Notes: generated by a model from the letters alone, not told the origin. A stretch of DNA of 64,000 nucleotides from Anaeromyxobacter sp. (GCA_049840735.1 JASGJN010000007.1:210680-274679); one strand, 5' to 3'. Shown: positions 1 to 64,000, counted from the stretch's first letter. Numbers and translations are program-made.

Positions 1-1295
<1,295 letters not shown>

Positions 1296-1824
1296 TGCGA
1301 GCTCCTAGTGACCGACAGCGAGGCGGGTGTTTACGGCGCGACGGTTGGTGGCGCCCAGGGGCGCCGGCGCGCGGCCGGGGAGGCACGGCCACGGTGGCGG
1401 GACGAGATCCGCCGGGGTGTTGCTCACGTGCTGGGGTTGCGAATGCACGCGGAGGCCTCCGAATGCTTTCGGCACAGTACGCCTGCCCGCTGAAATGGCA
1501 GCGCAGCCGATTGTCGCTGCGCGTTGGCGCGCGGTGCGCGGCGCAGTGCGCAGGAGTTCACCCACAGCGTCACCGCCGCCGGCGCGGGAGGCCGGGCGAC
1601 GCACTGACAGTGTCTTCACTGGAGGCGCAGCGACCGGCTGTCGCAGGCGGCCGCGCGCTGCGGCGCCGCGGCGCGGGGCGGCCGGTCGCCTGGCCTGAGG
1701 GAAGGGTGGGAGCGAGCCGCTGGCGTGGGCGGCCGCCGGCCGGCGCCTACACGGCCGGCCGGTTGCGCCCGCCCGGCCGCGGCAGGAGCGCGCAGCGCAC
1801 GCGGGGTGACGGGCGAGGCCCGGG

Positions 1825-2244
1825 CTACTCCTCCAGCTCGCCCACGAAGGCATCGACCGAGGACATCACCTCGTCGTCGGCCAGCGGGTGCTGCCGGGCC
1901 CGGGCGATGATCTCCATCAGCCGCCGCTCCTCGCGCGGATCGTCCACCGCGTTCGCGATGCGGTGGATCATCCAGAGCGTGTGTGGCGTGGGGCGGCGCT
2001 CGATCGAGGCCACCAGCTCGCGGGTGAAGCTCTCGAGGTCCATGTCCTCCAGGAAGTGGACCAGCGAGCCGGGCTGGCCGAAGTCGAGCCCCGGGTGCTC
2101 CTCCATGAAGCGGAGCACCGGGACCAGCGCCTCGCGCCCGACGTTCAGCTCCTTCCAGAGCCCCACCAGCTCGTTGGACGCCTCGGGGAAGTTGCGGGCT
2201 CCGACGATCTCGCCCAGCTGCGCCTCGATGTCACGGGACTGCAT
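1825..2244 (-). CDS. Hypothetical acidic helical protein, possibly immunity-protein-like
   Basis: ORF MQSRDIEAQL... has good high-GC codon usage and the segment FMEEHPGLDFGQPGSLVHFLE. Confidence 0.6.
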   Translation of the reverse strand: MQSRDIEAQLGEIVGARNFPEASNELVGLWKELNVGREALVPVLRFMEEHPGLDFGQPGSLVHFLEDMDLESFTRELVASIERRPTPHTLWMIHRIANAVDDPREERRLMEIIARARQHPLADDEVMSSVDAFVGELEE

Positions 2245-2389
2245 GGCGCCTCCGCTCTCCTGGCCGGCCGCCGGCCGTCGCCAGGGTGCAAGGAACTCTG
2301 CCACCACCGTTCGAGGGTGGGATGCCGCGTTCGGGCCTACCCTGGTGCGCTAGCCTGAACCGCGGCTCTGCGGGGGAGCGAGCGGCGCC

Positions 2390-2842
2390 TCACGCCCCAC
2401 CGGCCAGCGTCGCCTTGACCGACAGCTCCACGTTTCCCTTCATCATCTGGGAGATGGGGCAGCCCTCCTTGGCCTCCTCGGCAGCGGTCTGGAAGGCGGC
2501 GCCCTCCAGCCCCGGGACGGTGCCGCGGACCTCCAGCGCGGAGGAGATGACCTTGAACCCTGCCCCGACCTTGTCGAAGGTCACGGTGGCGGTCACCTCC
2601 AGGCGCGTGGGCGGGGCGCGGCGCTTGGCCAGGTTGGCCGAGAGCGCCATCGAGAAGCAGCTGGCGTGGGCCGCGGCCACCAGCTCCTCCGGGCTGGTCT
2701 TGCCGCCCGGGTCCTCGGTGCGCGCGGCCCAGCTGACGGGCTGATCGCGCAGCGCCGGGCTGGAGCGCGTGGAGACGCGCCCGCTCCCGGACATGAGGTC
2801 ACCTTCCCAGACCACCTCGGCACGGCGGACGGCTGCGGCCAT
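2390..2842 (-). CDS. osmC: OsmC family peroxiredoxin
   Basis: WEGDL..G.G, TSPEELVAAAHASCFSMAL and AKEGCPIS contain the two catalytic Cys. Confidence 0.92.
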   Translation of the reverse strand: MAAAVRRAEVVWEGDLMSGSGRVSTRSSPALRDQPVSWAARTEDPGGKTSPEELVAAAHASCFSMALSANLAKRRAPPTRLEVTATVTFDKVGAGFKVISSALEVRGTVPGLEGAAFQTAAEEAKEGCPISQMMKGNVELSVKATLAGGA

Positions 2843-3070
2843 GGATCCTCCTCGAGGCCGGGGCGGCGCGCCCCGGCGGATGCGCTCGGAAGATGGCCTC
2901 GCGCCCCGCGCCGCGCCGGGCGCGAACGGGCCGTCCGCGGATGCACGCGAGCGGCCGATCCGGCGCCCGCCCGCCCGGCTGCGTTCCGAGGCGCCCGGGC
3001 CGGCGCGCGCTGGCGCAGCCCAATGCCGCCGAGCGGCTGGAGTCGACCGAGCGGCGGGTGACGCGCTCGC

Positions 3071-3691
3071 TCAGGCCTGGGGCACCTGCGGCAGCACCGC
3101 CGGCTGGCCCCGCGCCGTCTCCACGGCCGCGCGCAGCCCGGTGGCTCCGGTGGAGCGCAGGTGCGTCCAGAGGTTGAGCTCCTCGCCCCACTGGACCGCG
3201 TTGGCCGGGTTGCCCTGCAGGAACGTGAGCAGCGCCGCCGGCGAGGTGGCCTCCGGGTCGAGGCCCCCGGCGCCGGGGTAGTCGGCCGCCTGGAGGGCGC
3301 GGACCACCGACTCGGAGCAGAAGAGCGCGCTGGGCGTGGGGAAGGGGTTCTTCCAGGGCCGCTGCTGGAACCAGCGGGCGATCAGCGTGAGGAAGATGCC
3401 GAACAGCCCCAGCACGTCGAAGCTCTGCCCCAGCCACTCCCCGGCGGCCGGCAGCGCCGGCTCGATGGGGTGGCCAGGGGCCACCAGCGCCACGACCTTG
3501 TTGTCCTTCACGAAGCGGGTGAAGGAGACCAGCCGGAACCCCGACGAGTGGGCCTCCAGCACCAGCCGGAGCTGGAAGAGGGGATCCTCCACCAGCAGCC
3601 AGGCGTGGCTGGTGACCGACCGGGTCATGGCCCGGATCAGCGCGGAGAGGGGGTTCCAGCGGCGCGGGGTCGAGAAGCCGACGTAGACCAT
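3071..3691 (-). CDS. Permuted papain-like NlpC/P60 (YiiX/YaeF-like) protein
   Basis: His motif (TSHAWL) lies before the Cys motif (LFCSESV), followed by ATSPAAL. This is the permuted NlpC/P60 order. Confidence 0.65.
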   Translation of the reverse strand: MVYVGFSTPRRWNPLSALIRAMTRSVTSHAWLLVEDPLFQLRLVLEAHSSGFRLVSFTRFVKDNKVVALVAPGHPIEPALPAAGEWLGQSFDVLGLFGIFLTLIARWFQQRPWKNPFPTPSALFCSESVVRALQAADYPGAGGLDPEATSPAALLTFLQGNPANAVQWGEELNLWTHLRSTGATGLRAAVETARGQPAVLPQVPQA

Positions 3692-3774
3692 GCGCCCGAG
3701 CAGAGCACGGCCGCCGGGCGGCTGTCACGCGCAGTCGAGGACCGTGCGCCCGTTCGACCCGGCCCCGATCCCGC

Positions 3775-4026
3775 TCACCCGGCGCGCCGGACCGTCTTCC
3801 AGGGCTGCGCGTCGCCGTGCTCGTCCACCCGCACGCGCAGGTGGTCGGGGCCGCGCCAGACGCTCCCGGCGATGACGCGGGCCGGGACCCACGGGTAGCG
3901 CTTGCGGCTCTCGGCGGTGACGAACACCACCGGCGAGACCGGGATCGCGTCCGGGACGGCGGCGGGGACGCCCTCCTCGGTGAGCTGGAGCGGCTCGACC
4001 CGGCGGAAGCCGGGGCCGCGGTTCAT
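3775..4026 (-). CDS. Small hypothetical protein (83 aa)
   Basis: MNRGPGFRRVEPLQLTEEGVP... shows coding-like codon usage and is the 3' end of a long shadow ORF. Confidence 0.5.
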   Translation of the reverse strand: MNRGPGFRRVEPLQLTEEGVPAAVPDAIPVSPVVFVTAESRKRYPWVPARVIAGSVWRGPDHLRVRVDEHGDAQPWKTVRRAG

Positions 4027-4380
4027 CCTGCTGTGACGGCCGCGGCGCTTGCCGGCGCGAGGCCCATTCCTGTTCTCGGCGTGAGGACGATCCAAAACGC
4101 GAAGCTCCTGCGAACGCCCGGCTGCCGGCGCGGCTGGCGCGGGCGGTCCTGGGCGAGATGTGGAACGTGGTGGCGCCAGTACGGCGGTCGGCGCGGGTCC
4201 GGCCCGAGGCCGTGACACCACACAAGATAGCGAAAATGTCCGGCGAGACAAGGGGTAGCGGCCGCGACCGGGCGCCCGAGGTGGGAGCTGATCACACCGG
4301 GGGCTCTCGCCGGGCCGCGCCCCTCCCCCAGCTTCGCTGGGCCCCCGCCCCCCCGCTCTCTCGTCTAGGATCACCGCCCC

Positions 4381-5175
4381 ATGCCCGCGCCCGCCACCGG
4401 CCAGACCGTCTTCCTGCTCGGCAGCGCCGCCAGCTTCATGGCCAGCCTGGGGACGGCGCTGGGCGCGCTGCCGGTCCTGGTGCTCCCGCCCGCCTCGCGC
4501 CGCGTGCAGGACGTGCTGCAGAGCATGGCGGCCGGGATCATGCTGGCCGCGACCGCCCTCTCGCTGGTGGTGCCGGGCCTGGCCGCGGCCACCGCGCGCA
4601 CCGGGTCGCCGCTGGCGGGGGCGGCGGTGCTGACGGCGGGGGTGCTGCTCGGCAGCTGGGCCATCTGGTGGACCGACCAGCACACGCCGCACGAGCACTT
4701 CCTGAGGGGCCACGAGGGGCCCGCCAGCCGCCGGCTGCAGCAGGGCTGGCTGTTCACCTTCGCGCTCACCCTCCACAACGTGCCGGAGGGCATGGCGGTG
4801 GGCGTGGGCTACGGGGGCGGCGACGTCGCCAACGGCCACGCGCTGGCGCTGGCCATCTTCCTGCAAAACGTCCCGGAGGGCTTCCTGGTGGCGCTGGCGC
4901 TGGCCGCGGCCGGCTTCCGGCGCCGCCGGGCCGTGCTGGTCTCCTGCGCCACCGGGGTGGTCGAGTCGGTGGGCGGGGTGGTGGGGGCGGCGGCGGTGGC
5001 GGTCTCGGCGGCGATCCTCCCCTGGGCCATGGGGTTCGCGGCCGGCGCCATGCTGTACGTCATCAGCCACGAGATCATCCCCGAGACCCACCACAACGGC
5101 CACGAGGACGCCGCGACCTTCGGGCTGCTGGTGGGGTTCGCGCTGATGGTGCTGATGAACGCGGCGTTCCAGTGA
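4381..5175 (+). CDS. ZIP family metal transporter (GufA/ZupT-like)
   Basis: LHNVPEGMAVG and LQNVPEG motifs, TPHEH loop, HEIIPETH, multiple TM helices. Confidence 0.92.
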   Translation: MPAPATGQTVFLLGSAASFMASLGTALGALPVLVLPPASRRVQDVLQSMAAGIMLAATALSLVVPGLAAATARTGSPLAGAAVLTAGVLLGSWAIWWTDQHTPHEHFLRGHEGPASRRLQQGWLFTFALTLHNVPEGMAVGVGYGGGDVANGHALALAIFLQNVPEGFLVALALAAAGFRRRRAVLVSCATGVVESVGGVVGAAAVAVSAAILPWAMGFAAGAMLYVISHEIIPETHHNGHEDAATFGLLVGFALMVLMNAAFQ

Positions 5176-5377
5176 GCGGTCCGCCTCGGGGCCCCTGGGC
5201 CCGCGAGCCATGCGCGGGGCGGGTCGCGTCGTCCCGCGCGGTGGGCGGGGGAGGCCTCCACCCGTCCCTGCCGGCGGGCCCCCGAGGGGCCCGATCTCCC
5301 GGTCCTGCTCTACTTGTCGTGAACTCCGGCCGAAGGCGCTAGGATTGGACCGGCTGTGAATCCTGCCGGGCGGATCG

Positions 5378-7267
5378 ATGACCTTCGCCGCCAGCATCGC
5401 CATGATCTCGGCGGGCATCGCCTGCTACGTCGCCGTGCTCAGCGCGCAGCTGGCGCGCGCGCCGGGGTGGCGCGAGCAGCGCTTCTTCTCGCTGGCCGCG
5501 GTGGCGGTCGCCGCCTACGCGCTGCTCAACCTGCCCACCACCGGCCAGGTGCTCGACGACCACGCGGTGGTCACCTGCTCGCGCATCCAGTTCGCCCTGG
5601 CGGCGCTCCACACCTACGCCTGGCTCCGCTACTCCAGCGTGCTGCTGGGCCAGCCCACCTCGCGGCTCGATCGCCGGCTGATCCCGCTGCTGGTGGCGCT
5701 GGGGGCGCTGGGCGCGCTCACCCCGGCCTTCCTCACCGGCGCGGTCCGCCGCGACGTCTTCGCCCCCACCGGCAACGTCTACCGGACCGCCGAGACCACC
5801 GCGGCCGGCGGGGTGGCCTACCTGGTCGTGCTGGGGCTCCTGGCCGTCCCGGCGGCCCGCTTCGTGCGCGCCTGGCGGCGCGGGCAGCGCAACACCGGCG
5901 TGCAGGCCGTGGCGCTGGGCGTGCTGCTCTGCATGGGCGTGAACGACGCCCTGGTGGCGGCGGGCCTGCTGCGGACGCCCTACCTGGTGGACGTGGCCTT
6001 CCTGGCCCCGCTGGTGGCGGTGGCGTATGCGCTCACCGCCCGCTTCGTGGCCGACGCCCGGGCGCACGAGGCGCTGCAGCGCGACCTGGTCCGGCAGGTG
6101 GCGGACCGGACGGCGGAGCTGGGGCGGGCCCAGGAGGCGCTCTACCGGGCCGAGAAGCTGGCCGCCCTGGGCCAGTTCGCGGCCGGCGTGGCCCACGACG
6201 TCAACAACCCGGCCGCGGTCGTGACGGCCAACCTGCAGTTCCTGGTCGAGAACGAGGGGCCGGTGCTCTCCGCCAGCGGCCGCGAGGCGCTGGAGGAGTC
6301 GCAGGTGGCCATGGGGCGGCTGGGCGGGATCGTCCGCCAGCTGCTGGACGCCGGGCGGCTGGCGGCTTCGCCCGAGTCGCGGACCGCGGTGGCGCTGCGG
6401 CCGCTGGTGGAGCACGCCTTCTCGGTGGCGCGCGCCCGCTTCGGCAAGCGCGTGCGGCTGGTCAACGCGGTCCGGGAGGACGTGGGGGCGCTGGCCGGGG
6501 AGGGGGTCCTCTCGCAGGTGCTGACGAACCTGGTGGTCAACGCGGTGCAGGCCATCCCCGACCAGCGCAGGGACGGCCAGGTCATCGTGGGGGCCGAGCG
6601 TGACGGGCCGCGGGTGCGCATCCTGGTGGACGACAACGGCGCGGGCATGCCGCCGGAGGTGCTGCGGCGGGTCTTCGAGCCCTTCTTCACCACCAAGCCC
6701 TTCGGGAGCGGCCACGGGCTGGGGCTGGCGGTGTCGCGCGGCCTGGTCGCCAGCCTCGGCGGCGACCTGCGGCTCGAGAGCAGCGCCGGGGAGGGCACCT
6801 GCGCGGTGGTCGAGCTGCAGGCGGCCGCTGCGCCCACCCCGCGGGCCGGGCCCGCGCGGCTGGAGCCGCCCGCGGGCGCCCGGCTCCACCTCCTGCTGGT
6901 GGACGACGAGCCGCCGGTGCTCTCCTCCCTGCGCCGGCTGCTGGAGGCGCGCTTCGGCATCGAGCTGGCGTCCGGGGTGGACGAGGCGCTGGGCCGGCTC
7001 CAGGTCGAGCCCTTCGACCTGGTGCTCTGCGACGTGATGATGCCCGCCGGCGGCGGCGAGCGGCTCTACCGGACGCTGCTCGAGCAGCGGCCGGCGCTGG
7101 CCCGCCGGCTGGTGTTCCTGACCGGTGGCGCGGTGACCGACGCCGCGCGGCGCTTCCTCCACACGCAGCCGCAGCCGGTGCTGCTCAAGCCGCTGGACGT
7201 GGCGCAGCTGTCCCGGGTGGCCGAGCGCGTGGCGGCCAGCGGCGACGCGCGACCGGCGCCGGCCTGA
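5378..7267 (+). CDS. Hybrid sensor histidine kinase (multi-TM sensor, HisKA, HATPase, receiver)
   Basis: About 7 N-terminal TMs; AGVAHDVNNP H-box; NLVVNA; DNGAGM; FFTTK; GHGLGL; receiver LLVDDE...DVMMP...KP. Confidence 0.92.
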   Translation: MTFAASIAMISAGIACYVAVLSAQLARAPGWREQRFFSLAAVAVAAYALLNLPTTGQVLDDHAVVTCSRIQFALAALHTYAWLRYSSVLLGQPTSRLDRRLIPLLVALGALGALTPAFLTGAVRRDVFAPTGNVYRTAETTAAGGVAYLVVLGLLAVPAARFVRAWRRGQRNTGVQAVALGVLLCMGVNDALVAAGLLRTPYLVDVAFLAPLVAVAYALTARFVADARAHEALQRDLVRQVADRTAELGRAQEALYRAEKLAALGQFAAGVAHDVNNPAAVVTANLQFLVENEGPVLSASGREALEESQVAMGRLGGIVRQLLDAGRLAASPESRTAVALRPLVEHAFSVARARFGKRVRLVNAVREDVGALAGEGVLSQVLTNLVVNAVQAIPDQRRDGQVIVGAERDGPRVRILVDDNGAGMPPEVLRRVFEPFFTTKPFGSGHGLGLAVSRGLVASLGGDLRLESSAGEGTCAVVELQAAAAPTPRAGPARLEPPAGARLHLLLVDDEPPVLSSLRRLLEARFGIELASGVDEALGRLQVEPFDLVLCDVMMPAGGGERLYRTLLEQRPALARRLVFLTGGAVTDAARRFLHTQPQPVLLKPLDVAQLSRVAERVAASGDARPAPA

Positions 7268-7371
7268 AGGCGTCGCGCGCGAGCGCGGCAGGGCCCCAGG
7301 CGTCGGGAGAGACCCCACTTCACCGGGTGCTGCGCGTGGCCTACCGCTACTGAGGGTGTGATGTCCTGTAG

Positions 7372-7398
7372 GTGAAACTCACCCCGCGTGAGGTTCAC
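7372..7398. promoter_or_regulatory. Imperfect inverted repeat upstream of the SPT-like gene (candidate operator)
   Basis: GTGAAACTCAC-cccgc-GTGAGGTTCAC: 11-bp arms with one mismatch, in a lower-GC intergenic patch. Confidence 0.35.
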
Positions 7399-7493
7399 CT
7401 TCCGCGTCAGACACGATCGGTACGGTCCCTCCCGGCCGGTGCTCCGGCCCCGCCGCCCTCCCTTCCCCCGGGGCGGCTGCAGAGGAGAGACCC

Positions 7494-8720
7494 ATGGACG
7501 TGTTCGCCAAGTGCGCAGCGCCCCCGCAGGCCAAGCAGCTCCGCGACGCCGGCTTCGACGCCTACTACCGCGTGCTGCAGTCCCCGCCGGACACCGAGGT
7601 GGTGGTGGACGGCCGGCGCATGATCATGCTCGGCTCCAACAACTACCTGGGGCTGGCCGCCCACCCGCGCGTCAAGCGCGCGGCGATGGACGCGGTCGAG
7701 GCCTGGGGCGCCGGCACCACCGGCTCGCGGTGCCTGAACGGCACGCTGGAGCTCCACGCCGCGCTGGAGCGGCAGCTGGCGCGCTTCTTCCGGCGTGACG
7801 ACGCGCTCTTCTTCACCTCCGGCTACATGGCCAACCTGGGCGTCATCTCCGGGCTGGCCGGCCGCGGCGACGTGGTGGTGGTGGACCGGCGCGCCCACGC
7901 CTCCATCCTCGACGGCGCGCGCCTCTCGCAGGCGGAGGTGAAGCGGTTCAGGCACAACGACGCCGAGGACCTGCGGCGGGTGCTGGCCTCCTGCGGCGAC
8001 GCCGGCAAGCTGGTGGCGGTGGACGGCGTCTACTCCATGGAGGGCGAGATCGCGCCGCTGGCCCGCATCGTCGAGGCCTGCCGCGCCCACGGCGCGCGCC
8101 TGGTGCTGGACGACGCGCACGGCCTGGGGGTGCTGGGCCGGACCGGCCGCGGCACCGCCGAGCACTTCGGGCTGGAGGACCAGGTCGACGTGCTGGTCGG
8201 CACCACCAGCAAGTCGCTGCCGGCGGTGGGCGGCTTCGCAGTGGCCGACCAGGCGGTGATCGACTTCCTGCGCTACGGCCAGACCTGCCGGCCGTTCCTG
8301 TTCGCGGCCAGCCCGCCGGCGGCGGCGGTGGCCGCGGTGCGCGAGGCGCTGCGGGTGATGGAGCAGGAGCCGGGTCTGCGCGACCGGCTCTGGGCCCTCA
8401 CCCGCCGCGTGCTGCACGCGCTGCGCGGGATGGGGTTCGACACCGGCGCCTCGCAGACGCCCATCGTGCCGGTGGTGATGGGGCCCGTGGAGCGGACCTT
8501 CGACGCCTGGCGGATGCTGAGCGAGGAGGGCGTGTTCGTGAACGTGGTGCTGCCCCCGGCGGTGCCGGCCGGCGCCTGCCTGATCCGGATGACGCTCACG
8601 GCGGCCCACACCGACGAGCAGATCGACCGGGTGCTGGGGGCGCTGGAGCGGGTGGGGCGCCGGCTGGGGATCATCCCCGGCGGCGTCGCCGAGCCGGTGG
8701 CGGCGCGGAGGGCGGGGTAG
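7494..8720 (+). CDS. PLP-dependent alpha-oxoamine synthase, serine palmitoyltransferase-like
   Basis: MLGSNNYLGL, GTTGSRCLNGT, HASILDG, VDGVYSMEG, DDAHGLG and GTTSKS (PLP lysine). Confidence 0.85.
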   Translation: MDVFAKCAAPPQAKQLRDAGFDAYYRVLQSPPDTEVVVDGRRMIMLGSNNYLGLAAHPRVKRAAMDAVEAWGAGTTGSRCLNGTLELHAALERQLARFFRRDDALFFTSGYMANLGVISGLAGRGDVVVVDRRAHASILDGARLSQAEVKRFRHNDAEDLRRVLASCGDAGKLVAVDGVYSMEGEIAPLARIVEACRAHGARLVLDDAHGLGVLGRTGRGTAEHFGLEDQVDVLVGTTSKSLPAVGGFAVADQAVIDFLRYGQTCRPFLFAASPPAAAVAAVREALRVMEQEPGLRDRLWALTRRVLHALRGMGFDTGASQTPIVPVVMGPVERTFDAWRMLSEEGVFVNVVLPPAVPAGACLIRMTLTAAHTDEQIDRVLGALERVGRRLGIIPGGVAEPVAARRAG

Positions 8721-8736
8721 GGAGGCCCCAGCCGCC

Positions 8737-8769
8737 CAGGCCGAACGGGTTCACGGACCGTTCGGCCTG
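8737..8769. terminator. Hairpin between convergent genes
   Basis: CAGGCCGAACGG-N9-CCGTTCGGCCTG forms a perfect 12-bp stem. No U-tract. Confidence 0.5.
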
Positions 8770-8810
8770 AGCGTAGGGCCGCGCAGCGGCCCGGAGTCGA
8801 AGGCCAGGGC

Positions 8811-10955
8811 CTAGTTGGGCGGGGCCGACGGAGCCGCCGGGGGCGCCGGGAAGCCCCGCTTGCGCATCAGCGCGCCGATGTCCTGGTCGCGGCCGCGGAA
8901 GCGCCGGTAGCCCTCGGCCGGATCGATGGTGTTGCCCACCGAGAAGACGTCGTCCTTGAGCCGCTTCGCCACCGCCTTGTCGTACGGGCTGCCCGCCTCG
9001 GTGAAGGCCTCGTACGCGTCGGCGCTGATGGTGTCGGCCCAGAGGTAGCTGTAGTAGCCGGCCGCGTACCCGTCGCCGCTGAAGAGGTGGTTGAACTGCG
9101 GCAGCCGGTGGCGCATGACGATCTCGGCCGGCATGCCCAGCCCGGCCAGCGTCTCCTTCTCGAAGGCGCTCACGTCCGCCACCTGGCCGGCCAGGTGCAG
9201 CTTCATGTCCACCAGCGCGGAGGAGAGGTACTCCACCGTGGCGAAGCCCTGGTTGAAGGTGGAGGCCTTCTGGATCTTGCGCACCAGCTCCGCCGGGATG
9301 GGCTCGTTGGTCTGGTGGTGCCGGGCGAAGCGCTGCAGCACCTCCGGCGTCTCCAGCCACCGCTCCAGGACCTGCGACGGGAACTCGACGTAGTCGCTCG
9401 GGACGTTGGTGCCGGAGAGGGTGGGGTAGGTGACGCTGGACGCCAGGCCGTGCAGCGCGTGGCCGAACTCGTGGAAGAGCGTCTCGGCGTCGGTCCAGCT
9501 CACCAGCACCGGCTCGCCCGGCTTCGGCTTCACGAAGTTGGCGTTGTTGGAGACGATGGTGGTGATGGGGCGCTCGAACCGCTCCTGGTTGCGGTACGCG
9601 TTCATCCAGGCGCCGGAGCGCTTCCCCTCGCGCGCGTACGGGTCGAAGTACCAGAGGCCGACCAGCCGCCCCTTGCCGTCGGTGACCTCCCAGACGCGCA
9701 CGTCGGGGTGGTAGACCGGGACGCCGCGGGCCGGCTTGAAGTGCAGGTCGAAGAGCTGGCCCGCCACCCAGAACATGCCCTCGCGCAGCTGCTCCAGCTG
9801 GAGGTAGGGCTTCACCGCGTTCTCGTCCAGGTCGTAGCGGGCCTTGCGGACCTTCTCGGCGTAGAACCGGTAGTCCCAGGGCGCGATGGTCAGGCCGGCC
9901 TTCTCCTGGTCGGCGATGGCCTGCATGTCCTTCACCTCCTCGCGGACGCGGGCCACCGCGGCCGGCCAGACCGCCTCCATCAGCTTCATGGCGCGGTCCG
10001 GCGTGCCGGCCATGGTGTCGCCCAGCTTCCAGTGGGCGTAGGTCGGGAACCCGAGCAGCCGGGCCCGCTCGGCGCGCAGCTGGACGATCTCGGCGATGAC
10101 CGCCTTGTTGTCGGTGGGGCCGCCGTTGTCGCCGCGCATGATGAAGTTGCGCCAGACCTTCTCGCGCAGGTCGCGCCGGGTGGAGTAGGCGAGGAACGGC
10201 TCGATGGAGGAGCGGGTGTTGAGGACGGCCCACTTCGCCGGCTGCCCCTTGGCGGCGGCCGCGGCCGCGGCGGCGGAGACCACCGACTCGGGCAGGCCGG
10301 CCAGGTCGGCCTGCGCCTCGAGGAAGGTGGTGTAGCCGCCCTCGTCCTTGAGCAGGTTCTGGCCGAAGGTGGTGGTCAGCGTGGCAAGCCGCTCGTTGAT
10401 GGCGGCGATCCGCTTCTTCCCGGCCTCGTCCACCCCGGCGCCGGCCAGCACGAAGGTGGTGTGGTAGCGCCAGGCCAGGCGCCGCTGCTCCGGCGTGCGC
10501 AGCCACTCGCGCGCCCAGTAGACCGCCTCGATGCGCGAGAAGAGCTTCGTGTTCTGGACGATCCGGTCGCTGTGCGCGGCCAGCTTGGGCGCCAGCGCCT
10601 GCTCGACCTGCTGGAACTCCGGCGAGCTGAGGGCGGAGGACCAGATGCCGTAGATGGTCACCACGCGGTCGAGCGAGCGGCCGGAGCGCTCCATGGCGGC
10701 GAGGGTGTTGTCGAAGGTGGGCGGCTCCTTGCTGTTCGCGATCCGGTCCACCGCGGCCAGCTGCTCCGCCATGGCGGCCTCGAGCGCGGGGCCAATCTCC
10801 TCGACCTTCACCTTGTCGAACGGCGGGAGGCCGCCGTAGGGGCCGGTCCAGGAGGCGAGGAGCGGGTTCTTCACGTGAGCCTCGGCGGGATGGGCCGCGC
10901 CGGCGGGGCCGGCCAGCAGGGCGACGGACGTGAGCAGGCTGAAAAGATGCGTCAT
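8811..10955 (-). CDS. dcp: M3 family metallopeptidase (peptidyl-dipeptidase Dcp-like) with signal peptide
   Basis: FHEFGHALH zinc motif, KRSGAWM, DYVEFPSQ, GYAAGYYSYLWA. Start MTHLFSLL carries a signal peptide. Confidence 0.92.
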   Translation of the reverse strand: MTHLFSLLTSVALLAGPAGAAHPAEAHVKNPLLASWTGPYGGLPPFDKVKVEEIGPALEAAMAEQLAAVDRIANSKEPPTFDNTLAAMERSGRSLDRVVTIYGIWSSALSSPEFQQVEQALAPKLAAHSDRIVQNTKLFSRIEAVYWAREWLRTPEQRRLAWRYHTTFVLAGAGVDEAGKKRIAAINERLATLTTTFGQNLLKDEGGYTTFLEAQADLAGLPESVVSAAAAAAAAKGQPAKWAVLNTRSSIEPFLAYSTRRDLREKVWRNFIMRGDNGGPTDNKAVIAEIVQLRAERARLLGFPTYAHWKLGDTMAGTPDRAMKLMEAVWPAAVARVREEVKDMQAIADQEKAGLTIAPWDYRFYAEKVRKARYDLDENAVKPYLQLEQLREGMFWVAGQLFDLHFKPARGVPVYHPDVRVWEVTDGKGRLVGLWYFDPYAREGKRSGAWMNAYRNQERFERPITTIVSNNANFVKPKPGEPVLVSWTDAETLFHEFGHALHGLASSVTYPTLSGTNVPSDYVEFPSQVLERWLETPEVLQRFARHHQTNEPIPAELVRKIQKASTFNQGFATVEYLSSALVDMKLHLAGQVADVSAFEKETLAGLGMPAEIVMRHRLPQFNHLFSGDGYAAGYYSYLWADTISADAYEAFTEAGSPYDKAVAKRLKDDVFSVGNTIDPAEGYRRFRGRDQDIGALMRKRGFPAPPAAPSAPPN

Positions 10956-11117
10956 CGATGGGTCCTCCGCGATGCGGGAGCGACTGTTCTCGGACGACGC
11001 GCCCGCCGGGTCAAGGCGTCGGTGGTGACCCAGGCCAGCTACCTCGCGAGGAGCGCCCCGGCCGCCCGCCCTCCGGCGTCCCGCTTTCCCCGCCCGGTGC
11101 CCTGCCGCCGGGGGAAG

Positions 11118-12530
11118 ATGGCCCGGAAAGGAGGGGCCGCGACGCGCCCCGAGCCGACAAGTCCCGCCGCCCGGCCGTGGTCGGAGCGGCTGACCCCCCT
11201 CGACGCCATGTTCCTCGACCTCGAGGACGCGAGCGTCAACATGCACGTGGGCGGCCTGATGGTCCTCGAGGGCGAGCCGCCGCCGCTCGACGCCCTGCGG
11301 CTGCACCTCTGGGCGCGGCTCGACCGCGTCCCGCGCTACCGGCAGGTGCTGGCCACCGTCCCGCTCCACCTCGGGCGGCCGGCCTGGGTGGACGCGCCCG
11401 CCATCGACCTCGCCCACCACGTCCGGGCGCACACGCTGCCCGCGGAGGGCGAGGCGGCGCTGGCGGCGCGCGCGGGCGCGTTCCTGGCCGAGCCGCTCGA
11501 CCGGGCGCGGCCGCTCTGGGGGCTGGAGCTGGTCTCCGGGCTGGGCGGCGGGCGCTTCGCGCTGCTCTCGCGCACGCACCACTGCGTGCTGGACGGCGTC
11601 GCCGGCGTCGGGTTCCTGCAGGCGATCACCGACCCGTCCCCGGAGGCGGCCGCCTCCGCGCCCGCGCCCTGGCAGCCGCGCCCGGCGCCGGGCGCGGCGG
11701 CCCGGCTGGCCTCGGGGCTGGCCTGGACCGTCCAGCGCCCCATCCAGCTCTGCCGGCAGGCGCTCACGCCCGGCACCGACGGCCGCCGCATCGCGCAGGA
11801 CCTGTGGGCCGGCGTCCGCCCGCTGCTGGCGCTGGCGGTGGGCTGGCCGGCGCCGCGCACGGCGCTGGACGGGCGGGTGGGGCCGGGGCGCAGCTGGGCC
11901 GGCGCCGCGCTGCCGCTGCCGCGCTGCCAGGCGGTGCGGGCCGCCCGCGGCGGGACCCTCAACGACGTGCTGCTCGCGGTGGTGGCCGGCGCGCTGCGGG
12001 CCGTGCTCGGGCAGGGCGGCCCGCCGCCGGCGGAGCTGCGGGCCTTCGTGCCGGTGAGCGTGCGCCGGCCGGAGGCGCGCGCTGCGCCGGGGAACCAGGT
12101 GGCCCTGGTCTTCTGCCGCCTGCCGGTGGGCGAGCCGGACCCGGCCGCGCGGCTCTGCGCCATCGCCGCCGAGACGCGGCGGCTCAAGGAGACCCGGAGC
12201 GTGGCGGGGATCCTGGCCTTCGAGGACCTGGGGGAGCTGGCGCCGGCGCCGCTCGCGGCCCAGGCGGCCCGGGCGGCCGTGGCCATGCACCACTTCAACC
12301 TGGTGGTCTCCAACGTCCCCGGGCCGCGCGAGGTGCGCTGGCTCCTGGGGCGCAGGCTCCTGGCCTGCCACCCGGCCATCCCGCTGGCGCGCGGCCAGCG
12401 CCTCGCCGTCGGCGCCATGAGCTACGGCGGCGCGCTCGCCGTCGGCGTGCAGGGCGGTTCGGAGCAGGGCGCCCTGGTGCAGGCGCTGGCGGCGGCGCTC
12501 CTGCCGGCGCTGCAGGAGCTGGAGGCGTGA
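11118..12530 (+). CDS. Wax ester synthase/diacylglycerol acyltransferase (WS/DGAT)
   Basis: RLTPLDAMFL..MHVGG, HHCVLDG catalytic motif, PLDRARPLW, TLNDV, FNLVVSNVPGP. Confidence 0.9.
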   Translation: MARKGGAATRPEPTSPAARPWSERLTPLDAMFLDLEDASVNMHVGGLMVLEGEPPPLDALRLHLWARLDRVPRYRQVLATVPLHLGRPAWVDAPAIDLAHHVRAHTLPAEGEAALAARAGAFLAEPLDRARPLWGLELVSGLGGGRFALLSRTHHCVLDGVAGVGFLQAITDPSPEAAASAPAPWQPRPAPGAAARLASGLAWTVQRPIQLCRQALTPGTDGRRIAQDLWAGVRPLLALAVGWPAPRTALDGRVGPGRSWAGAALPLPRCQAVRAARGGTLNDVLLAVVAGALRAVLGQGGPPPAELRAFVPVSVRRPEARAAPGNQVALVFCRLPVGEPDPAARLCAIAAETRRLKETRSVAGILAFEDLGELAPAPLAAQAARAAVAMHHFNLVVSNVPGPREVRWLLGRRLLACHPAIPLARGQRLAVGAMSYGGALAVGVQGGSEQGALVQALAAALLPALQELEA

Positions 12531-13408
12531 CCGGCGCGCGCCGCTACGTCGACCTGGGCGGCCCGGTCCACTACGCCGACCACGGCGGCGCCGGCCGGCC
12601 CATCGTGCTGGTCCACGGCCTGGGGGGCTCGCTCGACAACTGGGCGGCGGTGGCCCCGGCGCTGCGGGCGCACGGCCGCGTCCTGGCGCTCGATCTGGCC
12701 GGGCACGGCCGGACGCCCTCGCACGGGCGGACGGCGCGGATGGGCGCCAACCGGCGGCTCCTGTCGCGCTTCCTGCGCGAGGTGGCCGGGGCTCCCGCCG
12801 TGCTGGTGGGCAACTCCATGGGCGGCACCCTGTCCCTGGTCGAGGCGGCGGCGGAGCCGGAGCGCGTGGCCGGGCTGGTGCTGGTGAACGCGGCGCTGCC
12901 GCTGGCAGGCCTGGCCCGCGTGGACCGGACGGTGGCCCTGCTCTTCACCGCCTTCGCGCTCCCGGCGGTGGGCGAGGCGCTGCTGCGGCTGCGCGCCCTG
13001 CGCGGGCCGGAGCGGTCGGTGCACGACCTGCTCCGCCTGTGCGGGATCGAGCCGCACGGCCTCCCGCGCGAGGTGCTGGACGCGCACGTGGCGCTCGCGG
13101 CCGAGCGCGCGGCGCTGGGGAGGCGCGCCCACCGCGACTTCCTCGCCGCGCAGCGCTCGCTCATGAACCGGCTGCTGCGGCGGGGCCGGTTCTTCCGCAT
13201 GGTGGCCACCGTCCGCGCTCCGGTGCTGGTGCTGCAGGGCGAGCGCGACCGGCTGGTGAGCGTGGCCGCGGCGCGGGCGCTGGCCGCGGCGCGTCCGGAC
13301 TGGCCGCTGCGGATCCTGCCCGGGCTCGGGCACGCGCCGCAGCTGGAGGCGCCGGAGCAGTTCCTGCGCGCGGTCGAGCCGTGGCTGGAGCGCTCCGGCG
13401 CCGGGTGA
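12527..13408 (+). CDS. Alpha/beta fold hydrolase
   Basis: VLVHGLGG, DLAGHG, GNSMGG nucleophile, GERDRLV, GHAPQLE. GTGA overlap with WS/DGAT. Confidence 0.9.
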   Translation: MTGARRYVDLGGPVHYADHGGAGRPIVLVHGLGGSLDNWAAVAPALRAHGRVLALDLAGHGRTPSHGRTARMGANRRLLSRFLREVAGAPAVLVGNSMGGTLSLVEAAAEPERVAGLVLVNAALPLAGLARVDRTVALLFTAFALPAVGEALLRLRALRGPERSVHDLLRLCGIEPHGLPREVLDAHVALAAERAALGRRAHRDFLAAQRSLMNRLLRRGRFFRMVATVRAPVLVLQGERDRLVSVAAARALAAARPDWPLRILPGLGHAPQLEAPEQFLRAVEPWLERSGAG

Positions 13409-13427
13409 GCGGCGGCCCAGGGCGTCC

Positions 13428-13823
13428 TCAGCCCTGGTGCGTGTGCGTGACGGCCTCGACGTGCTGGCCGTCGGGGTCGATCACGAAGGCGCCGTAGTAG
13501 CCGGGGTGGTACTCGGGGCGCAGGCCCGGCGCGCCGTCGTCCTTCCCTCCGGCCGCCAGGGCCTCGCGGTGGAAGGCCTGCACGGCGGCGGCGTCGCGGG
13601 CGGAGAAGGCGACGTGGATGCCCTTCGGCGCCTGGTGGTGCGGATCCTCCCGGGCCAGCCAGAGCGACGGCTTCTCGCCCGGCCCGATCCCGCACATCTT
13701 CCCCAGCTCCGGGATCTCGAACTCCATCACCACGGCGTAGCCGAGCGGCGCCAGCGCCCGGACGTAGAACGACTTGCTCCGCTCGTAGTCGCGGACCCGC
13801 AGCGTCAGGTGGTCGATCATCAT
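13428..13823 (-). CDS. VOC/glyoxalase family protein
   Basis: IDHLTLRV, HVAF, GGKDDGAPGLRPEYHPGYYGAFVIDPDG. Confidence 0.9.
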   Translation of the reverse strand: MMIDHLTLRVRDYERSKSFYVRALAPLGYAVVMEFEIPELGKMCGIGPGEKPSLWLAREDPHHQAPKGIHVAFSARDAAAVQAFHREALAAGGKDDGAPGLRPEYHPGYYGAFVIDPDGQHVEAVTHTHQG

Positions 13824-13886
13824 GGGGACGTACGCTGACAGGGCGGCCAGCGCGCGGCAATCGGTCCGGTGGGGTGAGGCGAAGGC

Positions 13887-14990
13887 TCAGGGTTTGACGC
13901 CGGACACGGCGCGCCCGTGCGCCGCCCGCCAGGCCTCGACCGGCTGGGCCGCGGCACGCCACCAGGGCTCCGGCAGCCCGGCCGCGGCCGGCTCCACCGC
14001 CTGCCCGAGGCGCGGCAGCAGCAGGCGCGCGCCGCTCCGGGCCGCCCCCGCCAGCAGCGACTCGACCGGCTCGTCCCAGGCGTGCAGGGCCAGGTTGAAG
14101 GTGCCCCAGTGGATGGGCAGCAGCGGCGGGCCGCCCAGCCGCGCCTGCGCCTCCAGCGCCCGCTCCGGCCCGAGGTGGATGGCGCCCCAGGCCGGGTGGT
14201 GGGCGCCCACCTCCAGCATGGCGAGGTCGAACGGGCCGAGCCGCGCGCCCACCTCGGCGTGCTCGGGGGTGGGGCCGGTGTCGCCGCCGAAGTAGACGCG
14301 GTGGCGGGCGGTGGCCACGGCGAACGAGCACCAGAGCGTGGCGTTCCGGTCGCGCAGCCCGCGGCCGGAGAAGTGCTGGGCCGGCGCGGCGGTCACGCGC
14401 AGCGCCCCGCCGTGCAGCGGCGCGTCCTCCCACCAGTCCAGCTCGAGGATCCGCGCCGGCGGCACGCCCCAGGCCTCGAGGTGGGCGCCCACGCCCAGGG
14501 CGGTGACGAAGGTCACCGGGCGGCGCGCCAGCGCCTGGATGGTGGGGAGATCGAGGTGGTCGTAGTGGTCGTGCGAGAGGAGCACCGCGTCCAGCGCCGG
14601 CAGGGCGTCGATGGAGACCGGCGCCGGCTGGAAGCGGCGCGGCCCGGCGAAGCGCCAGGGCGAGGCGCGCTCGCCCCAGACCGGATCGGTCAGCAGGCGG
14701 AAGCCGTCCAGCTCGAGGAGCAGCGTGGAGTGGCCCAGCCAGGTGACGCGCAGCCCGGAGCCGGGCGGCGTCAGCCAGGCCGGGCGCGGGTCGTCGCCGG
14801 GGAGGGGCGCGGGCGGGCTGCGCTGTGCGTCGCCGAAGACGAACTCGCCCAGGACGGGGAGCGCCTGCCCGGCAGGCAGCGCGGCCCCCACCGGCGCGGT
14901 GTTGTGGAACACGCCGTCGCGGAAGCGCGGCGAGGCGCGCATCCGCTCCAGCCGGGCGCCCTGGGCCCGTGCGCCAAAGGGAGAAGGCAT
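13887..14990 (-). CDS. MBL-fold metallo-hydrolase (RomA/NAPE-PLD-like)
   Basis: TWLGHST, LTDPVW, SHDHYDHLD, PAQHFSGR, YFGGDTG, PIHWGTF. Confidence 0.9.
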   Translation of the reverse strand: MPSPFGARAQGARLERMRASPRFRDGVFHNTAPVGAALPAGQALPVLGEFVFGDAQRSPPAPLPGDDPRPAWLTPPGSGLRVTWLGHSTLLLELDGFRLLTDPVWGERASPWRFAGPRRFQPAPVSIDALPALDAVLLSHDHYDHLDLPTIQALARRPVTFVTALGVGAHLEAWGVPPARILELDWWEDAPLHGGALRVTAAPAQHFSGRGLRDRNATLWCSFAVATARHRVYFGGDTGPTPEHAEVGARLGPFDLAMLEVGAHHPAWGAIHLGPERALEAQARLGGPPLLPIHWGTFNLALHAWDEPVESLLAGAARSGARLLLPRLGQAVEPAAAGLPEPWWRAAAQPVEAWRAAHGRAVSGVKP

Positions 14991-15144
14991 GGCGGGGGAG
15001 ATTAAGACCCGGACGGCGGGTTGCAATGGCCTCCGGGACGGCGAGGCGTCGCAGGGGCGCCCACGGCCGCGGGCCAATCCCTCCTGAGGCGTGGGGTACG
15101 ACGCGTGGAGCCATCGCGCCCCGGCCGGCGTACGCTCTCCCACC

Positions 15145-15889
15145 ATGGCCCTCCAGCATGCGCTCGTCACCGGTGCCTCCAGCGGCCTCGGCCGCGGGCT
15201 GGCCGTCCTGCTCGCCCGCCGCGGCGTCCGCGTCTACGCCGCCGCCCGGCGCACCGACCGGCTCGACGCGCTGCGCGACGAGGCCGGCGAGGGGATCGTG
15301 CCGTTCCCGCTCGACGTGGCCGACGCCGCCGCCACGCACGCCCAGGTGGCGGCGCTGGACGCCTCCTGCGGCGGGCTGGACCTGGTGGTGGCCAACGCCG
15401 GCGTGGGCGAGCAGACCTACGGCAAGCGGATCCAGTGGGACCTGGTGAAGCGGACGCTGGACGTGAACGTCTCCGGCGCCGCCGCCACGCTGGTGGCGGC
15501 CATCCCGGGGATGGTGGCGCGCCGGCGCGGGCAGCTGGTGGGCATCTCGTCGCTGGCGGCCTACGCCGCGCTGCCGCGGCTGTCCGCCTACTGCGCCTCG
15601 AAGGTCTTCCTGGCCACGTTCCTGGCCAGCCTGCGCCAGGACCTGGCGCCGCTGGGGGTGAAGGTGACGACCATCTTCCCCGGCTACGTGAAGACCGAGC
15701 TCACCGCCCGCAACAAGTACCCCATGCCGTTCCTGATGGAGCCGGAGCAGGCGGTGGAGCGGATTTGGCGCGCCATCGAGCGGGCCGAGGCGGAGGTGGC
15801 CTTCCCCTGGCCGCTCGCCGCCGCGATGCGGGCGCTGGGCGCCCTCCCGCGACCGCTGGCGGAGCTGGCGCTGCGCAGGATGGGGGTAG
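15145..15889 (+). CDS. SDR family NAD(P)-dependent oxidoreductase (stop probably lost to a G-homopolymer indel)
   Basis: TGASSGLG, NAG, YCASK, PGYVKT. ATGGGGGTAG near 15880 would read ATG GGG TAG with one fewer G. As sequenced, the ORF overlaps the convergent LysR gene by ~490 bp. Confidence 0.85.
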
Positions 15890-15898
15890 CGGCGCGGC

Positions 15899-16837
15899 TC
15901 AGCGCGCGGCCCGGCGGAGCTGGGCGCGGGCGATGTCGACGAAGGCCGCCGCGGCCTGCGGGAGCGCCCCGGCGGCCGGCGTCACCAGGCCCACGCTGCG
16001 CGGCTCGAGCCCCTGCAGCGGCACCGCCGCCAGCACGCCGGCGGTCACCTCGCGGGCCACCGCCAGCGCCGGCACCACCGACACCCCCAGCCCCAGCTCC
16101 ACCAGCCGCTTCAGCACCTCCACGCTGCTCATCTCCATGGCGACGGTGGGCGCCACGCCGGCCCGGGCCAGGGCCGCGTCCAGCTGCGCGCGGGCGGCGG
16201 TGCTCCGGTCGAGCAGCAGCAGCGGGTGGGCGGCCAGCGCCTCCAGCGGCGCCCGCCGGCGCCGCGCCAGCGGGTGGCCGGGCGGGCAGATGGCCACCTC
16301 GTCCTGCGCGGCCAGCGGCTCCACCCGCACGCGCTCGAGGATGGGCCGCCCGCCCACCCGCAGGTCGGCCGGGAGCGGCAGCGTGATCACGCCCACGTCC
16401 ACCGTCCGCTCCACCACCTGCTCGGCGGTGGCGGGGGAGGGGCGGTTCACCAGCCGGAGATCGACGCCCGGGTAGCGGCCCCGGAACGCCGCCAGCACCG
16501 GCGGCAGGACGTAGTAGGCCAGCGTGTCGCTGGTGCCCACGGTGAGCAGCCCCTCGCGCAGCTCCCCCAGCGCCTGCAGGCTGGCCCGCGCGCCGGCCAT
16601 CTCGTCCAGCACCCGCTGCGCCCGGGCCAGCAGCACCCGCCCGGCCTCGGTCAGCTCGGTGGTCCGCCCGCGGCGCAGGAAGAGCCTGGCCCCCACGTCC
16701 GCCTCCAGCCGGGCGATGGCCTGGCTGACCGCCGACTGCGTCCGCCCCAGCCGCTGGGCGGCGCGGGAGAAGCCGCGCTCGCGCGCCACCGCCACGAAGG
16801 CGAGGAGCTGATCGCTGGCCAGCGGCGGAGGCATCAT
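15899..16837 (-). CDS. LysR family transcriptional regulator
   Basis: FSRAAQRLGRTQSAVSQAIARLE HTH, LTEAG, LysR substrate-binding domain. Confidence 0.93.
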   Translation of the reverse strand: MMPPPLASDQLLAFVAVARERGFSRAAQRLGRTQSAVSQAIARLEADVGARLFLRRGRTTELTEAGRVLLARAQRVLDEMAGARASLQALGELREGLLTVGTSDTLAYYVLPPVLAAFRGRYPGVDLRLVNRPSPATAEQVVERTVDVGVITLPLPADLRVGGRPILERVRVEPLAAQDEVAICPPGHPLARRRRAPLEALAAHPLLLLDRSTAARAQLDAALARAGVAPTVAMEMSSVEVLKRLVELGLGVSVVPALAVAREVTAGVLAAVPLQGLEPRSVGLVTPAAGALPQAAAAFVDIARAQLRRAAR

Positions 16838-16985
16838 CGAAGCTAATATCTCGCATCAAGAGGATTCGTTGGCGTGATTTCTTCGGAGGGGCCATAAGAG
16901 ACGGGCCTCAGGCCGCAGGCTTCAGGCCTCAGGGGGAAAAGGGCCCCCGAGGCCGGGCGGGTGGCCGTGACCTCCAGGAGCCCCC

Positions 16986-19900
16986 ATGCCCACGCTCGAG
17001 CTGCCCGGCGCACCGGCCTTCACCCCCGCCCGCCTGGCGCGGCGCCTCCAGCGCGTGCAGGCCGGCAACCCCGGCGTCACCGCCGTCACCGCCGAGTTCG
17101 TCCACTTCGTGGACGCCGCCGCGGCGCTGGACGAGGGGGCGGCGCGGGTGCTGGCGCGGCTGCTGCGCTACGGGCCGCGCAGCGAGCCCCGCACGCTCCA
17201 GGGGCGGCGGCTGTGGGTGGTGCCGCGGCTGGGGACGCTCTCGCCCTGGTCCACCAAGGCCACCGACATCGCGCACATCTGCGGGCTCGGCCAGGTCCGC
17301 CGCATCGAGCGCGGCATCGCCTGGACCGTGGCCGGCGAGGTGCGCGACGAGGGCGCCCTCCGGGCGGCGCTGCACGACCGGATGACCGAGTCGGTGCTGG
17401 AGTCCCCTGCGCAGGCGGCCGGGCTCTTCGCGCGCGAGGCGCCGCGGCCGCTCCGCACCGTGGACCTGCTGGGCGAGGGGGCGCCGGCGCTGGAGCGGGC
17501 CAACCGCGAGCTGGGGCTGGCGCTCTCGCCGGACGAGATCGCCTACCTGGTGGAGAGCTTCACGGCGCTGCGGCGCAACCCCAGCGACGTCGAGCTGATG
17601 ATGTTCGCGCAGGCCAACAGCGAGCACTGCCGCCACAAGGTCTTCAACGCGGAGTTCACGCTGGACGGCGAGCGGCAGCCCCGCTCGCTCTTCCAGATGA
17701 TCCGCCGCTCCACCGAGGCCAGCCCGCAGGGCGTGCTCTCGGCCTACAAGGACAACGCCGCGGTGATCGAGGGGCACGAGGCGGGCCGCTTCTTCCCCGA
17801 CCCGGCCACCGGCGCGTACGGCTACCACCCGGAGCCGGTCCACATCCTCATGAAGGTGGAGACCCACAACCACCCCACGGCCATCTCGCCCTTCCCCGGC
17901 GCCGCCACCGGCTCGGGCGGCGAGATCCGCGACGAGGGGGCCACCGGGCGCGGCGCCAAGCCCAAGGCCGGCCTGACCGGCTTCACCGTCGGGAACCTGC
18001 GCCTGCCAGGCGCCGAGCGCCCCTGGGAGCGGGACCACGGCAAGCCGGGGCGCATCGTCTCCGCGCTGGAGATCATGACCGACGGCCCGCTGGGCGGCGC
18101 CGCCTTCAACAACGAGTTCGGGCGGCCCAACCTGGCCGGCTACTTCCGCACCTTCGAGCTGGAGGTGGACGGCCCCGCCGGCCGGGAGGTCCGCGGGTAC
18201 CACAAGCCCATCATGATCGCCGGCGGCTACGGCAACATCCGGGCCGGGCACGTGAAGAAGGACCAGTTCGCGCCCGGCGCCGCCATCGTGGTGCTGGGCG
18301 GCCCGGCCATGCTGATCGGGCTGGGCGGCGGCGCGGCCTCGTCCATGTCCTCCGGCGCCTCGCACGAGGACCTCGACTTCGCCTCGGTGCAGCGCGAGAA
18401 CGCCGAGATGCAACGGCGCTGCCAGGAGGTGATCGACCGCTGCTGGCAGCTGGGCGACCAGAACCCCATCGTCTCCGTCCACGACGTGGGCGCGGGCGGC
18501 CTCTCCAACGCGCTGCCGGAGCTGGTCCACGACAGCGAGCGGGGCGCCCGCTTCCAGCTGCGCCGCATCCCCAGCGACGAGCCGGGGCTGTCGCCGCTCG
18601 AGCTCTGGTGCAACGAGGCGCAGGAGCGGTACGTGCTGGGCATCGCCCCCGAGCACCTGGCCCGCTTCGAGGCGCTCTGCGCCCGCGAGCGCTGCCCCTA
18701 CGCCGTGGTGGGCACCGCCACCGCCGAGGGGCAGCTGGTGCTGGAGGACGAGCTGCTGGGCGGCAAGCCCATCGACATGCCGCTCTCGGTGCTGCTGGGC
18801 AAGCCGCCGCGGATGCGCCGCGAGGCCGCCCGGGTGGCGCCGCCCGCCGCCCCGTTTCCTCTGGAGGGCGTGGCGCTGCGCGAGGCGCTGCACCGGGTGC
18901 TGCGGCTGCCGGCGGTGGCGGACAAGACCTTCCTCATCACCATCGGCGACCGGACCGTGACCGGCCTGGTGGCCCGCGACCAGATGGCGGGGCCGTGGCA
19001 GGTGCCGGTGGCGGACGCGGCCGTGACCGCGGCCAGCTTCGACACCGTGGCCGGCGAGGGCATGGCCATGGGCGAGCGCACGCCGGTGGCGCTGCTCGAC
19101 GCGGCGGCCTCGGCGCGGCTGGCGGTGGCCGAGGCCCTCACCAACCTGGCCTCGGCGCCGGTGCGGGCCCTGGGTGACGTGAAGCTCTCGGCCAACTGGA
19201 TGGCCGCCGCCGGCCACCCGGGCGAGGACGCCCGGCTCTACGAGGCGGTGCGGGCGGTGGGCGAGGAGCTCTGCCCGGCGCTGGGGATCGCCATCCCGGT
19301 GGGCAAGGACTCGATGTCGATGAAGACGGTCTGGGAGGAGGGCGGGCAGCAGCGGGCCGTGACCGCGCCGCTCTCGCTCGTCATCACCGCCTTCGCCCCG
19401 GTCACCGACGTGCGCCGGGCGCTCACCCCGCAGCTGCGGACCGACCTGGGCGAGGCCGCGCTCCTGCTGGTGGACCTGGGGCGCGGCCAGCACCGGCTGG
19501 GCGGCTCCGGCCTGGCCCAGGTGTACGGGCAGCTGGGCACCACCCCGCCCGACCTCGACGACCCGGCCTTGCTGCGCGGCTTCTTCGCGGCGGTGCAGCG
19601 GCTCAACGCCGAAGGGCGCCTCCTGGCCTACCACGATCGCTCCGACGGCGGCCTGGCCGTCACGCTGCTGGAGATGGCCTTCGCCGGCGGCGCCGGGCTG
19701 GAGCTGGACCTCTCGGCGCTGGCCGGCGACCCGCGGGCGGCGCTCTTCGCCGAGGAGCTGGGCGCGGTGGTCCAGGTCCGGGCGGCGGACGTCGAGGCGG
19801 TGCGGGCCGCCTTCGCGGCCGAGGGGCTGGGCGCGCACGTCCACGCGCTTGGGCGGGCGGTGGCCGGCGACCGGATCCGGATCCGCCGCGGCGCCGAGCT

Positions 19901-20873
19901 CCTGCTGGACGAGGCGCGGGCCGAGCTGCGCGGGATCTGGTCGGAGACCACGCACCGGCTGCAGGCGCTCCGCGACGACCCCGCCTGCGCCGACGAGGAG
20001 CAGGCCGGCCGCTGCGACGCCGGCGACCCCGGGCTGCACGCCCACCTCACCTTCGACCTCGACCAGGACGTGGCCGCGCCCTTCGTGGCGCGCGGCGCGC
20101 GCCCGCGGGTGGCCATCCTGCGCGAGCAGGGGGTGAACGGGCAGGTGGAGATGGCGGCCGCCTTCGACCGCGCCGGCTTCGAGGCGGTGGACGTCCACAT
20201 GAGCGACCTGCTCTCCGGGCGGACCACGCTGGACGGCTTCCGCGGCCTGGCGGCCTGCGGCGGCTTCTCCTACGGCGACGTGCTGGGCGCCGGCGAGGGC
20301 TGGGCCAAGTCCATCCTCTTCAACGCCCGCGCCCGCGGCGAGCTGGAGCGCTTCTTCGGGCGGGGCGACACCTTCGGCCTGGGCGTCTGCAACGGCTGCC
20401 AGATGCTCTCCAACCTGCACGAGCTGGTGCCGGGCGCCGGCGACTGGCCGCGCTTCGTCCGCAACCGCTCCGAGCAGTTCGAGGCGCGCCTGGCCATGGT
20501 GGAGGTGCTGGAGAGCCCGTCGATCCTGCTGCGCGGGATGGCCGGCTCCCGGCTGCCCATCGCGGTGGCCCACGGCGAGGGGCGGGCCGAGTTCAGCGGG
20601 CCGGCGCACCGGGGCGCGCTGGAGGCGAAGGGGCTGGTGGCCGCGCGCTACGTCGACCACCACGGCCGCCCCGCCGAGCGCTACCCGGAGAACCCCAACG
20701 GCTCGCCGGGCGGCATCACCGCCGTGACCACGCCCGACGGCCGGGTGACCATCCTCATGCCGCATCCGGAGCGCGTCTTCCGGGCGGTGCAGTTCTCCTG
20801 GCGCCCCGACGGCTGGAGGGAAGACGGGCCCTGGCTGCGCCTCTTCCGCAACGCGCGGGTCTGGGTGGGGTAG
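16986..20873 (+). CDS. purL: Phosphoribosylformylglycinamidine synthase (large single-chain type)
   Basis: [40 protein letters not shown]; 1295 aa; AGGAG RBS. Confidence 0.98.
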
Positions 20874-20884
20874 GCTCGGGGGCC

Positions 20885-21766
20885 ATGGGCACCTCGCTGG
20901 TGTTCCGGACCTCGCCGCCCACCTGGCGCGCCTACGCGGCCGCGCTGCTCTCGCGCCGCCCGGCGCTGGTGCCGGCCGGGCAGACCGTGCCGCGGCTGGA
21001 GGCGCGGCTCGACGGGGCGGTGGCCGGCGCCGTGCCGCTGGCGGAGTTCCGCCGGCTGTGCGGCTGCGCCGACGACGGCGCGCTGCCCATCACCTTCCCG
21101 CACCTGCTGGCCAACCCGCTCCACCTGGCCATGCTGGCCTCGCCCGGCTTCCCGGTGCGGCTGCTGGGCGTGGTCCACGTGCAGCACCGCATCGAGCGGC
21201 GGGCGGCGCTCCCGGCCGCCGCGCCGCTGGACCTGCGCTGCTGGCTGGAGGGGCACCGCGAGACCGCGCGCGGCCAGGTGTTCGAGCTGGAGACCGAGGC
21301 GCTGCTGGCGGGCGAGGTGGCCTGGCGCGAGACCACGACCTTCCTGGCGCGCCGCCCGGCGCCGGCGGGGCAAGGCCCGCGCGGCGCCGCGGCCGAGCCG
21401 CTCTTCCCGGCGCGCGCCCGGTCCGAGGTGATCGCCGCGCCGGCCGACCTGGGGCGGCGCTACGCGGCCGTCTCCGGCGATCACAACCCCATCCACCTCT
21501 GGCCGCTCACGGCGCGGCTGTTCGGGTTCCGCCGCCCCATCGCCCACGGGCTCTGGTCCCTGGCCCGCATCGCCGCCAGCCTGGAGGACGCGCGCGGCGC
21601 CCCGGCCACCGCGCTGGAGGCCAGCTTCAAGCTGCCGGTGCTCCTCCCGGCGGAGGTGCAGCTCCGCGCCTGGGACGAGGGCGAGCGGACCGCGTTCGTG
21701 CTGGCGGACGGGGCCGGGGTCCGGCCGCACGTGACCGGACAGCTCACGTTCGCGCCGCTGCGCTGA
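20885..21766 (+). CDS. MaoC-like double hot-dog dehydratase
   Basis: YAAVSGDHNPIH...PIAHGLW hydratase-2 motif and FKLPVLLP. Confidence 0.88.
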   Translation: MGTSLVFRTSPPTWRAYAAALLSRRPALVPAGQTVPRLEARLDGAVAGAVPLAEFRRLCGCADDGALPITFPHLLANPLHLAMLASPGFPVRLLGVVHVQHRIERRAALPAAAPLDLRCWLEGHRETARGQVFELETEALLAGEVAWRETTTFLARRPAPAGQGPRGAAAEPLFPARARSEVIAAPADLGRRYAAVSGDHNPIHLWPLTARLFGFRRPIAHGLWSLARIAASLEDARGAPATALEASFKLPVLLPAEVQLRAWDEGERTAFVLADGAGVRPHVTGQLTFAPLR

Positions 21767-21922
21767 CCGCGAGGCGGCCTGCGCGCCGTCCCGTCGTCGC
21801 GGTGGGTCGGGTGCGCCCCTGCGCGCTCGCCGCGGACGGTGCGTCCGTGTGCGCCGCAGCCCCTTGTGCTGCAAGCGGCAGGCGTGTGAGGGTCCGCGCC
21901 CTCTCGAAGGGGGAAGCACACG

Positions 21923-23869
21923 ATGCGACGCGTACTCGGGATGATGGCGGTGGTGGGGCTGGTGGCGTGCGGCGGCGGCGGAGGCGGGAACCCGGACACG
22001 TTCAGCCTCGACACCCACGCGCTGCAGTTCGGGCTCGTCACCGGCGGTGCGGCCTCCGATCCGCAGGTCGTGCACATGACCATCTCGAGCGACGAGGTGG
22101 CCTACGTCGCCGCCGGCTACGTCGACGGCAGCTCCCCGCCTGGCTGGCTGGGCGTCTCCATGGACACCACGCCGGGCGGCGCGGACTTCACCATCACGGT
22201 CCACGACGCCGGCCTCTCGCCGGGCACGTACACCAACACGTTCCAGCTCGGCTCCGCCGACGCCAACGGGAACCTCCTCGAGACCGAGGACGTGACGGTG
22301 ACCGTGTCCGTGGCGGCCTTCACCGTCTCGCCGGGCCTGGTCCTCTTCGACGGGCTCGACGGCCACGCGCCCGGGCCGCAGTCCTTCCAGGTGGCCATCG
22401 ACACCGCCGGCCACCAGCCGGTGCCGTTCACCGTCGAGGTGCCGGCCGAGGCCTCGTCCTGGCTGCAGGCCACGCCGGCGTCCGGCTCGGCCGGCCCGGC
22501 GGGCACCGCCGTGAGCCTGGACGTCTCCAGCCCTCCCGGCTCCTACCAGGCCACGGTCGCGGTGCGGGCCACGGTGGGCGGGCAGGTGGTCACGCGCACC
22601 GTGGACGTCGGCTACCAGCGCGATGCGGAGCACCTCTACGCCGCCGCCAGCGGCGTGGGGCTGACCGCCGCGCCCGGCCGATCGGTGCTGGCGCGCGACG
22701 TGAAGGTCCTGTCCAGCCTGGGCGCGACCGAGGCGGGCTGGGCCGCCAGCGCCGACCAGGGCTGGCTCACGGTGACCGGCAGCGGCAGCGCTGGCCAGGC
22801 GCTCCACCTGGCGGCGGATCCCACCGGCCTGGCCGCCGGGCTGCACGAGGCCACCGTGACGGTGACGGCCGACGACGATGCGCTGGGGAGCGCGTCCGTC
22901 CGGGTGGTCCTGGCCGTGCTCGCGGACGCCCCGGCGGACCTGAGCGTGACCGGCGACGCCTCGCCGGGCATCCACGCTGCGGCGAGCCCGACCGAGCCCT
23001 GGGTGTTCCTCTCCAGCGACGGCCCGGACGTCTCCATCCGCGACGTCCACACCGGCGCGCTGGTGCGCACGCTCAGCGGCGTGGCCGCCCACGCCTTCGA
23101 GCTGGCTGTCAGCGGGGACGGGCGGCAGCTGTTCGTCCACGACCCGATCGTCCCCGAGGTGGTCCAGCTGGACGTCGGCTCGGGCCAGGTGATCCGCCGT
23201 TACCCCGGCACGGTCTACGGCACGAGCCCGATCGTGGTGATGCACCCGGGCGGCCTGGAGGTGCTGGTCACCGCCGACGGACGCATCCACGACACGGCCA
23301 CCGGCGCCGAGGTGGGCAGCCCGGGCCTGGCCGTGCAGCTGGCCGGGAGCGTGGCGGTCTCGCCCGAGCAGACCTACCTCGTGACCAAGGCCGGCGAGAT
23401 CTCGCGCGTGCAGCGGACCGTGCTGTCCAGCACCCCGGTCCGCACCCAGTACGCGTTCGGCACCGGCACCATCCAGGGCGGCGGCGGCAACAGCGCCTGC
23501 TTCAGCGCCGACAGCGCCATGGTCTACACCGCCAGCGGCGCCCCCTACGAGTTCCCGGGGGTGAGCATGACCACCCACGAGATCGTGCGGCACCTGCCCG
23601 GCAGCGCCTACCCCAACGCCATCGCCTGCGCCTGGAATGGCCTGGTGATCGGCGGCATCAACGGCGCCTACGAGCCCAAGGACGTGTGGGTGTACTCGGC
23701 CGCCGGGGCGGAGCTGGCCCACTTCTCGTCATCTTCCGAGACCACCAACCGCACGCTGTGGGACCACGGGTTGGCGGTGTCGGCCGACGGCGCCCGCCTG
23801 GTCACGCTGGTCTCGCGCTCGGGCGGCGTGGGCGAGGTCCGGTTCCAGACGCTGCCCGCGCCGCAGTAG
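21923..23869 (+). CDS. Lipoprotein with tandem BACON/Ig-like domains and a C-terminal beta-propeller
   Basis: Lipobox LVAC; repeated WL.v.p.sG segments (SWLQATPASG, GWLTVTGSG); propeller-type motifs LAVSGDG, VAVSPE, LAVSADG. Confidence 0.65.
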   Translation: MRRVLGMMAVVGLVACGGGGGGNPDTFSLDTHALQFGLVTGGAASDPQVVHMTISSDEVAYVAAGYVDGSSPPGWLGVSMDTTPGGADFTITVHDAGLSPGTYTNTFQLGSADANGNLLETEDVTVTVSVAAFTVSPGLVLFDGLDGHAPGPQSFQVAIDTAGHQPVPFTVEVPAEASSWLQATPASGSAGPAGTAVSLDVSSPPGSYQATVAVRATVGGQVVTRTVDVGYQRDAEHLYAAASGVGLTAAPGRSVLARDVKVLSSLGATEAGWAASADQGWLTVTGSGSAGQALHLAADPTGLAAGLHEATVTVTADDDALGSASVRVVLAVLADAPADLSVTGDASPGIHAAASPTEPWVFLSSDGPDVSIRDVHTGALVRTLSGVAAHAFELAVSGDGRQLFVHDPIVPEVVQLDVGSGQVIRRYPGTVYGTSPIVVMHPGGLEVLVTADGRIHDTATGAEVGSPGLAVQLAGSVAVSPEQTYLVTKAGEISRVQRTVLSSTPVRTQYAFGTGTIQGGGGNSACFSADSAMVYTASGAPYEFPGVSMTTHEIVRHLPGSAYPNAIACAWNGLVIGGINGAYEPKDVWVYSAAGAELAHFSSSSETTNRTLWDHGLAVSADGARLVTLVSRSGGVGEVRFQTLPAPQ

Positions 23870-23925
23870 CGGGCACACCCGCCGCGGCGGTGGCGCGCGC
23901 AGGGCGGGCGAGGGATGATCGGGGC

Positions 23926-24603
23926 ATGTCCCCTCCATCACCCGCTCCGCCCGCCCTGCTCACCGCGGTGGTGGCCGGCGCCACCGGCCTGGTGGGCCGG
24001 GCGCTCGTCACCCAGCTCTCCACCCACCCGCGGTTCGGCGCCGTGGTGGCGCTGGTGCGGCGCCCCTCCGGCCTCTCCGGCGGGAGCGTCTCCGAGCAGG
24101 TGGTGGACTTCCAGTCGCCCGGCTCATACGCCGGCGCCGTGAAGGGGGACGTCCTCTTCAGCGCCCTCGGCACCACGCTCAAGGTGGCGGGGAGCGAGGC
24201 GGCGCAGTACCGGGTCGATCACGACTACCAGCTGCAGGTGGCGGAGGCGGCCAGGGGCAACGGCGTGCCGGCGCTGGTGCTGGTCTCGGCGGCCGGCGCC
24301 AGCCCGCGCGCCCGCATCTTCTACTCCCGGATGAAGGGGGAGCTGGAGCGCGACGTGGAGCGGCTGGCCTTCCCGCGCACCCGGCTGCTCCGCCCCGGGC
24401 TCCTGGACGGCGATGGGCAGGAGGACCGCCCCGGGGAGCGCTGGGCGCTGCGCCTGCTGCGGCCGCTGGGCCCGGTGCTGCCCGCCCCGCTGCGGCCGAT
24501 CGCGGTGGCCACGGTGGCCCGGGCGGCCATCGCCGCGGCGCTGGACCCGGCGCCGGGGCTGGTGCGCTGCGAGGCGGCCGAGCTGTTCCGGCTGGGAGGT
24601 TGA
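23926..24603 (+). CDS. NAD(P)H-binding oxidoreductase (YraR/TIP30-like)
   Basis: VAGATGLVG, LGTTLKVAGS, VSAAGAS, FYSRMKGELE, RPGLLDG. Confidence 0.88.
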   Translation: MSPPSPAPPALLTAVVAGATGLVGRALVTQLSTHPRFGAVVALVRRPSGLSGGSVSEQVVDFQSPGSYAGAVKGDVLFSALGTTLKVAGSEAAQYRVDHDYQLQVAEAARGNGVPALVLVSAAGASPRARIFYSRMKGELERDVERLAFPRTRLLRPGLLDGDGQEDRPGERWALRLLRPLGPVLPAPLRPIAVATVARAAIAAALDPAPGLVRCEAAELFRLGG

Positions 24604-24633
24604 GTCCGGCTGGGCGCCGGGGAGATCGTGGTG

Positions 24634-25797
24634 CTACGCCCGGGCGCGGGGCGTGGCCAGCGCCTCGGGAGCGGGCGGGGCGGCCGTGGCGCGGGCCTGC
24701 GCGGCCTGCGCCTCGCGGGCGCGGCGGGCCAGGGTGGCGGCGACGTGGGCCGCGTCGCGCCCCACGCCGTGGATCATCCCGGAGGACATGGCGTACATGA
24801 AGTGGAGGCCCAGGAAGTAGAGGCCGGGCTCGCCCGGCACGACGCCGCGTCGCTGGCGCGGGTGGCCGTCCGCCTCCAGCACCGGGAGGTCGATCCAGGA
24901 GAAGCCGGGCTCGTAGCCGGTGCACCAGATCACGTTGGCCACCGGCAGCGCCTCGCCGCCCTCCACCACCGGCAGGCCGCCCCGGGCGCCGGTCACCCGC
25001 GGCACGAAGCGCACGCCGGCGGCGGCCAGGTCGCCGCGCCGGGCGCGGATGAGCGGGCCGCCCTTCGAGACGATGGACGGGCGGGCCTTGCGGCCCATGG
25101 GCGTGTCCAGCGTGAGCAGGCGGTGGAAGACCACCCGCAGCAGGAGCGGCGCCAGCACCCGGCGGCCGGCCCGGCCGGTGATCCGGAACGGCACCTGGCC
25201 GACGTCGCGGCCTGAGAGCCAGGTGGGGTGGCCCTGCCTCGCCAGTTCCAGCGCCAGCTCGGCGCCGGAGTTGCCCGCGCCCACCAGCAGCACGCCGCCG
25301 GGGCGGAGCTGGGACGGGCGCAGGTACTCGCAGGAGGTCACCTGCACGATGGCCGGATCGAGCGAGGCCGCGAAGGCCGGCCGGCGGTGGGCCTGGAACG
25401 AGCCCATGGCCACCACCACGGCGTCGGCCTCGAGCACCTCCACGCCGGACTGGACCCGGTAGACGCTCCCGCTGCGCCAGAGCCGCTCCACCTTGAACCC
25501 GGTCCGCACCGGGAGCGCGAAGCGGCGGGCGTAGGCCTCGAGGTAGTCCGCCATCTCGTCCTTGGTCGGGAAGGTGTCCGGCGCCGCCGGGAAGGGCAGG
25601 CCGTCCAGTCCGTCGAGGCGCGCCGGGGTGAAGAGGCGCAGCGAGTCCCAGCGCCTGCGCCAGACGTCGCCCACCCGCTGGCAGCCGTCCACGATCAGGA
25701 AGCGGAGGCCGCGGCGCGCCAGGTGGTACCCGGCCGACAGCCCCGCCTGCCCCGCCCCGATCACCAGCGCCTGGAGCCGCTCGCCCGACTGGCCCAT
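24634..25797 (-). CDS. Flavin-containing monooxygenase / FAD-dependent oxidoreductase (CzcO/ArsO-like)
   Basis: IGAGQAGL, WRRRWDSLRLFTP, VGAGNSG, IWCTGY, GLYFLG. Confidence 0.88.
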   Translation of the reverse strand: MGQSGERLQALVIGAGQAGLSAGYHLARRGLRFLIVDGCQRVGDVWRRRWDSLRLFTPARLDGLDGLPFPAAPDTFPTKDEMADYLEAYARRFALPVRTGFKVERLWRSGSVYRVQSGVEVLEADAVVVAMGSFQAHRRPAFAASLDPAIVQVTSCEYLRPSQLRPGGVLLVGAGNSGAELALELARQGHPTWLSGRDVGQVPFRITGRAGRRVLAPLLLRVVFHRLLTLDTPMGRKARPSIVSKGGPLIRARRGDLAAAGVRFVPRVTGARGGLPVVEGGEALPVANVIWCTGYEPGFSWIDLPVLEADGHPRQRRGVVPGEPGLYFLGLHFMYAMSSGMIHGVGRDAAHVAATLARRAREAQAAQARATAAPPAPEALATPRARA

Positions 25798-26096
25798 GGT
25801 CCGCCTCCTTCCGCGCGACGGCGCGGCCTGGGCGCGGGGTTAGCGGCGGGAGCCGCGGCGGCCATGGTCCGCGCGGGGCCGCCCGGGTCGCTCCCCGAAG
25901 GGCCGCGGGCGGGCATGCGGGCGCCCGCTGGGGCTGCGGGGGTGGGTGGCCCGATGCCGCGGGCAGCCAAGGGCCTGAATAGACTCGGCACCCAGCCGTC
26001 GAGGGGGACGGCGCGCCTTGACGGGCCCGGCCAAGCCTGCAATCTAGGCCCGCCCGCCGGCCCCGTCCTGGGCCAGAGGCCCGGAACTACCAGCGA

Positions 26097-28061
26097 ATGA
26101 CGCGACTCGCACCCCTGCTCCTGGCGCTGCTCCTCCTCCCGACCGCCTCCCGGGCGGACACCTCCGAGGAGCTGACCATCCTCAGCTACCACGAGGTCTC
26201 CGACGCCAAGGACGCGCTGGAGGCGTCCTACGCGGTCACGCCGACCAACTTCCTGCGCCAGATGGACTGGCTGCGGAACCACGGCTACCGCTTCGTCGGC
26301 ATCGACGACCTGGTGGCGGCGCGGCAGGGCAGGCGCCCGCTGCCGGACAAGGCGGTCCTGGTCACCTTCGACGACGCCTACCAGTCGGTCTACGACCACG
26401 CCTGGCCGGTGCTGAAGATGTTCCGCATCCCGGCGGTGGTGAACGTGGTGGGCTCGTGGCTGGAGACGCAGGGGACGCTCCAGTTCGACGGCAAGCCCAC
26501 CGCCCGCAGCCGGCTGCTCTCCTGGGCCGAGCTGAAGGAGATGGTGGACAGCGGGCTGGTGGAGGTGGGCAGCCACAGCTTCGACCTGCACCAGGGCGTG
26601 CAGGGCAACCCGCAGGGCAACCTGGAGCCGGCGGCCATCACGCGCCGATACCTGCCGGAGCAGAAGCGCTACGAGGACGAGGCCACCTACCGCAAGCGCG
26701 TGGAGGCGGACCTGGAGCGGAACAGCGCGCTCATCAAGCGGCGCACCGGCAAGGCGCCGCGGGTGGTGGCCTGGCCCTACGGGCGCTACAACCAGACCAC
26801 GCGCGAGCTGGCCGAGCGGCTGGGGATGCCCATCGGCCTGACGCTGGACGACGGCGCCAACATGCCCGGGACGCCGCTGTGGGGGCTGCGGCGGATCCTG
26901 GTGGAGGGCGGCTTCCGGCTCTGGGACCTGGAGCGCGAGATCACCATCCGCAACCAGAACCTGTCGGACAACGACCGGCCGGCCAAGGTGATGCACGTCG
27001 ATCTGGACTACCTGTACGACCCCGATCCGGCCCAGACCGATCGCAACCTGGGCCACCTGCTGGACCGGATCTGGTTCATGGGCGTGAACACGGTCTACCT
27101 GCAGGCCTTCGCGGATCCGGACGGCAACGGGGCCGCCGACGCGGTCTACTTCCCCTGCCGGCGCATGCCCACCCGCGCCGACCTGTTCAACCGGGTGGCC
27201 TGGCAGATCCGCACCCGCACCAACGTCCGGCGCCTCTACGCCTGGATGCCGGTGCTGGCCTGGCAGCTGCCCGCCGGCGATCCGGCCGCGGGGGACAAGG
27301 TGGTGGCCGCCGCCGGCGGCGACTCGGCGGGGCGGGTGGACATGGGCTACCCGCGCCTCTCGCCCTTCTCGCCGCGCGCGCGGCAGGCCGTCCGGGAGAT
27401 CTACGAGGACCTGGCCCGCACCTCGATGTTCGACGGCCTCCTCTTCCACGACGACCTGACCCTCTCCGACCACGAGGACGCCAGCAGCTTCGGGCTGGCG
27501 GCCTACAAGGCCTGGGGGCTGCCCGGCTCGGTGGAGGAGATCCGCCGGAGCGACGACCTGCTGGGGCGGTGGACCATCTTCAAGATCAACGCGCTCGACG
27601 ACCTGGCCCTGGAGCTCGCGGCGGTGGTCCGGGCCCAGCAGCCGGCGCTGGTGGTGGGGCGGAACCTGTACGCGCGGGTGGTGCTCAACCCCAGGGCCGA
27701 GGTCTGGTACGCGCAGTCCCTCGACAACTCGCTGGCCCGCTACGACTTCACCGCCATCATGGCCATGCCGTACATGGAGAACGCCGCCGACCCGGCCGCC
27801 TTCTTCCACGAGCTGGCGGACGCGGTGAACGACCGCCCCGGCGCCATGAAGAAGGTCGTCTTCGAGCTGCAGGCCGTGGACTGGCGCGGCGGCAACAAGC
27901 CCGTGCCCTCGGAGGAGCTGGCCGCCACCATCCGCAGCCTCTACGGGATGGGCGTCCAGCACGTGGGGTACTATCCGGACGTCATGTTCGACAACCACCC
28001 GGCGCCGGCGGTGATGAAGCCGGTGCTGGATCTCAAGCCCAACGCCTTCGGGACGCGCTGA
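26097..28061 (+). CDS. pgaB: Poly-beta-1,6-GlcNAc N-deacetylase (CE4 + GH153)
   Basis: LSYHEV, VTFDD, SHSFDLH, WPYG, MHVDLDY.YD, VYLQAFADPDG, FHDD, IMAMPYME, GYYPD. Confidence 0.95.
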   Translation: MTRLAPLLLALLLLPTASRADTSEELTILSYHEVSDAKDALEASYAVTPTNFLRQMDWLRNHGYRFVGIDDLVAARQGRRPLPDKAVLVTFDDAYQSVYDHAWPVLKMFRIPAVVNVVGSWLETQGTLQFDGKPTARSRLLSWAELKEMVDSGLVEVGSHSFDLHQGVQGNPQGNLEPAAITRRYLPEQKRYEDEATYRKRVEADLERNSALIKRRTGKAPRVVAWPYGRYNQTTRELAERLGMPIGLTLDDGANMPGTPLWGLRRILVEGGFRLWDLEREITIRNQNLSDNDRPAKVMHVDLDYLYDPDPAQTDRNLGHLLDRIWFMGVNTVYLQAFADPDGNGAADAVYFPCRRMPTRADLFNRVAWQIRTRTNVRRLYAWMPVLAWQLPAGDPAAGDKVVAAAGGDSAGRVDMGYPRLSPFSPRARQAVREIYEDLARTSMFDGLLFHDDLTLSDHEDASSFGLAAYKAWGLPGSVEEIRRSDDLLGRWTIFKINALDDLALELAAVVRAQQPALVVGRNLYARVVLNPRAEVWYAQSLDNSLARYDFTAIMAMPYMENAADPAAFFHELADAVNDRPGAMKKVVFELQAVDWRGGNKPVPSEELAATIRSLYGMGVQHVGYYPDVMFDNHPAPAVMKPVLDLKPNAFGTR

Positions 28062-28070
28062 GAGGCCCCG

Positions 28071-29336
28071 GTGACCGCGCCACTCGACGCCTTCTGGAGC
28101 GTGCTGCTGGCGTTCGTCTTCTGGTACCCGCTGTTCATGTCGTACCTGTGGATGCTCGGGGCCGCGCTGTTCTACTGGCGGTTCGAGCGCCCGGAGCCGG
28201 CCTGGGATCACCCGCCCGAGCTGGCCCGCTCGCCGCCCATCTCCGTGCTGGTCCCCCTCTACAACGAGGAGGAGAACGCGGAGGAGACGCTGACGCAGGC
28301 GCTGGCGCTGGACTACCCGGAGTTCGAGGTCATCGCCGTCAACGACGGCAGCAAGGACGGGACCGGGGCGGTCATCGACCGGCTGGCCGCCCTGCACCCC
28401 CGGCTCAAGGCCGTGCACCTGGCGCAGAACCAGGGCAAGGCCATGGGGCTCCAGGCCGCCTGCCTCCTGGCGCGCCACGAGCTCTTGCTCTGCATCGACG
28501 GGGACGCGCTCATCGACCGGCACGCCGCCCGGTGGATGGTCCGCCACTTCGTGGAGGACCCGCACGTGGCGGCCGTGACCGGCAACCCGCGCATCCGCAA
28601 CCGCTCCACGCTCATCGGGCGGGTGCAGGTGGGCGAGTTCTCGTCGATCGTGGGGATCATCAAGCGGGCGCAGCGCATCTTCGGCCGCATCTTCACCGTC
28701 AGCGGCGTGATCGGCGCCTTCCGCAAGGCGGCCATCCACGACGTGGGCTACTGGAGCCCGGACGTGATGACCGAGGACATCGACATCACCTGGAAGCTCC
28801 ACCGGGCCGGGTGGGAGGTGCGGTTCGAGCCGCGGGCGCTGATCTGGATCCTCATGCCCGAGACGCTGCGCGGGCTCTGGAAGCAGCGGCTCCGCTGGGC
28901 CATGGGCGGCGCGCAGGTGCTGCTCAAGAACCTGCACCTGCTGCTCCACCCGCGGCGCAGCTACCTCTGGCCGCTCCTGGTGGAGATGGTGGCCAGCCTG
29001 GCCTGGGCCTACGCCATGCTGCTCCTGACGCTGGCCTGGGTGGTCTCGCCGTTCCTCCCCGCCGGCGCCGCGCCGGTGACCAGCTCGCCGCTGAGCCCGG
29101 CCGGCGGCGGGATGATGCTGGGCGCCACCTGCCTGCTCCAGTTCGTCTTCAGCTGGTGGCTGGACAGCCGCTACGACCGCGGGCTGGGCCGGAACCTGTT
29201 CTGGATGATCTGGTACCCGGTGGTCTTCTGGATCATCAACAGCGTCTCGACCGTCTGGGCGCTGCCCAAGGTGCTGGTGCGGGGCCGCGGCGCCCGGGCG
29301 CGCTGGGTGAGCCCGGATCGCGGCTTCAGGCCGTGA
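28071..29336 (+). CDS. pgaC: Poly-beta-1,6-GlcNAc synthase (GT2)
   Basis: P.YNEE, NDGS.D, NQGKA, CIDGDA, TGNPRIRNR, TEDID, QRLRW. Confidence 0.96.
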   Translation: MTAPLDAFWSVLLAFVFWYPLFMSYLWMLGAALFYWRFERPEPAWDHPPELARSPPISVLVPLYNEEENAEETLTQALALDYPEFEVIAVNDGSKDGTGAVIDRLAALHPRLKAVHLAQNQGKAMGLQAACLLARHELLLCIDGDALIDRHAARWMVRHFVEDPHVAAVTGNPRIRNRSTLIGRVQVGEFSSIVGIIKRAQRIFGRIFTVSGVIGAFRKAAIHDVGYWSPDVMTEDIDITWKLHRAGWEVRFEPRALIWILMPETLRGLWKQRLRWAMGGAQVLLKNLHLLLHPRRSYLWPLLVEMVASLAWAYAMLLLTLAWVVSPFLPAGAAPVTSSPLSPAGGGMMLGATCLLQFVFSWWLDSRYDRGLGRNLFWMIWYPVVFWIINSVSTVWALPKVLVRGRGARARWVSPDRGFRP

Positions 29337-29358
29337 TCCGCGTGTAGGTGGCGCACCT

Positions 29359-29381
29359 CCAGGCGGCATCTCGCCGCCTGG
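29359..29381. other. Perfect hairpin in the pgaC-pgaD spacer
   Basis: CCAGGCGGC-atctc-GCCGCCTGG. Confidence 0.5.
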
Positions 29382-29541
29382 CCGGGGAGCTAGGTCCTCG
29401 GGTCCGGCCGGTGCGACACAAGGCCGCATTCTTGGGCCCGGCGTGAACATCTACAAGGGCCCGCCCGTCCAGCCGGCAGAGCGCAACCCCCACGCCCCCC
29501 TGGGCGAAGGGCCAGGCAGGGCGCGCAGCGAGGTAGACGCA

Positions 29542-30006
29542 GTGAGCGACACCCTCATCATCGACGCGCGGCACCGGCTGCGCTGGCACCAGCGCCTCGT
29601 CTCCGACGCGTCCACCGCCACGCTGTGGGGCGTCTGGCTGTGGCTGTGGTCGCCCGTGGTCCGGTCGCTCGAGTGGGCCTCGCACCTGGGACACCGCGGC
29701 TACCCGTTCATGCTGAAGTGGCTCTCCGCCGGGCCGGTGACCGACCTCGACCACGCGGCGGTGCTGCTGGCCGGGACCTCCGGGACGCTGCTGGTCTGGA
29801 AGGGGCTGGCCGCCCAGCGGCCCAGCCTCCCGCCGCCGTGCTCCGAGCACGACTACGCCGGCCACTTCGGCGTGGCCATGGAGCAGCTGCGGGCCGCCCA
29901 GGGCGCCTCGGTCTGCGTGGTGCACCACGACGAGAGCGGCCGGATCGTGCGCCTGGAGTGCCGCGCCTCCGCCTCCGCCTCCGCAGCCGCGCAGGCCGCC
30001 GCGTAG
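29542..30006 (+). CDS. pgaD: PNAG biosynthesis accessory protein PgaD-like
   Basis: LIIDARHRLRWHQRL..T..LW..WLWLW, two TMs, A.HFGV...VVHHDESGRI. GAGG RBS; lies after pgaC. Confidence 0.75.
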   Translation: MSDTLIIDARHRLRWHQRLVSDASTATLWGVWLWLWSPVVRSLEWASHLGHRGYPFMLKWLSAGPVTDLDHAAVLLAGTSGTLLVWKGLAAQRPSLPPPCSEHDYAGHFGVAMEQLRAAQGASVCVVHHDESGRIVRLECRASASASAAAQAAA

Positions 30007-30060
30007 GCGGGCCGCAGCGCCGCCCGGCCGCCGCGCGGCGGGAGCGGGCGGGCGCGAACC

Positions 30061-32584
30061 TCACCAGCCGGGGCGATCGAAGCTGCCGGTGTGGCCCGGG
30101 GTGACCACCTCGAGCCGCCGCAGCGCGCGCCACAGCGCCAGCGCCTCCGCCGGCGCGTAGGGGCGGTGCACCAGGTGCGCCCGGAAGGTGGACACGCCCA
30201 GGCCGAGCAGCGCCTGGAAGCGCGGCGAGAGGTTGAAGGGGGCATCACCCAGCGTGAAGCTGCGGCAGCGGTCGTTCACCACCGTGACCTGGCCGCCGTG
30301 CGAGGAGGTCAGCTCCAGCTGCTCGAAGCTGCAGGCCGCGGGGCCGGGGCAGCCGCCGCGCAGGTTGGCGTAGGGGCAGGACTCGGAGATGAACAGCGGC
30401 GAGTCCTCGTAGACCACCACCGCCGCCGCCTGCCCCAGCTCCCTGACCATCGCCGCCAGGTTGCGCCGGACGTCCTCGGTGGAGAGCGTCACGCGCGACA
30501 GCCCCAGCTCGCGGAGCTGGCGGGCCGCGCCGCGGTTCACCGCGTACAGGCTCCAGTCCGAGGAGAGGTCCAGCCCGTCGGTCTGTCCGGGCGAGAGCCC
30601 GAGCAGCGTCCAGGAGGCGGCGTTGGTCAGCTCGAAGCGGGCGAAGCCGGCCGCGCGCAGCGCGTCCAGGCGGGCGCGCAGCGCCTTCTCCTCCCAGGCG
30701 CGCAGGATGAGCGGCAGCCCCAGCCTGAGCCGCCCGCGGCCGCCGGCCCGCGCCGCCAGCGCGTCGAGCCGCGGGACCAGGTCGCGGGCCGGCTCGCGCG
30801 AGAGGTCCAGCACCAGCTCGTCCGCGGCGGAGAGGTCCTCCGGGGCGAAGGCGTCGAGCGCCGCCAGCGCGCCCACCTTGAGGATCCAGCGCGGCGCAGG
30901 GGCCGGCGCGGGCGCAGCCACCGGGGCCGGGCGCAGCTCCGCGCGGGCGGCGGCGGCGCGCGCGGTGGCGTCCTCGGCCAGGGCGCGGTCGAGCGCGGCC
31001 AGCACCTCCCGGCGGGCCTCGTTGAGGCGCGACACCGGCACGAAGCGAGCCTGCGGGTTCTCCCAGGCCAGCGCCTCCAGCCGGAAGCGCGTGTCGCCCA
31101 CCTTCTCCAGCGCCTTCCGCGCAGTGGCGGCGAGCCGCTCCGGATCGCCGGCCGGATCGAGCGGGCCGGCGAGGTGGGCCTCGGCGCGGAGCGCGCGGCC
31201 CGGGGCGGCCTCGACCGAGGCGGTGAGCCGGACCCCGTCCTCGCCCACCAGCGCGTCCAGGCGCACGCCGCGCCGCGCACGCTGGGTGGCGAGGTTGGGC
31301 CTGTCCAGCCGGTAGCGCAGCTTCACGCCCTGCGAGGAGGAGCAGGGAGACCGGGGCGCCCAGCGGCAGGGTGGGGTAGCCGGGCGGGAGCGGGACCTCG
31401 ACCAGCGCCCCCGCCGGCGCCTCGAAGACCTCCTGGCCGCGGCCGCCCTGCACCACGCGCAGCGCCCCGATGCCGAAGCCGAAGGGGCGATCGAGCCCGG
31501 GGACCTCGACCTGCAGGCCGTCGTGGCGCGCCAGCGGGCGCGAGGTGCGGAACTGCACCGCGGCGGCGCCGCCGCGCTTCACGACCCCCTGCAGCGTCCC
31601 CACCGGCGTGCCGCGGTGGCCGACCCGATCGCGGTCGGCCACGTCCTTGTGGCGGTGCGAGTCGAGGTAGAGGGTGGTCCAGGGGCGCGCGAAGGTGGCC
31701 TGGAGGTCGGCCTCGCGATCCGCCCGCTCCTCGGGCGGGAGCGTGCCGTCCAGCAGGCGGCGGTAGAAGTCGACCGCGGCCGCCACGTAGAGCGGCGCCT
31801 TCTTGCGCCCCTCGATCTTGAGGCAGGCCACGCCCGCGTCGCGCAGGGCCAGGACGTGGTCGGGGAGGGCCAGGTCCTTCATGGAGAAGGCGAAGCCGCT
31901 CTCCGCCAGCTCCGGGCCGGGCGCGAGGCCGTTCACCGACCGGACCTGCCAGCGATCGCGGCAGGGGTAGGCGCACTGCCCGCGGTTGCCGCTGCGGCCC
32001 AGCAGCTGTGAGGAGAACAGGCACAGGCCGCTGTAGGCGTAGCAGAGGGCGCCGTGCACGAAGGCCTCGACGGCGACGCCCGGCACCGCGGCCGCGGCGC
32101 GGATCTCGTCCAGCGTCAGCTCGCGCGCCAGCGTCACCTGGGCGAAGCCGAGGTCGCGCAGCGCCGCCACGGCGGCCGCGGAGTGGGCGGCCAGCTGGGT
32201 GGAGGCGTGCAGCTCCAGCTCGGGGAAGTGGCGGCGGGCCACGCGGGCCACGCCCAGGTCCTGCACGATGAGCGCGTCGGCGCCCAGGTCGGCCAGGGCG
32301 CCCAGCGTGTCGATCAGGCCGTCCAGCTCGTCGTCCAGCACCAGCGTGTTGACCGCCACGAAGCAGCGGCGGCGCGGGGTGAGCGCCCGCGCGTGGCCGA
32401 GCAGCCGGTCCAGCTCGTCGAGCGTGAAGTTCTGGGCGTCGGCGCGGGCCGAGTAGCGCTCCAGGCCGAGGTAGACCGCGTCGGCGCCGTACTGGAACGC
32501 CGCCAGCCCCGCCTCCAGGCCGCCGGCCGGGGCGAGGAGCGCAGTCCGGCGCGGCTCGGCGGAGGAGGGGGGCGGGGCGGGCAC
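30061..32584 (-). CDS. U32 family protein (RlhA/PrtC-like) with C-terminal extension; one frameshift near 31345
   Basis: LLAPAG, GADAVYLG, HASTQ, LARE, HGALCYAYSGLCLFS, RSGNRGQCAYPCR, KIEGR. An extra C in TCCCTGC splits the gene between two track ORFs. Confidence 0.88.
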
Positions 32585-32592
32585 GGCTCGGC

Positions 32593-33558
32593 TCAGGCCA
32601 CGGCCGCGCCGCAGGCCTGGCAGAAGCGGGCGTTGGCGGAGAGGCTCCCGCCGCAGCTCATGCAGAAGCGGGTGGCAGGGGCGGCGGCGGGGGCCGGGGC
32701 CGGGGCCGGGGCGTCGGTCGGGGCAGCCGGTGCCTGGGGGAGGATGGGCGCGTAGGCGGCCGGCTGCGGCTGGGCCGGGGCCGGGCCGAAGCCCGCGCCG
32801 TAGGCCGCGTGGGAGGGGGCGGCGGGCGCGGCCGGGCGCTGCTGGGCGCCGCCCGCGCGGAAGGCCGCGACGAGGTTGTTGTGGTCCTCGAGGAACTTGA
32901 GGCCCTGGACGATGAGGAGGATGACGCCGACCAGGATGAGCGAGGTGATCTGGCCGACGATGTAGAGGACCTTGTGCGTGGAGCCGCTGGTGAGCTGCGG
33001 TGGGCGGGCGAGCGTCGCGACGGCGCGGTCGCGCAGCGAGAGCAGCTCGTTGAGCGCGAGGATGGAGAGGATGAAGGAGGCGATGAAGAAGAGGAAGCCG
33101 ATGCCCACCAGGCTGGTGAGGACGCCGAGCACCGAGCAGGCGATCATGGACCAGAAGAGCGCCTCGAAGTTGGAGGAGGGCACCCGGGCCAGCCGCTGGT
33201 AGAGCTTGCCCGCCTGGAAGAACTTGACCAGGCCGTAGATGCCCAGCGTGACGATGTGGAGCAGGATGACCGTCGCGACGTCGAAGGGCTCCAGCTCGTG
33301 CGGCTGCACGGGGAGGGCGGCGGCGGTGGAGGGCCCGAAGCCCGGTGAGCGCTGCGCCGGGGCGGCGAGCTGCGCGCTGCCGAACTGCGGGACGGAGGAG
33401 AGCGGGGCCCACCCCGACATGCCCGCCGTCCAGACGCGCGTCGCCGGGGTGATGGTGTTCTGGGCCAGCAGCCCGCGGATGGCGTCGGCCGTGACCGGGC
33501 CCGTCTGCTGGCCGTTGAACTCGTAGTACCAGGTGGCGGAGGCGTTCTGCGCGTACAT
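32593..33558 (-). CDS. GYF_2 (DUF4339) membrane protein with DUF4234-like TM region and C-terminal zinc ribbon
   Basis: WYY..NGQQTGP...T.VW..GM.GW..L..VP; IVTLGIY; C-terminal CMSCG...RFCQACG. Confidence 0.82.
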   Translation of the reverse strand: MYAQNASATWYYEFNGQQTGPVTADAIRGLLAQNTITPATRVWTAGMSGWAPLSSVPQFGSAQLAAPAQRSPGFGPSTAAALPVQPHELEPFDVATVILLHIVTLGIYGLVKFFQAGKLYQRLARVPSSNFEALFWSMIACSVLGVLTSLVGIGFLFFIASFILSILALNELLSLRDRAVATLARPPQLTSGSTHKVLYIVGQITSLILVGVILLIVQGLKFLEDHNNLVAAFRAGGAQQRPAAPAAPSHAAYGAGFGPAPAQPQPAAYAPILPQAPAAPTDAPAPAPAPAAAPATRFCMSCGGSLSANARFCQACGAAVA

Positions 33559-33729
33559 GCGTCCCTCGGTGGAGGCGGAATCGGAGGCCGGGAGCCGGCG
33601 CCGGAGAGCATACCGGAAGCCAGCCCGCGAGGGTTGTCGCGCAGGCGGGAGGCAGGAGACGGGGGACCAGCGGGCGCCGGCGGGCGCCGCGCGTGGAGGA
33701 AGGGAAGGGTGTGCGCGGCGTCGCCGGCG

Positions 33730-33987
33730 TCAGCTGCGGAGCGCCGAGGCGCCGTGGCCCTGGGCGCGGAAGAGGCTGGCGAGGTGGTCCGCCGCCTGGT
33801 CGTTGCCCGCCGCGCGGAGCGCCTTCAGCGCCAGCGTCTCCAGGTCCTGCTCCGTGAGGTGGACCTGGATGGCCGTCTCCTCGTAGGAGAGCGCGAGGTA
33901 GCAGCGCCCGTTGTCGCGGCCAGCCGAAAGCTCCGCCTCGATGTTGTTCGAATCGCCCGTCATGGTGTCGAGCAGTTCAGCGTGCAT
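33730..33987 (-). CDS. Hypothetical protein (85 aa)
   Basis: GGAGG RBS before the ATG and plausible composition. Confidence 0.6.
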   Translation of the reverse strand: MHAELLDTMTGDSNNIEAELSAGRDNGRCYLALSYEETAIQVHLTEQDLETLALKALRAAGNDQAADHLASLFRAQGHGASALRS

Positions 33988-34044
33988 GAGGCCCCTCCAT
34001 CGCCCCCCATTCTACGACCCCGTGACGCGCCGGGTCATCTTTCG

Positions 34045-34061
34045 GTGGTGCCGGGCACCAC
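34045..34061. repeat. Perfect palindrome GTGGTGCC-G-GGCACCAC downstream of the RAYT (REP-like)
   Basis: 8-bp perfect arms, about 230 bp from the transposase stop. Confidence 0.5.
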
Positions 34062-34288
34062 GAGCTTGAAGCGACTGGCGAAATTGGGCGGGCTGCCTTC
34101 CGTCGACGGGGGGTCGCGGAGGGATCGGTGGCTGGAGAGGCGCTGATGGCGCCTCGTTGGAGTCAGCTGGGGGGACCGGCAGCCCTCGGTGCACGTCGGC
34201 GCCGGCGCTGCTCAGGTGCGCGGACACACGTCTCCCGTGCTCCGCCGCGAACGCGGCGCGAGCCGGACGGCCCGGGAGCGCAGTGCGC

Positions 34289-34993
34289 TCAGCTCGGCGG
34301 GTTCTTCCGCTTCTTCTTCCGCTTCAGCGCCGCCCGGCGGCGCTTCGCCCACGCGTCCGTGCCGATGTACGTCGCCCGCACCAGGTCCTCGCGCCGCTCC
34401 TCGGCCTGGGCCTTCCGCCGCTGCTTCGCCTTCCCCTCCTGATCGGCGCACAGCGCCTGGTACTTCTTCCGGCGCGTCACGTCCGTCTTCCCCAGCGCCA
34501 GATACTCCGGCAGGTCGTCGATGAGCGGGTGCCGCTCGCCGTACGCGTAGTGCCGGTGGCTCGAGTACGCGTAGTCCTTGGCGCTCCTCACCATGCCGGC
34601 CATCACCGGGTTGCGGTCCCCGTAGCCCGACACGAGCAGCGGCGCCTCGCCCCCCGTCTCCACCTGCCCGGAGTAGAGCCGCTCCATGACCACCTGCCCG
34701 CAGCGCTCCGTCTGCTCGTTGTACCAGCGCGCGAACACGCTGTTCACGTCGCGCCAGAAGCCGCTGAACGCCGCCTGGCCGCGCGTGGCCTTGAGCTGCA
34801 CGTGCACGTGCGTGGTCATGATGCAGAAGGAGTGGATGAGGATGCCGTACTTGCCCTTGTACTTGGCTAGCAGCGACAGGTAGAGCTCCGGCGCCCCCGC
34901 CAGCTCGAAGATCCGCGAGTGGTTATGGGCCTGCCAGGTGCAGTGATGCACCGTGCCCTCGCCCACCAGCCATCTTCTCGCGGTCCGCCCCAC
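34289..34993 (-). mobile_element. REP-associated tyrosine transposase (RAYT; HUH Y1 / IS200-like TnpA)
   Basis: HHCTWQAHNHSRIF, FCIMTTHVH (HUH), Y..RNPV.AG, DY.YSS..Y. GTG start near 34993; 3' part of track ORF 34289..37084. Confidence 0.85.
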
Positions 34994-35040
34994 GGCCAGG
35001 CGCAGAGGCAAGCCGCGTGCCGCCCGTGACCCACCGTGAA

Positions 35041-35170
35041 TGCGCGCCCTTCGCAGCGCGCACCCCTTCGCCCATGGTCCGCCGTTCGTCCGCACCGTCC
35101 GCGCCGCGGACGGCCCAGATGGTGGTCTCCGGGACCTCCCGCGGGACCTCCCGAAAAGCCGGACCTCTGG
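35041..35170. repeat. Cluster of short palindromes upstream of the RAYT
   Basis: TGCGCGC..GCGCGCA (35041-35062); CCGTCCGC-GCC-GCGGACGG (35095-35113); two tandem CGGGACCTCCCG (35130-35153); variant CCGGACCTCTGG (35159-35170). Confidence 0.55.
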
Positions 35171-35229
35171 AAATGAAACGGCCGCCCGGGGGGGCGGCCG
35201 TGGAGTGCGGGACGGGGAGGGCGCGAGGG

Positions 35230-35868
35230 CTACTTCTTGAAGTAGCGCCGCGCCTCCTTGGCCACGCCCTTGATGAAATCCTCGGTCAGCTGCGCGGTGG
35301 TCAGCGTCGCGTTCGCGGTGGTGGAGTCGCTCTGGCAGCCCCACACCACCTTCCGCTTCGACACGTCCCAGAATCGTCGTCTCGGCGGTGATGGTCCGCA
35401 CCTCCGCCATCTCCGGCTTGCGGTACAGGCCGTACGAGGTCGTCACGTACCCGTAGTAATCATCGAACCCGGTCTCGACGGGCACCCACTGCTCGCGCCC
35501 CTGGTGCAGCTCCTTCTCGGCGCCGACGCGCGCGATGCGCACCACAATCAGCGAGTCGACGCCGGAGGCGAGCACCGGCCTCCTTGATCCTTCTCCCGGT
35601 CGCCGAGGTCCTCGTCCCCGAGCACGTCGTGGCTGCGCACGGCCTCCACCCCGCGCGACTGCAGCTGCGCGCTGATCTTGTCCTCGGCGGTCACGCGCCG
35701 CTTGTCCTCGGCCGCCAGCACCACCACCATCGGCTTCTTGAACTGGGCCCCCTTCGACTCGGGGTCGGACCAGCTGCGGGTGATCTCCGTGTTGGAGGAG
35801 CACCCGGCGGCGGCGAGGGCCAGGAGCGCGGCCGCGAGGGGCTTCAAGCTGGTCGAGGTGGTCGACAT
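35230..35868 (-). CDS. DUF4136-like lipoprotein (frameshifted)
   Basis: Lipobox AAGC, SW.DP, R..AED. Continues across frames into GVDSLIVVR...ET.I.D....VVW. Confidence 0.65.
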
Positions 35869-35968
35869 GGGACGCTCTCCGGGCAGGGGGCGGGACACTG
35901 CGGCCCCGCTCATGGGACCATGGTCCATAGCACGCCCGCCCGCGCGCCATCCACGGTAGGCTATCCCC

Positions 35969-36506
35969 ATGACCTCCGCCCCCCGGCGCCGCCTCGCGCC
36001 CCTCCTCCTGCCGCTGGCGCTCCTCCTGGGCGCGGGCTGCAAGACCATCGAGGTGTCCAACACCTTCCCGCCCGGCACCGAGTTCGCGCGCTACCACAGC
36101 TTCGCGCTGGTGCCGCAGGCGGAGCTGGACCAGCGCTTCGGCAAGTCGGCGCTGCGCCCGGAGGCCCGGCAGGTGATCGAGACGGCGCTGGTCCGCGAGC
36201 TCCAGGGGCGCGGCCTCACCTCCGCCCCCGCGCCGGCCGACCTCTGGGTGGCCTACTTCGCGGGCGTCGCCTCCGTCGCCGACAGCCGCATCTCCGGCTA
36301 CAAGTACGAGTGGTCCGGCGGCGCGACGGCCTCCCCGGTCGCCGTCCAGAACGAGAATCGACTCGGGCTGGATCACGGTCGACCTCGTCGACACCAAGAC
36401 GGGCGAGCTGGTCTGGCGCGGCAAGGGCCAGGTCCAGAAGCCCGACCGCGAGGCGGTCGACGCGGTGGTCACGGCCCTGGTGGCGCAGTACCCGCACCTC
36501 CGCTGA
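35969..36506 (+). CDS. DUF4136 family lipoprotein (frameshift near 36360)
   Basis: Lipobox GAGC, F..Y.SF, L..RG....ADL.V.Y. Shifted C-terminus reads ITVDLVDTKTGELVWRG...QYPHLR*. Confidence 0.72.
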
Positions 36507-36559
36507 GCGCCAGCGCGCCGGCTCGGGCGCCGCGGCCTCCCTGGTCTACAATCCCACCG

Positions 36560-37000
36560 ATGCTGGGCCGCCTGCTCCGCTCCGCGGTGGTGACGCTGGC
36601 CGGCGCCCCCGCGCCGCGGGTGCGCGGCGTGGAGCGCGTCCGCGCCGCCGGCCTGCGCGCGCTGCTCATGGCCACGCTGGCCGGCCGGCCGCTCGACGAG
36701 GTGCTGGCCCTCCTGGACGCCGCCCCGGCGACCGGGGAGGACGTCCGCATCCCCCGGGCGCTGCGCCGCTGGCCAACCACCTGCCTCTACCGCTCGCTCG
36801 CCGGCTACGCCCGCCTCCGGGCGGTGGGTGAGGACGTCCGGTTCGTGATAGGAATCGCCGCCGTGGACGGCGATCTCGCCGGGCACGCCTGGCTCGAGCG
36901 GGCCGGCGAACCGCTCGGCGAGCCGGAAGATCCGCGCCGGCGCTACGCCGTCGCGTACACGCACCCGCCGCGCCCGTCCCCGGAGGTCCCGGTGCTCCCA
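36560..37000 (+). CDS. Lasso peptide B2-type leader peptidase (transglutaminase-like, Transglut_core3); 3' end uncertain
   Basis: TTCLYRSLA (catalytic Cys) and VRFVIGI...LAGHAWLE (His plus acidic residue), the B2 pattern. Embedded in track ORF 35969..39388. Confidence 0.85.
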
Positions 37001-37310
37001 GCCACCCAGGCCCCGCCCCAGCCCCGACGTGCTCCTGACCGAGCTGGCCGACGGCACGGGGGTGCTGCTGCACCTCCGCACCAAGTTCTATTACGCGCTC
37101 AACGCCACCGGCGTGGTGGTCTGGAAGCTGCTCGCCTCGGGCGAGGCGGCCACCCTCGAGGCGCTGGCCGCCGCCGTGGTCGCGCGCTTCCAGGGTGCCG
37201 AGGAGGCGCGGGCCCGCGCCGACGTCTCGACGCTCCTGGCCGAGCTGCAGGACGAGGGGCTGCTCCTGCCGGCCGCGCCGGCCTCCGCCGCACCGGGCGA
37301 GGCGAGGTAG
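36992..37310 (+). CDS. PqqD family RiPP recognition element (lasso B1-like); probable indel near 37005
   Basis: PRPSPDVLLTELADGTGVLLHLRTKFYYALNATGVVVWKLL...RF....ARADV..LL.EL..EGLL. GGAGG at 36982 precedes GTG 36992. Confidence 0.88.
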
Positions 37311-37313
37311 TCG

Positions 37314-38429
37314 GTGCCCACCGCCACCCCGCCGGGCACCGCCGCCGCGCGACGCCTGGTGACGGCGTGCCTGGTGCGCTCCCACGCCCTGGAGCGCCTG
37401 GCGGAGGGCGGCGACTGGGAGGGCGCGCTCTCCCTGGCCAGCGCCCACGCCGTGGCCGAGCCGCTGGCCGACGTGGCCCTGGCGCTCCCGCCCGCGCCGT
37501 GCCGCCGGCGCTCCGCGAGCGGCTCTCCGAGCTGAGCGCGGCGGCGGCCGCCAAGAACGCGCTGCTGCTCAGCGACCTGGCGCGGGTCCAGGCGACGCTG
37601 CGGGCGGCGGGCGTCGCCTCCCGTGGCGATGAAGGGGACGGCGCTGCTGGCGTACGGCCACTACCGCTCGCCGGCGGCGCGCCACCTCTCCGACGTCGAC
37701 CTGCTGGTTCGCCCGCGCGACGTCCCGGCCGCGGTTGCGGCGCTCCGGGCCGCCGGCCTGGCCCCGCCCTCCGGCGCGCTCCCGGCCCTCGACGGCCGCT
37801 CCGACGCTCTGGGCCGCAACCCCGGCGATGCCCACCTGAAGCCGGTGGAGACCTGGTCCGGCGGGCTCCTGGAGCTGCACGATCGGCTGCCCGGCGGAGG
37901 GCCGCCGGCGGATGCGCTGATCGCGGCCGCGGTCGAGGTGCGCTGGTCAGGCCAGCGCGTGGACGTCCCGGCGCTGGTCGACCTGGCCGGCATGCTCTGC
38001 CGCCACGCGCTGGTGGCCCACGCCGAGGAGCCGCGCCTGCGGGCGCGCCACGTCGCCAATCTGGCGGCGCTCGCGCCGGCCGGCGTGGAGTGGGCCGCCG
38101 TGGGCCGGCGCTACGGCCGCGCCGTGGTGCGAGAGTCGCTGGCGCTGCTGGAGGCGGCCCGCGCCGAGGCGGAGGCCGGCACGCCGGCGCCGGCCCACCT
38201 GGCGCTGCTCGCGCCGGTGGGCGCAACCTACCGCGCCCGCGCCCGCTGGCGGCGGCTCCTCTCGCCGAGCGCGCCCTCGCTGCCGGCGCTCGCCCGCGCC
38301 CTCTTCCCGGCCCCGGGGTACATGCGCGCGCGCTACGGGCTTCCGGCCGACGCGCCCTGGTCGGCCATCTGGCACCTCTACCCGCGCCGCCTCCTCTCCG
38401 GCGCCTTCCGCTTCCTGGCGGGGCGATGA
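37314..38429 (+). CDS. Nucleotidyltransferase family protein (NTP_transf_5); two frameshifts (~37490, ~37620)
   Basis: DW..L..A..H.V..L; N.LL..DL..V...L..AGV; MKGTAL...Y...RHLSDVDLLV; LELH. Confidence 0.82.
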
Positions 38430-39388
38430 GGCGGTCCCTCCACGGGCTCGAGGTGCAGGTGACCGGCTCGCTCCCGGCCGCGCTGGTCGGTGAGCTGCTG
38501 GGCGGCTTCCCCGAGGGCGACCCGGGGCGCCCGCCGGACCTGGTCATGGCGCTGGAGCCGGCGCGAGGCGCGCCTCCCCCCGGGCTCGAGCCGGTGTTCT
38601 GGTACGAGGGGCTGCGGGCCTACCGCGACGCCGGCGGGGTGTGGCTGGCGCACGGCGACTCGACGGCCCGGCTCACGCAGGGCGGCGCGCGGATCGAGGT
38701 CGGGGTCGGCGCCGACGGTCAGCGTGGCGAGCACCTCTTCCAGCACCTGCTGGTCTTCACCGCGCTCCTGCGCGCCCTGTCGACCCGCGGCCTGCACCAC
38801 CTCCACGCGGCAGGCCTGGTCCTGCCCACCGGGCGCACGGTGCTGGTCACCGGGACGGCCGGCTCGGGCAAGACCACGCTGGCGCTGGCGCTGCTCGAGG
38901 CCGGGCTCGGGTTCCTCGGCGACGACGTGGTGCTGGTGGCCGAGCGCGCCGGCGCGCCGGCGCTGCTCGCGTTCCCGCGCACCTTCCACGTCGGCCCGGC
39001 CACCGCAGCGGCCAGCTCGGCCCGGGCGGCCCTGGTGGGCGCGCTGTACGGCGCGACCGACAAGCGCGAGCTCGACGCCGCCCGCGCCTTTCCTGGCCAG
39101 GCCCGCACCGCCGCCGCCGCGGCCGCGCTGGTCCTGCTCCCCGCGGTGACCGAGGCGGCGACGACCACGGTGGACCGCTGCTCGGGCGCTGACGCCCTGG
39201 TGGCGCTGCTCGAGTCGAGCGCCTACCTGGCGGTTGACGAGGAGCCGGTTGTGCGCGCCCGTGTCGCACTCCTGGCGGGGCTGGTGAGCGGTGCCCTCGC
39301 GTATCGGGTCCGTCTCGGCAGGGACATTCTGGAAACCCCTATGCAGGTGGCCAGAACGCTGTTGACGATATCCCCCGAACGAGGGTGA
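38426..39388 (+). CDS. HPr kinase-related (HprK-like) P-loop kinase
   Basis: LHAAGL, GTAGSGKTT Walker A, FLGDDVVLV. ATGA overlap with the nucleotidyltransferase stop. Confidence 0.88.
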   Translation: MRRSLHGLEVQVTGSLPAALVGELLGGFPEGDPGRPPDLVMALEPARGAPPPGLEPVFWYEGLRAYRDAGGVWLAHGDSTARLTQGGARIEVGVGADGQRGEHLFQHLLVFTALLRALSTRGLHHLHAAGLVLPTGRTVLVTGTAGSGKTTLALALLEAGLGFLGDDVVLVAERAGAPALLAFPRTFHVGPATAAASSARAALVGALYGATDKRELDAARAFPGQARTAAAAAALVLLPAVTEAATTTVDRCSGADALVALLESSAYLAVDEEPVVRARVALLAGLVSGALAYRVRLGRDILETPMQVARTLLTISPERG

Positions 39389-39515
39389 TTCGCGTGCTTG
39401 CCCCGTGGATGCCCGGATTGACCTGAACGCCCAAACGACCAATCGTGTGACCTCCAAGCAGCCTGGGGTTCGTGCGCCCTTTGGGCGTCCCGACCCACCT
39501 TTGGGGACCGTTCAC

Positions 39516-41921
39516 ATGCTCAGTTCCACGCGGCCGTCCTGGCTTCGACTCACGGTGATGTTCGGCGCCGCACTCGCACTCTCGGTAGGGTGCGCCAAGC
39601 AGCCGCCCAAGCAAGTGGTCCTGGCCGAGTTCCAGGGCACGGTCGATCCCACCACGGGCACGCTCAGCTTCGGGACCGACGACGCGGGCCCCCGGATGGT
39701 GGCGGTGATGGCGGGCTTCCCCACCATCGACAAGAACGGCCACGCCGGGACCGCGGCGCTGCCGAACAGCCTCGAGCTGGTGACGGAGCAGACCAGCACC
39801 TCGGCGGCGGACTGCGGCCGCCCCAACGCGTTCTGCGGCAAGGTGACGATCCGTTCCTTCTACGCCGGCAGCGAGATCCACAACCTGTACGTCCAGATCA
39901 TCTCGATGACGCCCGGAACCGGCGCGCTCGGCTTCTCGAACTCGGCTCACCCGGCGATGGATCCCGTCGACGGGACGGCGGTCAACGCGAACTTCGGCCT
40001 CTGGGCCTACCCGGCGCTGCTGGACGGCGGCAACAACGATGGCACCTTCAGCGGCACCAGCACCGCCGGCGCCAACGCGGCCACGCGCTGGTGGTACTTC
40101 GACAACCTCACGCCGCAGCCGCACACGTTCGTGGCGCGCGTCATCGGCGAGCTCGTCACCCCTGCGGCGGACGCGACCGGCCTGGAGGCCACCTGCGGCT
40201 ACGACGCGGCGGGCGCGAACGGGACCCGCCGGCAGCTGGACACCACCACCGACTGCGGCGAGTGCGGCCGGACCTCGGAGGGCACCGCCTGCAACTACGC
40301 GGTGACCGGCGGCTACCGCGACAGCTCCTCGGCCGTCGAGTGGAGCGTGGGCGAGGGCGCGCTGTGCGAGATCGCCACCGCCTGCGACACCGCCGATGCC
40401 GCCGGCTATGTCTGCCGCGACCTCGCGACGGACACCGCCAACTGCGGCGCCTGCGGGGTGACCTGCGGCGCCGGAGAGGTCTGCAACAGCGGCGTGTGCG
40501 AGGTGGCCTGCGCGGTGGGCCAGTCCGTGTGCAATAGCGCCTGCTGCCCCGCCGGTTCAGACTGCCTGTCCGGCACCTGCGTCCTGAGCGACGTCACCCA
40601 GTTCTCTGTCGGCACCGACCACGCCTGCGCCATCACCACGGATTCACGGCTCTCCGCGATCACCTGGGTGGACAACGGCGCGGGGACGCCCACCACCACC
40701 AACAACGTGGTCTGCTGGGGCCAGAACCACCTCTCGAACTGGGGCAACCCGGTCTGGACCCGGGCGCTGGCCGCGCCGGAGCTCTTCCCCAACTTCGGGC
40801 AGTTCCACCTCAACGACGACATGCGCGACGTGGCCAGCGGCTATCTCGACTCGCTGGCCTTCAGCGCAACCCCCGACATCTCGGTCCGCCGCTGGGGCAG
40901 CATGGCGGTGCTCGACTTCCAGAACGTGGTGGATGGCTGGCACACCCGCGGCACCAAGTCCGCCATCGGCGCGCACCATGGCTGCTCGCTGTTCAACTAC
41001 CTCATCGGCGACGAGCTCATCGGCCCCAACCCCGAGGGCATCTACTGCTGGGGAGACAACGACGCCGGGCAGATCGGCAACGACGGCGATCCAGCGCTGT
41101 TCTGTGGCCCGGACGGGAACGGTATCATCGGCCAGGACCGGAGCACGATCTGCTTCCCGCTCTCGCTGACCGGCTTGAACTGGATCACCGGGGCCAGCGG
41201 CAGCGGGCTGACCGGGACGGACATCGCTGCGGGCGGCGACACCACCTGCGTGGTCGAGGCGGCGCCAGGCTGTGCGCCGGACTTCGGTCAGTGCCACGGC
41301 GGCGGCCAAACCGCCGGCCGCGTGGCCTGCTGGGGCGACAACACCGACGGCAAGGCCGGCCAGGCCGCCGCCGGTCCGTTCTTCGCGCCGGTCGAGCTGC
41401 CCATCATCGACGGCACCACCCACGTGGCGACGCAGGTCGCGGTCGGTGAGCACCACGGCGTGGCGCGGCTCTCCAGCGGCGCGCTCGCCTTCTGGGGGCG
41501 CAACGCCGAGGGCGAGCACGGCGACGGCAGCACCACCTCCACGGCCGGCCAGGTCGACATCGTCACCCCGGCCGTGCCCGCCGTCCAGGTCGCCGCCGGC
41601 GCCGACTTCACCTGCTACCTGGGCACCGACACCAACGTGTACTGCGCCGGCGCCAACGCCTATGGCCAGCTCGGCAACGGCACCACCGACCCGAGCACCG
41701 TGTTCGTCCAAGTGATCGGCCTCGGCGGCATCACCGCCATCAGCGCCGGCGGTGTGGGTCCTCCGGGCGGCCCGAACTACGGCTCCGCCTGCGCGCTCGA
41801 CGGAGACGGCATCGTCTACTGCTGGGGCAACAACACGCAGGGCCAGCTCGGCCGCGGCGACACGACCAACAGCTCGCTCGCTGCGCCGGTCCAGGTCCCG
41901 TCCGTCCCCCCTCTCCCTTGA
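39516..41921 (+). CDS. Large surface lipoprotein with Cys-rich repeats and RCC1-like propeller repeats
   Basis: Lipobox SVGC; CRDLATDTANCGACGVTCGAGEVCNSGVC; RCC1-type repeats YCWGDNDAGQIG, YCAGANAYGQLGNG, YCWGNNTQGQLGRG. Confidence 0.85.
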   Translation: MLSSTRPSWLRLTVMFGAALALSVGCAKQPPKQVVLAEFQGTVDPTTGTLSFGTDDAGPRMVAVMAGFPTIDKNGHAGTAALPNSLELVTEQTSTSAADCGRPNAFCGKVTIRSFYAGSEIHNLYVQIISMTPGTGALGFSNSAHPAMDPVDGTAVNANFGLWAYPALLDGGNNDGTFSGTSTAGANAATRWWYFDNLTPQPHTFVARVIGELVTPAADATGLEATCGYDAAGANGTRRQLDTTTDCGECGRTSEGTACNYAVTGGYRDSSSAVEWSVGEGALCEIATACDTADAAGYVCRDLATDTANCGACGVTCGAGEVCNSGVCEVACAVGQSVCNSACCPAGSDCLSGTCVLSDVTQFSVGTDHACAITTDSRLSAITWVDNGAGTPTTTNNVVCWGQNHLSNWGNPVWTRALAAPELFPNFGQFHLNDDMRDVASGYLDSLAFSATPDISVRRWGSMAVLDFQNVVDGWHTRGTKSAIGAHHGCSLFNYLIGDELIGPNPEGIYCWGDNDAGQIGNDGDPALFCGPDGNGIIGQDRSTICFPLSLTGLNWITGASGSGLTGTDIAAGGDTTCVVEAAPGCAPDFGQCHGGGQTAGRVACWGDNTDGKAGQAAAGPFFAPVELPIIDGTTHVATQVAVGEHHGVARLSSGALAFWGRNAEGEHGDGSTTSTAGQVDIVTPAVPAVQVAAGADFTCYLGTDTNVYCAGANAYGQLGNGTTDPSTVFVQVIGLGGITAISAGGVGPPGGPNYGSACALDGDGIVYCWGNNTQGQLGRGDTTNSSLAAPVQVPSVPPLP

Positions 41922-41953
41922 CATCCACCTGAAAACCGCGGGAAACCAGAATC

Positions 41954-42136
41954 ATGCGTGATGACCAGCAGGGCCGCCCCGAAGTGCCGGCGCACGCCGA
42001 CCAGCGCCCGGCCTACGAGCCGCCGCGCATCGTGAAGCGGCGCTCGCTCACCCGCGTCACCGGCCAGGTGACCGGCACGACGCCGGGCGGAAACGGCACC
42101 ACCGCCACCGGCCAGGACCTCACCGGAGGCGGGTAA
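41954..42136 (+). CDS. Putative RiPP precursor peptide (lasso-type leader, Thr/Gly-rich core)
   Basis: YEPPRIVKRRSLTRVT matches the YxxPxLxxxGxLxxxT spacing; 60 aa; sits in a cluster with an RRE and a B2 peptidase. Confidence 0.82.
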   Translation: MRDDQQGRPEVPAHADQRPAYEPPRIVKRRSLTRVTGQVTGTTPGGNGTTATGQDLTGGG

Positions 42137-42140
42137 GCGC

Positions 42141-43298
42141 TTGCGCCTCGCTCCCCTGCTGGCGGGCGTGCTGGCCCTCGCCGCCTGCCGCAGCGGCTCC
42201 AGCGCACCGCCGCCATGCGGCGAGCTGGGTGAGGCGTGCTGCGCCACAGGCGAGGCCTGCGGCACGGACCTCCGCTGCGACGCCGGCATCTGCCAGCCGT
42301 GCGGCGCGAGCGGCCAGGCCTGCTGCACCACCGGCGCTGCTTGCGGCGCCAGCCTGAACTGCGTCGCGTCGAGCTGCGAGCCCTGCGGCACCCAGGGGCT
42401 GGCCTGCTGCACCACCGGCCTCGCCTGCGGCGCGGGCCTGGAGTGTGCCGAGTCCACCTGCCTGGACGTCTGCCGGCTGGACAAGCCGGGGATCACCTGG
42501 CTGGCGTTCACCCACGTGAGCGGCGGCAACTACGACGTCGATCTGGTGCACGACGACGGCACCTGCCGCGTCCCCGCGGTGGCCGGCGCGGCCACCGACA
42601 ACTTCCCCGCCTTCAGCCCGCCCGACCTGGGGCTGCTGGTCTTCTCCAGCACCCGCGGCGGCGCGCCTGGCCTCTACACCCGCGATCTCGCTGCGGGCAC
42701 GGAGCAGGGCGTCCCGGTGGTGGGCGTCACCGCCACGGCACCTCGCTACTCACCCGACGGCATCTGGATCGCCTTCGAGGGCAAGGCGACGAGCGCCACG
42801 CGCACCGACGTCTACCGGGTGCTGCGGGTCGGCGGACAACCGATGGCGCTCACCGGGGCGCCGGGCAACAGCGCCGGTCCGGTCTACTCGCCCGACGGCA
42901 GCACCGTCTACTTGGTCTCCAACCGCGCCGGCGCCTACCAGGTCTACGCCGTGGCCGCCGACGGAGGCACCGCCACGCTGGTCTCCGGGACCAGCGGCAT
43001 CCAGGGCCGGCCCGCGCTCTCGCCCGACGGCACCCAGCTCGCGTTCACCCGCATCAACGCCTCCAGCGTGGCCGAGGTGGCGGTGAAGGATCTGGTCGGC
43101 GGCGGCGTGCGGGTGGTCTCGGCGCAGGGCGACGCCGATCCCTGCTTCGACGCCACCGGCGCCCGCCTGGCCGTGAGCAGCTCGCGCGGTGGCGACCACG
43201 CCATCTGGATCCTCGACGCCAGCGACGGCGGCAACGCGGTGCGCGTCACCACGCCGTCGGCCGGCGAGATCGACGGCCAGCCGGCCTTCAGGCCCTAG
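42141..43298 (+). CDS. Lipoprotein with Cys-rich tandem repeats and TolB-like (PD40) propeller
   Basis: Lipobox LAAC; PAFSP, PRYSPDG..IAF, PVYSPDG, PALSPDG..LAF repeats. Confidence 0.85.
   Translation: MRLAPLLAGVLALAACRSGSSAPPPCGELGEACCATGEACGTDLRCDAGICQPCGASGQACCTTGAACGASLNCVASSCEPCGTQGLACCTTGLACGAGLECAESTCLDVCRLDKPGITWLAFTHVSGGNYDVDLVHDDGTCRVPAVAGAATDNFPAFSPPDLGLLVFSSTRGGAPGLYTRDLAAGTEQGVPVVGVTATAPRYSPDGIWIAFEGKATSATRTDVYRVLRVGGQPMALTGAPGNSAGPVYSPDGSTVYLVSNRAGAYQVYAVAADGGTATLVSGTSGIQGRPALSPDGTQLAFTRINASSVAEVAVKDLVGGGVRVVSAQGDADPCFDATGARLAVSSSRGGDHAIWILDASDGGNAVRVTTPSAGEIDGQPAFRP
42213..42464 (+). repeat. Three 28-aa (84-bp) Cys-rich tandem repeats
   Basis: PCGELGEACCATGEACGTDLRCDAGICQ / PCGASGQACCTTGAACGASLNCVASSCE / PCGTQGLACCTTGLACGAGLECAESTCL. 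Confidence 0.85.
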
Positions 43299-43306
43299 GT
43301 CACCCC

Positions 43307-44363
43307 ATGTCGTGCAAATCGGGTCGTCTTCCACGTCACCGACCGCTGCCACCTGGACTGCGTCCACTGCCTGCGCGATCCGGCGAAGAAGCCGCTCGAC
43401 GTCCCGCCCGAGCTGGTCGCGAAGGTCACGCGGCGGGCGCACCAGCTCTACGGCACGTCGCACGTCGGCCTGACCGGCGGCGAGCCGGTGCTGCACCCCG
43501 GCCTGGCCGGGATCCTGGACGCGATCGTGGCCGAGGGGTGCACCTGGCACGTGGTCACGAGCGGCGGTCACTTCGAGCGGCTCACCGCGCTCCTCGACCA
43601 GGATCCGCGCCGCCGCGAGGCGCTCACGGCCATCAACTTCAGCCTCGACGGACCGCGCGAGGAGGTGCACGACGCCATCCGCGGCCCGGGCGCCTTCCGG
43701 GCGGTCATGGCCGCCATGGCCCGCTGTCAGGCCGCCCACATCCCGTTCTCGGTCCAGACCGCGCTGAACGCGCTCAACGCCGACACGCTGGAGGAGCTGG
43801 GCATGGCGGTGGCGCACCTGGGCGCGAGCCAGCTGATGGTCGCCATGACCCAGCCGACGGGCACGCCTCGCGACCAGGCCCTGGCCCTGCCGCGCGGCGC
43901 CTGGGCCGGCGTCCGCGACAGGGCCGTCCGGCTGGCGGACACGCTCCGCATGCCCGTGGTGCTGTCCGAGGGCTTCCCGGAGACCACCCGGCTCCACGTC
44001 TGTGGCCCCTGGCGCCTCGAGACCCTCCACGTCGATCCGCACGGCCGGCTCTCGATGTGCTGCCAGCTCTCGGGCACGCCGGGCGAGGACGTGGACGTGG
44101 TGGCCGACCTGGCCGAGTGCGACCTGGCGGTGGCGGTGGAGCGGCTGCTGGGCCTGGTCCAGGCGCAGCAGCGCCGGCGCCTGGCCGAGATCACCGCCGG
44201 CCCAGGGGACGCCTGGGACGCCTTCCCCTGCAACACCTGCCTGCGCAGCCTTGGCAAGCCGCACTGGACCGACGCCGGCGCGGGCGGCCCGCAGGCCCGG
44301 CGCGAGCGGTTCGGCGTGGAGGTGCGCTGGCCGCTGCCGTCGCCCACGCCCGGCAAGCGCTGA
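43307..44363 (+). CDS. Radical SAM enzyme with SPASM/twitch-like C-terminus (5' indel near 43317)
   Basis: In frame upstream of track ORF 43488: VVFHVTDRCHLDCVHCLR (CX3CX2C), LTGGEP, FSLDG...HDAIRG.G.F. C-terminal CGPW...DPHG..MCC...CNTC. Confidence 0.88.
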
Positions 44364-44468
44364 AGGGTCCGCGGCGTGTGGCGCGAGCGGGCGCCGAGCG
44401 TTGCGGCGACACGCACCGCGAGTGATGATGCCGGAGCCGCGCCCGCCGCGCTGACCTGATCGCCTCGC

Positions 44469-45374
44469 TCAGGCCGGGACCGGCCGGGCCTGGGCGCCCG
44501 GCGCGTGCCGGCGCAGGAACGCGGTCACCCTCGGCTGGACCAGCGCGCGGTGGGTGAAGATCGAGACGTGGTCGCCGCCCTCGACCTCCACCAGCTCGGC
44601 CCCGGGGATCCGCCCGGCCAGCTGCCGGGCGTGGCCGAAGTCCACCACGCTGTCCGCCGTGCCGTGCACCACCAGCGTGGGCGCGGTGATCCGCTCCAGC
44701 GCGTAGGTGGTGCTGCGGGTGACCGCGATGTCGTTCTCCGTCCCATCCAGCCGCTGGGCCACCCGGTCCAGCGTGGAGTCGAGCAGGGCGCGGAGGAGCG
44801 GCCCCGCCTCCGGATCGCCCAGCGTGCGCGCCCGCAGGGCCGGGTCGGGGATGGAGCGCGAGGCGGCGCGATCGGGGTCCTGCGCGGCCTTGCGGCGCAT
44901 CAGCTCGGTGAACCAGGCCCAGCGCATGAGCCGCTTGGTGAGCTGGAAGGAGAGCGGGATGCGGTTGTCCATGATCCCGGCGCAGGTGGAGACCAGCACC
45001 AGCCCCCAGCAGCGCGAGGGGTGGCGGATGGCCAGCTCCAGCGCCGCCGGGCCGCCGCCGGAGACGGCCATCACGGCGGCCTGCTCGACGCCCAGCGCGT
45101 CGAGCCCGGCCACCAGCAGGTCGGCCTGCGCGGCCGGCGAGCGCGCCGCGCCGAGCGGCGTGCCCAGGTAGCCGGGGCGCGAGGCGGCCAGGTAGCGGTA
45201 GCCGGCCTCGCCGACGGTCCGGGCCAGCAGGAAGGACTGATCGTGCCCGCCCATGGCGCCGTGCAGCGCCAGCACCGCCGGCCCCTGGCCGGAGGTGGAG
45301 AGCTCGAGCGGGCCGCGAGCGGTGGCGAGCAGGGTGGGGGCGGAGGCGGGGGAGGGCGGGGTCAGGTCGGTCAT
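44469..45374 (-). CDS. Alpha/beta fold hydrolase
   Basis: LHGAMGG, SRPGY, AVSGGG nucleophile, VHGTAD, GGDH. Confidence 0.88.
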   Translation of the reverse strand: MTDLTPPSPASAPTLLATARGPLELSTSGQGPAVLALHGAMGGHDQSFLLARTVGEAGYRYLAASRPGYLGTPLGAARSPAAQADLLVAGLDALGVEQAAVMAVSGGGPAALELAIRHPSRCWGLVLVSTCAGIMDNRIPLSFQLTKRLMRWAWFTELMRRKAAQDPDRAASRSIPDPALRARTLGDPEAGPLLRALLDSTLDRVAQRLDGTENDIAVTRSTTYALERITAPTLVVHGTADSVVDFGHARQLAGRIPGAELVEVEGGDHVSIFTHRALVQPRVTAFLRRHAPGAQARPVPA

Positions 45375-45459
45375 GGGCGTGCGTCCTCGGTGGCTGGGCG
45401 GCTCTGTACCGGTCGGCCGCGCCGGCGTCTTGCACAAACGCGACAGCGCGTCTCCGGCG

Positions 45460-46263
45460 TCAGCGCCCCGGGGTCCGGTACCGGTGCACCACGGCGGCGT
45501 CCGGCGCATCGCCCAGCCGCCGCGGACGGATCCCGGCGCGATCGCCGGGCGAGCGGCCGGTGAGCGCCTTGAAGTCGCGGATCAGGTGCGGCTGGTCGGC
45601 GTAGCCGCAGGCGTGGGCCAGGGCGGCCAGCGTGCCGAAGCCGCCGGCCTCCAGCCGGAGCAGCACGTGCCTGAGCCGCGCCAGCCGCGCCAGCCGCTTG
45701 GGCGACATGCCCAGCTCCCCGCGGCAGAGCCGCTCCAGGCTGCGCACGTGCATCCCCAGCGCACCGGCCAGGTCCTCCACCCGGAGCTGCCCGGCCCGCG
45801 CCTCCACCAGCGCCGCGGCGCGGCGGGCGCGCGCCGAGCGGACCAGCGGCGGCGCCCGCAGGAGCAGCTGCTCGAGGAGCCGCTGCCGCGCCGCCGGATC
45901 AGCCTGCCGCGCCAGCGCCTCGGCCAGGTCGTCCACCTGCAGCCCGCCCAGCCGCGTCAGCTCCAGGTGCGCGTCGGTCAGCTCGGCGGGGAGGACGTCG
46001 GCCAGGGCCGGCGCCTGCCCGGCCCGGAAGCGGAGCCCCAGGTACTCGGCGGCGCCGTCGCGCTCCACCGCCGCCAGCGCGGTGACCGGGCCCAGGAGCA
46101 CCAGCCGCGCCCCGGCGCTGGAGAGGCGCAGGATCAGGTGCGCCGCCGGATCGGGGAAGAACTCGTGGAAGGCGCGCCCGCCGTCGCCCGGCTCGCCCCG
46201 CAGCGACCAGAAGGCCTCCACCCGCGAGGTGAGCTCCTCCGCTGGCGGCCGGACGAGGAACAT
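45460..46263 (-). CDS. AraC family transcriptional regulator
   Basis: R.LER..R.ELGMSPK..AR..R; LA..CGYADQPHL.RDFK..G..P. Confidence 0.9.
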   Translation of the reverse strand: MFLVRPPAEELTSRVEAFWSLRGEPGDGGRAFHEFFPDPAAHLILRLSSAGARLVLLGPVTALAAVERDGAAEYLGLRFRAGQAPALADVLPAELTDAHLELTRLGGLQVDDLAEALARQADPAARQRLLEQLLLRAPPLVRSARARRAAALVEARAGQLRVEDLAGALGMHVRSLERLCRGELGMSPKRLARLARLRHVLLRLEAGGFGTLAALAHACGYADQPHLIRDFKALTGRSPGDRAGIRPRRLGDAPDAAVVHRYRTPGR

Positions 46264-46314
46264 GGCCCGTTCCTACACCATCGGGGCCCGGCCGTGAACG
46301 ACGGCGTGGCGCAG

Positions 46315-47158
46315 TCACCGCGCCAGGCCAGGCTGCCAGGCCTCGCGCGCCGCCTCGGGCCAGGCCGGCGCGACGGCGCGGGCGGCCTGCCGCGGCGCCT
46401 CGCGGTACGCCACCGCCGCGGCGAACCCCCGCAGCAGACGCCACCGGCCGGTGAGCGCCCCCGCCCGCAGCGGCGCGCAGCAGGCGGCGCGGAACGGCCT
46501 CCACTCCCCGTCGCCGGGCTCGAGCCAGGGGCCGTCCGGATCGAGCGGCGCAGTCGAGCGGCAGGCAGGAGAGGAGGTGGGGCCCGGCGGCCACGCCCAG
46601 CCCCAGCGCCTTGAGCACGGCCTGGCGCGCGGCGGTCACCAGCGCCGCCCGCGCCGGGCGCTCGGCCCTGGCCGCGTCCTCCACGAACCGTCGCTCCTCC
46701 TCCGAGAGCGGCGGGCTGGCCGAGCCGCGAGGATCGACGCGGACCAGGTCGATGCCCAGCCCTGGAGCGGCCGTCGGTGCGGCGGCGGTGAGGGAGGCCG
46801 CACACAGCGCGTGGCCCGCGTCGTGGCCGAGCGAGAGCGCCACCGGCAGCCGCTGGCCGGCGCGGCGGCCGCCCACCCCGTCCGCCTCCTCGGCCAGCCG
46901 CGCCTCGGGCCGGCCGCTGGCGTCGGGGAGCACCTCCACGACCTCCAGCGGCCAGGGCTGCCCGTCGTCGGCTTCGAGCAGCCTGGCCACGAGCGACTTC
47001 GCGGCGAGCCGTCCCAGCAGCCACGCCTCGCGCCGCGCCGGCACCCGGAGCCCGGCCAGGAACGACCGCTCCGCGCCGCTGAGCGACGCCTCGGGGTGGC
47101 AGCGCGCCGGCGTCAGCGCCAGCCAGCTCCGCTCCAGCGCCCAGTGGATGGGGCTCAT
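46315..47158 (-). CDS. 4'-phosphopantetheinyl transferase-like protein (degenerate motifs; frameshift ~46550)
   Basis: LS..ER......RR..WL.GR.AAK, G.P, SLGH, GID, AVLKALG.G. Confidence 0.7.
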
Positions 47159-47510
47159 GGTCTCCACGCGCGCGAGAGATACGCCCGGCGGCGCGAAAGC
47201 CCATGATGCGCGTCAGCTTCGGCCCGTTCCCTTGGGGCGCGACCCGTACCAGGGGTGCAGATGACGCGGTGCGTGGCCACGCGCGGGGCGCGCTCGCGGC
47301 ACCGCTCACCGGGCGGGCGGGCGGCGCGCTCCGGGCGGCGACGTGCCTGGCAATCGGGCCGTGGCCGGATCGTGACCTCGCGCCGACGCACCAGCGGTGT
47401 CACCCGGGTGCGAGTCACCCAGGGTCTCCCTGCGCCGGGCGTTGGGGCAGGATTGGTGGGCTTTTGCGCGGTGCCGCTCTTGCAGAGGTGCGCCCGGACG
47501 AGAGGCCACC

Positions 47511-47768
47511 GTGCGAACCACCGAAGCCGTCGACATCATCGCGCGTGTGCTGAGCCCGCACATCGGGGAGACGGCGGCGCGAGCGGCCACCGTCGCGCAC
47601 TGCCGCAAGCTCGGCGTGGACGAGCGCTTCGTGAAGACCGCGCAGCTCGAGCAGCTGCTGGACCGGCTGCGCAACGGCCTCAACGTCTTCGTCGGCAAGG
47701 AGTGCTCCCTGGTGGCGATCACCGAGGCGCGGCGCGCGCTCGAGATCAACGAGGAGGCGGTCCGATGA
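47511..47768 (+). CDS. Small hypothetical helical protein
   Basis: GAGG RBS then GTG; ATGA-coupled to the next gene. Confidence 0.65.
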   Translation: MRTTEAVDIIARVLSPHIGETAARAATVAHCRKLGVDERFVKTAQLEQLLDRLRNGLNVFVGKECSLVAITEARRALEINEEAVR

Positions 47769-48601
47769 AGGCCGAGGCTTCCGCCAGGAGCGCGCTCGCG
47801 GTCGCGGTCATCGCCACCCTCGTCAGCCTGGGCGCGGCGCGCCTGGAGGCCGGCTCGCCGGACGAGAGCTCGCGGCTCGCCGTGGCGGTGCTGCTGCTCT
47901 GCACGCTGGTCAAGGTCGGGCTGCTGGGGCTGGCGGCCACCTGGATCTGGTCCGGCCGCCGCAGGCTGGGGTCCGGCCACCCGGCGGCGCCGGCCTGGAC
48001 GCTGCTGGCGCTGGGCTGGAGCTTCCTCGCCGCCGGCCACGCCACGCTGGGCTTCGAGCAGATCGTCATCGATCCGAACTGGTTCCCGTCCCTCTCCGAC
48101 CTGCTCTTCCTCCCCGGTCAGGCGCTGCTGGCGGCCGCGCTGTTCCGGTTCGGCGCCGTCTACCGGGCCTCCGACCTCTTCCCGGACGAGGGCGCCGCGC
48201 GCGCCCGGGCGGTGGTGTGGGCCGTGGCCCTGGGGGTCGGGGGCGTGCTGATCGTCACCGACCTGCGCCTCGACGCGCCCGGGATCGAGCGCGCCGCCGA
48301 CGTGGCCTACGCGGTGATGGACCTGGCCATCCTGATCCCGCTGGCGCTGCTGGCCCGGCAGGCCCGCACGCTGGGCGGCCGCGTGGGCCGGGCCTGGGCG
48401 CTGCTGCTGGTGGGGGCGGCGCTCTTCGGCGCGGCCGACGTGACCCTCGGCTACCTGATCGCCTTCGACGCCTACCCGTCCAACCTGGTCGCGCAGTTCG
48501 CGTTCCTGCTGTCCTACGGGTGCATCGCGGCGGGCAGCCGGCTGCAGCTGGCGCTGGTCGACGGCGAGGCGCGCCAGCTCGCCGAGGCGCAGGCGGCCTA
48601 A
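47765..48601 (+). CDS. Multi-pass membrane protein resembling a stand-alone membrane sensor domain
   Basis: About 8 TMs; AW.LL..G; FPSLSDLLFL; AY..MDL..L; W.LL..G.....AD. Confidence 0.7.
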   Translation: MKAEASARSALAVAVIATLVSLGAARLEAGSPDESSRLAVAVLLLCTLVKVGLLGLAATWIWSGRRRLGSGHPAAPAWTLLALGWSFLAAGHATLGFEQIVIDPNWFPSLSDLLFLPGQALLAAALFRFGAVYRASDLFPDEGAARARAVVWAVALGVGGVLIVTDLRLDAPGIERAADVAYAVMDLAILIPLALLARQARTLGGRVGRAWALLLVGAALFGAADVTLGYLIAFDAYPSNLVAQFAFLLSYGCIAAGSRLQLALVDGEARQLAEAQAA

Positions 48602-49092
48602 CCGGGCGGGCGGTCCGGGCCGTCCGCCAGCGCCGCCAGCGCCGGCCCGTCCACGCGGCAGGTGAGCCACTCCCGGTGGAGCCGGGCCCCGAGCGCCTCG
48701 TAGAACGCGATGCTGGGCGCGTTCCAGTCCAGCACCTGCCACACGAACCGCCCGCAGCCACGCGCCAGCGCGGTCCGCGCCAGGTGGCGCATGAAGGCCT
48801 TGCCCACGCCGCGGCCGCGCGCCCCGGGGCGGACGAAGAGGTCCTCCAGGTGGAGCGTGGGCTGGCCCCGCCAGGTGGAGTAGGTGAGGAACCAGAAGGC
48901 GAACCCCACCGGCTCGCCGTCCCACTCCGCCAGCGTGACCTCGAAGAGCGGGCGCGGGCCGAAGCCGTCGCGGCGCAGCGCCTCCTCGGTGGCGGTCACC
49001 GCGTCCGGCTCGCGCTCGTAGGCGGCCAGCTCGCGGATGAAGGCCAGGATGAGCGGGACGTCCTCGGCGGCTGCGGGGCGCAGGGTCAGCAT
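48598..49092 (-). CDS. GNAT N-acetyltransferase (SSAT/diamine acetyltransferase-like)
   Basis: IRELAAYE, YSTWRG..LHLEDLFV.P..RG.GVG, WQVLDWN..I.FY..LGA. Confidence 0.9.
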   Translation of the reverse strand: MLTLRPAAAEDVPLILAFIRELAAYEREPDAVTATEEALRRDGFGPRPLFEVTLAEWDGEPVGFAFWFLTYSTWRGQPTLHLEDLFVRPGARGRGVGKAFMRHLARTALARGCGRFVWQVLDWNAPSIAFYEALGARLHREWLTCRVDGPALAALADGPDRPPG

Positions 49093-49161
49093 GGCCCGGT
49101 GGTATAGCAGGGGCGCCGGGGACGCGCCCTGGTCCGCCGGAGGGGATTGCTTCACGTGCGC

Positions 49162-50025
49162 TCAGGCCGCCCGCTGCGCGGCCCGCATCTCCGCGGTCCG
49201 CCGCCGCTCGGCCCGCGCGATGAGCAGGCTGGCCAGCGTGACGCTGACGGTGACCACCAGGATGATGAGCGTGGCGGCGGCGTTGATGTCCGGCCGCTGG
49301 CCCAGCCGCGCGCGGGAGAAGATCACCAGCGGCAGGGTGGTGGCGCCCGGGCCGGAGAGGAACTGCGAGAGCACCACGTCGTCGAGCGAGAGCGTGAAGG
49401 TGAGCAGCCAGGCCGAGCCCAGCGCCTGCGCGATGAGCGGCAGGGTGACCAGCCCGAACACCTGCAGCGGCCGGGCGCCCAGGTCTGCGGCGGCCTCCTC
49501 CAGCGCCGGGTTGAGCCCCTGCAGCCGCGCCTGGATCACCACGGTGGCGTAGGCCATGCCCAGCAGCACGTGGCCCACCCAGATGGTGACCAGGCCGCGC
49601 TCGGGGAAGCCGAACCAGCGCTGCACCGAGACCAGCAAGAGGAGCAGCGAGAGCCCCAGGATCACCTCGGGCATGACCAGCGGGGCGGTCACCATGCCGG
49701 AGAAGGCGCTGCGGCCCCGGAAGCGGGGGTAGCGGACCAGCGCCAGCGCGGCCAGCGTGCCCAGCACCACCGAGGCGGTGGCGGCGTAGACCGCCAGCTC
49801 CAGCGAGAGCCAGAGCCCGGAGAGGAGCGCCTCGTCCTCCACCAGCGCCCGGTACCAGCGCAGCGAGGCGCCGCCCCACACCGAGGCCAGCGCCGAGCCG
49901 TTGAAGGAGTTGAAGACCAGCGCCACCATGGGCAGGTACAGGAACAGGAACCCGGCCACGAGCCAGGCCCGGCCGAAGAGGCGGTGGGCGCCCGGGCCGA
50001 GGCGGGGCGGGCGCGGGGGGCTCAC
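49162..50025 (-). CDS. potI: Putrescine ABC transporter permease
   Basis: FLYLP....SFN, PLVMPEVILG, LEEAAADLGA, FTLSLDD, TTLP. Confidence 0.88.
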   Translation of the reverse strand: MSPPRPPRLGPGAHRLFGRAWLVAGFLFLYLPMVALVFNSFNGSALASVWGGASLRWYRALVEDEALLSGLWLSLELAVYAATASVVLGTLAALALVRYPRFRGRSAFSGMVTAPLVMPEVILGLSLLLLLVSVQRWFGFPERGLVTIWVGHVLLGMAYATVVIQARLQGLNPALEEAAADLGARPLQVFGLVTLPLIAQALGSAWLLTFTLSLDDVVLSQFLSGPGATTLPLVIFSRARLGQRPDINAAATLIILVVTVSVTLASLLIARAERRRTAEMRAAQRAA

Positions 50026-50984
50026 GCCTTCACCTCGCGCACCTCGGCCTGCGAGCGGTTGAAGATCCCCACCGGCACCACCACCAGCAGGATCACCACC
50101 GCTGCCACGCTGGAGGCCATGGGCCAGTCCATGTTGGCGAAGTACTCGTCCCAGAGCACGCGCCCGATCAGCATGGTGTCCGGCCCGCCCAGCAGCTCGG
50201 GGATCACGTACTCGCCGATGCAGGGGATGAAGACCAGCATCGACCCGGCGATGATGCCGGCCCGGGAGAGCGGCACGGTCACCTTCCAGAAGGCCACCCA
50301 GGGCGTGGCGCCCAGGTTGGCGGCCGCCTCCAGCAGCCGCTGGTCGAGCTTGGCCAGCGTGCCGTAGAGCGGCAGGATCATGAAGGGCAGGTAGGTGTAG
50401 GTCATGCCCAGCGCCAGCGAGAAGGGCGTGTTCATGAGCCGCCCCTCCTCGGCGATGAGCCCCAGCGCCACCAGCACGCGGTCGAGGTGCAGGCCCAGGA
50501 TCACCCTGGCGACCCAGCCGCCCTCGAGCAGCAGCCCCTTCCACGCGTAGACGCGGAGCAGGAAGGAGGTCCAGAACGGCAGCATCACCAGCATGAGCAG
50601 CGCCGGCTGCCGGCCGGGGCGGGCCCGCGCCATGAAGTAGGCGAAGGGGTAGCCGATCACCAGGCAGGCCAGGGTGGTCGCCGCCGCGTACTTGATGCTG
50701 TCGATGTACGCGATCACGTAGAGCTGGTCCTGCGTGATCGCGAAGTACTGGCCCAGGTCGAGCGCGACGTTGACCACGCCGTCCTGGTAGGTGACCAGGC
50801 TGCGGTAGGAGATCTCGTCCACCTGGCTGACGCTGATCTTCAGGATGATGGCGAAGGGCAGCAGGAAGAAGAGCAGCAGCCAGGTGAAGGGGACGCCGAT
50901 GAGCAGCCGCCGCCCGTAGCGGCGGAGCAGCGAGTGGCCGACCACCCGGTCCACCAGCGACGGCCTGCGGGCGCTCGCGCTCAC
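50022..50984 (-). CDS. potH: Putrescine ABC transporter permease
   Basis: LPFWTSFLLRVYAW, YLPFMILPLY, EAA..LGA, FIPCIGEYVIPELLGG, DWP.AS. Confidence 0.9.
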   Translation of the reverse strand: MSASARRPSLVDRVVGHSLLRRYGRRLLIGVPFTWLLLFFLLPFAIILKISVSQVDEISYRSLVTYQDGVVNVALDLGQYFAITQDQLYVIAYIDSIKYAAATTLACLVIGYPFAYFMARARPGRQPALLMLVMLPFWTSFLLRVYAWKGLLLEGGWVARVILGLHLDRVLVALGLIAEEGRLMNTPFSLALGMTYTYLPFMILPLYGTLAKLDQRLLEAAANLGATPWVAFWKVTVPLSRAGIIAGSMLVFIPCIGEYVIPELLGGPDTMLIGRVLWDEYFANMDWPMASSVAAVVILLVVVPVGIFNRSQAEVREVKA

Positions 50985-52084
50985 TGGACCAGCACCACCT
51001 GGGCGGTCGAGGTCCAGGAGGCCCAGGCCTCCTGCCCCTCCTCCAGCGCGTCCTCGCGGAAGCGGTCCACGTTGGACTCGCTCACCTTGAGGAGCGCCCC
51101 GCTCTCCAGCACCAGGTTGTAGACCGTGGAGCTGCCGAAGTAGTTCTTGTCGCGGACCCTGCCTCTCACCTGGTTCACGCGGGCGTGGCCCAGCGGCCGG
51201 TCGCGGGTGAGCCGGATCTTCTCCGGGCGCACCGCCACGGTCACCGGCATCCCCGGCGTGCCGGTGATGCCGTGGCCCACCAGGTGCCGGCAGTCGGCGC
51301 AGTCGATCTCCACGTGGTCCGGCTCGTCCACCGCCACCGTGCCGTCCATCAGGTTCACGTTGCCGATGAAGTCGGCCACGAAGCGGGTGGCCGGGGTCTC
51401 GTAGACCTCGCCCGGCTTGCCCACCTGGAGCACCACGCCCTCGCTCATCACCGCCATGCGCGAGGCCATGTTCATGGCCTCGTCCTGGTCGTGGGTGACC
51501 ATCACGCAGGTCACGCCCACCTCGTTGATGATGTTGACCAGCTCGACCTGCGTCTCCTCGCGCAGCTTCTTGTCGAGCGCCCCCAGCGGCTCGTCGAGCA
51601 GCAAGAGCTGCGGCCGCTGGGCCAGGCTGCGGGCCAGCGCCACGCGCTGCTGCTGGCCGCCGGAGAGCTGGTGCGGCTTGCGCCTGGCGTAGCCCGGGAG
51701 CTGGACCAGCCTGAGCAGCGACTCCACCCGCTCGGCGATCTCGGCCTTGGGCATCCCGTCGCGCTTCAGCCCGAACGCGATGTTCTCCCACACGGTCAGG
51801 TGCGGGAAGAGCGCGTAGGACTGGAACATCATGTTGATGGGGCGCAGGTACGGCGGCAGCCCGCCCAGCGGCTGGCCGTCGAGCAGCATCTCGCCCGAGG
51901 TGGGCGTCTCGAACCCCGCCAGCATGCGCAGGAGCGTGGTCTTGCCGCAGCCGGAGGGGCCGAGCAGCGCGAAGATCTCGCCCTTGTGGATGTCGAGCGA
52001 GACGTGGTCGACGGCCAGCGATCCGGTCCCGAAGTCCTTCGTGAGGTCCCGGATCTGGAGGTAGGCGCCGGCGGACGGGGGCAT
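50981..52084 (-). CDS. potG: Putrescine ABC transporter ATP-binding protein
   Basis: GPSGCGKTT, RPINMMFQSYALFPH, LSGGQQQR, LLDEPLGALDKKLRE, TOBE tail. Confidence 0.92.
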   Translation of the reverse strand: MPPSAGAYLQIRDLTKDFGTGSLAVDHVSLDIHKGEIFALLGPSGCGKTTLLRMLAGFETPTSGEMLLDGQPLGGLPPYLRPINMMFQSYALFPHLTVWENIAFGLKRDGMPKAEIAERVESLLRLVQLPGYARRKPHQLSGGQQQRVALARSLAQRPQLLLLDEPLGALDKKLREETQVELVNIINEVGVTCVMVTHDQDEAMNMASRMAVMSEGVVLQVGKPGEVYETPATRFVADFIGNVNLMDGTVAVDEPDHVEIDCADCRHLVGHGITGTPGMPVTVAVRPEKIRLTRDRPLGHARVNQVRGRVRDKNYFGSSTVYNLVLESGALLKVSESNVDRFREDALEEGQEAWASWTSTAQVVLVQ

Positions 52085-52104
52085 GGGCGGGTGCGGGGGC
52101 CGGC

Positions 52105-53208
52105 TCAGCGGCCGGTCCGGAACCGCGTGTAGAGCCGGGTCATGTGCCGCTTGGACTCGTTCGACAGCACGTCCGGCATGGCCATCTTCCTGAGGTCCTC
52201 CGGCGACACGAAGACCGACTTCTCCCCGGCCACCTCGGGCTTCACGAAGGGCAGCGAGGCCTTGTTGGGGTTGGCGTAGAAGACGGTGTTGGTCAGCCCG
52301 GCGTGGATCTCGGGGCGCAGGATGAAGTTGATGAAGAGGTGCGCGTTGCGCGGGTGCGGCGCGTCGGCGGGGATGGCCATGGCGTCCACGAAGACGATGC
52401 CGCCGGTCTTCGGGATCAGCGCCTGGATGTCCTGGCCCGACTTGTTCTCGATGGCGCGGCGGCGCGCGATGTTGATGTCGCCCGAGTAGCCCATCACCAG
52501 GCAGAGGTTGCCGTTCGCGAGGTCGTCGATGTACCCGGCGTTGGAGAACTGGGTGATGTAGGGCCGGATGGAGGCCAGCAGCGCCGGGACGCCCTGGTAG
52601 TCCTTGAGGTCGTTGGAGTAGGCGGGCTTGCCCAGGTAGTGCAGCGCCGGCGGCACCACCTCGGTGGGCGCGTCCACGATGGAGACGCCGCACTTCTTCA
52701 GCTTGGAGACGTACTCGGGCTTGAAGAGCAGGTCCCAGGCGTTCTCCGGCATGGGCAGGTCGCCCAGCGCCTTCTTCACCTTGCCCACGTTGACGCCGAT
52801 GGTGGTGTAGCCCCACAGCCAGGGCACCACGTAGTTGTTGCCCGGGTCGAGCTTGGCGAGCTGCTCCTGCAGCATCGGGTCGAGGTTCTTGAGGTTCGGC
52901 AGCTGCGACTTGTCGAGCTTGAGGAGCAGGCCGGCCGAGGCCTGCTGCTTGGCCCAGTACGAGGACGGCACGACGACGTCGTAGCCGCTCTTCCCCGCCA
53001 CCAGCTTGGCGTTCAGGATCTCGTTCGAGTCGAAGTTGTCGTACCGGACCTTGATGCCGGTCTCCTTCGTGAACCGCTCGAGCGTGTCGGCGCCGATGTA
53101 GTCGGCCCAGTTGTAGACGTTCAGGATCTTCGGCTCGTCCGCGCCGGCGGAGCCGGCCAGCGTGAGGGCCACGAGGAGGACGAGCGAGCGGCGCAGCAGC
53201 GTGGGCAT
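52105..53208 (-). CDS. potF: Putrescine ABC transporter substrate-binding protein
   Basis: Signal peptide; NVYNWADYI, FDSNE.L.AKL..G.SGYDVVVPS, WGYT, YIDDLANG..C..GYSGD. Confidence 0.92.
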   Translation of the reverse strand: MPTLLRRSLVLLVALTLAGSAGADEPKILNVYNWADYIGADTLERFTKETGIKVRYDNFDSNEILNAKLVAGKSGYDVVVPSSYWAKQQASAGLLLKLDKSQLPNLKNLDPMLQEQLAKLDPGNNYVVPWLWGYTTIGVNVGKVKKALGDLPMPENAWDLLFKPEYVSKLKKCGVSIVDAPTEVVPPALHYLGKPAYSNDLKDYQGVPALLASIRPYITQFSNAGYIDDLANGNLCLVMGYSGDINIARRRAIENKSGQDIQALIPKTGGIVFVDAMAIPADAPHPRNAHLFINFILRPEIHAGLTNTVFYANPNKASLPFVKPEVAGEKSVFVSPEDLRKMAMPDVLSNESKRHMTRLYTRFRTGR

Positions 53209-53467
53209 GCGGACTCCGGTGCGGGCTGGAAGATGCCCCTACATATCGCAAACGAGTCCCGGTTGGGGAGCGTCATTGGGCCTCGGAGCGATCGGGCTGC
53301 AGGTGGAGGGGAGCCGCCGCCGACCCCGGGATGGACGGGGCCGGAATCCGGCCACTTCGGTGTCCTGGCGCCCATCGCGGCGCTGGAGCGGATCGTGAAG
53401 ATTTCCTGGAGAGCCCATCCCGTTTCTGCCGGTTTCGCCGGGGCGCCCGCGCGCGTAGCCTCCCGGC

Positions 53468-54523
53468 ATGTTCAACGCCCGAGCCTACGCCGTCTCCAGC
53501 CCCACCGCCCCGTTCACCCGCACCGACATCCAGCGGCGGGACCCGACCCCGCACGACGTCCAGATCGAGATCCTCTTCTGCGGCATCTGCCACTCCGACG
53601 TGCACCAGGCGCGGAACGAGTGGAGCGGCATGCCCACCATCTATCCCTGCGTCCCGGGGCACGAGATCGTCGGCCGGGTGACGAAGGTGGGCTCGGCGGT
53701 GAAGGGGTTCAAGCCCGGCGACCTGGCCGGCGTCGGCTGCCTGGTGGACTCGGACGGCACCTGCCCCGAGTGCCAGGCCCACCACGAGCAGTTCTGCCCG
53801 GGCGCGGTCTTCACCTACAACGCGCCGGACCGCCACACCGGAAAGGTCACCTACGGCGGCTACTCGGACGGCATCGTGGTGGACGAGCGGTTCGCGCTTC
53901 GCGTTCCCGCCCACCTGGACCTGGCCGGCGCCGCCCCGCTGCTCTGCGCCGGGGTCACCACCTGGTCGCCCCTGCGCCGCCAGGGCGTCGGGAAGGGCAA
54001 GAAGGTGGGCGTGGTGGGGCTCGGCGGCCTCGGGCACATGGGCGTGAAGCTGGCCCGGGCCATGGGCGCGCACGTGGCAGTCTTCACCACCAGCCACTCC
54101 AAGATCGAGGACGCGCTGCGCCTGGGCGCCCACGAGGTGGTGGTCTCGCGCGACGCGAACGCCATGGCGAAGCAGGCCGGCAGCTTCGACATGATCCTCG
54201 ACACCGTCTCGGCGGTGCACGACCTGCACCCGTACCTGCACGCGCTCAAGCGCGAGGGCAACCTCACGCTGGTGGGCGCGCCGGACCAGCCGCACGCCGT
54301 CTCCGCCTTCGGCCTCATCTTCGGCAACAAGAGCCTCTCCGGCTCGCTCATCGGCGGGATCGAGGCCACGCAGGAGATGCTCGACTTCTGCGGCGAGCAC
54401 CAGATCACGGCCGACGTGGAGGTCATCCCCATCCAGAAGGTGAACGAGGCCTACGACCGGCTGCTCCGGTCCGACGTGAAGTACCGGTTCTCCATCGACA
54501 TGGCCTCGCTCCGGGCCGAGTAG
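53468..54523 (+). CDS. Zinc-dependent NADP alcohol/aldehyde dehydrogenase (YahK/CAD-like)
   Basis: CGICHSD, PGHEIVG, structural Zn cysteines, LLCAG.TT, GLGGLG, DVKYRF.ID. Confidence 0.95.
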   Translation: MFNARAYAVSSPTAPFTRTDIQRRDPTPHDVQIEILFCGICHSDVHQARNEWSGMPTIYPCVPGHEIVGRVTKVGSAVKGFKPGDLAGVGCLVDSDGTCPECQAHHEQFCPGAVFTYNAPDRHTGKVTYGGYSDGIVVDERFALRVPAHLDLAGAAPLLCAGVTTWSPLRRQGVGKGKKVGVVGLGGLGHMGVKLARAMGAHVAVFTTSHSKIEDALRLGAHEVVVSRDANAMAKQAGSFDMILDTVSAVHDLHPYLHALKREGNLTLVGAPDQPHAVSAFGLIFGNKSLSGSLIGGIEATQEMLDFCGEHQITADVEVIPIQKVNEAYDRLLRSDVKYRFSIDMASLRAE

Positions 54524-54581
54524 GGTGGGGCCCGGGGCGGCGGTGGCGCCCGCGCCGGGCGCCCTGTAGAAAGCCTTCACG

Positions 54582-55512
54582 ATGGCCTTCACCCCGCTCA
54601 ACGCGCTCAACGCCTTCCTGGCCGTGGCGCGGCGGCGCAGCTTCGCGGCCGCCGCGCGCGACCTGGGCGTGTCCACCTCGGCGCTCAGCCAGTCGGTACG
54701 GCAGCTGGAGGCGCGGCTCGGGGTGACGCTGCTGACCCGCACCTCGCGGACCGTGGCGCTGACCGACGCCGGTCGGCGGCTGCTGGAGGACGCGGGGCCG
54801 GCCGTGGACCAGGCCCTCGAGTCGCTGAAGACGGTTCTCGGCCCGGCCCGGCGAGGTGACCGGGCGGGTCCGGCTCTCGGTCCCCACCCCGGCCGTGCCG
54901 CTGGTGCTGGAGCGGCTCCTGCCGGCCTTCGCCGGGCGCCACCCCAGGGTGGAGGTGGAGGTCTTCGTCGAGAACCGCTTCGTGAACGTGATCGCCGAGG
55001 GGCTGGACGCCGGCATCCGGCTCAGCGAGGCGATCGAGCGCGACATGGTGCAGATCCGGCTGACGGCCCCGGGCCGCTTCGTGGTGGCCGGCGCGCCCGC
55101 CTATCTGGAGGCCCGGGGCGCGCCGCAGCAGCCGAAGGACCTGCTGGACCACGCCTGCATCGGCATCCGCTCCGCCAGCAACGGGCCGCGCTACGCGTGG
55201 GAGCTGGAGCGCGGCAAGAAGTCGTGGCGCGTCCCGGTCCAGGGCCCCGTGACCACCAACGACCCGGAGCTGATGCACGTCCTGGCCGTGGCCGGCCTGG
55301 GGCTCATCTACACCTTCGAGCCGCAGATCGCCGACGAGCTGCGGCGCGGGGCCCTGAGGCTGGTGCTGGAGCCGTACGCGGCGGCGGTGCCCGGGTTCTT
55401 CCTCTACTTCCCCAGCCGCGCCCAGGTCTCGCCGGCGCTGCGCGCCTTCGTGGGCATGGCCCGCGAGGTGATGGCGGCGGGGGAGCGCGGCCCCAGGGCG
55501 CGCCTGCGCTGA
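54582..55512 (+). CDS. LysR family regulator (CrgA-like); frameshift near 54835
   Basis: HTH SFAAAARDLGVSTSALSQ in ORF 54582. Substrate domain G.VRLS...DAGIRL...YFPSR in ORF 54856. Confidence 0.88.
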
Positions 55513-55513
55513 G

Positions 55514-58163
55514 TCAGGTCAGCAGGTGGACCAGCCGCTCCGGATCCGGCGGCTTGGCGATGTGCGCGTCGAAGCCGGCCTCCACCGCCCGCGCGACGTC
55601 CTCCGGCTGGGCGTAGCCGCTCAGGGCCACCAGCCGGATGGCCTTGCCGCCGTCGGCGCGGAGCCGCCGCGCCACCTCGTAGCCGTCCATGCCGGGCAGG
55701 CCGATGTCGCACAGCACCACGTCCGGCTGGTCGGCCAGGGCGGTGGCCAGCGCCCCCGGTCCGTCGTGCGCGATGGCCACCTCGTGCCCGCCCATCTCCA
55801 GCAGCTGCGCCAGGGTCTCCGCGGCGTCCTGGTTGTCGTCCACGACCAGGACGCGGCGCCGGGCCGGGGCGGCTGGCGTGCCGTCGCCGGCCTGCGGTCG
55901 GGGAGGGCGCGGCTGCCGGAGGTCGAGGGGGAGGGTGAGGATGATCTCGCTGCCTCTCCCCGGCCCGGCGCTGCGGGCCGTCACCTCGCCGCCGTGCATC
56001 GCCACCAGCCCCCGCACCAGCGCCAGCCCCAGCCCCAGGCCGCCCTCGCTGCGCGCCAGGGTCTGCCTGGCCTGGACGAACGGCTCGAAGATGGTCTGCA
56101 GTGTCTCCGGGTCCATCCCCAGCCCCGTATCCTCGACGTGGACCGCGGCGCGGTCGCCGCGGGCTTCCACCGTGAGCGTGACCACGCCGCCGGCGGGCGT
56201 GAACTTGGTGGCGTTGTGGAGCAGGTTGCCCAGCACCTGGGCCAGGCGGGTCTCGTCGCCGTCCACCAGCAGCGGGCCGAGCGGGGCGACGACCTTCAGC
56301 GCCAGCCCGCGCTCCTGCATGACTGGCCGGTGATCCTCGGAGGTCCTGCGCACCAGCGCGCCGAGGTCGAGGCGGGTCCTGCGCAGCTCGATTCTTGCCG
56401 CGCGCGATCCGGGTCACGTCCAGCAGGTCGTCCACCAGCCGCGTCAGGTGCGACACCTGCCGGCGCGCGATCTCCCTGGCGCGGCTGGACAGCGGGCCGG
56501 CCGGGTCGGCGCGATCCAGGATGAAGAGCGAGTTCCGGATGGGCGCGAGCGGGTTGCGGAGCTCGTGCGAGAGCATGCCCAGGAAGTCGTCCTTGCGCCG
56601 GTCCGCCTCGAGGAGCCGCTCGTTGGCGGTCCGGAGCGCAGCCTCGGCGCGGCTCCTCGCCGAGACGTCCTGGATGGCCAGCAGGCCGAGGGACGGCGAG
56701 CCGTTGGGCGCGATGATCACGCCGGAGTAGCTGAAGACGCGCTCCCAGCCGAGCCGGGTGTTCCGCACCAGGAACTCGGCGTCGCGGAACTGCTCGCCGG
56801 CCAGCAGCCGCGGCAGCGGCCACCGGTCCACCGGGATCGCCTCGCCCGACACCGTCCGCAGGACGTGCTCGGCCACCAGCGACTCCAGGAACAGGTGCTC
56901 GTCGCCGTCCCCGGTGTAGCCGTGGATGGCGAGCGCCTCGGCGTTCCAGTGGAGCGCGCCGGTGGCCAGGTCGGCCACCACCAGGCCGGTGGGCAGGACC
57001 TCCAGCACGGTCGCGAGGCGGCGGCGCTCGTCCTCCGCCACCCGGGCCGCTTCGCGGATGGCGTCCTCCGCCCGCTTGCGCTCGGTGACGTCCTGCGCCG
57101 TTCCGATCGCCCGCGCGAAGCGGCCGGCGGCGTCCGTCACGACGCGGACGTGCGCCTGGACCCAGAGCCGGGAGCCGTCGCGGCGCAGGTAGCGCTTCTC
57201 GTACTCGAACTCGCGCAGCTCGCCGGCGTGCCCGCGGGCGTGGAGCTCGCGGGTGAGCTCGCGGTCCTCGGGCGCGGTGACGTCGTGCAGGGTCCTGCCC
57301 ACCAGCTCCTCGGGCGCGTAGCCGAGCATGTGGCCGAACCTGCGGTTCACTGCCACGAACCGGTCCTGGTGGTCGATCTCGACCACGCCGATGGCGACGT
57401 CCTCGAAGATGGCCCGGAGCCGCTGCTCGTTCTCCTGGCGCTCGGTGATGTCCACGCCGGTGCCGATGACGTAGCGCACCGCCCCGCGCTCGTCGGCGAT
57501 GACGGTGTTGGACCAGTCGAAGAGCCGCTCGGCGCCGTCCCTCGTCCGCCAGCGGTTGCGGTGCTGGTTCGGGAAGTCTCCCATCCGCAGGCGGCGGAAG
57601 GTGGTCAGGGCGCCGTCGAGCTCGGCGGCGGGGATGAGGAGGTCGAAGACGGACCGGCCCAGCGCCTCCTGCTCGGTGAAGCCGGTCACCCGCTCGCAGG
57701 CGGCGTTGAACCGGACGATCCGGCCGTCCGGGTCGAGGACCACCACCAGCGTGGCCAGCGTGTCGAGGATGGCGCTGCTGAAGTCGCGCTCGGAGCGGAC
57801 CGAGCGCTCCGCCGCCCGCTCCCGGGTGACGTCGCGGAAGAACGCGGCCACGCCACCGGTGCTGGTCGGATAGGCCGTGATGTGGACCCAGGTGTCGAGC
57901 GTCGGGAGGTGGTCCTCCAGCGCGACCGGTACCCGGTCGTCCATGCAGCGCTGGTAGGCGCGTCGCTGCGCCCCGGACGGATGGGCGAGCTCCGGCCAGA
58001 CCTCCCACAGCACGCGCCCCAGCGCCTCCTTGCGCGGCCGGCCGGTGATCCGCTCCTGCGCCGCGTTTACCCGGACGATGACCCAGCTCCCGTCCACCTC
58101 GACGAGGCCATCGCCGTGCTCGAGGAGCTCGTCGGCCGGCGCTGGTCTGGGCGGAGTGGGCAT
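55514..58163 (-). CDS. Multi-PAS hybrid histidine kinase; frameshift near 56390
   Basis: Three to four PAS/PAC domains, LSHELRNPLAP, NA.KFT, GGLGLGL, receiver VVDDN..DIGLP.MDG..KP. Confidence 0.9.
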
Positions 58164-58384
58164 GGGAAGCCGCCTGCGTGCCTGCTGCGAAGGGCGTGGG
58201 AGCTCCGGGCAGGACGGGCTTCGGGCGAACCACCCTCGCGCACCTTTCCATTCCCATGTCCTCCGGCGTCCACCGGCGCACGCCCCGGATGGCGGGCGGG
58301 CGACCGCCCGGGCCTCCGCCGAGGCGCGAGCAGCATGCGCTCGCCTGGCAGGATGGTCCGGCGGGCCCTGGCGCCCGGGCCCGA

Positions 58385-59543
58385 TCAAGGCCCGTCGAAG
58401 CCGGCGCTGGGCTGGGCCCGCCGGCGAAGGCCGCGCATCAGCTCCCGCGCCTGTCCCAGCCGCTCCAGCGCCTCGCCTGCGCTGTCAGCGACGGCGCAGA
58501 GGTGCCCGAGCTTGCGGCCCGGGCGCGGCGCCTTGCCATAGAGGTGGAGGCTGACGCCGGGGACGGCCAGGGCCCGGTGCGCGAGGGAGGCGTCGTCCCC
58601 GAGGAGGTTCTGCAGCGCCGCGGTGGCGTGGGGGCGCGGATCGCCCAGCGGCAGGCCGCAGATGGCGCGGATCAGCTGCTCGAACTGGCCCACTGCGCAG
58701 GCCGCGCCGGCGTGGTGGAAGGTGTTGTGCGGGCGGGGCGCCAGCTCGTTGACCAGCAGCCCGCGCCGCCGGTCCAGGAACAGCTCCACCGCGAGCAGCC
58801 CCTCCACCTCGAGGCCGTCCGCGATGCCGACGGCCAGCCCGCGCGCCTGCGCCAGCAGCGCCTCCGGGAGCGGCGCCGGGAGGACCGACTGGACCAGGAC
58901 GCCGTCGGCGTGCCAGTTCCGGGCCGCGGGGTGGACCGCCAGCTCCCCCGCCGGCGAGCGCGCCACCAGCACCGACAGCTCGGCTTCGAGGTCGAGCTCC
59001 GCCTCGGCCACGCAGGGGGCCGAGCCGAGCGCGGCGAACGCCTCGGCCGCGTCGGCCTGCCCCTCGACCCGGGCCTGCCCGCGCCCGTCGTAGCCGCCGG
59101 TGCGCCGCTTCAGCCGGAGCGGGCCGAGCGCGGTCGCGGCGGTCAGGGCAGCCGCGGCGTCCGCGACGTGGAGCCAGGGGCCCACCGGGAAGCCGGCCTC
59201 CTGCAGCCAGGCCTTCTGCCGGGCGCGATCCTGGATTCCGCTCCAGCACGGCGGGGGCCGGGCGGACCGGCGCGAACCGGGCCGCGGCCTGCGCCGCGGC
59301 CGGGTGGACGCGCTCGATGTCGAAGGTCACCACCGCCGAGCGCGTCGCCAGCTTGACGGCGGCGGCGGCGTCCTCCAGCGAGGCCGCGATGACCTGGTCG
59401 GCCACCGGCGCGGCCGCGCAGCCGGGGTCCGGGTCGAGCACCACCACCCGGTACCCCATGGCGCGGGCGGCCAGCGCGCTCATGCGCGCCAGCTGGCCCC
59501 CGCCCAGGAACCCGAGGGTCGCGCCCGGGAGGATGGGCGTCAC
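58385..59543 (-). CDS. purK: N5-carboxyaminoimidazole ribonucleotide synthase; frameshift near 59235
   Basis: [51 protein letters not shown]. Confidence 0.92.
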
Positions 59544-60037
59544 GCGTCCACCTCCTTCAGCACCGCCTCGGCCGCGGCGCGGCGGCGGTCGCGGAGGCGC
59601 TGGCGCAGCGCCGCGTCGTCGCCGGCCAGGAACTGCGCTGCAAGCAGGGCCGCGTTGGCGGCGCCGGGCGCGCCGATGGCCAGGGTGCCGACCGGCACGC
59701 CGCGGGGCATCTGGACGATGGAGAGCAGGGCGTCCATCCCCTGGAGCGCCGTCGCGGGGATGGGCACCCCCAGCACCGGCACCAGGGTGTTCGCGGCCAG
59801 CATGCCGGGCAGGTGGGCGGCGCCGCCCGCGCCCGCGATGATGACGCGCAGCCCCCGCCGCTCGGCGGCCTCGGCGTATCTCGACCATCCAGGCCGGCGT
59901 CCGGTGCGCTGAGACGATCTTCACCTCGTGCGGGACCCCCAGCGCCGTCAGCTCCTGGCGCGCGGCCTCCATGTGCACGAGGTCGCTGCGGCTGCCCATC
60001 ACGATGCCCACGCCGGGCCGGTGGCGTCCGGTTCCAT
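59540..60037 (-). CDS. purE: N5-CAIR mutase; frameshifted
   Basis: [50 protein letters not shown]. Confidence 0.92.
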
Positions 60038-60170
60038 GGTGTCCTCCCTCATGGCCGCGCCAGCCCGAGGAAGCGCGTGACGCGGAGCTCCTCCGGGGTG
60101 GTAGCTCGCCGCCAGCCGGATGATGACGAGCCTGCTTCGCGAACCAAAATGCATGAACCGGAGGACGTAA

Positions 60171-60557
60171 TGGCCCGTACCAGGACGCGCCAGCCGTCCA
60201 GCTGCCGCGCCCTTCGCGGGACGTCGAGGGCGAGCAGCGCGGCTGGACTTTCCTCAGCAATCACGCGCACGTGCTCATCTGCGTGGCGGCGTAGCCCTCG
60301 GCCGGCATCCAGGAGATCGCCGAGCAGGTCGGGATCGACATACCGCGGCGTGAGCGGGATCCTGCGCGAGCTGGAGGAGGCCGGCTACCTGTCGCACGCG
60401 CGCCAGCGACGACGCGCGCAGCAACGTCTACGGTGGACCGCTCGCTGCCGCTGCGCCACCCGCTGGAGCGGCACCGGCGCATTCGCTGGCGCCGCCGGAC
60501 CTGGCGGATCAGCGCGCCAACGGGTTCGCTCCTGCCTTCGTCACGAGCCCGGCTGAC
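60171..60557 (+). CDS. Small winged-helix regulator; sequence error-ridden
   Basis: GGAGG RBS then ATG; WTFLSNHAHVLICVA, EIA.QVG, L.ELEEAGY, LRHPLE across frames. Confidence 0.65.
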
Positions 60558-60616
60558 CCGTCGCGCCAGGCGACGCGGGCGCCGCCGCTCTCGCGACGAC
60601 GCCCGCCAGCATCCCT

Positions 60617-61708
60617 TCACCGGTGCAGCGCCAGGAACAGCTCGTAGCCGTAGCCAGCCAGGATCTCGCCGGCGAGGACGAAGGCAAGGTAGAGGGCGAT
60701 GGCCCGGCTGCGCAGTCACCAACGTTGAGAGCCCGGCGACCACCCAGGCGCTGGTGGCAGGTGGTGATCGACGAAGGCGAGCATGTGCTCTTGCTGGCCC
60801 CTCCCCGGAGCAGCGCCTCGATGATCGGGACCGACGACTCGGTGGTCACGTAGAAGGGCAGGCCCACCAGCGCGGCGAAAGGGACCCAGTAGGCGTGCCC
60901 CGCGCCGAAGAGGCCGCCCATGAGCTCCACCGGGGCGAAGCGGTCGACGAGGTGGCCGACGGCGACGAGCAGGGCGAAGGAGGCGAGGATTCGCCTTGCG
61001 CCCACGTCGCGGAAGGCCCGGATGACCTCGGGCACCTTGAGCCCGGCCATGTGCACCGAGGCTCCGCAGCGCGGCCGTGAGCGGATCCGGATGGCGAGGC
61101 CGGTGGCCGCATCGAAGGAGCCTGCCGCGGCGTCTTGCAGGTCCGGCAGCACTGCGGGGCCAGGTCGGCCGCGCAGGCGCATCTGGCTGCGGGGGCCTTG
61201 CGCACGGCCGCTGCGCAGCCGCACGCGCTGGGCGCGGCGGGGCCGGCGAACCGCGTCGGCCAGCCACCGCGTGCGGGTCTCGACCAGGTGACGTAGCCGG
61301 AGCCCAGGCCGATGACCACCGACGCGATGGCGACGGCCGCCGCGAACTCCGCGCCGACCACGCCCGCCAGCAGCACGAAGCCATCCGGGCTCATGAGCGG
61401 CGAGGAGGTGGAGGAAGGCCATGATCGGTGCCCAGGGGACGGTCGCGGTCAGCATCCCCAGGATCACCGCCATGGTGCCGCAGGCGCAGAGCGGCGTGAA
61501 CGCGCCCAGCGCGACGCTGCCCAGGATGGAGGCGTGGGTCCGCCGCGCCAGGGCGCGCTCCAGGCGCTTCGCGTCGGCGTGGACCTTCATGACGTCGGCC
61601 AGGAGGATGGCCAGCGACAGCGGCAGCCAGTTGTGGGCCAGCAGGTTCGACACGGCCTGGAGCGTCTCGGCTGCGATGGTGGCGGTCCGGGTCGAGAGGG
61701 GCTTCCAC
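60617..61708 (-). CDS. DUF318/ArsP-like permease; multiple indels
   Basis: LGAFTPLCACGT, MAF..SSPLMSP, Cys-rich linker, AALVGLPFY. Confidence 0.72.
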
Positions 61709-61811
61709 TGTGCGCGTCCTCCTTCGAGTGGATGCTCCCAGGGGAAGACGCAGCCATTGCATTGGATGCAGGGTATTGATGCGACAGGACCCAACCCCCT
61801 GGAGCGGTCCG

Positions 61812-62393
61812 TCAGCCCCTGGGGCGCCGCGGGCGGGGTGGTCCGGCAGCAGCAGCAGCGCGGCGGCGTCGAGGACGGTGCCGTACCGGTCGACCACGAA
61901 CTGGCAGCAGCGCAGGAGCGCGTCCCGCACCAGGTACCTGCCGCGCTACCTGCGCGACTTCGCGCCGGAGATGGAGATATTTGAGCTGGGCGGCCGCTTC
62001 CTTGAACGAGCGCCCCTCGAGGTCGACGAGCGACACGGCTCGCGCGTACGGCTCGGGCAGCGCCGCGATCAGCTCGCGTACGCCCGCGGCCATGCCGGCG
62101 TGCTCGCGGACACGTCGTCGTCCCCGCCATCTTCGAGGGCCGAGGAGGAGGAGGCCGGCACGGCTTCGCCCGTGCCGGCGCTGGAGTCGACCACCGCGCT
62201 GCGCGCCACCGCGAACAGCCACCCGGAGAGATTGGGGCATCGCTCCCGAGCCGCCCGGCGCCCCGATGAACGCGGATGAAGATGTCCTGGAGCACGTCTT
62301 CGGCGTCCTCGGCGTTCCGGAGCTTGTTCCGAGGTAGCCCGGGAGCTTCCCGGAAGGCCTCCCGAGAGCCGGGAGGTGTCGATTGGACGTCAT
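61812..62393 (-). CDS. ECF RNA polymerase sigma factor, SigZ-like; multiple indels
   Basis: DAEDVLQDIFIRVH, WLF.VAR..VVD, LPEPY..AV.L.DLEG, GAKSR, LLRCC. Confidence 0.75.
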   Translation of the reverse strand: MTSNRHLPALGRPSGKLPGYLGTSSGTPRTPKTCSRTSSSAFIGAPGGSGAMPQSLRVAVRGGAQRGGRLQRRHGRSRAGLLLLGPRRWRGRRRVREHAGMAAGVRELIAALPEPYARAVSLVDLEGRSFKEAAAQLKYLHLRREVAQVARQVPGAGRAPALLPVRGRPVRHRPRRRRAAAAAGPPRPRRPRG

Positions 62394-62434
62394 CGGGCTC
62401 GCCGTAGGTACTGCGCCACCATACCGCGGCGCCG

Positions 62435-63116
62435 TCAGGGAGAGCGCGCGCCTTCGCACCGCCCGCGTACGGCGGCGCTTGCCGGTCCTTCGAATACGCC
62501 CGATCCGCCGGCGGAGAAGCGGCCGGCGCCCGATGCGCTCTGGCACGATGGTCCTCTTCGCCAGCCAGCATCGAGACGAGGGCGGCGATCTTCCGGGCAC
62601 GGCCGGCGGTGGTCTTCATCTGGTTTGTCGCAAAATGCCAGCGCGAACAGGTTCATCTTGCCGAGGCCGTGGAAGGTCCGGCGTGCCGAGGGTTCGCCTC
62701 GATGGCGGCGCGCAGGTCGGCCGGGATGGTCGCCTGCGCGGCTCGATCGGCGCGTACGCTGCGTCCCAGCGTCCATCCGCCTTGGCCGCATCGACCTGCC
62801 GCTGGCCGTGGACGGTCATGCGGCCGGCCGCCGTCAGCCGCGCGACGTGCTCCCGGTTGATTTGGCTCCAGGTGCTCCTGGCCCGGCGCGGCGTGTACCG
62901 CTGGAGGTAGGAGCGCCGATCGAGCCCTTTGCGGATGCCGTCGATTCATCCCTACAGCGCCACCTCGAGCGCCTCGGTGACCGTGGCGATGCCGTACTCC
63001 TCGAAGTATCCTACGAGAGCGGGTCGCGGTCGTGGTTCGCCGAGAACCAGGCCTCGAACGCCTTCACGCTCCGGAAGATCCTGGTACCTGTTCGCATCGG
63101 GAACGAGCGGTGCCAT
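62435..63116 (-). CDS. YdeI/OmpD-associated family protein; multiple indels
   Basis: F....FEAW..NH, EAL.., RYTPRR.RS.WS, M...G...V..AK.DGRWDAAY, P.DL..A...NP. Confidence 0.72.
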
Positions 63117-63307
63117 GCGTCTCCTTCGCGCCAGGAACATGGCGAGCAGCGCATGGCCAGCCGGCGCGGCGACCAGCGCCGGCTCCTCGTTCTGGACCAC
63201 GCTGCGCATCCCGCTCCGATCGCGCCGGATTTGCGCGTGGACTGGGAGGGCACCTCGGGGGCTCGCGCAGTCGGCGGCGCCCACCCCCAGGGGCGGGTCT
63301 GGATCGG

Positions 63308-63936
63308 ATGAGTGAGCCCGCAGCGCGCGCTCCGCCGGACTTTCCTTGCCGGTGTGCGTGCCGGGCTGCGAGGCTGCGGTCGTACAGCGCGCGAGGCGGC
63401 GACCCCACGCCCGACCGGTCCACAGGCTTCCCGGGCTCGACACGGCCGGTTCCTGGGCCTCCTGCTCATGTATGACGGCCACGTCGTGGAGCGGGTGATG
63501 TACCTGCAGAACGTGGCTGCTGCCGCGCAGTACAAGCTCATCTACTCCTTCCACATGCCGCTCTTCTTCGTGCTGGCGGGCGCCGCGGCGAAGGCCGGCA
63601 CGTAGCCTGCCGGCCTTCCTGCGCTTGCGTCTGGCCTCGCGGGTGGTGCCGCTGCTCTTCTTGACCTGCTGCTGGCCGCCCAGGCCTGGCCGCATCCCAC
63701 TTCCGCCATTGCTGGCGACCGCGGCGGACTACGGGCGTGCGGCCCTCGCCTCGGTCACGGTGCTCACGCTCTTCTACGTGCTGACCTGGTTCCTGATGTG
63801 CCTGGTCCTCGGTCGAGCTCCTGCACTTCGCCAGCTCGCGGTTCCTCCGCTGGTCCGCCGCATCGCGGCGGCGGCGTGCTTATCGCTTACGTCGGCGGGT
63901 ACCTCGAACGCGAAATACGACCTGTTCGGCGCGGGC
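63308..63936 (+). CDS. Acyltransferase_3 family membrane protein (partial, degraded)
   Basis: GH..E...IYSFHMPLFF.LAG and WFL.CL motifs. Confidence 0.7.
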
Positions 63937-64000
63937 AGGTGCTGTTCGGATTGATTGTGTTTCCCTATTAACCTTAGCAATACGTACTCGTTGAACGACA
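63937..64000. other. Oxford Nanopore native barcode (barcode04-like) plus ligation adapter; not genomic
   Basis: AGGTGCTG + TTCGGATTGATTGTGTTTCCCTA + TTAACCTTAGCAATACGT resembles flank + BC04 (recalled as TTCGGATTCTATCGTGTTTCCCTA) + flank/adapter. GC content drops abruptly. Confidence 0.88.

Follow-up and report, generated by a model that had tools for sequence, protein, structure and literature searches.

The closest described counterparts of the gene cluster considered here are pathways that phosphorylate small peptides. The linear polyphosphorylated peptides (LPPs) of Bacillota (Popov et al. 2026, PMC13381572) share the motif Y1/P4/T16/S19 and are phosphorylated on Ser3. In the heterologous host used for LPPs, LppN had no detectable effect, and that article describes the biological roles of LPPs and paeninodins as unknown and states that it found neither the final product nor a role for the NTP transferase (PMC13381572). 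The second group, the phosphorylated lasso peptides, includes Bsf of Bradymonas (PMC10368454), pseudomycoidin (PMC6993621) and paeninodin as cited there. BsfK phosphorylates Ser3 or Thr3 (PMC10368454), and PsmN, which needs its DxD motif, is required for placing a hexose on the phosphate (PMC6993621). Next to the bsf cluster lies an FG-GAP repeat gene, which the authors presumed to be uninvolved (PMC10368454).

The locus studied here lies at 36560..44363 of the window—the whole 64,000-nucleotide stretch of DNA that was analyzed—and consists of eight elements, all on the + strand, in the order that a sequence-only reading had given, from B2 peptidase to radical SAM enzyme. All are present. The features are as follows.

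36560..37310, + strand: leader peptidase–RRE fusion, B2 first and RRE second (PF13471 and PF05402), with one frame switch near 36995-37010
37314..38429, + strand: NTP_transf_5 (PsmN/LppN-like) enzyme with a DxD motif and two frame switches, near 37495 and 37620
38426..39388, + strand: HprK-related peptide kinase, intact, 320 aa
39516..41921, + strand: lipoprotein A, 801 aa, with a lipobox-like Cys26, an N-terminal domain (NTD), a Cys-rich stretch and an RCC1-like propeller
39609..40163, + strand: NTD of lipoprotein A, a conserved beta-sandwich of ~170 residues with no Pfam or NCBIfam name
41954..42136, + strand: precursor peptide, 60 aa, with leader 1-37 containing Tyr21-x-x-Pro24 and Thr36
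42065..42133, + strand: predicted core, 23 aa, Gly/Thr-rich, its cut site placed by the lasso Thr(-2) rule
42141..43298, + strand: lipoprotein B, 385 aa, with a lipobox-like Cys16, a Cys-rich repeat and a TolB-like PD40 propeller
43307..44363, + strand: radical SAM enzyme, probably Twitch-type, with a frame switch just past the start codon

That several of these genes are hidden in one 1139-aa ORF, as had been proposed, agrees with a GC3 frame plot: the ORF (35969-39388) joins DUF4136, B2, the middle nucleotidyltransferase piece and the kinase. Four frame switches in the 7.8 kb of the cluster, hitting three of its four enzyme genes, might mean that the system is real in relatives and that the window copy is a decaying pseudogene cluster, an idea that fits alongside any other reading. 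Frame switches also occur, however, in eight of 32 well-conserved genes of G000, the genome of the window, located with relatives' proteins (9 switches per 12,968 aa, or 0.23 per kb), a rate at which four or more in 7.8 kb have P = 0.11; moreover, the catalytic motifs of the cluster genes are whole and in-frame stops are absent. The switches look like assembly errors, and decay seems to us very unlikely.

The B2 half of the first gene (PF13471, E = 1e-14; NF033537 above cut-off) has catalytic Cys75 and His109, and the RRE half matches PF05402 at E = 1.4e-16. The two had been read as separate genes, but no stop lies between them, only the frame switch near 37000, and one-frame B2–RRE matches occur in relatives (20 in 19 relatives, plus G030 and G089; intact fusions of 230-255 aa), making this a single fused gene. 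B proteins are usually fused with the RRE first; here the order is reversed. In G054 and G055, an S26/SpI-like peptidase adjoins the module in place of B2 (TIGR02228, E = 1e-9 to 1e-10, below cut-off). The C-terminal piece of the NTP_transf_5 gene matches PF14907 at E = 1.2e-16, and three consecutive window pieces match one intact 375-aa ORF of L024 that itself gives E = 9e-42; nothing in the PDB matches the enzyme by sequence at E ≤ 1. The kinase matches TIGR04355/TIGR04352 at E = 1e-7 to 6e-7, far under their cut-offs, and displays His127, a P-loop from Gly143 and Asp-Asp at 166, its Gly-to-Asp spacing of 23 equaling that of BsfK (G163-D186; PMC10368454).

The window precursor matches its family profile at E = 3.3e-16. 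In the leader register, Y1, P4 and R5 are present in all 41 aligned precursors and T16 in 40; Ser or Thr occupies position 19 in 35 of the 41, and the window has Thr at position 20. Cleavage of lasso leaders follows a Thr(-2) rule. The cores of the family are short (13-24 aa) and differ between lineages, and that of the window is atypical in lacking Phe1 and a clear Gly-Gly-hydrophobic-Ile-Gly end. It contains no Cys, no aromatic residue and no Asp/Glu at positions 7-9. Its candidate phospho-acceptor is core Thr3 (precursor Thr40), an idea founded on the presence of Ser/Thr at positions 1-3 in 41 of 41 cores, on the LPP register and on the action of BsfK at Ser3/Thr3.

Could this be a lasso pathway with its cyclase elsewhere in the genome? 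The Y-x-x-P-x-hydrophobic leader, Thr(-2), the RRE and a B2 with Cys/His are all of lasso type, and 22 of the 41 precursors do have Asp/Glu at core positions 7-9. The remaining 19 cores, that of the window included, do not, and no lasso cyclase was found in the cluster or the genome: in G000, which is 94% complete, the three full-length PF00733 genes are on contigs other than that of the cluster, and they pass TIGR01536, the AsnB model, but neither of the two lasso-cyclase models. Five of the six full-length PF00733 genes in five relatives have a glutaminase N-terminus, G057 has no full-length match in spite of seven precursors, and L024-L048 contain no asparagine synthetase match. The absence of a lasso cyclase noted from the sequence alone is thus upheld, whereas a cyclase or true lasso precursor elsewhere, envisaged there as a possible explanation, has not materialized (G000 has a single RRE and a single precursor of the type seen here); the idea is largely refuted, and we give it next to no credence.

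The conserved part of lipoprotein A, whose lipobox is called by pattern only, is neither its RCC1 repeats nor its Cys-rich part (35 Cys in all), but the NTD, a family of 516 representatives at E ≤ 1e-3. No Pfam or NCBIfam profile matches over this domain, and Foldseek returned nothing at E ≤ 0.001. The best structural match of its AlphaFold2 model (mean pLDDT 74.6) is weak (VIA; Z 8.6, rmsd 3.1, 116 aligned), and its best Atlas match (feature score 0.87) is unnamed. White spot syndrome virus envelope proteins, which come first among the weak beta-sandwich fold matches, were not taken as homologs; no type V pilin or S-layer protein is among the matches listed, an absence that excludes neither. 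Ig-like, FG-GAP, RCC1, cadherin, lectin, PKD or similar domains are carried by 29 of 43 NTD proteins scanned, and a lipobox-like pattern by 109 of 139 with a Met start; the cargo is variable, adhesin-like and up to 3000 aa long. Complex prediction for the NTD and precursor of relative L032 gave no verdict: the score was 0.00 in both runs, with the partner's fold uncertain and the controls not folded. Lipoprotein B has PD40/TolB repeats (PF07676, E = 1.5e-23) and 22 Cys, and falls short of Tol-Pal TolB (TIGR02800; 120.6 bits, cut-off 343). Close homologs adjoin the cluster in relatives, and a separate, weaker TolB-like gene occurs in most family genomes, G000 included.

The cluster is real and conserved. 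The RRE module occurs in 25 of 92 family genomes (22 found by the B2 query, three more by the RRE) and the NTD protein in exactly the same 25, while 67 have neither and none is discordant; the genomes are related, so that these are not counts of independent events, and a Fisher test on the 25/0/0/67 table was set aside for that reason. Distribution is patchy in three genera (8/37, 9/14 and 8/13). The precursor is present in 24 of the 25, a close TolB-like homolog in 24, and the kinase in 24 plus one other genome. Relatives keep the set together, as the sequence-only reading would require. The lipoproteins, regarded there as interleaved genes, behave as core members of the system, and the surface association it thought possible gains strong genomic support. 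This link appears to be the new part of the finding: no description of this pairing was found in the main text of open-access articles; the supplementary neighborhood tables on LPPs could bear on it.

The adjacency has been retained through considerable rearrangement. Of 43 precursor genes found by a whole-genome search, 37 lie immediately next to an NTD gene of the same strand and six have none adjacent. In genus g4 the precursor comes first, in g1 and g11 it mostly follows the NTD gene, and stand-alone precursor–NTD pairs sit far from the enzymes. Copy numbers rise together (11 NTD genes and 7 precursors in G057; 7 and 6 in G058), and G032 has the parts of the system at four separate places, all kept. 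A leader DNA pattern picked out 13 metagenome loci that form an independent set: an adjacent NTD-family gene is firm in five and weak in one, four have none (three of these share one identical peptide), and three do not allow a judgment. Beyond the family, G373 and G374 also have a precursor beside an NTD gene, and G327 and G376 have the two apart. G015, 82% complete, has the kinase and the NTP transferase, and neither an NTD nor a precursor matched there; a search of genome contigs for related loci found no match with the B2 query and none with P0105.

Perhaps the lipoproteins are passengers, co-inherited or co-regulated with a surface-structure island and without physical connection to the peptide. 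This would suit the 19 of 56 NTD genes that have no adjacent precursor (some at contig ends or frameshifted), as well as the out-of-family genomes G113 and G123, in which an NTD protein is present and no precursor of this family was detected; and the clusters of Bacillota work without mention of one, the word ‘lipoprotein’ appearing 0 times in the main text (PMC13381572). The lack of discordance across 92 genomes speaks against mere passage, as do the survival of adjacency through gene-order switches and dispersal from the enzymes, and a sister cluster type in which the peptide and a large secreted protein are jointly absent (L134 and L144). We consider passengers quite unlikely.

Alternatively, the peptide might be a free diffusible signal or antagonist, and both lipoproteins its receptors or immunity proteins rather than held cargo. 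TolB-type propellers are known to bind peptides, the TolB-like gene lies before or after the precursor in many loci, and the cores vary between lineages as strain-specific signals do. Yet paralogous cores in genus g4 are near-identical, while the neighboring NTD proteins and their cargo differ from one core to the next; the size and adhesin-like character of that cargo fit poorly; and the loci share no conserved regulator or uptake transporter of their own. A signal is unlikely, in our estimation. Finally, the enzymes might modify the lipoproteins before export, the small peptide acting as a leader in trans or as an activator, to which one-to-one gene pairing and the conserved Ser/Thr-containing stretches of the NTD would be suited. 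Every core, however, has Ser/Thr in the register that LppK and BsfK use on their own precursors, and a leader peptidase (B2 or S26) is kept in all but one system-genome module examined, leaving this highly improbable.

The reading toward which we lean is that of an LPP-like RiPP pathway with a short linear product that acts on the cell surface together with NTD lipoproteins. The almost constant co-occurrence of a lasso-derived pathway with these lipoproteins suggests a surface job for linear phosphopeptides.

Of the enzymes, the radical SAM protein is the least constant. It occurs in 15 of the 92 family genomes, all inside the 25 system genomes, and as 10 of these lack it, we rejected it as a defining enzyme, contrary to the first proposal. 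Its family is secure (PF04055, E = 2.7e-19; frame switch right after the ATG at 43307); the SPASM domain ascribed to it is not. SPASM is a seven-Cys motif for two auxiliary clusters (PMC6231123), whereas the window enzyme has five C-terminal Cys, invariant in 12 sequences, and no Pfam SPASM match at E ≤ 1e-3. The Cys pattern fits Twitch (one auxiliary cluster; Cys before and after a hairpin and two after a helix), in a region that is poorly modeled (pLDDT <50 at 217-232 and 248-258), and the enzyme is probably of this type, with one auxiliary cluster. Among Twitch/SPASM enzymes (SkfB, PqqE, BlsE and BtrN), PqqE, SkfB and BlsE are its best sequence matches and SkfB its best fold match (E = 1.9e-13, TM 0.58); it reaches the cut-off of no named family. 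Sactionine or cyclophane chemistry is excluded for the window core because it has neither Cys nor aromatic residues. With regard to the idea that a disulfide might replace a radical SAM hairpin, Cys pairs occur in six of the ten system genomes without the enzyme; G058 and L107, where the enzyme is present, have such pairs as well.

The surroundings of the cluster hint at glycans in some relatives. In G015, G027, G032, G056 and G057, the gene immediately before the NTP transferase, kinase or RRE is WecA-like (PF00953); the window cluster is not within a polysaccharide locus. An ABC exporter (G000:C2:95819-97555) adjoins the cluster in several relatives, but it is family-wide (75 of 92 genomes match at E ≤ 1e-100) and was rejected, as unproven, for the role of dedicated component.

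How might the pathway operate? The RRE half of the fusion would, we are confident, bind the Y-x-x-P leader, and the HprK-like kinase would very likely phosphorylate a Ser/Thr at core position 1, 2 or 3 (in the window, Thr40). NTP_transf_5 would, somewhat more plausibly than otherwise, convert the phosphate to a phosphodiester that carries a sugar or glycan, and for its product +hexose is a better expectation than the +NMP first proposed, given that placing hexose on the phosphate depends on its homolog PsmN (PMC6993621). The optional radical SAM enzyme may tailor the peptide or its sugar, and B2 would, again very likely, cut after residue 37 with no ring made. The product, which is best read as linear and Ser/Thr-phosphorylated, and is probably phosphoglycosylated and possibly a glycan-linked tether, would probably exit the cytoplasm via the family-wide ABC exporter or with a surface polysaccharide. 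Outside, we are inclined to see it as binding to the NTD, the TolB-like propeller or both. In our preferred version of this last step, which is tentative, the peptide would be a surface-glycan handle that holds or displays adhesin-like cargo proteins. An equally tentative extension is RiPP-based surface display: the peptide would be joined to glycan through its phospho-Ser/Thr and gripped by the NTD, tethering the fused adhesin, lectin or enzyme to capsule or LPS, with the TolB-like lipoprotein chaperoning or handing over the peptide, and the sister cluster type, with its unrelated large secreted proteins, being a second version.

LPP enzyme logic here has candidate partners in the NTD family and the TolB-like propeller, together with the repeated placement of a WecA-like gene, and these make the open question of LPP function accessible to binding assays and knockouts. 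If the tether reading is true, the RiPP would be neither antibiotic nor signal; it would act structurally, as an adaptor for displaying proteins, and would offer a genetically encodable peptide–domain pair.

In comparison with known systems, the pathway looks lasso-derived, cyclase-less and linked to the surface; novelty of class, nucleotidylation and radical SAM as a defining trait are not supported as first put. The phosphorylated lasso peptides, as published, share B1/B2, kinase and NTP transferase with the locus, but have a macrolactam cyclase and a conserved ring acceptor that are missing here. TIGR04352, TIGR04353 and TIGR04355, of the HPr-rel-A/HprK-related systems, are the best named models for its kinase and RRE; at 29-36 versus 200 bits and 19.9 versus 35, it is not a member by those models. 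Nor is it an uncharacterized class, for its cyclase-less RRE/HprK/NTP module has a published counterpart in the LPPs (PMC13381572). As that article describes them, LPP pathways share with this one the RRE, HprK-like kinase and NTP transferase, the lack of a cyclase, a Y-x-x-P leader with Thr16 in matching register (and Ser/Thr19 in most precursors of the family), and a link to polysaccharide loci. They differ in having a SipW-like SpI and a discrete RRE, where the window has a Cys-type B2 fused before the RRE (and two relatives an S26 peptidase); an MsbA-like exporter within the cluster, of which the window cluster has none; and His-Gln and Phe-Glu residues in the motif that are absent here. 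The present system is set apart, in turn, by its optional radical SAM enzyme, its short cores, its paired NTD and TolB-like lipoproteins, and its occurrence in another phylum.

The eight elements of the cluster share one orientation, and a GC3 frame plot and profile scans bear out the order read from the sequence alone: a B2 leader peptidase, an RRE, an NTP transferase (NTP_transf_5), an HprK-like kinase, lipoprotein A, a 60-aa precursor, lipoprotein B (a TolB-like PD40 propeller) and a radical SAM enzyme. The cluster and its upstream surroundings are as follows.

26097-30006 (+): three genes resembling, we presume, pgaB/pgaC/pgaD (exopolysaccharide), 6.5 kb 5' of the cluster
34289-34966 (-): IS200-like (Y1) transposase-like gene (PF01797, E 1e-4), 1.6 kb 5' of the cluster
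35230-35868 (-) and 35969-36507 (+): a divergent pair of small genes for lipoprotein-like proteins, one of them DUF4136; both seem to be frameshifted
36560-44363: the cluster

The 1139-aa ORF that had been suspected of hiding genes is, by the frame plot, a chance open frame across DUF4136, B2, part of the nucleotidyltransferase and the entire kinase. DUF4136 has no match in the relatives' loci L024-L048, and so this gene lies outside the system. The cluster contains four frame switches: the NTP transferase has two, and B2/RRE and the start of the radical SAM gene have one each. Assembly error is their simplest reading. When 142 intact proteins of relatives were used as queries, 8 of 32 well-matched genes in this assembly (6.67 Mb, 26 contigs, 94% complete) had frame switches (9 per 12,968 aa); at this background rate, at least four within 7.8 kb has P=0.11. 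The window is C7:210680-274679 of that assembly, and some weak profile matches of myxobacterial type fit the suggested origin in that group.

The gene set is conserved in relatives. The RRE module and the N-terminal domain of lipoprotein A ('NTD', discussed below) occur in the same 25 of 92 family genomes, accompanied by the kinase in 24 of the 25 (plus G015), and by the radical SAM enzyme in 15 of the 25 and none of the 67 others. A B2 query matches 22 of the 92, and a B2-RRE profile adds three with RRE alone, in two of which an S26/SpI-like peptidase adjoins the module; at E<=1e-20 this profile matches none of 211 genomes from other families in the class. Relatives encode B2 and RRE as a single protein of 230-255 aa, peptidase first. 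Variants within the system include an S26-like peptidase fused to NTP_transf_5 (L049:5628-7310, G055) or to a GNAT acetyltransferase (L050:6213-7094, G054), and an extra stand-alone RRE directly 5' of the kinase, besides the fusion (L038 and L039). The radical SAM enzyme, initially labelled rSAM-SPASM, does not keep that label: five Cys in its C-terminal part are invariant, Pfam gives no SPASM match and the best fold match is SkfB, so it is probably of the Twitch type.

The reported lack of a lasso cyclase holds across the assembled genome. The window's genome contains a single RRE, a single strong B2 and a single precursor of this type. Three of its PF00733 genes are full-length; all lie on other contigs, carry an N-terminal glutaminase domain and pass TIGR01536, and they fail both lasso-cyclase models, NF033535 and NF033561. 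No asparagine-synthetase match occurs at any of the 25 loci L024-L048. A search of five relatives gave six full-length PF00733 genes: five begin with the glutaminase domain, and the sixth (L121) lies among glycosyltransferase-like genes; none was found in G057. An acid at core positions 7-9 is present in 22 of 41 family cores and absent from the window core. That this is a lasso pathway is extremely improbable; the window cluster is not a lasso cluster.

Other arrangements occur elsewhere. Judged by eye, L139:7274-10940 (G067, same family) is an apparent conventional lasso cluster, with a 612-aa cyclase-like gene, precursor, RRE and B2-like gene, on which kinase and NTP-transferase-like genes converge. 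A sister cyclase-less type (L125, L132, L133 and L143 in the family; L097 and L099 in G113) combines an RRE and, in many cases, an S26-like peptidase with a small peptide whose leader reads Y-x-P-P-A, a large secreted protein of 840-2670 aa, a kinase and a small lipoprotein. The large proteins that were scanned carry Kelch, PQQ-like or FG-GAP/Ig repeats, and those tested gave no NTD match. At L134 and L144 the RRE runs directly into the kinase, and peptide, large protein and lipoprotein are all missing. Small cyclase-less sets with B2, RRE and kinase, unrelated to the NTD-linked precursor family, occur at L048:8503-10182 (G057) and L147:9508-13275 (G058), the latter with two near-identical precursors and an NTP-transferase-like gene. 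A recurring operon (L140-L142, L145, L146, L149, L150) encodes a PqqD-like 89-aa protein, an ATP-grasp-like protein, a 448-aa protein that has a Y-x-x-P motif in its N-terminal part, a membrane protein of ~725 aa and two more.

Searching whole genomes with a precursor profile yielded 43 precursors, spread over 24 genomes; 41 of these precursors were aligned (two with run-on ends were omitted). Tyr1, Pro4 and Arg5 are invariant, Thr16 occurs in 40 of 41 and Ser/Thr19 in 35. Cores are 13-24 aa and Gly-rich; all 41 have Ser/Thr among the first three residues, and six have a Cys pair. The linear polyphosphorylated peptides (LPPs) of Bacillota have Tyr 1, Pro 4, Thr 16 and a phosphorylated Ser 19, identical positions (PMC13381572). 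The window's candidate acceptor lies one residue past position 19, which B2 cleavage would make core residue 3; the phosphorylated-lasso kinase BsfK acts at that core position (PMC10368454). Because the enzymes have characterised homologues and intact motifs, the leader would be bound, Ser/Thr phosphorylated, and the leader removed without cyclisation.

In lipoprotein A, conservation is limited to the first ~170 residues past the signal peptide. This NTD has no name that we could find in Pfam or NCBIfam; its predicted fold is a beta-sandwich (pLDDT 74.6), with no convincing relative found among solved structures. Among the best 150 of 516 representatives (E<=1e-3) it is nearly always N-terminal, in proteins of 147-3029 aa; a lipobox-like pattern occurs in 109 of 139 NTD proteins with a Met start. 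Cargo (Ig-like, FG-GAP, RCC1, cadherin, lectin, PKD, LTD or CHRD) was matched in 29 of 43 scanned proteins, and none in 14. The NTD profile derives from system genomes and yet recovers members from other families (E 1e-12 to 1e-31), so its sensitivity within the family should suffice; it finds the NTD in none of the 67 genomes lacking the system. Close homologues of the TolB-like lipoprotein occur in 24 of 25 system genomes, the weakest overlapping a housekeeping TolB-like gene in score.

Precursors abut an NTD gene in 37 of 43 cases (two in frameshifted stretches), upstream of it in genus g4 and in most cases downstream in g1 and g11; counted from the NTD side, 37 of 56 genes have a precursor as neighbour. 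From this pairing the peptide may work with the NTD or the propeller, and we lean somewhat towards peptide and lipoproteins being functional partners at the cell surface. A diffusible signal with the lipoproteins as receptors is unlikely, and modification of the lipoproteins themselves, in trans, considerably more so. Thirteen metagenome loci from a leader-pattern scan form an independent set: an adjacent NTD-family gene is present in five, weak in one, absent in four (three with one identical peptide) and not decidable in three. Outside the family, the NTD occurs in 6 of the 296 genomes of a phylum sample: the precursor adjoins it in G373 and G374 and, like the module, lies elsewhere in G327 and G376, and no precursor of this family was detected in G113 and G123. 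That the lipoproteins are passengers only seems to us rather improbable, a little below the signal reading. At L075, L076 and L079 the NTD lipoprotein is followed directly by the TolB-like lipoprotein, with no precursor between.

A WecA-like gene (PF00953) lies directly 5' of the NTP transferase in G015, G027 and G032, of the kinase in G057 and of the RRE in G056. In G032 system genes are interleaved with what we take, from sequence motifs, to be rml-, wza- and wzc-type genes; in G373 an NTD-precursor-NTP block sits among sugar-biosynthesis genes. The window's own copy lies outside any such locus. The presence of hexose on the phosphorylated peptide depends on PsmN, a phosphorylated-lasso enzyme (PMC6993621), and LPP clusters sit in capsule loci (PMC13381572). 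The PsmN precedent and WecA context suggest that a sugar may be attached to the peptide; a partnership in which the peptide serves as a glycan-linked tether is a tentative, doubtful version.

Searches of open-access text found no description of the NTD family, of its pairing with precursors or of a B2-RRE fusion in this reversed order. The suggestion of an uncharacterised RiPP class did not survive comparison. The LPP clusters have an SpI peptidase and an in-cluster exporter, both absent here, and the window pathway, judged from its genes, would work like theirs.
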